Shown here: positions 1 through 36,009 of the stretch, in pieces | How the letters are laid out: every line of letters starts with the position of its first letter | Position numbering within the stretch: position 1 is the first letter of the stretch | Source of the DNA: a virus | Lineage: Duplodnaviria; Caudoviricetes | Virus record (IMG/VR): IMGVR_UViG_3300032216_001733 | Location: 1 to 36,009 of that record | DNA: 36,009 bases | Strand: one strand, 5' to 3' | Translations under genes and position numbers: made by a program | The notes under the pieces: generated by a model | What the model was told of the DNA's origin: nothing | What the model saw: only the letters and a program-made list of their open reading frames with translations | Database searches by the model: none

Positions 1-10
1 ACATTTACCT

Positions 11-475
11 GTGTTATCAGATTTGACTTCACAATGTAAACACGTTACAGAACTCGGTGTAGGTTGGGCTCAAAGTACACGAGCATTTCTCCGGCACGAT
101 GTTGAATTACATAGTTACGAATTAATGCCACAACCCGGTATTGTCGAGTTCTTTGAGCAAGCAAAAGCCGCAGGACGAAATGTTTATTTGCATATTGATG
201 ATACTCGTAAAGTTGAAATTGCTCCTACAGAATTGTTGTTTGTGGATAGTTTACACATCTACGAACAAGTACAAAAAGAATTAGAATTACATGCCGACAA
301 AGCAAGTAAGTATATTGTATTTCATGATACAACATCTTATGAAGTCAATGGTGAATTCGGTGGCCGTGGCATTTGGCCTGCTATTCAAGAATTCATTGAT
401 AGTCATCCTGAATGGGAAATGTTTGAACGCAGAACAAATAACAACGGATTAACAACCTTAAAGCGTGTTGCATGA
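11..475 (+). CDS. Class I SAM-dependent methyltransferase-like protein (5' end probably outside the window)
   Basis: ELGV motif I, FVDSLHIYEQ and VFHDT motifs typical of Methyltransf_24-like phage proteins; frame appears open to the window edge. Confidence 0.7.
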   Translation: MLSDLTSQCKHVTELGVGWAQSTRAFLRHDVELHSYELMPQPGIVEFFEQAKAAGRNVYLHIDDTRKVEIAPTELLFVDSLHIYEQVQKELELHADKASKYIVFHDTTSYEVNGEFGGRGIWPAIQEFIDSHPEWEMFERRTNNNGLTTLKRVA

Positions 476-1206
476 GTATCTCCTTTTTCCATATTGCTTC
501 GGTATATCCTAAAGCAACAGAAATAATGATTGAGAATGCCAGGAAACACCATCCTGATAGTTATTATTATTTGGCTGTTGATGGCGCAGACAAAAATTAC
601 CTAGACGTTGCGTTAAAGTATAACTGTGATTTGCACGTTTATACCGATGCAATAGGCGGACCTGTTTCTCCCCATGGATACAATTTAAAACAAACTTTAG
701 AATTCTTGGAAAGATTTCATACTGCTTGTGAAAATTGTAACACAAATCATATTATTATGATGGAAGATGATGTTTTGGTTGTAAAACCAATAACTGTTAA
801 TCCTCTTTGGTATCACGTTGGCGCAGATACAAAAGTTGGCAATATATTACCAAACATTGTATTAGATTTAATTCAATCTCATTCTGGTTCAAGACCTGAT
901 CCTTTTCAATATGGCGCAGGTGGCGGAACTATTTTTAACAAGAATGTTTTTTTGGTGAATTATACTAGAAATATACAATGGTTCAAAAGACATTTTGAAA
1001 ATATACAAGAATATTATCCTACGATTGGTTATATTGATTGTTTTATGAATGTATATTATTGGTTATGTGGTAAACAATATGCAGGTAACCCTCATCGTGC
1101 AGATACACATAATCATCGACCAGGATTTGATTATGAAACTTTTATAAGTAATCAACCAAGTGAAATTGAAATTATCAACAATTATAAGAAATACTATTAT
1201 GAATGA
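472..1206 (+). CDS. Glycosyltransferase-like protein (GT-A fold)
   Basis: IIMMEDDVLV DxD-like motif, GAGGGTIF; lies in GT cluster. Confidence 0.55.
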   Translation: MSISFFHIASVYPKATEIMIENARKHHPDSYYYLAVDGADKNYLDVALKYNCDLHVYTDAIGGPVSPHGYNLKQTLEFLERFHTACENCNTNHIIMMEDDVLVVKPITVNPLWYHVGADTKVGNILPNIVLDLIQSHSGSRPDPFQYGAGGGTIFNKNVFLVNYTRNIQWFKRHFENIQEYYPTIGYIDCFMNVYYWLCGKQYAGNPHRADTHNHRPGFDYETFISNQPSEIEIINNYKKYYYE

Positions 1207-1999
1207 ACTTACTATTGTAACGGCCTTTTTTGATATTGGTCGTGGTGATTGGACCTCTGATAAAGGTTTGCCTTCTTATCTACAAAGAACAACCGATACT
1301 TATTTTGAACGTTTTAGTCATATGGCTAAACTTGATAATCATATCATTGTTTACACATCAAAAGAATTTGTTGATAAAATTAAAATGATCCGTGGTAAAA
1401 AACCAACAACAGTTCTCACAGTTGATTTTTCCAATTCTTTTGTTAAACTCCGTGAAGAAGTTAGTAGAGTACAAAAGAATCCAGAATATCAAGCAAAAAT
1501 AAATCCCATACAAGTAAGAAATCCAGAATATTGGAATGCTGACTACGTTATTGTCAATGCTTTAAAATCATCCTTTGCAACACAAGCTATTCAAAGGGGT
1601 GTAGTTGAAACTGAAATGTTGGCTTGGTTGGACTTTGGCTATTGCCGTACAGAAGATACACTTAATGGCGTAACAACTTGGGAATATCCATTTGATAAAG
1701 AGAAGATTCATTTCTTTAATATTAAAGAATGGGTTGAAGGTACATACATTCAAAATGTAATTGTCAACAATGACGTACATATTACAGGACCAATGATTGT
1801 CGCCAGCAAAGAAAATTGGCCAATATTGGAACAATTAGTACACCATAATACTAGTGAATTATTGAAGAACGATTTAATTGATGATGACCAAACATTGTTA
1901 TTAATGTCATATCTTCAGAAACGGGAATTGTTTGAATTGCATCCACTCAAAGACGATTGGTTTGCTGCTTTTAAGGAATATCATGAGAATAAAGATTGA
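1199..1999 (+). CDS. HtrL/WlaTC-family putative glycosyltransferase
   Basis: TIVTAFFDIGRGDW, AWLDFG, DDDQTLL motifs; start moved to ATG 1199 overlapping the upstream stop. Confidence 0.75.
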   Translation: MNELTIVTAFFDIGRGDWTSDKGLPSYLQRTTDTYFERFSHMAKLDNHIIVYTSKEFVDKIKMIRGKKPTTVLTVDFSNSFVKLREEVSRVQKNPEYQAKINPIQVRNPEYWNADYVIVNALKSSFATQAIQRGVVETEMLAWLDFGYCRTEDTLNGVTTWEYPFDKEKIHFFNIKEWVEGTYIQNVIVNNDVHITGPMIVASKENWPILEQLVHHNTSELLKNDLIDDDQTLLLMSYLQKRELFELHPLKDDWFAAFKEYHENKD

Positions 2000-2711
2000 T
2001 TGTACTGCCAACCTTGGTGATTTCTGTAATGCTTTGCCAGTAATATCTGGCATTTCAAAATATGTAGAACAAAAAATTGATATTATTATTCGACCAGAAA
2101 TGCGTAAGTTTAATGGTATAAAAGAATTCTTGATGTATCAGTCAATGTTTAACTCTGTTGAATTTGCCGATGATGTTTTCATTGCTGGCGATATTATGAA
2201 TCTGAGTTCTTGGACTCGTATGGATCAAAACGATCCAAATCGACCAATTGAAACTTGTCGATATGAGAATTGGGTTAACGATAACTACAGAATGTTATTT
2301 GAAGTAGATGATGAATTTGAAGTACAAGTTGATCCAATGTCCGGTATTGCAATCGAAACTACAAATAAAACAATCATTGGTGACCGATGGAATCACGCAA
2401 CAATCGACACTCGTAGAAACACCAATGTAGTTGAGCATGGTGCAAATCCAAATCCAGAAAAAGTGTTCTATTTGGATTATTCAAAACCTATCATGTATAA
2501 TTTAAACCTCATTAAAAATAGTCCTAATCCTTTTGTTACTACATTTACCGGCATCGGCATCATTGCTGACCTAATGAATAAAGAAACTATTTGTTGCTGG
2601 GATGAAGATATGCGGACATGGGATGGTCATCCTGTCGAATACGACTTCATCCGCCATTATTATGGCAATCGTAAATCAAAACTTGTTTATGTGAAAGATT
2701 TAGTAATATGA
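1983..2711 (+). CDS. Glycosyltransferase-like protein (GT9/GT-B-like)
   Basis: N-terminal NLGDFCNALP resembles the GT9 LGD motif; start at ATG 1983. Confidence 0.5.
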   Translation: MRIKIDCTANLGDFCNALPVISGISKYVEQKIDIIIRPEMRKFNGIKEFLMYQSMFNSVEFADDVFIAGDIMNLSSWTRMDQNDPNRPIETCRYENWVNDNYRMLFEVDDEFEVQVDPMSGIAIETTNKTIIGDRWNHATIDTRRNTNVVEHGANPNPEKVFYLDYSKPIMYNLNLIKNSPNPFVTTFTGIGIIADLMNKETICCWDEDMRTWDGHPVEYDFIRHYYGNRKSKLVYVKDLVI

Positions 2712-3415
2712 TTATTAATATTCGTAAAGGTGTATTCGGTGATTGCATTCGTGGTGGTGATTTAATTGCTGTTGGAAATGTAGTAGAGCATTTAAGAAAA
2801 GTTAATAATAATCCTGATATTCGGTTTTGGATTGATCCTAAGGCAACTAGTTCTGATAGATATGTTCAAGATTTTCATTCTTTTTTAATTTGTGCAACAG
2901 ATTATTTTTCTACACATGAAGGCCGAGAAGAACTGCCTTGGCGTAAAGTTAATCTTTGGGACTACCGTGATATCTCTGGTGATTTGGTTAAGATACCAAA
3001 CACTAAAGAAATGAAAAAGAAAATCGTAATCTTTCCTTTGACAGATGCTCCATACAACCAATGGCGTAATTGGCCACCACATTTATTACCAGAATTAATT
3101 AAAAAATACAATACCGAAGAATATAAAGATTATGTTAAAATAATCTGTTCTAAAAATTCGGCATATTATGGTGAAGAATGGACCTGTAGTACCGATATTA
3201 TAGATAATCTAAACCATATCATGGATGCCGAAATCTTTATTGGTGGTGACACAGGAACAACACATTTTGCATTTGCGCTTGACAGAGCACCTAAAGACCT
3301 GTTATACTATGGATCCAGTCGAGCATTGGTACATACATTACCATTTTACCTGTTACAAGGTAAAGGTAGAGTTACAAATTATTGGTTAGATTTTGAGAGA
3401 ACAATATGGCAATAA
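2708..3415 (+). CDS. GT9 (heptosyltransferase-like) glycosyltransferase
   Basis: GGDLIA, RNWP and FIGGDTGTTHFA (GT9 FxGxDTGxxHxA motif). Confidence 0.7.
   Translation: MIINIRKGVFGDCIRGGDLIAVGNVVEHLRKVNNNPDIRFWIDPKATSSDRYVQDFHSFLICATDYFSTHEGREELPWRKVNLWDYRDISGDLVKIPNTKEMKKKIVIFPLTDAPYNQWRNWPPHLLPELIKKYNTEEYKDYVKIICSKNSAYYGEEWTCSTDIIDNLNHIMDAEIFIGGDTGTTHFAFALDRAPKDLLYYGSSRALVHTLPFYLLQGKGRVTNYWLDFERTIWQ
3279..3308 (+). promoter_or_regulatory. Intragenic sigma70-type promoter
   Basis: TTGACA (3279-3284), 18 nt, TATACT (3303-3308) with extended -10 TG. Confidence 0.5.
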
Positions 3416-4059
3416 ATGATACTGCGGCAATTGTTACCGCTTTTTTTGGTTCAGATAACAATTTTCTTTATAAACAAAATATGGCTAGAACGCTATGCAG
3501 GAATATAAAAAATTCTGGTGTGTTCACTTGTTTAGCTTCACATTCTACTATTGATGAACAAACACAAAAGTACACCAATATTTCGTTATATGATGCTGAC
3601 AATAGCTTTCAGATTAATGGTCAACCAACCGTAACACATAACCATGGTGTAGCAGAATTAACATCGATGCACAATGCAGTAAATTCTCTTAAACGATTTG
3701 GTTTCAAGTATATTTTAAAATTTCCTTTCGATATCAATCCTGATTTGAATTACCCACAATTAATAGAAGATTGCAAAGCAACAGGTAAACATTTGGTATC
3801 AGGTAGATGGGACAATGATATCACTATTGGTACCTTTGCTTTCTTTGCTAATATTGATTTCTTTTTAGAAACCTTTTCATTAAATGAAGTATATCGTTGT
3901 GATAAAGATTTAGAATATGCTTGGTTTGATTCTGTAAAAGAAAAAGGACTAATGGAACATGTACATTTCTGTAGTGGCTATAATAATTTTTTAGGCAACA
4001 ATATGACTCAATTCTCAGAAGGTGCTGGCACAAAAGTATTGGAATATCCATTTGTATGA
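3406..4059 (+). CDS. Hypothetical protein, possibly glycosyltransferase-related
   Basis: 217-aa ORF tiled within GT cluster; NHGVAE motif. Confidence 0.5.
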   Translation: MAINDTAAIVTAFFGSDNNFLYKQNMARTLCRNIKNSGVFTCLASHSTIDEQTQKYTNISLYDADNSFQINGQPTVTHNHGVAELTSMHNAVNSLKRFGFKYILKFPFDINPDLNYPQLIEDCKATGKHLVSGRWDNDITIGTFAFFANIDFFLETFSLNEVYRCDKDLEYAWFDSVKEKGLMEHVHFCSGYNNFLGNNMTQFSEGAGTKVLEYPFV

Positions 4060-4751
4060 AAACATTTAGTATAACTTGTATCGATGCTCTTACATATACA
4101 CCAACAATTAAAGCTTTGAAGAAAACATTGGAAACTTTAAAAGGTTTGGTAGATGTTAAAACTGTTTATTGGTTTAGTGATATAGACTTTCCCGATACTG
4201 TAGATTGTAATGTTGTTTGGGTAAAGATTAATAGATTTAAAAAATTTACTGATGAACTCAATTACATCACACTTAAATTAGTACCACATCTTTCAAGAGA
4301 AGATTATAATTTAATGGTACAAGGTGATGGCTTTGCAGTTAATCGTGAGGCATGGGATCCACAATTTTTAGAATATGACTATATTGGCGCTCGTTGGCAA
4401 GATGGTAGAGTTGGCAACGGAGGTTTTAGTTTACGAAGCAAGAAATTACTTGATGCCTTTTTAGATGTAGAAATCAAATATCAAACCTCTCAGTTTTCTG
4501 AAAATGTTATTAATGATGTTCAAAATTATGTGTTTGATTATTGTGGTGATAAAGTTATTCCCGAAGATAATATTATCTGTAAGGTATACCGACCAATACT
4601 GGAACAACAATATGGTATTCGTTATGCAGATGGTGATCTGGCGGATAAGTTTAGTATTGAATACAATATGAGTTCTCCATGGCTAGGTAAGAGTTTAGGA
4701 TTTCATGGAAAACATGGAATTGCTAGTCATTATGGAATTACATTAGATTAA
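4056..4751 (+). CDS. DUF5672-like putative glycosyltransferase
   Basis: QGDGF, YDYIGARW, VGNGGFSLRSKKLL, PED and GFHG motifs. Confidence 0.75.
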   Translation: MKTFSITCIDALTYTPTIKALKKTLETLKGLVDVKTVYWFSDIDFPDTVDCNVVWVKINRFKKFTDELNYITLKLVPHLSREDYNLMVQGDGFAVNREAWDPQFLEYDYIGARWQDGRVGNGGFSLRSKKLLDAFLDVEIKYQTSQFSENVINDVQNYVFDYCGDKVIPEDNIICKVYRPILEQQYGIRYADGDLADKFSIEYNMSSPWLGKSLGFHGKHGIASHYGITLD

Positions 4752-4821
4752 ATCCAATAATTTGACGAGTATATATCTAACCCAACCTTTTGAAGGTTTG
4801 GTCACATAGTTTTAAAAGTTG

Positions 4822-4829
4822 TATAAATA
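4822..4829 (+). promoter_or_regulatory. T4-type late (gp55) promoter TATAAATA
   Basis: Exact TATAAATA in intergenic DNA about 45 nt before ATG 4875. Confidence 0.8.
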
Positions 4830-4874
4830 AGTGAATCGGCAACCAAAGTGTGTTGCAAATCTAGAAGGAAATTA

Positions 4875-6086
4875 ATGTATTCGTTTTTAACATTCTTAAA
4901 AGAAGAAGTTGAACAAGGCGCAGAAGGTGCTAAACTTAAGCATATACACCATGCTGAGGATAGGCCATTATTTCATGGCGCAAAAGGATTCCAACATGCG
5001 GTGGCTGCGTTAAAACAAGCTCATCTCCACATCAAATCCGGTGGTAATAGTTCAGCGTTAACCATGAAATATGACGGTTCTCCATCAATAGTATTTGGCC
5101 GTCATCCAGAAAATGGTAAGTTTTTTGTGGCATCGAAATCTGCTTTTAACGTTAAACCAAAGATAAACTACACTCACGCCGATATTGAGAAGAACCATGG
5201 ACACGCACCAGGACTCACCGAAAAACTTCACGCAGCACTAGATCATCTTAAAAAGGTAGCACCCAAAACCGGTGTATACCAAGGAGATATCATGCACTCA
5301 GGTACGGATGTGGAACAAAAGAAAGGTGGTAAAGTATCATTTACCCCAAATACCATTACCTATACCGCCAGCGGAGAAGAAGCTGACAAAGTTAGGAAAT
5401 CCAAAATTGGTATTGTAACACATACACAATATCATGGTAAAGATATATCTTCTATGAGTGCAGATCCACATCCAGATTTGCATAATTTTGGTACACATCC
5501 TGATGTTTGGCAAAAATCTCCAAACTTAGATACAAAAAATGTTCATTATTCTGAACAAGAACAAGAAAAATTCAATAAACATTTAGACGCTGCTGATAAA
5601 ATTCACCGAGCACATAAAAATAAAATGTATGCAGCTGTTGCTCCACACGCTGGTGAAGCTGGCCATTTAGCAACATACATAAACCATACAGTAAGAACAG
5701 ACGAAACTCCTTCTGCTGAAGGATTTAAAAAACATATACAAAATGTATATGAAAAAGAATATGCTTCTAAAATGAAAAAGCTAAAGACTCCGGCAGCACA
5801 GTCTAGAGCAAAAACAACAAGAGATAAAAGCATTAGAACTCATTTAGATCATGTTGAAAAACATAAAGAATCGTATGAAGCCATATTAAAAATGCACCAT
5901 CATTTACAGCAAGCAAAAAATACCTTAGTTAACACACTAGAACAACATAGTGGTGGTTTGGAACATCACATAGATAATAAACCAACTGGTCCAGAAGGAT
6001 TTGTAGTTAATCATGCTGGAGAACCAACAAAATTAGTTAACCGTAAAGAATTTGCAAAAGCCAATCTATTAAAGGTAAGAAAATGA
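4875..6086 (+). CDS. RNA-ligase-like nucleotidyltransferase (DUF6267-like) with CTS-like N-terminus
   Basis: KYDGSPS (motif I), YQGDI, EGFVV (motif IV), KLVNR (motif V); RBS GAAGGA; N-terminus MYSFLTFLKEE. Confidence 0.65.
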   Translation: MYSFLTFLKEEVEQGAEGAKLKHIHHAEDRPLFHGAKGFQHAVAALKQAHLHIKSGGNSSALTMKYDGSPSIVFGRHPENGKFFVASKSAFNVKPKINYTHADIEKNHGHAPGLTEKLHAALDHLKKVAPKTGVYQGDIMHSGTDVEQKKGGKVSFTPNTITYTASGEEADKVRKSKIGIVTHTQYHGKDISSMSADPHPDLHNFGTHPDVWQKSPNLDTKNVHYSEQEQEKFNKHLDAADKIHRAHKNKMYAAVAPHAGEAGHLATYINHTVRTDETPSAEGFKKHIQNVYEKEYASKMKKLKTPAAQSRAKTTRDKSIRTHLDHVEKHKESYEAILKMHHHLQQAKNTLVNTLEQHSGGLEHHIDNKPTGPEGFVVNHAGEPTKLVNRKEFAKANLLKVRK

Positions 6087-7249
6087 CAATACAATTACAA
6101 ATATATCTCGAAAGAGCTGGTTTAATTGAAGAAAGTAAAAAAACAGAAGAGCAAAAGCTTAAAGATTTTCTTCGTTGGTTAAACACACATGAGGAAGACA
6201 ATGAAGATGAAGAGCATCCTGATGATATTCCTTGGGACAATGAAGAAGAACTCAACGAAGCCGAAAAAAAAGAAAAACAATATACCTCTAATGATAAAGG
6301 TGTTTTACACGAATTATTAGTCGGCCACCATTTACTTGGTGGAAAACATATGTCAAAACATGCTGACAAAGACGGTGATAGTCCGAAACAAGCGCATGAC
6401 AAAATTAAAGCTGCTCTATACAAAAAACACGGCAATCATGATGAATATAAAAGATTGAATGAGAAAGCTAAGAGTGCGGCTGAACATATTAAAAAACATG
6501 CAGAAAAAAATGGATATAAAATTCATGATGTTCATTGGACTTCAAAACCAGGAGATATACATCGGTCAACTGGTATACACTCTACACAAAAAGAAGATTC
6601 TTCTGACATCATGATTCACACACATAAGGGCGCAAAAAATAAACATGTTGGAGTAAGTTTAAAAGTTACCGATGGTAAAAACAAACACATTACTGCATCT
6701 AACCCTGGCATGGAAGCAACGCATGGTGCCCACCATATTGTTGAAAAAACTAGAGAAGAAATCTTAAAGGCACATCCTAAACTCGTTGGTGTTAAAAATA
6801 AAGAAAAAAGAAAAGAAATGATGTCTAGTGATCCAAAAATGAAAGAAGATATCGTTAAAAGAAATCATGCGGCTACTGTAAAAGTGGCTAAACATTTACA
6901 TGATTATTTGTCTAAAGGATCAAAAGAAGATTTAGTTCATCATATTAAAACTCATGTTTTGCAATGCAATAAAACTCCTTTGCAACACAACGGACACGAA
7001 CACATAAGACACACTACTTATCAATCCAGTAATAAAACCGGAAATAAAACTCTACATGAAGCAATAAATCCTAGTGAACATTGGCATCATATTCTTAGTG
7101 ATCATAAAAATATTACCGTTCACCATTCTGGTGCTTATGTTCATTTTCACCACAATGGCAAAAAGTTTGCTTCACATAGAATTCGTGTATCATCGAGCAG
7201 TGACCCAATGACAAGTTTCAAGGGCGATGGAAAGGCTCACGGAGATTGA
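6083..7249 (+). CDS. His/Lys-rich putative PD-(D/E)XK nuclease-fold protein
   Basis: KGVLHE...SSDIMI...GVSLK pattern; acidic N-terminal segment ending ELNE. Confidence 0.5.
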   Translation: MTIQLQIYLERAGLIEESKKTEEQKLKDFLRWLNTHEEDNEDEEHPDDIPWDNEEELNEAEKKEKQYTSNDKGVLHELLVGHHLLGGKHMSKHADKDGDSPKQAHDKIKAALYKKHGNHDEYKRLNEKAKSAAEHIKKHAEKNGYKIHDVHWTSKPGDIHRSTGIHSTQKEDSSDIMIHTHKGAKNKHVGVSLKVTDGKNKHITASNPGMEATHGAHHIVEKTREEILKAHPKLVGVKNKEKRKEMMSSDPKMKEDIVKRNHAATVKVAKHLHDYLSKGSKEDLVHHIKTHVLQCNKTPLQHNGHEHIRHTTYQSSNKTGNKTLHEAINPSEHWHHILSDHKNITVHHSGAYVHFHHNGKKFASHRIRVSSSSDPMTSFKGDGKAHGD

Positions 7250-9129
7250 TGAAAACATTTTTACAGCTAATAGAGGAAAAAGAAGCTACACATAATCCTG
7301 TGGTGGTGGCTTTTGGTCGCATGAATCCTCCCACTACTGGACATTTAAAGTTAATTGACAAACTTCGTGCTGAAGCAGAAAAGCGTCAGGCTAAACACGT
7401 TGTCATAACTTCACATTCTCAAGATAGTAAAAAGAACCCATTATCTCCAGCACAAAAATTAAAACATCTCCGTAGATACTCTCCGGGTACACATTTTGAA
7501 TCTTCTTCAAAAGACAGACCAACTATTCTTCACCATTTAGCTCGACTACACGCAGCAGGACATGACCATGTAGTCTATGTTGCAGGTTCAGATCGAGTTA
7601 AAGAGATGCACGAGTTATTAAACCGATATAACGGGGTACACGGCCGCCACGGATATTACAATTTTAAAAAGATTAATGTCGTTTCTGCCGGACATCGTGA
7701 TCCTGACGCTGAAGGTGAAGAAGGTATGTCTGGTACCAAAATGAGAGAACATGCAAAACACAATAACTTTCATTCCTTTAGACCTGGTGTTCCATCTCAC
7801 GTTCCAGACAACCATGCAAGAGAACTGATGCATGATGTTCGTAAAGGTATGGGATTGAATGAACAAAGAGACCGTGGCCAATTTAAAGCCATTTTTGTTA
7901 CCGGCGGACCTGGTTCTGGTAAAGATGTAATCATCCGTGAAGCTATTGCTGAATCCAAAGCGGTTGAAATTAACTCCGTACAGGCTTTTGATTATCTTGC
8001 GGATAAACAAAGATTATCTGAAAAATCTGGTGATTTCCGTAGAGAATCTATCCGTAATCGTGGTCCTTTGATTATTAATGGTCCAGCAGATGATAAAGAC
8101 CGCATTTTATACATCAAGGAAGAACTAGAAGATTTAGGTTACTCCACTTTGATGATTTTTGTTGAAGCTTCTAATGAATCCAGCCAAGAAAGAAATACTA
8201 AGTTGTCGAGAATGATGGTCGAATCCATACGTCAGGATAAATGGTTAAAGTCTAAAGAAAACTTCAAATTATATAATCAACTATTTGATTCCTTCATTAG
8301 TTTTGATAACGATAAATCGATTGAATATATAGAGGAAGATATAACAAATGCTTACCATAATATCAATGCTTTTATTGACAGTAAAAAAGAAAATGAAGTC
8401 GCTTTTGACTGGTTAGAAAAGCATAATAGGTTAAATAAAGGTAATATCTTCAAGGAAGAAAAAAATGTTCAAAAAATTAATAGATTTCTTAAAATTAAAA
8501 CCGGTAGCCCCAAAGCAGACGGTCCAGCCTCCATTCCCGCTGATAACCGAGCAGGAGACAAAAACTCCGATAACGTCAAGTGGGACGCCAACAAACGAAC
8601 AAGAACCTACACCTTTGGTCAAAACACCGGAGTCTACGCCGAAGAAACGAAGCCCACGATCACAAAAAGGTCAGAACCGAAAGAGCCCAGCTTCCGCCAA
8701 GACAAAGAAAAAACAAAGTTAAAGAAGTATGGAGATAAAACAGTAAGTCCAGCTCGTGTTGGTCGACCAGATGGAATTGGCCAGGAATACGATACACGAG
8801 CAGGTGGCCAAGGTGCTGCAGCAGGCGCCGGACTTGGCAATCAGACATATAGCGAAACAATAGAATTCAGTAATGCAAGTCAAAATGGTACAGCAATGCT
8901 TGGAGCTAAATTAGAACCAAATCCGTTGTCTGAGAAAAAACCGTTTAAAAAGTTTAGAACGAATATTAAAGAATATAGTGGATTTCAAAATGATACCGAA
9001 TCTGGACTCGGTGGAGTATTAGGTGGCGCAAGCAATAAAGAAGGTATGGATTCATACAAAGATACATCAAGAAACATACAAAACGATTATGGTATTAAAA
9101 TAAAAAAGAAAAAGAAACAGGAGAAATAA
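7249..9129 (+). CDS. HIGH-family nucleotidyltransferase fused to P-loop kinase-like domain, with CTS
   Basis: MKTFLQLIEE; FGRMNPPTTGH, KNPLS, AGSDR, MSGTKMR; Walker A GGPGSGKD. Confidence 0.75.
   Translation: MKTFLQLIEEKEATHNPVVVAFGRMNPPTTGHLKLIDKLRAEAEKRQAKHVVITSHSQDSKKNPLSPAQKLKHLRRYSPGTHFESSSKDRPTILHHLARLHAAGHDHVVYVAGSDRVKEMHELLNRYNGVHGRHGYYNFKKINVVSAGHRDPDAEGEEGMSGTKMREHAKHNNFHSFRPGVPSHVPDNHARELMHDVRKGMGLNEQRDRGQFKAIFVTGGPGSGKDVIIREAIAESKAVEINSVQAFDYLADKQRLSEKSGDFRRESIRNRGPLIINGPADDKDRILYIKEELEDLGYSTLMIFVEASNESSQERNTKLSRMMVESIRQDKWLKSKENFKLYNQLFDSFISFDNDKSIEYIEEDITNAYHNINAFIDSKKENEVAFDWLEKHNRLNKGNIFKEEKNVQKINRFLKIKTGSPKADGPASIPADNRAGDKNSDNVKWDANKRTRTYTFGQNTGVYAEETKPTITKRSEPKEPSFRQDKEKTKLKKYGDKTVSPARVGRPDGIGQEYDTRAGGQGAAAGAGLGNQTYSETIEFSNASQNGTAMLGAKLEPNPLSEKKPFKKFRTNIKEYSGFQNDTESGLGGVLGGASNKEGMDSYKDTSRNIQNDYGIKIKKKKKQEK
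8465..8722 (+). CDS. Putative nested overlapping small basic, Pro-rich protein
   Basis: RBS AAGGAAG 6 nt before ATG; amphipathic N-terminus and basic tail; local shift to C-ending codons in the host frame. Confidence 0.4.
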   Translation: MFKKLIDFLKLKPVAPKQTVQPPFPLITEQETKTPITSSGTPTNEQEPTPLVKTPESTPKKRSPRSQKGQNRKSPASAKTKKKQS

Positions 9130-9131
9130 AA

Positions 9132-11294
9132 ATGTTTGGTCCGAAAAAAATATCTCAATCTTTGATTGATGCAGTTCTAAAGATAACCGAAGAAAAACCT
9201 GAAGTTACTCGTGCACCGCAGTTATTAGACGAGGCAGATAAAGTTCCTACACCAACAGGAATGAAAGTGTATGGCAGCCGTTATGGAAATTCTGCCAAAG
9301 CTCGTAGAGACCAAACTAAGGCAGCTGTTGACACACTAAAAGGTCCTAAGGACAAAGAATTAATAAAAGATGATGAAATAGATGAAACTGGTTTTCACGC
9401 AGCTGCTCACGGTGCCAAGAAAGCAGGTCAATCTCATTTTGAGTTCCAGGGTAAAAAATATCCTGTTACAGCAAAATCTCATGCTGAAGCGATTGAAGAA
9501 GATGGTGATTGTGTGACCAAACCACAAGCAAAAGATATTGCCAAGAAAGAAGTTGGCAAACACGAAAAAGGTATGCATGGTAAATCAGGTGAAGTTGCCA
9601 AGCACGAAAAGAAAATGCACAAAGAAGATATTGGACTAGATGAAGCCTCAACATATAAATTGGGTCGTGCGGATGCTGAAACTAAAGAATTTCCAATTAA
9701 ACAGAATGGTGAACATGTTGGTAGATTAGAGTTTCACGTTTCAGCTGGCAAATTACACCACCGTGCAGGTAATGCTAAAGGTGTATCATATGATAAGTGG
9801 CACGGAAATCCAGATACAGAATCTCTTATTAATACTCATGTTGCAAAGCACGAAGCAGAAGCACGAAAACACTTTGCTAAAAAACTTAAAGAAGGTATGT
9901 CTTTTAAAGAACGTTTACTTGAGCGTGAAATGACTTCTGCTGAATCTCGTAAAAAAGAAAAGATTGTTATGTCGATGAAGGACAAACAAGAATATTTCAA
10001 GAAGAAGTATGGTAAAAAGTGGAAAGAAGTAATGTATGCTACTGCTACTAAGCAAGCCATGAAAGAGGATATTGTTTCTGAAGAAGTTCTTGATTTGCCT
10101 ATCGATCCTCTTACTGGTGAATTTGTGAATGATAGAGAATTGATATCATCAAGCTACAATGAGAAATTAAAAAATGGCCAAATGGTTATGATTGAAGAAG
10201 GTGTTGAAGAATTGGATGAATTTACTGCAAGACAACTTCCTGGTTATCGTGAAAAGAAAGCCAAACTTATGGCAGCTGCCGCTAGCAAATTGCCAACAAA
10301 AGAAGAAGTTAAGAAATCTGATGTTCCAGCTTTCTTACGCAAGATTCGTGGTGACAAACCATTGACAATGAAAGATGTTAAATCTGGTGACAAAGATTCT
10401 ATTTCACACAAAGATAACCTTGCTAAGGCAAAGAATGAAGAAGTTGAATCTTTGGATGAAGATAATCTCGATTCTATTGCTAAAAAACATGGCATGGAAT
10501 TTAACAGAACCACTTACGGTGCAGGAATGAAACATCCAAAACATGGTGAAATTTCTATTAGTCGTTATGGTGAATGGCATCATTATCCTGCTGGATCAAA
10601 TCGTTCTAAAGCTCACGGAGATAGCACAGATAAATTTTCCAGCTTAGACAAACACCTTTCTTCATTAAAAGAAGATGTTGAAGTTATTAATAATAAAAAC
10701 GGACACAAAACCACAACAGATATGTTATCTGGTCGCCATGAAGGTGGTAAATTAAATTCGTTTAAAAACTTTAAAGTAAACTTGGTCGTTAGTGGTGAAG
10801 AAGAAATTCCTACAGAAGTTGATAAAGGTGAAGATACTAAAGAAAAACAAAAGATTACTACTAATCCTGGTCCAGTAGATATTAAGTTTGATGATAAGTT
10901 GGTAACTCCTCCACACAAATATTTTTCTAGTCAAAGTGCTGTTACGAGTGAAGAAGTTCGTGGCGAATTAAAAAAAATTCGTACAAAAGAGAAAGCTATA
11001 CACAATAAAGAAGTGAGTAAATTTGCTTCACATAAGGCAACAAAAACAACCCAAACTGAAGAAGAAGTTCAAGAAGCTAAAGATCCACATATGGATGCTG
11101 GTGTTGGTGCTCAACCAGATTTTGCCACAGAAAAAGTTATTGCTGGTACTGAGGGCTGGAAGAAAGTTACTAAGAATGTAACCGACAAATCTGGTGCAGT
11201 TCATACTCCACATTCCCGTGCTAAAGATTTGGCTCGTCAAGCATTTAAAAAAGTTAAAAGTGAAATGTTAGGTAAAGCACCAGGAAATAACTAA
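9132..11294 (+). CDS. Putative head-internal polyprotein-like protein
   Basis: K/E/H-rich, no TM segment, repeated LDE/IDE/IEE/LKE sites, internal MSFKERLLE. Confidence 0.6.
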   Translation: MFGPKKISQSLIDAVLKITEEKPEVTRAPQLLDEADKVPTPTGMKVYGSRYGNSAKARRDQTKAAVDTLKGPKDKELIKDDEIDETGFHAAAHGAKKAGQSHFEFQGKKYPVTAKSHAEAIEEDGDCVTKPQAKDIAKKEVGKHEKGMHGKSGEVAKHEKKMHKEDIGLDEASTYKLGRADAETKEFPIKQNGEHVGRLEFHVSAGKLHHRAGNAKGVSYDKWHGNPDTESLINTHVAKHEAEARKHFAKKLKEGMSFKERLLEREMTSAESRKKEKIVMSMKDKQEYFKKKYGKKWKEVMYATATKQAMKEDIVSEEVLDLPIDPLTGEFVNDRELISSSYNEKLKNGQMVMIEEGVEELDEFTARQLPGYREKKAKLMAAAASKLPTKEEVKKSDVPAFLRKIRGDKPLTMKDVKSGDKDSISHKDNLAKAKNEEVESLDEDNLDSIAKKHGMEFNRTTYGAGMKHPKHGEISISRYGEWHHYPAGSNRSKAHGDSTDKFSSLDKHLSSLKEDVEVINNKNGHKTTTDMLSGRHEGGKLNSFKNFKVNLVVSGEEEIPTEVDKGEDTKEKQKITTNPGPVDIKFDDKLVTPPHKYFSSQSAVTSEEVRGELKKIRTKEKAIHNKEVSKFASHKATKTTQTEEEVQEAKDPHMDAGVGAQPDFATEKVIAGTEGWKKVTKNVTDKSGAVHTPHSRAKDLARQAFKKVKSEMLGKAPGNN

Positions 11295-11295
11295 T

Positions 11296-12801
11296 ATGAC
11301 AAAGTTATCACAAAAACTAAAAAGTATTATCAAGAAACCTGCTGACAAAGAAACTTTTGGAACTAATCCGAAGGATCCTTGGTCAGCAAAAGCAGGCATT
11401 AACGAAGGCTCTCTTGAAACTTACTTGAAATCAAAGGGTATTAATCCTGAATATGTTAGTAAGGATCAGAAAATTGCTTACGCCAAATCAATGACGTATA
11501 TTAAATGGAAGGCCGAGCACCAATTTGAAGAAGTTATTCCTGAATCCATGACAACCGAACCGAGTTTGACACAAAAGAAAAAATCTTCACACCAATCCTC
11601 TTTATCTGCTCATAAAGAGATTAAAACTCCTCGTGGTCCAGGAAGTCATAATGAAGGTAAAGGTTCACAGATGACAGCTTTGACACCAGAATCCGTATCA
11701 ACGGAAATTCACGGTGAAGCAAAAAAACCAAAGCCAAGCGCTTTAGATAAGTTCCGTAAAGCTTCTGCTGAACGTGAAAAGAAACATTCTGATATTGAAA
11801 AGAAATCTGGCGGTATGACCTCTGCTATTGACCGTTTACAGAAACACATGAATAAAGAAGAAATTGAACCAATTGATGAAGTTTCTAAAGATTATTCTTT
11901 TCATCGTGCAAAAGAAAGACATCACGAAAAAGAAGGTGATAAATTAATGGCCAAGGCAAAAAGCTTTGGTGCTTATGCTCATCCAACTGGTATTTCTGCT
12001 CGCAAACAAGCGGAAAAACATTATGCTAAAGCTGATGATCACCGTGCGGCTTGGAAAGAATTGGGTTCAAAACCATTAGGTGAAGAAGATATATCCGAAT
12101 TGGATGAAGCTAATATTACTCACGCTGCTCATTTTGATGATCCTAAAACAGGTAAATGGGCAAGTATGGCTTTATTGACTGCCAAGAATGACCAAGATGC
12201 AGTTGCACAAGCTCATGATTTGTTGAGAACTGATGCTTATCGTAATTTCAAATTGTCTGCTGTTGAAAAACACGAACCAATTAAGAACATTAAGATGAAA
12301 GAAGAAGTTAGTCAATCTAAAGTAACTAAGTTTCATACAAAATTGGATAAACTGGTTCATTCCACTTTTGGAAAAAGAAAAAACGAAGATGTTGGTGATC
12401 CAAAGGCTGCTGTAAATGCCGATGGTCAACCAAATCCACAACTTGAACCAGTATCCGAAAAGAAAAAACAAATGTCTAAATCTGCTCGTATGATTAAGGC
12501 ATTATACAAGAAAAAAGGTGTGGTCAAAGAAGATACCTACGACCACGAAAAAGAAGATAAATCAGTTGCAACTTATGGTAAGAAACCAAAAGAAGAAAAA
12601 GCGGACAAAGATGATAGTAAAGGTGAAAACAAACCCCAAGCAGCTTTGACATTGACGGGTGGTAAAACTTTAACTGGTACCGAAAGGGATACAGTAGAAA
12701 TTGATCCGATGATGAGAAATCGTCCAGGTCAACCTGATGTAACTAAAAAGGATGACAAGAAAAAAGACGATAAAAAAGAAGATAAGAAGAAAGATAAATA
12801 A
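11296..12801 (+). CDS. Putative head-internal polyprotein-like protein
   Basis: K/E-rich; INE, IEPIDE, ISELDE, VKE sites; KDD/KKED C-terminal tail. Confidence 0.6.
   Translation: MTKLSQKLKSIIKKPADKETFGTNPKDPWSAKAGINEGSLETYLKSKGINPEYVSKDQKIAYAKSMTYIKWKAEHQFEEVIPESMTTEPSLTQKKKSSHQSSLSAHKEIKTPRGPGSHNEGKGSQMTALTPESVSTEIHGEAKKPKPSALDKFRKASAEREKKHSDIEKKSGGMTSAIDRLQKHMNKEEIEPIDEVSKDYSFHRAKERHHEKEGDKLMAKAKSFGAYAHPTGISARKQAEKHYAKADDHRAAWKELGSKPLGEEDISELDEANITHAAHFDDPKTGKWASMALLTAKNDQDAVAQAHDLLRTDAYRNFKLSAVEKHEPIKNIKMKEEVSQSKVTKFHTKLDKLVHSTFGKRKNEDVGDPKAAVNADGQPNPQLEPVSEKKKQMSKSARMIKALYKKKGVVKEDTYDHEKEDKSVATYGKKPKEEKADKDDSKGENKPQAALTLTGGKTLTGTERDTVEIDPMMRNRPGQPDVTKKDDKKKDDKKEDKKKDK
12793..12800 (+). 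promoter_or_regulatory. Late promoter variant GATAAATA
   Basis: One mismatch to TATAAATA, about 33 nt before ATG 12834 (RBS AAGGAG). Confidence 0.5.
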
Positions 12802-12833
12802 CACTATAACCAAGGCTATTCAAGGAGAAAAAG

Positions 12834-13496
12834 ATGCCAACATGGGGAAATACAGACGCAGCAAATAGCATTCCACTATTTGCACAATTTAGAGAAGCAG
12901 CGCCTTTTCTATATTTTATAACAGCTAATAACACGGTTGCAGGAAATACCATTACATTAACATCAAATACTGGTTTTTCAACAATTGCAAACGGATCGTA
13001 TGTTTACGCAATTGAAGCTAACACAGGTGTGACCGCTAACGTTTCACGTTTAGCTAAAGATTTGTCATATGTTGATCAAAATGATATTGATTTTTATCGT
13101 TCAAATAACGTAATTACAAATGCTAACAGTAGCCCTGGTTATTCATATATTCAATTAAATAATAACCTTGCTGGCAATCTACAAGGCGGTTCACAAATTT
13201 GGATTGCAACTCCAGTAACACATGATGCTACCAAATATGAGAACGTTAATGATGTAATTTTGGTAACCGCAGGTCGTTTGGCTAATACAAAAGGAACTAA
13301 TGGTGTAGCTGGTTCTGATACATCAAATACTGTTCTCGGAAGCATGAATACTGGTTGGAATCGCATTACTCGTAAGATTAATAATGATGGCACAGTTCGT
13401 TTCTTAAAAGAAACTTTAGTTGCTCTTGCTAGTCCAGTTGCTTCTAACGCATCATCTGCTAACACATCATCAAACGCTATTTTTGGTGGACTGTAA
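12834..13496 (+). CDS. Putative virion structural protein
   Basis: MPTWGNTD N-terminus, N/T/S/A-rich beta-type composition, GW..R..KETLVA C-terminal motif. Confidence 0.55.
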   Translation: MPTWGNTDAANSIPLFAQFREAAPFLYFITANNTVAGNTITLTSNTGFSTIANGSYVYAIEANTGVTANVSRLAKDLSYVDQNDIDFYRSNNVITNANSSPGYSYIQLNNNLAGNLQGGSQIWIATPVTHDATKYENVNDVILVTAGRLANTKGTNGVAGSDTSNTVLGSMNTGWNRITRKINNDGTVRFLKETLVALASPVASNASSANTSSNAIFGGL

Positions 13497-13521
13497 TATT
13501 ATAATATAAAGGTTTTTGATT

Positions 13522-14466
13522 ATGAAAGTGTTGTTTCATACAAACACATTGAATTATCGTGGCACCACAGTAGCAGTTTTAGATTATGCTCGTTACAACC
13601 AAGAAGTTTTAGGAAATGAAAGCGTTGTTTCTTATTGGGCTGATGGTCCAGTAGGAAACGATGCTGGTAACGAAGCACCAATGATAGAAAAGTTCAAAAG
13701 AGAATTTGAATTAAGACCAGGAAATGGTGGAGATTTAAATTCTCTTTGTTCTGGTGTGGATGTAGCTTATTTTATACGGTCAGGAGAAGTAGATGCTCTT
13801 CCTAATGTTAAAACAGCAATCCATGCTGTATTTGGTCACAGAACACCACACGGAGATTCATATGCTTATATCTCCGAATGGTTGGCAGAACATAGGTGTA
13901 AAGATTTAAATCTTCCTTATGTTCCACACATAGTTAATTTACCCAAGCCTAATGCAGACTTTAGGCAACGATTGGGAATTAGTAAAGATAAAATTGTAGT
14001 TGGTAGATTAGGTGGCCACACCACTTTTGACATTGGTTGGGTACATTCTGCTGTGCGTAGAGTATTAGAATCCGATTCGAGATTTGTATTTGTATTTTTA
14101 AATACGGCAAGATTTATGAACCACCCTAATATCATCTATTTGGACCCCATCCACGATGCGCAGGAGAAGTCAAACTATATTGAAATGTGTGATACCTTTT
14201 TACATGCCAGATCAATTGGAGAAAGCTTTGGTTTATCTGTATGTGAACCATTATTCCACAACAAACCGACATTCGCTTTTAATGGTGGAGATGATAAACA
14301 CCATATGATGATATTAGATGGAACAGGTCTACTATATAATGATGAGAACGACCTGGTTGCAAAATTATTAAATTTAAAATCTTTTGATAAGGACTATCAT
14401 TCATTAGTTGCCAAATTTAATCCTACCACGGTCATGGGTAAGTTTAAAGAAGTGTTTTTAACATAA
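13522..14466 (+). CDS. GT-B (GT4-like) glycosyltransferase
   Basis: RGTTVA, FLHARSIGESFGLSVCE (ExFGxxxxE); start at ATG 13522. Confidence 0.75.
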   Translation: MKVLFHTNTLNYRGTTVAVLDYARYNQEVLGNESVVSYWADGPVGNDAGNEAPMIEKFKREFELRPGNGGDLNSLCSGVDVAYFIRSGEVDALPNVKTAIHAVFGHRTPHGDSYAYISEWLAEHRCKDLNLPYVPHIVNLPKPNADFRQRLGISKDKIVVGRLGGHTTFDIGWVHSAVRRVLESDSRFVFVFLNTARFMNHPNIIYLDPIHDAQEKSNYIEMCDTFLHARSIGESFGLSVCEPLFHNKPTFAFNGGDDKHHMMILDGTGLLYNDENDLVAKLLNLKSFDKDYHSLVAKFNPTTVMGKFKEVFLT

Positions 14467-14469
14467 ATA
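14462..14469 (+). promoter_or_regulatory. Late promoter variant CATAAATA
   Basis: One mismatch to TATAAATA, directly before ATG 14479. Confidence 0.5.
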
Positions 14470-14478
14470 GGTTAATGA

Positions 14479-14865
14479 ATGTTTGATGACTTGAATGATG
14501 ACAATTTCATGATATATGCAATGAAGTGTTATAACGCACCCAATTGTATTATGTCGGAATTTGAGAATGATATTAAAAGAACAAAATATCTAAAACGATT
14601 ATTTCGTAGATATAAGGTCACAAAAAGTTTAAAAGAACGATTGATATTAAACCATATTATTTTATTGAATAACGTTTTTGGCCACGAAGCCGTAGCAAGA
14701 ATTTTATTCTATAGAATTGATGAACGTGATTATGACGTTTTAAAAACATTTTTGATGTATTTAAATATTATGCCAGATGCAATTTACGGGATCAGAGGTA
14801 AAACAATACACACCGCTGATATTCCTTTAGATCAGAATATTGTAGAAATATTGGTAAAGATATGA
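14479..14865 (+). CDS. Conserved T4-like phage protein (DUF7207-like)
   Basis: NFMIYAMKCY...EF..D..R.KYLKRLF..Y...LKERLILNHII.L.NVFG motif recalled from T4-like phages. Confidence 0.6.
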   Translation: MFDDLNDDNFMIYAMKCYNAPNCIMSEFENDIKRTKYLKRLFRRYKVTKSLKERLILNHIILLNNVFGHEAVARILFYRIDERDYDVLKTFLMYLNIMPDAIYGIRGKTIHTADIPLDQNIVEILVKI

Positions 14866-15362
14866 AAACTTTTAAACAGTTTATAAACGAAAAAGGTAGA
14901 TGTTGGACTGGTTATAAACCAGTACCGGGAAAAACTCCTTATTCAGCTGGTAGTTGTAGAAAAGAAGGTCATGTAGAAGAACTAGAGGATGGTTTACACC
15001 AATTAGATAGTCATAGTTACGAATCGATTGATAAATTGATGCAAGGCATTGCAAAAAAACACAATATAACAGGTAAAGATTTACATAATGATTTTAAATC
15101 TAAACATGGAAAAACTCCAGACGATTATATTAATGAAGATTTAAGACAATGGTTTAAGCAAAAATGGGTTCGCATGGACACCAAGGGTAATATCAAAGGT
15201 GGATGTGCTAGAAAACCTGGCGAAGGTAAACCAAAGTGCTTACCACAATCAAAAGCACATTCGTTAGGTAAAGAGGGTAGAGCAAAAGCAGCACAAAGAA
15301 AACGCCGTGAGGATCCAAATCCAGAACGCCGTGGTAAAGCAATTAATGTTAGGACAAAATAA
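14862..15362 (+). CDS. CTS-bearing basic protein with CWxGYK and DUF5872-like modules
   Basis: MKTFKQFINE; CWTGYK; INE|DLRQWFKQKWVR..C..KPKCLP. Confidence 0.65.
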   Translation: MKTFKQFINEKGRCWTGYKPVPGKTPYSAGSCRKEGHVEELEDGLHQLDSHSYESIDKLMQGIAKKHNITGKDLHNDFKSKHGKTPDDYINEDLRQWFKQKWVRMDTKGNIKGGCARKPGEGKPKCLPQSKAHSLGKEGRAKAAQRKRREDPNPERRGKAINVRTK

Positions 15363-16118
15363 ATGAAAACATTTAATCAATTTATTAACGAAGAAGTTGA
15401 AAATTTAGAAGAAAAAAATAAGCCAACAAGTCCAGAAAAATGGGCTCGTGCTAAATCGGCTGCCAAATCTAAATTTGCTGTTTATCCTTCTGCTTATGCA
15501 AATGCTTGGGCATCTAAGAAATACAAATCAATGGGTGGTGGTTGGAGAAGCACTTCAGAAGAAGTTGAACAAGTTGATGAACTCTCAAAAGACACTTTGA
15601 AGTCTTACGCTGATCAAGCGTTAAAAATTAAAAATATAGACAATAAAAAAGGTGAAAATAGAGTAGACCAAAGGCATAAAGGAATGCGCCGTGCAATGAA
15701 CCGACTTTATCCTATGCCAACACAAAAAGAAGAAGTTGAACCAGAAGAACTGTTTGACATCATCGAAGAAGTTGTTATGGACATGGCCGAAGAATGGAAC
15801 GTTGACGAAGAAACCATTTGGGAAAATCTTGAAGATGTGACAGACGAAGAATTATACGAGTCTGCCGCATGGCGCCGTAAAGAAGGTAAGAATCCTACTG
15901 GTGGTTTAAATGCCAAAGGCATCGCATCTTATCGCAGAGAAAATCCAGGTTCTAAATTAAAGAAAGCAGTTACAGGTAAAGTAAAACCTGGATCTAAAGC
16001 AGCAAAACGCAGAAAATCTTTTTGTGCCCGTATGGGTGGTATGAAAGGTGCAATGAAGAAACCAAATGGTGAACCAACAAGAAAAGCATTAGCACTACGC
16101 AAGTGGAAATGCAGATGA
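15363..16118 (+). CDS. CTS-bearing basic protein with DUF6321-like C-terminal module
   Basis: MKTFNQFINEE; YPSAYAN..YK..GG.W; LYE|SAAWRRKEGKNPTGGLN...RRKSFCARM...RKWKC. Confidence 0.65.
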   Translation: MKTFNQFINEEVENLEEKNKPTSPEKWARAKSAAKSKFAVYPSAYANAWASKKYKSMGGGWRSTSEEVEQVDELSKDTLKSYADQALKIKNIDNKKGENRVDQRHKGMRRAMNRLYPMPTQKEEVEPEELFDIIEEVVMDMAEEWNVDEETIWENLEDVTDEELYESAAWRRKEGKNPTGGLNAKGIASYRRENPGSKLKKAVTGKVKPGSKAAKRRKSFCARMGGMKGAMKKPNGEPTRKALALRKWKCR

Positions 16119-16321
16119 AAAAATTTAAGCAGTACATTGATGAAATGGGAGCGGGTGCGGCCGGAGGTGGTGCAGGTCCAACAAATACTGCTGGTGGAGG
16201 ACAAGTTGCTGGTATTGGTGTTGGTCCTCAAGGTGAACCAGGTGTTTATCTAAGAAAATACAAAAAGAAAGTTGCTGATCCAAGAATGCCAATGGGTATT
16301 GGTAAACGAAAGGACTTTTAA
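16115..16321 (+). CDS. Small CTS-bearing Gly-rich protein (T4 gp61.1-like)
   Basis: MKKFKQYIDE then Gly-rich segment and KKK, an architecture like T4 61.1; start at ATG 16115. Confidence 0.55.
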   Translation: MKKFKQYIDEMGAGAAGGGAGPTNTAGGGQVAGIGVGPQGEPGVYLRKYKKKVADPRMPMGIGKRKDF

Positions 16322-16570
16322 TTGTCAGCATTTAATGATATTGTAAATTTAGTAAAAGAAAAGTTTGATGTGTATGTTGAACAAGAAGTATCATCAAATG
16401 TTATGTTTATTAAAGTTTCCGGTCTGGACAATTATAGTTTGGCAAGATATATTTTAGAAAATTATAATCAATTAAAAGTAACAGTTAAAGAAAGAGAAGG
16501 GTACAAGTTCTCGGATTCAGATTGGATTAAAATTGAATTATCCAATAAGAATGAACTTATATTAACATAA
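16322..16570 (+). CDS. Hypothetical protein
   Basis: 82-aa ORF filling the gap exactly, AAGGA upstream; non-ATG start uncertain. Confidence 0.55.
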   Translation: MSAFNDIVNLVKEKFDVYVEQEVSSNVMFIKVSGLDNYSLARYILENYNQLKVTVKEREGYKFSDSDWIKIELSNKNELILT

Positions 16571-17043
16571 TGTGGTTTTTAAATTTTATACCTGACGCTT
16601 TATTACATTGGTTTGTTCACGGTGTTGTTGCACTTGGACTAATAATGTATGTTATTGGATATCTTAGAAATTTCCCTATTGTTGGACCTTACGCTGGCAT
16701 ATCAAGACAATTAGGAACATTAGTATTACTTTTTGGTATTTTCTTTGAAGGTGGTTACGGTGTTGAAATGATGTACCGTGCTAAGATTGCTGATTTACAA
16801 GCACAGATTAAAGTTGCTGAACAACAATCAAAAGATGCCAACACAAAGATTGAACAAAAAGTAAATGAAAAAGTTAAGTTGATTAAGGATAATGTAAATG
16901 CGAACAGTAAAGCAATTGAAGCGAATCGCACTAGTATCAATGCTGAGTGTAAACTTTCTGATGTTGCCTGGTTGTGGTACAACCGTGCCAGTCAAAATGA
17001 GTTGGCCGGAGGTTCCGTCAAATCTAATGGAACCAGCAAGTAG
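16570..17043 (+). CDS. Inner-membrane spanin (Rz-like)
   Basis: N-terminal TM segments, periplasmic coiled coil, C-terminal Cys; overlaps a lipoprotein gene. Confidence 0.7.
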   Translation: MWFLNFIPDALLHWFVHGVVALGLIMYVIGYLRNFPIVGPYAGISRQLGTLVLLFGIFFEGGYGVEMMYRAKIADLQAQIKVAEQQSKDANTKIEQKVNEKVKLIKDNVNANSKAIEANRTSINAECKLSDVAWLWYNRASQNELAGGSVKSNGTSK

Positions 17044-17197
17044 TTTAGATTCGTTGCCCGAAAATAAGAAAACGCTCACCGATTTAATTGAAAATGCTAA
17101 TGAAAATTTTGGCAAGTATTATCAGTTAAAAGAAAAATATGATGCTTGGCAAGAATGGTATAATACACAAAAACAAATTTATCAAAGTGTAAAATGA
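16898..17197 (+). CDS. Outer-membrane spanin lipoprotein (Rz1-like)
   Basis: RBS AAGGA; signal peptide with lipobox LPGC, Pro-rich WPEVP..LMEP; +1 frame overlap with i-spanin. Confidence 0.75.
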   Translation: MRTVKQLKRIALVSMLSVNFLMLPGCGTTVPVKMSWPEVPSNLMEPASSLDSLPENKKTLTDLIENANENFGKYYQLKEKYDAWQEWYNTQKQIYQSVK

Positions 17198-17553
17198 AAA
17201 AACTAATTATTTGTTCGTATATCGTATTACTTTCGGGTTGTTCTTTGTGGATGGCGAGCTACGATAGTAACGAATATATGCTAGTAAACAAAGTTCGTAC
17301 ACAAGCACAAATTGGAAGTTGTGATAAATCTGATGTTAATATTCTATACACAGATGCAACCCAATTAAAGAATTTTGCACAGTATATTCCAAGAAACCAA
17401 GCAACAATTGACTTGACCAGTAAACTTTATACTTTGGTGGATGAATTACGCAAAAGAGAAAACCCTAGTCCTGCTTATTGTAAGAATAAACTAAATATCA
17501 TATCAATTTCAGCAGAAGAAATTCAACGTGTCGTTGGGAGTAAACCAAGATGA
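17194..17553 (+). CDS. Lipoprotein
   Basis: MKK plus hydrophobic stretch plus lipobox LSGC; two further Cys. Confidence 0.7.
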   Translation: MKKLIICSYIVLLSGCSLWMASYDSNEYMLVNKVRTQAQIGSCDKSDVNILYTDATQLKNFAQYIPRNQATIDLTSKLYTLVDELRKRENPSPAYCKNKLNIISISAEEIQRVVGSKPR

Positions 17554-17759
17554 GCGCATTAATAAATTTAGCACAACAAGCCGAAGATTTGCATAAACAA
17601 TATGCGGCAGGACAATTAACTCCTTCTGAATTTAAAGAATTGTGTGAAGATTTAAAAGTTGTTGAACAAATTGCCGATGATGCGGCCGACTTTGAAAGAG
17701 ACCAACAATACCGTGCCTTTATTTTAGGTGTTATTCAAGTGGCTTCTCTCATATATTAA
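17550..17759 (+). CDS. Hypothetical protein
   Basis: 69-aa ORF coupled by ATGA overlap. Confidence 0.6.
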   Translation: MSALINLAQQAEDLHKQYAAGQLTPSEFKELCEDLKVVEQIADDAADFERDQQYRAFILGVIQVASLIY

Positions 17760-17769
17760 TAGGTGAATC

Positions 17770-18396
17770 ATGGAATTAACACTAGAACAATTAAAGAAAC
17801 TATTACCAAAAAATCCATATGTGGACCATTGGTATAGGGTATTAGCACAATTACTGCCTGATTATGAAATTAATACACCACAACGAATTGCTTCTTTCTT
17901 AGCACAATGCGCTCATGAATCTGGTGAGTTTACTGCTTTAAAAGAGAATTTAAATTATCGGGCCCCAACACTACGCAAAGTATTTCCAAAATATTTTCCA
18001 ACAGATGAGATTGCTAACGAATATGCCAACAAACCCAATAAACAAGAAGCAATAGCAAATCGTGTTTATGCCAATCGTATGGGTAATGGTGACGAGGCAA
18101 GTGGTGATGGATTCCGTTTCTGTGGTCGTGGATTAATTCAGTTGACCGGCAGAGAAAATTATTCTTGGTTTGCCGCTTCAGTTGGTATATCTGTTGAAGA
18201 AGCTTCAGAATACTTACAAACATTTGAAGGTGCTGCTCAATCTGCATGCTGGTTTTGGGAAAATAATAATCTAAATGCTTTTGCTGATGCTGGCGATTTT
18301 GTTACCATGACAAAACGTATCAATGGTGGCACCATCGGTTTAGATGACCGTATTGCACATTACAAACATGCATTACAGGTATTTGGAGTTCAATAA
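17770..18396 (+). CDS. GH19-family endolysin
   Basis: FLAQCAHES, ENLNY, ANRVYANRMGNG, GRGLIQLTGRENY, TKRINGG.IGL.DR. Confidence 0.9.
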   Translation: MELTLEQLKKLLPKNPYVDHWYRVLAQLLPDYEINTPQRIASFLAQCAHESGEFTALKENLNYRAPTLRKVFPKYFPTDEIANEYANKPNKQEAIANRVYANRMGNGDEASGDGFRFCGRGLIQLTGRENYSWFAASVGISVEEASEYLQTFEGAAQSACWFWENNNLNAFADAGDFVTMTKRINGGTIGLDDRIAHYKHALQVFGVQ

Positions 18397-18686
18397 TGAA
18401 TGACAAAACTTTAGCCAAATATCTATTTGCATTATTATTGTTGCCTTTAGCTTTGGCTTTTTGTAGTGGTGATAGATATCGTTATCCTTGTCAAGACCCA
18501 GCAAATTGGGATAAAGATATTTGTAAGATGCCAATATGCGATGTGAATAGAACTTGTCCCGAACACATTTTTAAAGGTCAACGGGACCCAAGATTAGGAC
18601 CACCAAAAGATGAACAAACTAAAACAACTACTCCGGTTACAACATCGAGTTTCGGAACCACTCAAGGAGCAAACTGTGGAAAATAA
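18396..18686 (+). CDS. Exported/membrane-anchored Cys-rich protein
   Basis: N-terminal hydrophobic segment, DRYRYPCQDPANW..C..P.C....CP. Confidence 0.65.
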   Translation: MNDKTLAKYLFALLLLPLALAFCSGDRYRYPCQDPANWDKDICKMPICDVNRTCPEHIFKGQRDPRLGPPKDEQTKTTTPVTTSSFGTTQGANCGK

Positions 18687-19170
18687 TAATACATCAGTAA
18701 TGTATACTGAAGAACAATTGATGGCTCGCCTGAAATTCTTTATCGGCATTTGTCTATCATTGACATTGTTTGGTATTGTGTTTGTCGTGTTATATTCTTT
18801 GATTTTTGTAACACAACCTCTTAACGCAATTAGCCCAATCGATCAAAAGTTTTTTGAGTTAATTATTCCTATTGCTACATTCTTAACTGGTACACTATCA
18901 GGTATTATGTTAGCAAGTGGCGATAAGGATGCACAAAAGATGGCACTACAGGCAGCAACAAGGCCAACAACAGTATCGCCTTCTCCAACTGGTCCTAGTT
19001 CTTTTGGTGCACCACCTAGTTTTAACTCACCAATGACACCTAGTTTTGGAAGTGCGCCATTGAGTGTGACTCCATCATTCACAGCACCACCAGCACCATT
19101 TACACCTGGTGTTGTAATGAGTTCTTCTGGTAAACCAATGCCAATTCAACCACCTCAACCGGAGTTATAA
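18676..19170 (+). CDS. Two-TM membrane protein with Pro-rich tail
   Basis: GTG start at 18676 with AAGGAG RBS; two hydrophobic helices. Confidence 0.65.
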   Translation: MENNNTSVMYTEEQLMARLKFFIGICLSLTLFGIVFVVLYSLIFVTQPLNAISPIDQKFFELIIPIATFLTGTLSGIMLASGDKDAQKMALQAATRPTTVSPSPTGPSSFGAPPSFNSPMTPSFGSAPLSVTPSFTAPPAPFTPGVVMSSSGKPMPIQPPQPEL

Positions 19171-19391
19171 TGAGTTGGTTATCTAGTATGTTGGCTGATG
19201 GTGTCAATGGTTCAGTAAGTAGTAAAAGAGTTATAACACTACTCGCTTTTTTGCTTTGTGCTATTGCATTTATGGTAGATTTATTTACCGAACATAAAAC
19301 ACGACCAGAATTGTTTAATTCGATGATGTATATTGTAATTGCAGGTTTAGGTTTTACTGCGTCCGAAAAATTTGTAAAAAAGGAAATATAA
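19170..19391 (+). CDS. Holin-like two-TM membrane protein
   Basis: 73 aa, SSKRV, two TM helices, basic C-terminus, near the endolysin. Confidence 0.55.
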   Translation: MSWLSSMLADGVNGSVSSKRVITLLAFLLCAIAFMVDLFTEHKTRPELFNSMMYIVIAGLGFTASEKFVKKEI

Positions 19392-19568
19392 ATGAAAAAG
19401 TCACTAATTTTAATTCTTGCAACAACTTTTAGTTTTTCTGTTTTTGCTGCAGGTGAAGTTCAAACAGCTTGTGTAAAAAATGAGAAAACTGGTAAAGAAG
19501 TTTGTAAAAAAATTAAGGTACACAAAAAACTAGAAGTTGAAAAGCCATCTGCACCAACAAAAAAATAA
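19392..19568 (+). CDS. Small secreted protein, 58 aa (not in ORF track)
   Basis: RBS AAGGA; MKKSLILILATTFSFSVFA signal peptide; mature part Lys-rich with two Cys. Confidence 0.7.
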   Translation: MKKSLILILATTFSFSVFAAGEVQTACVKNEKTGKEVCKKIKVHKKLEVEKPSAPTKK

Positions 19569-19982
19569 ATGGCAGATAACGACTTAATCAATGATGTAGG
19601 AGTATTAAAAGGCCAAGTATCGGCTTTATCTCTTATTGCGTCTAAAATGGATGTCATCATTGATAAGTTGGTCGACCAACACGATAGACAAATAACAAAG
19701 ATATATGACGATATGGAAAACCGAAGATTAGAAACGGAAGTTGACATTAGGGAAATCCATGATCGCATTGATACGGTATTGGAAAAAGTTCAAACTACCG
19801 AAAAAAGTATTTTAGATAAAATGGATGAATTGCGTACTTGTATTAATAACCATGGTACCAAAGAAAAAGAACAATTGGACAAATTATTACAATGGAAGTG
19901 GACAGTTGTGGGTGGTATACTAGTACTAACATGGTTGATTTCTCATGTAAATTTTGATACAATTGTAAAGAATTTCCATTAA
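19569..19982 (+). CDS. Coiled-coil protein with C-terminal TM helix
   Basis: Heptad-rich body, WKWTVVGGILVLTWLI. Confidence 0.65.
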   Translation: MADNDLINDVGVLKGQVSALSLIASKMDVIIDKLVDQHDRQITKIYDDMENRRLETEVDIREIHDRIDTVLEKVQTTEKSILDKMDELRTCINNHGTKEKEQLDKLLQWKWTVVGGILVLTWLISHVNFDTIVKNFH

Positions 19983-20003
19983 TATTATTTGACAATTTAA
20001 ATT

Positions 20004-21014
20004 ATGAGTGTTTTTATTGATAGAGCATTTTTGCTTCGGGTATCCCCTAAGCTTCCCCGTTTCTCACAGAAGAAGGAAGACCTTTATAACTTCCGCTGTC
20101 CCCTCTGTGGAGATTCCCAAAAGAATAAGACTAAAGCACGAGGTTTTGTCTATCGTAAGAAAGATGATTACTTCTATATGTGCCACAATTGTGGTGTATC
20201 GACCACATTCTATAACTTTTTAGATAAAGTTGATCCAACGCTAACCAAAGAATATGCACTCGAAAGATATAAACACGGAACGCAAAATGCTAACACACAA
20301 GCGCCTAAATTTGAACAAACGAAAACGGAAAGACCGATCTTTCGAAAAAAATTATCATTGGAATCGATTGACTTGTTACCAGAAGAGCATTTTGCTAAAA
20401 CATATGTTCAGTCGAGAAAGATTCCCAAAAATATTCATTCGCAACTATACTTTGCGCCAGATTTCCGTAAATTCATTCAAGAATTTAATGTCGAGCAAGA
20501 AGGCCTTAAAGAAAATGACCAAAGGCTCGTTATTCCATTCTACGATACAGAGAAAAACCTCGTTGCGGTACAAGGCAGGTCTCTCGGTGAGTCCAAACTC
20601 AGGTATATTACGATCAAGCTTAACGATGACTCCTTAAAGGTCTATGGACTCGATAGGATCGACCAGGAGAAACAGATTTGTGTAGTGGAAGGTCCTATTG
20701 ACAGTATGTTTTTAGACAATGCTGTAGCCACTGCGGATTCTAACTTGGAATCAATCATAAGTACATTAGACAAATCTAAAGTTACTCTGGTATTTGACAA
20801 CGAACCAAGAAATAAAGAAATTGTAAAGAAAATAGAGCACGCCATTGACAATCATTTTAATGTGGTTATTTGGCCAGAATTTATTGAAGAAAAGGATATC
20901 AACGATATGATCCTGTCTGGTTTTTCACAGGATGAAATTCAAGATATTATAGATAAAAATACCTTTCTTAATTTGAGAGCAAAAATGGAATTCATTAAGT
21001 GGAAAAAGATATAA
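20004..21014 (+). CDS. 61: T4 gp61-like DNA primase
   Basis: Zn ribbon CPLCGDS...CHNCG, TOPRIM VEGPIDSMF, FDNEPRN, KDINDM. Confidence 0.95.
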   Translation: MSVFIDRAFLLRVSPKLPRFSQKKEDLYNFRCPLCGDSQKNKTKARGFVYRKKDDYFYMCHNCGVSTTFYNFLDKVDPTLTKEYALERYKHGTQNANTQAPKFEQTKTERPIFRKKLSLESIDLLPEEHFAKTYVQSRKIPKNIHSQLYFAPDFRKFIQEFNVEQEGLKENDQRLVIPFYDTEKNLVAVQGRSLGESKLRYITIKLNDDSLKVYGLDRIDQEKQICVVEGPIDSMFLDNAVATADSNLESIISTLDKSKVTLVFDNEPRNKEIVKKIEHAIDNHFNVVIWPEFIEEKDINDMILSGFSQDEIQDIIDKNTFLNLRAKMEFIKWKKI

Positions 21015-21469
21015 TTGAGTGGGTAAAACAAATTTCGAAAAAGCGTAATGAACTTGGTGGATTTGCTATTTGTCCTTTTGCACAAAAGGCACTTAAAGAT
21101 AAAAAAATATATTGGTCATTCATAGGTTATGAACCCATAGCTTACATAAGTAGGTATATGGAAATGATGAATGAAGATTATGAGATTGTTTTGTTTTATA
21201 ATCTGAAGAAAAACTTAACCGATGAGGACTGCATTGAAGTAATCAATAAACTTAACAAAAAATTCCCCGATTTAATATTTTTAAAAGACCATCCTGATAA
21301 TCCTGGATTCATCAATGGTATTAACACCAGTAATGGTGAATATCCGGTAATTATTTCTCAACCAAAAGGAAAACTAAAAGATGCTAGGCTTGCTTTAGAG
21401 AAAACAAAATATTATGATGTCTGGAGTGATGAATACAAAAAAGAAATACTGAGTTACGGCAACGAATAA
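20999..21469 (+). CDS. Hypothetical protein
   Basis: CPFA and DHP motifs; start codon uncertain. Confidence 0.6.
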   Translation: MEKDIIEWVKQISKKRNELGGFAICPFAQKALKDKKIYWSFIGYEPIAYISRYMEMMNEDYEIVLFYNLKKNLTDEDCIEVINKLNKKFPDLIFLKDHPDNPGFINGINTSNGEYPVIISQPKGKLKDARLALEKTKYYDVWSDEYKKEILSYGNE

Positions 21470-21489
21470 CAATAAGAAAGCGAAACAGC

Positions 21490-23274
21490 ATGGAATACCT
21501 AGGTATTAATATAGATTTAGAAAGAGATAAACTGTTTGATGAATTAGGAATCAAACGATTAAAAGAAAGTTACATGAAGGAAGATGAAGAAAGTCCACAA
21601 CACAGATTTGCATATGTCAGCAAAACGTTTGGTACCAATCCAGAACATGCCCAACGATTATATGATTATAGCTCTAAGCATTGGCTATCTTATAGCACTC
21701 CCATTCTTAGTTTTGGTCGTTCTAAGCGTGGCATGCCTATATCATGTTTTCTCAATTATATCGAAGATACTGCGGAGGGACTAGTTGATAACCTATCAGA
21801 AACTAACTGGCTCTCTATGCTTGGTGGCGGTGTTGGTATTGGTTTTGGTATTCGGTCTGCCGATGATAAGTCTACTGGCGTTATGCCACATCTTAAAATT
21901 TATGATGCGAGTTCTCTCGCTTATCGGCAAGGTCGTACTCGCCGTGGTTCTTACGCCGCTTATCTTAATATTTCTCATCCTGATATCACTGCGTTCTTAG
22001 AAATGCGTAAACCAACCGGCGATCCAAATGTTCGCTGTTTGAATTTACACCACGGTATCAATATCACCGATGATTTTATGAACATACTTGAAAAATGTAT
22101 GTTAAATCCCGAAGAAGATGATTCTTGGGAATTAAAGGATCCACATTCGGGTGAAATTCGTGAAGTCGTATCTGCAAAACACCTTTGGCAGCAAATTTTA
22201 GAATTGCGTATGCACACAGGCGAACCATACATTCACTACATCGATACAAGCAATCGTGAATTACCACAATTTCTAAAAGATAAAGGTTTGAAAGTCCATC
22301 AATCAAATCTGTGTTCTGAAATTATTTTACCAACCAATGAACAGCGTACAGCGGTATGTTGTTTATCTTCTTTAAATTTGGAGAATTATGATGAATGGAA
22401 AGATAACAAACTCTTTCTTAAAGACGTTGCTGAAATGCTTGATAACGTGCTCAATTTCTTTATTGCTAATGCTCCTGATGCTATCTCTCGTGCTAGATAC
22501 TCCGCTGAACGAGAGCGCTCTATTGGCATTGGTGCTCTCGGGTTTCATGCTTATCTACAGCGTAACGGAATTGCTTTTGAAGGAGTTATGGCCAAAGTTG
22601 CAAACAATCGTATATTCAAAACTATTCGGGAAGGATTAGACATTGCAAATTATGAATTGGGTAAAGAAAGAGGTGAAGCCCCTGATGCAGTTGGCACTGG
22701 TCGTAGGTTTAGTCATGTTATGGCTATTGCTCCCAATGCTTCTTCTTCCATTATCATGGGGAATACTTCTCCTTCTATTGAACCTTACCGTGCCAATGCT
22801 TATCGGCAGGATACTCTTTCAGGTTCTTTCTTAAATAAGAATCGTTGGTTAGATAAAATTTTAAAGGAAAAACTAACAGATGAACAAGCTTACGCTGATG
22901 CTTGGTCTAGCATTATTGCTAATGATGGTTCTTGTCAGCATCTTGATATACTCTCTGAAGCAGAACGTGATGTTTTCAAAACCTCAATGGAAATTGACCA
23001 AAGATGGGTTATTGACTTGGCTGCAGACCGTCAAGCATATATTGACCAAGCACAATCATTAAATCTATTCTTTAGACCAGATGCGCACATTAAATATATT
23101 CACGCAATTCATTTCATGGCATGGAAAAAAGGATTGAAAACTTTATATTATTGCCGTTCTGAAAAGATTGGTAAAGCGGATAAAGTTTCTAAAAAGATTG
23201 AACGCCAAGTCATTAAAGAATTGGACATGACACAAATAGCACAAGGCAATGATTGTATTGCCTGCGAAGGATAA
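21490..23274 (+). CDS. nrdA: Ribonucleotide reductase class Ia alpha subunit
   Basis: ISCFL, SNLCSEI, AIAPNASSS, TLYY, C-terminal CIACEG. Confidence 0.95.
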   Translation: MEYLGINIDLERDKLFDELGIKRLKESYMKEDEESPQHRFAYVSKTFGTNPEHAQRLYDYSSKHWLSYSTPILSFGRSKRGMPISCFLNYIEDTAEGLVDNLSETNWLSMLGGGVGIGFGIRSADDKSTGVMPHLKIYDASSLAYRQGRTRRGSYAAYLNISHPDITAFLEMRKPTGDPNVRCLNLHHGINITDDFMNILEKCMLNPEEDDSWELKDPHSGEIREVVSAKHLWQQILELRMHTGEPYIHYIDTSNRELPQFLKDKGLKVHQSNLCSEIILPTNEQRTAVCCLSSLNLENYDEWKDNKLFLKDVAEMLDNVLNFFIANAPDAISRARYSAERERSIGIGALGFHAYLQRNGIAFEGVMAKVANNRIFKTIREGLDIANYELGKERGEAPDAVGTGRRFSHVMAIAPNASSSIIMGNTSPSIEPYRANAYRQDTLSGSFLNKNRWLDKILKEKLTDEQAYADAWSSIIANDGSCQHLDILSEAERDVFKTSMEIDQRWVIDLAADRQAYIDQAQSLNLFFRPDAHIKYIHAIHFMAWKKGLKTLYYCRSEKIGKADKVSKKIERQVIKELDMTQIAQGNDCIACEG

Positions 23275-23276
23275 AA

Positions 23277-24263
23277 ATGATTAAAAAAACAGAAACACAA
23301 CTAACATCCGAAAGGTCATATTTTAAACCATTCAATTATGCTTGGGCATATGACGCATGGTTAAAACACGAACAGTCACATTGGTTGCATACAGAAGTTC
23401 CTATGTTAGATGATGTTAAAGATTGGAAAAAGAAACTCACAATAGAAGAAAAACAATTTTTAACACATATCTTCCGTTTTTTCACACAAGGAGATATTGA
23501 TGTGGCCGGCGGTTATGTCAAGAATTATCTTCCTTATTTTCCACAACCAGAAATTCGTATGATGCTCTTGGGATTTGCTGCACGAGAAGCGTTACACATT
23601 GCTGCTTATTCCCACCTTATTGAAACACTAGGCCTTCCAGACACAACTTATAATGAATTTATGGCTTATGCCGAAATGAAAGAAAAACATGACTACGTTA
23701 TGGACATCTCTACTAAAAATACTACAAAAGAGAACACTGCAACTCATATTGCTGTATTCTCGGCATTTACCGAAGGTATGCAGTTGTTTAGCTCTTTTAT
23801 TATGTTACTTAATTTTCCACGACATGGCAAAATGAAAGGCATGGGACAAATTGTTACTTGGTCAATTGTGGATGAAACACAACATACCGAAAACATGGTA
23901 AAATTGTTTAGGACATATATACAAGAAAACAATGAAATTTGGAATGATGAACTCAAAGGTAGGCTTTACACTATCGCTGAGAGAATGGTAGAACTAGAAG
24001 ATAAATTTATTGACCTAGCATTTAAGATGGGCGCAATGGAAGATTTATCTGCCGAAGATGTTAAAAAGTATATTCGTTATATTGCAGACCGCCGTCTAAT
24101 CTCATTGGGATTAAAAGGTGTGTTTAAAGTGAAAAGAAATCCTCTACCATGGGTAGAAGAAATGATCAACGCACCAACACACACAAACTTCTTTGAGAAT
24201 AGAGCAACCGATTATGCAAAAGGTGCTTTATCCGGAGATTGGGGTGATGTGTGGGCAAAATAA
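23277..24263 (+). CDS. nrdB: Ribonucleotide reductase class Ia beta subunit
   Basis: W..EV.M.DD..W, REALH, EGMQLFSSF, DETQH, NFFENR. Confidence 0.95.
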   Translation: MIKKTETQLTSERSYFKPFNYAWAYDAWLKHEQSHWLHTEVPMLDDVKDWKKKLTIEEKQFLTHIFRFFTQGDIDVAGGYVKNYLPYFPQPEIRMMLLGFAAREALHIAAYSHLIETLGLPDTTYNEFMAYAEMKEKHDYVMDISTKNTTKENTATHIAVFSAFTEGMQLFSSFIMLLNFPRHGKMKGMGQIVTWSIVDETQHTENMVKLFRTYIQENNEIWNDELKGRLYTIAERMVELEDKFIDLAFKMGAMEDLSAEDVKKYIRYIADRRLISLGLKGVFKVKRNPLPWVEEMINAPTHTNFFENRATDYAKGALSGDWGDVWAK

Positions 24264-24275
24264 AAGAGTGAATAG

Positions 24276-24797
24276 ATGTCTATTCAAATATTTGATAATG
24301 TTTTAGATACAAATTATGCTAATACTTTGTTTAACGAATGTATAAATAAATTGCAAAGTGGTGATGAGCTTTGGAAAACAAATAATAGTTGGCCTGTTGG
24401 AATTATAAAAAGTAGTCATCCTGTATTGATAAGAATGATGGATCCCGCCAATACGGAAATTATTCTAAATTCTCTGTTGTCTAAAGGATTTATTCAAGAC
24501 AAAAAATATGTTGTAATGAATTATCTTTGGACAAAATTAAGTTATATTCCTTGGCATGATGATTTACATGCAACGGAAGCTATGACATTATATCTTAATC
24601 CGCAATGGGAAAATGATTGGGGTGGATATTTTCTTTATGCTGATAAATCATCTGTACGGAATCATGTATATCAATTTCAAGGATTTATTCCTAAATTTAA
24701 TACACTAGTAAAAAATAAAAATCACATACTACATTCAGTAACACAAGTATCATTAGATGTGCCATATCCTAGATGCACATTACAATTTTTTAGATAG
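24276..24797 (+). CDS. 2OG-Fe(II) oxygenase (prolyl-hydroxylase-like)
   Basis: HDD, YLNPQW...WGG, HSV, C-terminal R. Confidence 0.85.
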   Translation: MSIQIFDNVLDTNYANTLFNECINKLQSGDELWKTNNSWPVGIIKSSHPVLIRMMDPANTEIILNSLLSKGFIQDKKYVVMNYLWTKLSYIPWHDDLHATEAMTLYLNPQWENDWGGYFLYADKSSVRNHVYQFQGFIPKFNTLVKNKNHILHSVTQVSLDVPYPRCTLQFFR

Positions 24798-24805
24798 GAA
24801 TTATA

Positions 24806-24991
24806 ATGACGCAAAAACAATTATCCGGAGATTGCTCTAGCTGTGAATCAACTTATAGCATAGCATTTATGGAAGAAATGGTTTCTCAAGAACTGCCAGA
24901 GCATTGCCCATTCTGTGGCGAACAAATCGAAGAATTATCGGAAGACTATATAGAGGAAGATGATAATTTGGATGATGGAGAATGGGAATAA
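24806..24991 (+). CDS. Small Zn-ribbon protein with acidic tail
   Basis: CSSC...CPFCG; RBS AGGA. Confidence 0.7.
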   Translation: MTQKQLSGDCSSCESTYSIAFMEEMVSQELPEHCPFCGEQIEELSEDYIEEDDNLDDGEWE

Positions 24992-25428
24992 ATTGGCAAT
25001 ACAATGATAAAGATTTTACGGAAGATTTGATTGGTGATAATTACGGATTCGTTTACTTAATTACTAATAAAGCGAATAACAAAAAATACATAGGTAAGAA
25101 ATTCTTTTATTCTACCAAAACCAAACAAATCAAAGGTAAAAAGAAAAAGTATAAAGCATCAAGTGATTGGCAAACTTACTATGGAAGTAGTGCCGAACTG
25201 ACTAAAGATGTGTTACAATTAGGTCATGAACAATTCAAACGTGAAATTTTACATCTCTGCCAGTCCAAAGGCGAATGTGGTTATCTTGAAGCAAAAGAGC
25301 AATTCATCCGTGGCGTTATGGAAACGGAAGATTACTACAACAATTGGATTATGGTGCGAGTGAGAAAATCACACATCAAGGACTATAATGCTCGACTTTC
25401 TCAAGATTTACAAGGACCAAAAAATTGA
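24982..25428 (+). CDS. GIY-YIG endonuclease (T4 EndoII-like)
   Basis: GFVYLIT..YIGKK, W.TYYGSS, REIL, YYN. Confidence 0.8.
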   Translation: MGINWQYNDKDFTEDLIGDNYGFVYLITNKANNKKYIGKKFFYSTKTKQIKGKKKKYKASSDWQTYYGSSAELTKDVLQLGHEQFKREILHLCQSKGECGYLEAKEQFIRGVMETEDYYNNWIMVRVRKSHIKDYNARLSQDLQGPKN

Positions 25429-25735
25429 TTTCATGACCTTCTTTGAGGGTGATAAAGAAGATGAAATTAACATCATGGGTCAAGAATACGCAAATACGGG
25501 TGAACCTGTTGGTGCAAGTAGTTTGGGTGAAGCGTATCATATAATTCTGTTTAGAAGTCATGAAACGGAAGATAAGTATACCGATTTAGATTATTTCCAA
25601 GCAATTCTTTGCGACCCACTAGAATATATTTCCGGACTGATACCACAAGGCTGGTATGGAGTGGTTGCTCGAAAAACAACAACATCCGAACCCATTATCA
25701 CCAAACTGCTTGCCAAATGTCGTGAAACAATGTAG
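25388..25735 (+). CDS. Hypothetical protein
   Basis: RBS AAGGA; 115-aa ORF. Confidence 0.6.
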   Translation: MLDFLKIYKDQKIDFMTFFEGDKEDEINIMGQEYANTGEPVGASSLGEAYHIILFRSHETEDKYTDLDYFQAILCDPLEYISGLIPQGWYGVVARKTTTSEPIITKLLAKCRETM

Positions 25736-25738
25736 AAT
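25710..25738 (+). promoter_or_regulatory. Sigma70-type promoter upstream of rnh
   Basis: TTGCCA, 17 nt, TAGAAT. Confidence 0.6.
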
Positions 25739-25766
25739 GTAATTTTGGAAACTTTGAAAGTTTATT

Positions 25767-26606
25767 ATGATTTTAATTGATTTGAACCAAGTATTACTTG
25801 CCGGACTTATGGCACAAATTGCTAATCAAAAAGGCAAACTAGATGAACACCTCATTCGTCATATGGTATTGAATATCATTCGCAATCACATTAAGAATTT
25901 TAAGGGTGAATATGGTGAAGTAGTATTGTGTTGCGATAATCGTAAATATTGGCGCAAGGAATATTTTCCATTCTATAAAGCAAATCGTAAGAAAACCCGT
26001 GATAAGTCCGATTTAGATTGGCATTTAATATTTGATATGCTCGCTAAATTCAAACAAGAACTCAAAGATAATTTCCCATATAAAGTAATTGATGTAGAGG
26101 GCGCCGAGGCTGATGACATTATTGGTACATTAGTGCCTAGACACTCGGCACACGAAAAGATTTTGATCCTATCAAGTGATGGAGATTTTCTTCAGTTACA
26201 ACATTATAAAAATGTTAAACAATATAATCCGTCACAAAAGAAATATGTTAAGTCGGAAAATCCAATACTAGAGCTTAAGGAAAAGATTATCCGTGGAGAT
26301 AAAGGTGATGGTATACCAAATATGTTCTCGCCTTCCGATTGTTTTGTCCGTGATTTACGTCAGAAACCAATTACACAAAAAACATTGGAAAAATATTTAA
26401 CTGAAGATGTTAAAAACTTTTCACACGATGAAATTATTAATTTTGGTAGAAATCAGACGCTTATTGATTTGACTTTTATTCCAACAGAGATAAAAGAGAA
26501 GATTATAAATAGTTATGAAGAAACAAAGCCTGCTAAAGGCAAATTGCTCAATTATTTTATTGAGCATAAACTAAAGAACCTAATGGAAGTAATTGAGGAA
26601 TTTTAA
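25767..26606 (+). CDS. rnh: T4-like RNase H (5'-3' exonuclease)
   Basis: LIDLNQ, WRK..FP.YK.NR, EADDII, SSDGDF.QL, GDKGDGIPN. Confidence 0.93.
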   Translation: MILIDLNQVLLAGLMAQIANQKGKLDEHLIRHMVLNIIRNHIKNFKGEYGEVVLCCDNRKYWRKEYFPFYKANRKKTRDKSDLDWHLIFDMLAKFKQELKDNFPYKVIDVEGAEADDIIGTLVPRHSAHEKILILSSDGDFLQLQHYKNVKQYNPSQKKYVKSENPILELKEKIIRGDKGDGIPNMFSPSDCFVRDLRQKPITQKTLEKYLTEDVKNFSHDEIINFGRNQTLIDLTFIPTEIKEKIINSYEETKPAKGKLLNYFIEHKLKNLMEVIEEF

Positions 26607-27028
26607 TGAAAAACATTTATGAAGTATTTGATGAGTTTGAACAAGCATCAAATAAAAAAGAAAGAATGGATGTTATCCAAAGAAATTTATCAAAACCTTT
26701 AGTGAAGGTGCTAGAGTATACATTTCATCCGGGTTATCAATGGAAGGTTCAAGGAATTCCCGAGGACTATACATTAAAACCAATTCCACAAGGAATGTCC
26801 TACTGCCAATTGGGAACAGAGTTACGAAAGATTTATATGTTTCAAGAAGGACATCCTACGGCTGAATCTTTAACTAAAAGAAAACAAGAAGAATTATTAG
26901 TTCAATTACTTGAATCAATCGAGCCTCGTGAAGCTGAAGTTGTTATGGGTATTTTTCGAAAAAACCAAGGTGTAATGGGTTTAGATTATAAATTTGTAAA
27001 AGAAGCCTTTCCCGATCTTTTGCCTTAA
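26606..27028 (+). CDS. Conserved T4-like hypothetical protein (DUF6433-like)
   Basis: QLLESI.P.EAE...V.EAFP motif recalled from T4-like phages next to rnh; TATAAATA at 26504-26511 upstream. Confidence 0.6.
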   Translation: MKNIYEVFDEFEQASNKKERMDVIQRNLSKPLVKVLEYTFHPGYQWKVQGIPEDYTLKPIPQGMSYCQLGTELRKIYMFQEGHPTAESLTKRKQEELLVQLLESIEPREAEVVMGIFRKNQGVMGLDYKFVKEAFPDLLP

Positions 27029-27399
27029 TGAATAAAAAAGAAAAGATAATAATAATAACTGGTGAATTTGATCCTCTTGATAAGAGAGAATTAGATTTCC
27101 TAAAAAAATGTAAGCGTAAGGGAGATTGGTTAGTTGTTGGTATACATTCGGATTGGTGGATGATGTATTCTCTTGGTGGGTTCATGCAAAGCTATCAAAC
27201 TCGCAGAGAAATTATGGAGAATGTACAATTAGTTGATGAGATATTTACATTTGACGATTCTGATGGTACAGTATGTCAATTACTTAAACTTGTAAAAATT
27301 TGTTATCCAGATGCTGATATTACCTATGTATCGGAAATGGATATGCATAATATGCCAGAAACTAAAATTCGAGGCATTACTTTTGAAACTTTAAAATAG
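27028..27399 (+). CDS. Cytidylyltransferase-fold protein (RfaE/TagD-like) with degenerate HxGH
   Basis: TGEFDPLDKRE, GDWLVVGIHSD, VDE...FDDSDGT. Confidence 0.7.
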   Translation: MNKKEKIIIITGEFDPLDKRELDFLKKCKRKGDWLVVGIHSDWWMMYSLGGFMQSYQTRREIMENVQLVDEIFTFDDSDGTVCQLLKLVKICYPDADITYVSEMDMHNMPETKIRGITFETLK

Positions 27400-27409
27400 G
27401 AGAAAATAG

Positions 27410-27598
27410 GTGAGTAAGTTTGTAGGGAAGTTCCGTAAAAATAAGAATTACAATGATGATCATAATTACGATGCGAAGCGGCACCGTGATGAACATGGCG
27501 AAGTCAAGAAATTAATAAGTCAATCACTAGAAGAAGATTTGGAAAGTAGTGAGGATAAATGGGATGATGAAGCTTACCGAAATACCCATTATTATTAA
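27410..27598 (+). CDS. Hypothetical protein
   Basis: RBS AGGAG, GTG start. Confidence 0.6.
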   Translation: MSKFVGKFRKNKNYNDDHNYDAKRHRDEHGEVKKLISQSLEEDLESSEDKWDDEAYRNTHYY

Positions 27599-27600
27599 TT

Positions 27601-27618
27601 TGTTGTTTTCCAGCAACA
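27601..27618. promoter_or_regulatory. Palindromic operator-like site TGTTG-N8-CAACA
   Basis: Abuts the -35 of a perfect promoter; motif recurs at 34649 and 34819. Confidence 0.55.
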
Positions 27619-27622
27619 AGGC

Positions 27623-27651
27623 TTGACAAAATAACAAAAGTATCATATAAT
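27623..27651 (+). promoter_or_regulatory. Consensus sigma70 early promoter
   Basis: TTGACA, 17 nt, TATAAT; AGGAG RBS follows. Confidence 0.9.
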
Positions 27652-27678
27652 GTAGTTTCCATCTTAGGAGATTATATT

Positions 27679-28023
27679 ATGTTGATATACGGTTATATTC
27701 CAAAGTCTAAAAAACGTAAAGTTCCAAAATCCGCATTAGTACAAGCGGAAGAATGGAAAAAACAAATTATGGCAATATCGCCAAAAGTGAATTATTCCAC
27801 TTCCAAGAAGATTTCCAAAGCTATACCTTTGCCAAGAATTCCAGCAGGCAGGGAAACTCCCCAATATCTTTCCTTAGACACAGGTTTAGGCGTAGCTACA
27901 AAACCAAATCCCAACATTTACACAGGCACAAAAGTCAAAGGCATTGCGACCATGCACAAATCCAATGCTGTTCCTGTATTTACTGATAATGAAGCGAAAG
28001 AAATCTCAAGTATGAGAAGATAA
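27679..28023 (+). CDS. Conserved phage hypothetical protein
   Basis: YTG..VKGIATMHKSNAVPV motif; strong RBS. Confidence 0.7.
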   Translation: MLIYGYIPKSKKRKVPKSALVQAEEWKKQIMAISPKVNYSTSKKISKAIPLPRIPAGRETPQYLSLDTGLGVATKPNPNIYTGTKVKGIATMHKSNAVPVFTDNEAKEISSMRR

Positions 28024-28026
28024 TAT

Positions 28027-28182
28027 ATGATAAGCAAAGAAGATTGGCAGGAATATTCAGAATATCTGGACACTTTAACAGAAGAAGAATTTAAAATTGA
28101 GATAGAATGGTTAACTTCTATCGGCAAAGCGAAGCAAAGAGGCAGTTTTATAAGTTTTGATGAGAATTTTACTATACAATAG
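28027..28182 (+). CDS. Small hypothetical protein, 51 aa (not in ORF track)
   Basis: MISKEDWQEYSEYLDTL...; fills the gap between neighbouring genes. Confidence 0.55.
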   Translation: MISKEDWQEYSEYLDTLTEEEFKIEIEWLTSIGKAKQRGSFISFDENFTIQ

Positions 28183-28190
28183 GTGAAAAA

Positions 28191-28376
28191 ATGTTACATA
28201 CAGTAGAAGAAGCACAAATTTTGCGTGGAATTGATGAAATTTTCTTCAATTTGCGTCATGTACCAGTCGATGATGTTGCTTATCATCTTGTAAAGTTCGA
28301 TCCGAAGCTTGCCGACAAGTTAGCCGCTGCGATTGAGCAGAATTTTTTTGAAAAAGAGGCAAAAAATCATGTATGA
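28191..28376 (+). CDS. Hypothetical protein
   Basis: RBS AGGTG; 61 aa. Confidence 0.6.
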   Translation: MLHTVEEAQILRGIDEIFFNLRHVPVDDVAYHLVKFDPKLADKLAAAIEQNFFEKEAKNHV

Positions 28377-28530
28377 AGAAGAATATAACTTGTGGATGAG
28401 CGCTAAAGCAGAAGATCCTGAAATTCCTGCGTGGAAAGCACTTGATATTGTTACAAGAAAATGGGCAGTAATGTCTGGTTTCGAAAAAGATCAGCAAAAT
28501 TACGCAAAAATGAAAGAAATGTATGAGTAA
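28369..28530 (+). CDS. Hypothetical protein
   Basis: RBS GAGG, ATG 28369 (MYEEE...). Confidence 0.55.
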   Translation: MYEEEYNLWMSAKAEDPEIPAWKALDIVTRKWAVMSGFEKDQQNYAKMKEMYE

Positions 28531-29188
28531 GATGTTCAAATCTAGTCAACCAATCAAAAATTGCTTATTGTTAGAGTTCAATACGCAAAAAGATTTAGCA
28601 CTAGCCTTCTGCCGTGTTGAAGAATACTACGAAGGTCAACCACAACTGAATAGAAAATATACTTCATTCGTAGATTTTATTGATTTCTTTATGAAAGATG
28701 ATGGCAGTATTAATTATTTCAATTATTGGTCAGGATTTAACATTCCCGGTAATGTTTTTACCGAGTGGTCACAAAAAGAAATGCACGATAAAACAAAATG
28801 GGAATTAGCATTAGCTGATGAAGTTCAAAAGAAACTAAATTTAGAAAAACCATTTTACATTATTGGTGGTAAAAAAGGTGACATGAATGTAATTGACCAT
28901 GAAATTGCTCATGCGCTTTATTACATGAATACTGAATATAAAGATTTAATGGATGCTGCAAATTATCAATTCTATAAAAATCTAAGAATGGAATATTCTA
29001 AGATGGTAAAGAAATTAAAGAAGATGGGTTACGGTGATAATGTCATTAAAGATGAGGTTCAGGCCTATATGTCCACGTCCACCAAAAAAGAATTGGTAGA
29101 GAAATTTGAGTTGGATTTTGTTAAAATTAAAGGCTTCAGAACCCTATACCGTAAAGTGTTGTCCCGGTACAACACATCCAAGAAATAA
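28523..29188 (+). CDS. HExxH zinc-metallopeptidase-like protein
   Basis: HEIAHALY plus downstream DEVQAY. Confidence 0.6.
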   Translation: MSKMFKSSQPIKNCLLLEFNTQKDLALAFCRVEEYYEGQPQLNRKYTSFVDFIDFFMKDDGSINYFNYWSGFNIPGNVFTEWSQKEMHDKTKWELALADEVQKKLNLEKPFYIIGGKKGDMNVIDHEIAHALYYMNTEYKDLMDAANYQFYKNLRMEYSKMVKKLKKMGYGDNVIKDEVQAYMSTSTKKELVEKFELDFVKIKGFRTLYRKVLSRYNTSKK

Positions 29189-29189
29189 C

Positions 29190-29217
29190 TTGACGGCACC
29201 ACGGATTCCTGTATAAT
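29190..29217 (+). promoter_or_regulatory. Sigma70-type early promoter
   Basis: TTGACG, 16 nt, TATAAT; AGGAG RBS follows. Confidence 0.7.
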
Positions 29218-29244
29218 TGTATGTATTGTTAATCAGGAGAGTAT

Positions 29245-31395
29245 ATGCAACTTTTGGAATCTAAATCACTTCTAGCCAAATTGATGGCTACCGAAAATCT
29301 TATAGTTGAACAGCGTAAAGTTCAAACGGCTTCTTTTGATGTAAAGAACCGTGTACTAGTTATTCCACAATTAGACAAAAACATTTCTGGTTATTTGTAT
29401 GATATGTTTGTTGGCCATGAAGTCGGCCATGCTCTATACACTCCTCTCGATGGCATGACTAAAGCATATGAGATGAAAGTTCCACAATCTATTACAAATT
29501 GTGTTGAAGATTCCCGTATTGAAAGAAAAATCAAAAACAAATATCCTGGCATTCGTGCATCTTTTGTTAAAGGTTACAAGGATTTAATTGATAAAGATTT
29601 CTTTGGCACTCAGGGTGTTGATTTGAACACTCTTGGTTTTCTTGACCGTTTGAATATGTTTACAAAAGGTGGTCCTTCACAAGGCATTAAATTTACCGAT
29701 GTAGAACGTGAATTAGTTGAACTTGTGGAATCTACCGAAACTTATGATGAAGTCATTGAAGTTTCCAAGAAAATTGCTGCATATGTCAAAGCTGAAAAAG
29801 AAGCCAAACGTCAAAAGATGGCTGAAGAAGGCGTTGAAGAAGATGAAGAATTAGATGAATTTGAAGAACACGATTTTGATGAAGATGATGAAAACGGTGA
29901 ATTTGGTTATAATGATTTTGACGGTGAAGATGGTGAAGAATCTGAAACTGACTTATCAAAAGAAGGTGAAGGTTCTGAAGATGAAGATGAAGATGAATCA
30001 GGTGAAGATGATGATAAAAAATCAGGAAGTACCAATGGCACATCTAGTGGCCGTCCAAGTTCACAAGATGATGAAATTCGTTCTTTGACTGATGATGCTT
30101 ACAAACAAAACGAAAGCAAACTCTTTGAGCAAAATGATTCTGATTACTACTATGGTAACATTCCAAAAATTGATTTAGACAGAGCTATTTTTGATTACAA
30201 AGCACTATATAAAACATACCGTGAAGAAATGGACGGCCGTGATCTTCTCAATGTTGATGATAAACCTTATCAGAAACTCCGTAGTGATGCAAATAAAGTA
30301 GTTTCATATTTGGCTAAAGAATTTGAGTTGCGCAAAAATGCAGATCAAATGAAACGTGCTTCAACAGCTAAGACTGGTGAATTGAACATGAATAAGATTT
30401 TCTCTTATAAGTTCAATGATGATATCTTTAAAAAGATTACAGTTCTACCTGGTGGTAAATCACATGGATTGGTAATGTTTTTGGATTGGTCAGGTTCTAT
30501 GTCCAATCATATTGAAAACACCGTGAAACAATTAATTTCTTTGGTAATGTTTTGTAAGAAGGTAAATATTCCTTACGAAGTGTATGCTTTTACATCTGAG
30601 TATGATACATATAGTCCTACACCTAAGAAAGGTGACATTGCATTAGGTGAATTTAGATTGTTGAATGTACTTTCTAGTAGAATGTCTGCTGTTGAGTTTA
30701 GTTTTGCAGCAAAAACATTGGTGAATATTTCGCTTTCTCGTTATTGTTATTCCCGTATTTTTTCTATGGGTGGAACACCGTTGAATGAAGCAGTTATTTC
30801 AGCAATGCAAATTGTACCAGAATTTCAAAAGAGATTTAAATTACAAGTTGTAAATACTATCTTCTTGACAGATGGTGAAGGTCATCGTATTAACAAAGTA
30901 TATTACGAAACTCAACATGGATTACATACATATGTTGGCGATCCTTTACAGACTTCTAGAAGTTTTAATGCACCACAACCAAAATTGATTGCTCGTGATA
31001 CTGAAACAAAAAATCAGGTCATAGTTAATCAGTATAAAAATACGGCTAGTTACCTTGAGTTGTTAAAAGCTAGAACAAATTGTAACATTGTGGGATTTTA
31101 TGTTTTATCTGGTCGTGAATTTACCAGAGCTGCATATGGTCTAGTACCTAAGGCTGCTGACCTTGATGCCTTGAGAATTCAATTCCGTAAGGAAAAATCT
31201 CTTGTTATCACTTCAGCAGGTTTTGATGAATATTACCTACTCCGTTCTGAAGCATTAGATACGGATGATGATGTAGAATTTTCTGTAAAAGAGAATGCAA
31301 CCACCCGTGGTTTAGTAAGTGCGTTTAGTAAGTATACTAAGAACCGTTTAATGAACCGTGTTATTTTAAATCGATTTATAGGAATGATAGCATGA
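29245..31395 (+). CDS. Metallopeptidase-like/vWA (CobT-like) protein
   Basis: HEVGHALYTP, N.VED.RIE, acidic linker, MIDAS DWSGS, GGTPL, LTDGE. Confidence 0.8.
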   Translation: MQLLESKSLLAKLMATENLIVEQRKVQTASFDVKNRVLVIPQLDKNISGYLYDMFVGHEVGHALYTPLDGMTKAYEMKVPQSITNCVEDSRIERKIKNKYPGIRASFVKGYKDLIDKDFFGTQGVDLNTLGFLDRLNMFTKGGPSQGIKFTDVERELVELVESTETYDEVIEVSKKIAAYVKAEKEAKRQKMAEEGVEEDEELDEFEEHDFDEDDENGEFGYNDFDGEDGEESETDLSKEGEGSEDEDEDESGEDDDKKSGSTNGTSSGRPSSQDDEIRSLTDDAYKQNESKLFEQNDSDYYYGNIPKIDLDRAIFDYKALYKTYREEMDGRDLLNVDDKPYQKLRSDANKVVSYLAKEFELRKNADQMKRASTAKTGELNMNKIFSYKFNDDIFKKITVLPGGKSHGLVMFLDWSGSMSNHIENTVKQLISLVMFCKKVNIPYEVYAFTSEYDTYSPTPKKGDIALGEFRLLNVLSSRMSAVEFSFAAKTLVNISLSRYCYSRIFSMGGTPLNEAVISAMQIVPEFQKRFKLQVVNTIFLTDGEGHRINKVYYETQHGLHTYVGDPLQTSRSFNAPQPKLIARDTETKNQVIVNQYKNTASYLELLKARTNCNIVGFYVLSGREFTRAAYGLVPKAADLDALRIQFRKEKSLVITSAGFDEYYLLRSEALDTDDDVEFSVKENATTRGLVSAFSKYTKNRLMNRVILNRFIGMIA

Positions 31396-31637
31396 TTAAG
31401 GAAGAACTTGTAACTTTTGTAGGTGATGCAGGACAGCGTCAATCTGAATTGTCTTGTTTAACTAGTGCCATGAGCCCACCGCTTTGGATTGTAGATTTTA
31501 AAAAAAATAACGAATGTTTTATGACTAGATATTATAATACTGAGTCTGAAGCACAAACTATTGCTGAAAAATATGCCTACCAAGGAGTTGTAGATGAGCC
31601 AAGTAATAAGGTGTTGTTGAACGAAAATGGGCAATAA
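31392..31637 (+). CDS. Hypothetical protein
   Basis: Coupled ORF, RBS AGGA. Confidence 0.55.
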   Translation: MIKEELVTFVGDAGQRQSELSCLTSAMSPPLWIVDFKKNNECFMTRYYNTESEAQTIAEKYAYQGVVDEPSNKVLLNENGQ

Positions 31638-31902
31638 TATAGCCGTACCTGAACCTCTTGATCCGAGAAAGATTTATAATGAACTAATTAAGAGATGCAA
31701 ACAGGTACAAGAATGGTATCTGTTTTGTTATGTCGATGAGAGTTGGACAGGCAAAGAAAGGATACCATTCAAATTAAACATTATTAATGGAATTTTTATT
31801 TGTCGTGTTGTTTGTGCCACGCATACTGAAGCACAAAAGATTGTAGCAAATGCATTACCTGTAATTAAATTTATTGATGAACCACCAGATTATGATGAAT
31901 GA
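31627..31902 (+). CDS. Hypothetical protein
   Basis: Overlapping tiled ORF. Confidence 0.55.
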   Translation: MGNNIAVPEPLDPRKIYNELIKRCKQVQEWYLFCYVDESWTGKERIPFKLNIINGIFICRVVCATHTEAQKIVANALPVIKFIDEPPDYDE

Positions 31903-32173
31903 TAAAACAAAAGAAACACTATTAATATTGCAAGAAGAATGTGCTGAAGTAATTCAGGCGGCCTCCAAAGTATTTCGCTTTGGTGAAGAATCTAGATGGC
32001 CAACGGATGATTCTGCTTCAACACATGAATGTCTGGCTATGGAAATTGGTCAAGTATTGGCCATGATTGATATTCTAATTGAAAGCGGTTATATTTCAGA
32101 TGAGGCGGTCAACGCTGCCAGAATACACAAAAAAGAAAAACTAAAGATTTGGTCTAGTATCTATGCCGATTGA
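31892..32173 (+). CDS. MazG-like NTP pyrophosphohydrolase
   Basis: LQEECAEVIQAASK..RFG...EIGQV; ExxD appears as ExxQ. Confidence 0.65.
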   Translation: MMNDKTKETLLILQEECAEVIQAASKVFRFGEESRWPTDDSASTHECLAMEIGQVLAMIDILIESGYISDEAVNAARIHKKEKLKIWSSIYAD

Positions 32174-32318
32174 AGAACTTATTGCACAATTAAAATCCAT
32201 ATGGATTTGGGCGCCAAAACATTCCACGGTCAGATCAAAGATTGCTGAACTGTTACAACGCCTCGGTGCTCAACCACCACAAGAATATACTGAACCACAA
32301 CCACCAATGGAGAATTGA
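32163..32318 (+). CDS. Small hypothetical protein, 51 aa (not in ORF track)
   Basis: MPIEELIAQLKSIWIWAPK...; overlaps the upstream stop. Confidence 0.5.
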   Translation: MPIEELIAQLKSIWIWAPKHSTVRSKIAELLQRLGAQPPQEYTEPQPPMEN

Positions 32319-32320
32319 TT

Positions 32321-32473
32321 ATGGGTAAATTGAAAAGCTTGATTATTGATATTACAGAAGATTATGCTCGGGGAGATTCTACCTTCAAACTAGCGGACAG
32401 GTATGACCTGCCACTAGATGAAGTCGAAGAAATCATAGCAAGATTTTATGATTGTGATGTGGCTTTAATTTAA
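32321..32473 (+). CDS. Small protein, 50 aa, possible HTH (not in ORF track)
   Basis: RBS GGAG; STFKLADRYDLPLDEVEEII resembles a helix-turn-helix. Confidence 0.55.
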   Translation: MGKLKSLIIDITEDYARGDSTFKLADRYDLPLDEVEEIIARFYDCDVALI

Positions 32474-32513
32474 AAAGACCAATTTAGAATAAGTAGATAT
32501 ATACTTAAATCCA

Positions 32514-32660
32514 TTACATACCTCTTATCGAGTAGAAATCACGAACTAGACGCTCCACTTCAACGTGAGTCTGTGGATTGTTGGAACGAACATAATATTC
32601 CAATTGAGAAGTTGTTTTAAGAAAAGATAATGCATTGAAAATTATTTGAAAGAGTTTCAT
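32514..32660 (-). CDS. Small late protein, 48 aa (not in ORF track)
   Basis: MKLFQIIFNALSFLKTTSQLEYYVRSNNPQTHVEVERLVRDFYSIRGM; RBS AAGGA; upstream TATAAATA on the - strand. Confidence 0.7.
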   Translation of the reverse strand: MKLFQIIFNALSFLKTTSQLEYYVRSNNPQTHVEVERLVRDFYSIRGM

Positions 32661-32719
32661 TTTAGTCCTTGTGAGATTTTTTTATTCAACACCAATTGTG
32701 TTAGTGTTAACGATACTAG

Positions 32720-32727
32720 TATTTATA
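32720..32727 (-). promoter_or_regulatory. T4-type late promoter TATAAATA (- strand)
   Basis: + strand reads TATTTATA; 59 nt upstream of the - strand ATG. Confidence 0.7.
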
Positions 32728-32738
32728 CTTATAAGAAA

Positions 32739-32969
32739 ATGAGAAATATATTTTTACCAAAAAAATTTAAAGGTATATTAGGGGACACCATGGTGTTCCT
32801 ATCTCTTTTGGTATTTTTTGGCTTTGTAATAACGATAGGGCTTGACGCAGAGCTCGGTCGTGTGATAAAATATAACTGTGAGATAGCAGAGATATCTCCA
32901 GATTTTACTCCTGCTATGAAACAAGAATGCCGTAAACTTAGAGTACAGAACCAAAGGTATCATACATGA
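32739..32969 (+). CDS. Small membrane-anchored protein
   Basis: TM helix then YNCEIAEISPDF....CRK; start is 32739 or 32790. Confidence 0.6.
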   Translation: MRNIFLPKKFKGILGDTMVFLSLLVFFGFVITIGLDAELGRVIKYNCEIAEISPDFTPAMKQECRKLRVQNQRYHT

Positions 32970-33145
32970 CCACTTTTACTACCGAAGATAGAATATCAGC
33001 AACCGCATTAGGAAGAACCGAGGACTTTACGCTTAGTTCCAATAATACCTTCTCGTCTACAGCAGTTTTTCAAGCGCTTCCGGAAGGACTCGATCCAATA
33101 CCTTACGAAGAAAAATACAAAGAACTACTAAGAAGTTCCTCATAA
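32966..33145 (+). CDS. Small hypothetical protein, 59 aa (not in ORF track)
   Basis: ATGA coupling; MTTFTTEDR... Confidence 0.5.
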   Translation: MTTFTTEDRISATALGRTEDFTLSSNNTFSSTAVFQALPEGLDPIPYEEKYKELLRSSS

Positions 33146-33172
33146 CCCGCAAGAACTACAATATACTATATT

Positions 33173-33544
33173 ATGTTTCTAAATGATCCTCTGATAAATG
33201 CCGAAACTTGGCCGACCTGGCCATCGAAGATTTGCCGTGATTTTGATCCTCGACAGACCGAAATTCAATACTTCTTTCCCCTTACTGAGCAGATTCCGTT
33301 AGCCCTCGATTATACTGGTTGCGAGAAACCGAAACTATCGATACCATTTTCGGGAGTTACAGGAACAACCTTTGCCACTCCCACTTGGTCTACGACCATT
33401 TCTCCCACTCTCTCAGTAGAGATCAAACCACAAAATTCAGTTGGCCAACTCAACATTGGTGGAATTCAGATTGGCATGGAGAAAGAACCGAAATGGTATC
33501 AGAAGGTACTATACAAACTATTAGGATTTAACTGGAAGAAATAA
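33173..33544 (+). CDS. Hypothetical protein
   Basis: 123-aa ORF ending KPKWYQKVLYKLLGFNW-like segment. Confidence 0.55.
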   Translation: MFLNDPLINAETWPTWPSKICRDFDPRQTEIQYFFPLTEQIPLALDYTGCEKPKLSIPFSGVTGTTFATPTWSTTISPTLSVEIKPQNSVGQLNIGGIQIGMEKEPKWYQKVLYKLLGFNWKK

Positions 33545-33729
33545 TGAGTAATTTTCACTTTTTTGATATATCATTCTATCAAATGAATCTCTTTTCTTTT
33601 ATGATGGGAATACTGTGGGCTTTCTTTAACCAGAGTTATTTTGGTAAAAGAATGGCAGAACCACTCTTTCTATACTTTGGTGGTCTAGCCGCTTACTATG
33701 CTTTATTATACCACGGAATTATCAAATGA
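33544..33729 (+). CDS. Small membrane protein
   Basis: Two hydrophobic, aromatic-rich segments. Confidence 0.55.
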   Translation: MSNFHFFDISFYQMNLFSFMMGILWAFFNQSYFGKRMAEPLFLYFGGLAAYYALLYHGIIK

Positions 33730-33959
33730 AAAAATGGATGGAGAAAGAATATTCCCAATGGGTGTACTATGACGATGAGGATGGAAAAATCATTGGTTCT
33801 GTATATAAAGTTGGTAACACTCAAACTATCTGGGGCGCCAAAGTATATCTCAATATAGAAGGTGTACTAGGACAATATATTGATTCTGACTATGCTAAGA
33901 GGTCTGTAGAATATTTCTGGATGGTAGAAGAAAGAAGTGTACTGGAGAATGAATCATGA
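33726..33959 (+). CDS. Hypothetical protein
   Basis: Coupled ORF; LGQYID...AKR.VE motif. Confidence 0.6.
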   Translation: MKKWMEKEYSQWVYYDDEDGKIIGSVYKVGNTQTIWGAKVYLNIEGVLGQYIDSDYAKRSVEYFWMVEERSVLENES

Positions 33960-34507
33960 AAAAATATGCTAAAGGGTTAGGTATACAAACAGATACAGAA
34001 ACTATTAAAGATATTAATAAAGCAGCTTATAAAAAACAAAAAGATACCATTAAACTTAATGATGATTATAGGTCCCACTGCAAAGATACTCCTAATCCTA
34101 TTTCTTTTTTAGAATTTAAAAGTGAATGGTATAAAAAACGTTCTGAAGAAAAAAGAAAGAAATTTCAAAAACCTAGAAGAAATGATAATTTAGATGCTTT
34201 ACTGAAAAGTAAAGAATTGTTAAGTAGTCACCGATCCGAATATGATAAGATATGTAATGAAGATAAACAGTTTAAAAAAACTATGTCTTTCAAAGAATTC
34301 CACAGAAAAAAGGTAGAATTACTATTTGATAGTAATAATGAATATAAACCTCAAAAACAATGGTTATCACCAACTGTATGGGATAAACTGAATAAAGATC
34401 CTGTGTATAGAGCTGCTATAGATTCTCGTAAAGATGACGAAGGTGGATATACTGGTTCTTTAGGTAGAGCATGGGGTTCTCCTAGAGTGCGCTATCCTAG
34501 ACGATAA
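33956..34507 (+). CDS. Basic hypothetical protein
   Basis: RBS GGAG; Lys-rich 183 aa. Confidence 0.6.
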   Translation: MKKYAKGLGIQTDTETIKDINKAAYKKQKDTIKLNDDYRSHCKDTPNPISFLEFKSEWYKKRSEEKRKKFQKPRRNDNLDALLKSKELLSSHRSEYDKICNEDKQFKKTMSFKEFHRKKVELLFDSNNEYKPQKQWLSPTVWDKLNKDPVYRAAIDSRKDDEGGYTGSLGRAWGSPRVRYPRR

Positions 34508-34554
34508 CCTCCTGAAAAAATTCCTGGAACTCGTGGTGCCTCCAGGAAAAAATT
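34508..34554. repeat. Direct plus inverted repeat
   Basis: CCTCC(T/AG)GAAAAAATT twice; TTCCTGGA (34521-34528) and TCCAGGAA (34541-34548) form an 8-bp inverted repeat. Confidence 0.6.
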
Positions 34555-34632
34555 TCGAATCCTCTCGTTCCGGCCCAAAAAATAAAAATTTGATTATTTT
34601 AGTTTGACCTGGAATAGACTTTTTCTTAATAA

Positions 34633-34742
34633 AATCAATAACATAGTGCGTTGCTTTCATACAACAGCTGCGCCAGAAAAGCTGCGCTCAAAATAACACT
34701 ATAAATTACTCAAGTATTATTCTCAATAAAATCAACGACTTA
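34633..34742 (+). promoter_or_regulatory. Two IHF-consensus-like sites
   Basis: AATCAACGACTTA (34730-34742) matches WATCAANNNNTTR exactly; AATCAATAACATA (34633-34645) has one mismatch. Confidence 0.5.
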
Positions 34743-34836
34743 CATGCGTGAAAATATCACTTGACTGATTTCATCAATTCTGTTATACTTATAAAATAGA
34801 AATTTATCGAAAATCGTGCGTTGTTTTATTACAACA
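34646..34836. repeat. Two copies of a 21-nt GTGCGTTG-N8-CAACA element
   Basis: 34646-34666 and 34816-34836, 18/21 identical, flanking the promoter. Confidence 0.7.
34761..34789 (+). promoter_or_regulatory. Sigma70-type early promoter
   Basis: TTGACT, 17 nt, TATACT with extended TG. Confidence 0.8.
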
Positions 34837-34889
34837 CATTATCTCGATATTATATTATTATTATTTTATTATGAAAGTGAATATATTAT

Positions 34890-35285
34890 ATGAATAAAAA
34901 AGAAAATAAATTAATCGATATTCTCGATTATTGTGAATCGATTATCTCTGATACTGAGAATATCGAAGAATTTTTGAATGAAGAATATCTAGATAGTCAA
35001 GAATTTTTTGTTATTCGTCAAAATGCAGAAGATATTCAGTCTATTATCGTATCATATGATATTGATAATAATGAGTCATTATCTGAAGATGATATTCTAG
35101 AAATTGAAGAAAAACGTATTCAAATATATCAATATTCAAAATATATTCTAGAGTCAGTTTTAGAAATTAAAAAATCTAATTCTGATTATAGTAATTTAGA
35201 TGATAATGAGAAATTCGTTATTAAGTGTTTTAAAGATATATCTGAATCAGTAAGTATTATCTCAGACTTAATTGAAAGTGTATAA
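34890..35285 (+). CDS. Acidic hypothetical protein with no Gly, Pro or Trp
   Basis: 131-aa ORF after the promoter; upstream GAAAGTG. Confidence 0.65.
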   Translation: MNKKENKLIDILDYCESIISDTENIEEFLNEEYLDSQEFFVIRQNAEDIQSIIVSYDIDNNESLSEDDILEIEEKRIQIYQYSKYILESVLEIKKSNSDYSNLDDNEKFVIKCFKDISESVSIISDLIESV

Positions 35286-35286
35286 T

Positions 35287-35637
35287 ATGAATAATGATAT
35301 TAAAGCATTATCTAATATGAGTATTACTGAATTAAAACAGTTATTATCATGCGTTAATCAAGATATTAAGAGTATCAAAAAGCGTGAAAATGCATTAAAG
35401 AAAATCGATAATGAAATATCTGAATATGATATTTGCAATGAATATTCTGCTAAATTCAGTAAAACGGTAATAATCGAGAATATTGAGAATAAAAAGATTA
35501 AGCAAGATATTCAGATCCAAAAAGATATTCTCGATTATCTCGCAAGTGGTAAACATATTATCTGCGCAAAACAGAGAAAATCGAAGAAATTCAATTCAGT
35601 ATTATCTTATACTAATAATAAGATAATCAGTATATAA
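35287..35637 (+). CDS. Hypothetical coiled-coil protein
   Basis: ATG 35287 preceded by GAAAGTG. Confidence 0.6.
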   Translation: MNNDIKALSNMSITELKQLLSCVNQDIKSIKKRENALKKIDNEISEYDICNEYSAKFSKTVIIENIENKKIKQDIQIQKDILDYLASGKHIICAKQRKSKKFNSVLSYTNNKIISI

Positions 35638-35678
35638 CTAAAAGTCATGATAAACGATTTCTATATTACTTTAAAATC

Positions 35679-35708
35679 GTTTACAAAGTGGCAAATATGT
35701 AGTAAAAT
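35679..35708 (+). promoter_or_regulatory. Early promoter (T4-early-like GTTTACA)
   Basis: TTTACA, 17 nt, TAAAAT. Confidence 0.65.
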
Positions 35709-35771
35709 GGTTTTTTAATTAAGTGGCAAATTTTGAGTAGTTTTTATATAATTTAAATTAAAGGAAATATT

Positions 35772-35987
35772 ATGTTATTAATCGACACTATTCAAGCATT
35801 ATCATTAAAAGATAAAAGAGCATTAGTTAAAACAATTCGCTCTATTATCTCTGAGGAAGTAAAAGAGCAGAAGGTATTAAAAGTATTTTCTAAAGTCGCA
35901 AAAGAAAATGAGAAAAAAGCGAAAATCGAAGCGCAGATTAAAGCAGCGCAAGAGAAACTTGCCAAATTAACTGCTAAATTAGCATAA
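35772..35987 (+). CDS. Small basic coiled-coil protein
   Basis: RBS AAAGGA; K/A/E-rich. Confidence 0.65.
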   Translation: MLLIDTIQALSLKDKRALVKTIRSIISEEVKEQKVLKVFSKVAKENEKKAKIEAQIKAAQEKLAKLTAKLA

Positions 35988-36009
35988 TCATATAGAGATA
36001 ATGCTTATA

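Follow-up and report, generated by a model that had tools for sequence, protein, structure and literature searches.

The coding strand of a small phage gene and of its leader is devoid of the dinucleotide GG, and in the window (the whole 36,009-nt stretch of viral DNA analysed here) this absence extends to CC, so that positions 34675-35465 (791 nt) hold zero GG and zero CC between a CC at 34673 and a GG at 35466. The desert is real; regarding its mechanism, we infer that the mRNA of the gene, which encodes an acidic 131-aa protein, may be kept free of GG as an early counter-defence message that escapes a GG-reading host RNA toxin, a reading that we favour tentatively and hold at somewhat less than an even chance. 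The features to which the text refers are the following.

34508-34626, + strand: landmark, made of phased A-tracts with CC/GG on either side, followed by GTTTGACCTGG (34602-34612) and a run of T
34613-35465, + (coding) strand: GG-free run, 853 nt
34650-34665, no strand assigned: GTTG-N-TACAAC inverted repeat, operator-like, copy 1, read from the sequence
34675-35516, + (coding) strand: CC-free run, in the window lineage only
34761-34789, + strand: sigma70-type promoter, TTGACT-17-TATACT with extended TG, a consensus match only
34820-34835, no strand assigned: second copy of the operator-like motif, within the 5' leader and with no CC in its spacer, read from the sequence
34873-34879, + strand: putative ribosome-binding site GAAAGTG, GG-free, read from the sequence
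34890-35285, + strand: gene of the acidic 131-aa protein, first behind the landmark
35287-35637, + strand: gene of a basic 116-aa protein
35680-35708, + strand: second sigma70-type promoter, a consensus match
35772-35987, + strand: gene of a Lys/Ala-rich 71-aa protein, with an AAGGA ribosome-binding site

The GG/CC desert in the window

The 791-nt gap had been claimed in the initial annotation of this DNA, and it proved exact. When these nucleotides were shuffled 20,000 times, GG and CC together came to 21.8 +/- 4.1, with a minimum of 7; the runner-up gap in the window is 142 nt, and the longest one in 300 block-shuffled windows is 306 nt, which rules out composition alone. Counted separately, GG is 0 against 13.6 expected and CC is 0 against 8.1 (P about 0.0002), and from the desert through the window end both words stay as sparse as had been stated (10 against 41.6 expected). 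All GG contexts are missing, namely AGG, CGG, GGA, GGT and TGG, while GA is enriched and the palindrome TCGA, noted earlier as persisting, is enriched as well (12 versus 2.4). Mis-assembly is ruled out, because positions 34595-35379 are matched with 0 differences by a contig from run X1, which may be the source sample, and because deserts recur in the assemblies L016 (759 nt) and L017 (485 nt). Avoidance of UV dimers was rejected, as the AA/TT and TC counts are not low, and, folded as a single strand, the desert is unremarkable (z -0.07).

The three open reading frames (131, 116 and 71 aa) contain no Pro, no Trp and one Gly, as first described, and their 6 GG and CC compare with 20.6 after synonymous recoding with the codon usage of the genome and with 13.8 after recoding with their own codons; the depletion thus persists in controls that preserve either composition or amino acids. 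In the acidic gene, the G- or C-ending codons that would create GG or CC number 0/33, versus 16/105 elsewhere, and 19 other genes of the window are free of this junction bias (306/1,748 versus 929/5,321). The idea that selection at the nucleotide level has reshaped the proteins is supported; the effect survives the control for protein sequence.

Regarding the signals around the genes, transcription is predicted to start near 34796, and a GG directly downstream of the -10 box may have been retained for promoter function. The operator-like motif, which we presume to resemble a HexR box, has a further copy at 29158 and recurs close to early promoters in relatives, where the spacer of most copies contains CC or GG. 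The sequence GAAAGTG was correctly placed upstream of the first two open reading frames; its supposed tie to the desert was rejected, given that GAAAG is also found upstream of RNase H (25767) and of further genes whose GG counts are ordinary. The 116-aa gene is probably co-transcribed with the acidic gene; its orthologues contain from 3 to 30 GG and CC, and the N-terminus of the protein has what we take to be a likeness to the H-NS oligomerisation helix, with no H-NS-like match in Pfam or the ESM Atlas. The 71-aa gene, Gly-free and yet with GG kept at its codon junctions, serves as an internal control. At L285, a 105-aa Lys/Ala-rich gene that resembles it follows the acidic homologue (9235-9552) and is also GG-poor (4 versus 14.3 expected).

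Strand, transcript and codons in homologous genes

The DNA of the acidic gene was compared at 14 loci (the window, L016-L018, L285-L292, L297 and L302). Coding-strand GG is zero in six of them, the window, L016, L017, L018, L285 and L286, whose genes are 65-95% identical and for which 7.0-11.1 GG would be expected each; L287 has two GG, in the form of one GGG at +70. The other seven hold between 5 and 13 GG: 6-13 in L288-L292, 5 versus 12.6 expected in L297 and 7 versus 13.8 in L302, the last two being out-of-sample loci that were found last and that both failed the prediction of zero GG. The genes of the window, L016 and L017 lack both words, while CC is normal in L018, L285 and L286 (7, 10 and 10, versus 4.1, 7.2 and 6.9 expected). 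In these latter three loci, GG is found at -62 to -6 of the predicted start and then again only at +451 or +522, beyond the next promoter, and the neighbouring genes have ordinary GG. With L018, L285 and L287 pooled, the promoters contain 10 GG in 210 nt, and the transcripts 2 GG in 1,229 nt versus 29.2 expected, with 19 CC versus 17.0. The absence of GG therefore coincides with the transcript limits as predicted from consensus promoters. Promoters carry GG and CC in L018, L285, L286 and L287, and CC in L017; only in the window and L016 are the promoter and its flanks free of both.

Since these homologues are GG-poor in the transcript, GG-rich in the promoter and normal in CC, the conserved rule is a GG-free message and not a two-strand purge of a protospacer-adjacent motif (PAM), and a word missing on one strand, across the transcript but not the promoter, points to RNA. 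The initial proposal of a double-strand GG/CC target (I-F or Cas9 PAM, GGCC/CCGG) is not supported as a general cause, because L018, L285 and L286 lack only coding-strand GG. The additional loss of CC is confined to the lineage of the window, and a contribution at the DNA level to this part is possible; the RNA rule on GG gives no account of why the window, L016 and L017 have lost CC as well. Close relatives at the same locus have reduced sense GG and undiminished CC, and those without the acidic gene show a milder loss in the first kilobase, as in L001 (GG 8 of 24 expected, CC 16 of 16). The purge is absent at the locus in G001, L013, L003 and L007. The GG-free genes occupy two parts of a weakly resolved tree.

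A narrower form of the DNA-level explanation supposes that a PAM (CC for type I-F, or NGG for Cas9) is avoided in DNA that enters first and encodes an anti-CRISPR protein, and we consider it unlikely, if worth weighing. RNA polymerase would strip complexes from the other strand, so that one orientation would be purged first. A processive Cas3 would reach the gene from a PAM-bearing promoter or neighbour, such as those retained, together with CC in the gene, in L018, L285 and L286. In addition, the close relative G001 shows no purge, and a total purge is easier to account for by a toxin that hits its word wherever it occurs than by a PAM, which also needs a matching spacer. Supporting the PAM explanation, the purge of GG and CC alike is complete in the window and L016, their differing non-coding DNA included, and the 116-aa protein has zero Pro in the window, where its orthologues have 0 to 7 and most of them 1-7. 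Moreover, the available parts of two papers describe fewer CC in I-F targets (PMC12174588) and a vulnerability of T5 to CRISPR in its pre-early DNA only (PMC5389539).

Effects on protein or translation alone would dispense with any target word, and we rate them as improbable to a similar degree. They would comprise acidic helices without Gly, Pro and Trp, whether for the fold or under a toxin of Gly-tRNA, AT drift to 23% GC, and avoidance of the G|G codon context. The all-helical predicted model agrees with this account, as does the scarcity of Trp and Pro even in far homologues; highly expressed genes (capsid, gp32) already halve their G|G junctions (capsid, 8/86 versus 32/164), and leading plasmid DNA is described, in the accessible portion of PMC13478746, as tuned for translation and not by loss of motifs. 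Among 82 close homologues there are 2 Gly in 11,290 residues, and the 15 proteins of the L285 clade have 0 Gly and 45 Pro; 29 Gly in 14 farther proteins indicate that the fold tolerates this residue.

Several counts oppose the translational account. A G-ending codon stands before G in 0/89 cases versus 25/171 otherwise in the window, L018, L285 and L287 (p=1.5e-5, a pooled value that is optimistic because the genes share ancestry), for C the counts are 5/35 versus 41/246, and AGG or CGG make up 0/10 of the Arg codons; across five genes junction GG is 0/109. Gly and junction GG reappear together in L288-L292. The non-coding parts are also empty, with P(0)=0.00075 for the 215 nt of the desert. 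Among 29 Gly/Trp-free open reading frames of at least 70 aa, GG is zero only in the three of the acidic family, and other Gly-free proteins retain 1-46 GG each. In 1.51 Mb, 8/8 GG-free runs of at least 350 nt, among the matches listed, are acidic-family coding strand, and other sigma70-promoted genes have mostly ordinary GG. Synonymous tests on single genes are weak (P 0.03-0.20).

The acidic protein, the landmark and the leading zone

The acidic protein has 33 Asp and Glu against 12 Lys and Arg (pI 4.05), and is modelled as an all-helical four-helix bundle (pLDDT 86). Its family, with 54 close homologues and 23 more found by profile, is PHROG 3334, of unknown function. Nothing above the cut-off was returned from Pfam, PDB sequences, the ESM Atlas or PADLOC, the last with one weak ZorC match in 1/15 members, and a search of cultured phages with a far homologue gave no match. 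The gene is a mobile insertion at the first position: a contig of run X2 joins 34866 to 35287 without it, and it is absent from 10 related records, two of them complete. The protein remains a candidate counter-defence factor, as it had been at the outset.

The landmark consensus, A-tracts ending in GTTTGACCWGG, is present at 20/22 loci examined, the window included, and was retained in 55/120 pattern hits, the remaining 65 being excluded by a filter on upstream A-tracts; cultured phages gave no match. A C-rich spacer, a sigma70-type promoter and small variable genes follow it. The element is a candidate terminus/pac or origin and a point of module exchange. At 34595-34624 the window and G001 share the left flank and differ in the right one, and L012 and L016 likewise have a common left flank and different right sides. 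In run X1, the landmark coincides with a graph branch and a depth step from 22.6 to 35.6, a rise equally compatible with two strains sharing a module and with a terminal repeat.

Contigs tend to end behind the landmark: 34/55 do so within 3 kb downstream and 1/55 upstream; among loci with 10-kb flanks the figures are 21/30 and 0/30 (9 and 12 of 50 for unrelated hits), and after clustering 27/43 end downstream. The leading 2.5-kb zone probably enters, or is expressed, before the rest of the DNA. The earlier assumption of a first-entering region gains indirect support from these ends and from the thinning of palindromes described below, and the contig-end pattern fits a T5-like or Autographiviridae-like first-entering end and a hypervariable region equally well. 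Together, the landmark and this zone suggest that these abundant T4-like phages of lakes have a preferred end for entry.

The zone also has a composition of its own. In G001 the bottom four of 323 scored windows for amino/keto runs lie in its first 2-2.5 kb, as do the bottom five in G009 and in G016, with no such minimum behind the landmark in G011, G015 and G018. From 0 to +2.5 kb in the near clade, one-strand A/C (and G/T) runs are short, the AA/AC/CA/CC steps are down, and AT/TA/GC/CG are up. In the sister clade (G011, G015 and G018), the zone genes from +200 to +2000 point towards the landmark, as seen in L047 and L123, and GA is low on the gene strand (O/E 0.64-0.68; TC 0.76-0.81), which is possibly avoidance of a CmdT-like GA target. 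DnaA-box-like motifs, mostly paired, are found at +2406/+2465 in G011, +2577/+2631 in G015 and +2226 in L123, counted from the landmark, and in L288, L289, L292, L297 and L302 they precede the acidic gene by 110-190 nt; none occurs at about +2.5 kb in G001, G009 and G016.

These features raise the explanation that many restriction-modification sites were purged cumulatively from a T5/T7-like leading region, with the GG/CC loss as the extreme tail, for which the chances appear slim. GC-containing 4-bp palindromes fall clearly downstream in five of eight genomes, with O/E of roughly 0.4-0.5 over +2 to +15 kb for G001, G009, G011 and G016 and over +0.2 to +5 kb for G014, compared with 0.65-0.8 far upstream, and ACGT is missing across 16.9 kb downstream in G001. 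In the leading zone AC, GAAC and GATG are low, the last two on both strands; real non-palindromic sites score 0.69 in the relatives versus 0.77-0.84 for permuted decoys, and the part of PMC12455610 at hand offers a precedent. Against this stand the palindrome gradient itself, which is slight in G012 and G018 and lacking in G015, the equality of real sites and decoys within the desert (0.45 versus 0.43-0.53), its enrichment in TCGA, and the strand symmetry of restriction sites. A phage DNA methyltransferase as the reason was rejected, with no PF00145 or PF01555 in five records, one of them complete.

The window represents part of a T4-like phage genome, and G001, a complete record of 161.8 kb, is about 85% identical to it across 26.0-32.3 kb. 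That the phage is a freshwater one is weakly indicated by how the records of related contigs are named and by small-share runs with freshwater or aquatic labels. The nearest capsid protein is that of Methylophilales phage Melnitz (65%); NrdA leads to Alphaproteobacteria, at only about 50%, capsid and endolysin weakly suggest Betaproteobacteria from their sequences, and the deformylase comparison was uninformative. No RNA holder of the sequence was found among the matches listed. The word CGCG occurs 0 times in the window, 2 times in G001, and 0 or nearly 0 times in the counted parts of G009, G011, G012, G014, G015, G016 and G018; it is a clade-wide avoided word and probably a host restriction site.

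The strand and transcript pattern would be the same if the message were spared by a GG-directed RNase of the phage itself, with RegB-like timing or for host shut-off, as T4 RegB cuts GGAG. We judge this very improbable, because nearly all other phage genes have ordinary GG and G001, so similar to the window, has no purge; a search for regB matched 0/5 records, with the control silent too. Local mutation bias near a genome end or origin, to which the sharp shift of GC skew and amino/keto alternation at the landmark could be ascribed, is scarcely credible, because the lack of GG travels with the gene to phage loci that have no landmark motif, and because it ends at the predicted transcript limits.

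The GG-free message and known systems

In the reading that we favour, a host toxin would cut or modify single-stranded RNA at GG, the acidic protein would be made early as a counter-defence factor while the toxin is active, and a message and leader without coding-strand GG would stay translatable under it. The strand-specific absence of GG acts on Gly, on the choice of Arg codons and on codon junctions. In the lineage of the window, the gene comes first behind the landmark, in a 2.5-kb zone that probably enters or is expressed first. There, we infer, a further thinning at the level of DNA removes CC, AC and restriction-type words, from which the CC half of the desert would result. The transcription limits, the toxin and the function of the protein are the conjectural parts of this reading. 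In its fullest form, it would involve an undescribed toxin of freshwater bacteria that reads GG in single-stranded RNA and is neutralised by acidic four-helix phage proteins, made from GG-free messages of a gene at the fixed T5-like leading end of a T4-like genome; taken as a whole, this is rather doubtful.

If this is true, an anti-defence gene would be recognisable from the dinucleotide that its coding strand lacks, and that word would reveal the specificity of the blocked defence. Avoidance of target words is known for DNA, in the form of restriction sites and PAMs, and a dinucleotide-purged message would extend the concept to RNA-level immunity. The purge costs glycine and predicts the specificity of an unknown toxin, so that a scan of coding strands for missing words would be a sequence-only route to anti-defence genes. 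In the literature covered, which includes few subscription papers, neither a GG-specific toxin or RNA defence nor a phage message stripped of a dinucleotide or toxin word was found.

Among known systems, T7 Ocr is a small acidic helical DNA mimic encoded by the first gene behind an early promoter. The 131-aa protein is likewise small, acidic, predicted to be helical and first behind an early promoter; no match to Ocr was found by sequence, and comparison of its model gave generic four-helix bundles only (best Z 14.4, rmsd 3.0, 114 aligned). Ocr is also discussed in the available part of PMC12455610.

Depletion of PAMs in phage genomes, as far as PMC4246573 and PMC12174588 are available, is statistical and genome-wide. 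The desert resembles it in that CC/GG is the I-F PAM and a short word is selected against, and differs from what those parts describe in being total, local and, in most carriers, one-stranded.

T4-like phages are usually taken as circularly permuted. The present genome, although T4-like, shares with T5/T7-like first-injected regions, as described in the accessible parts of PMC10644984, PMC12455610 and PMC5389539, the small variable early genes behind sigma70 promoters and the fewer restriction words behind the landmark. Moreover, the sister clade shows oppositely oriented transcription units, together with pairs of DnaA-box-like motifs, at about +2.5 kb, much as T5-like phages carry DnaA boxes at the first-step border (PMC10644984, in the part available). 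Unlike in T5 and T7, the purged word is a dinucleotide on one strand; the present region is known from assembled contigs.

The closest precedents for the proposed target are RNA toxins, here again from the available parts of the sources: CmdT, which ADP-ribosylates mRNA at GA (PMC11618068), the MazF of Nitrosomonas europaea, which cuts UGG (PMC6186784), and the archaeal MazF family, with UGG/UGN (PMC13107127). The desert departs from both CmdT and MazF, as so described, in missing every GG context and not TGG alone, and in its enrichment in GA. What it would share with them is a target of 2-3 nt in single-stranded RNA, and a message without such a word would be immune.
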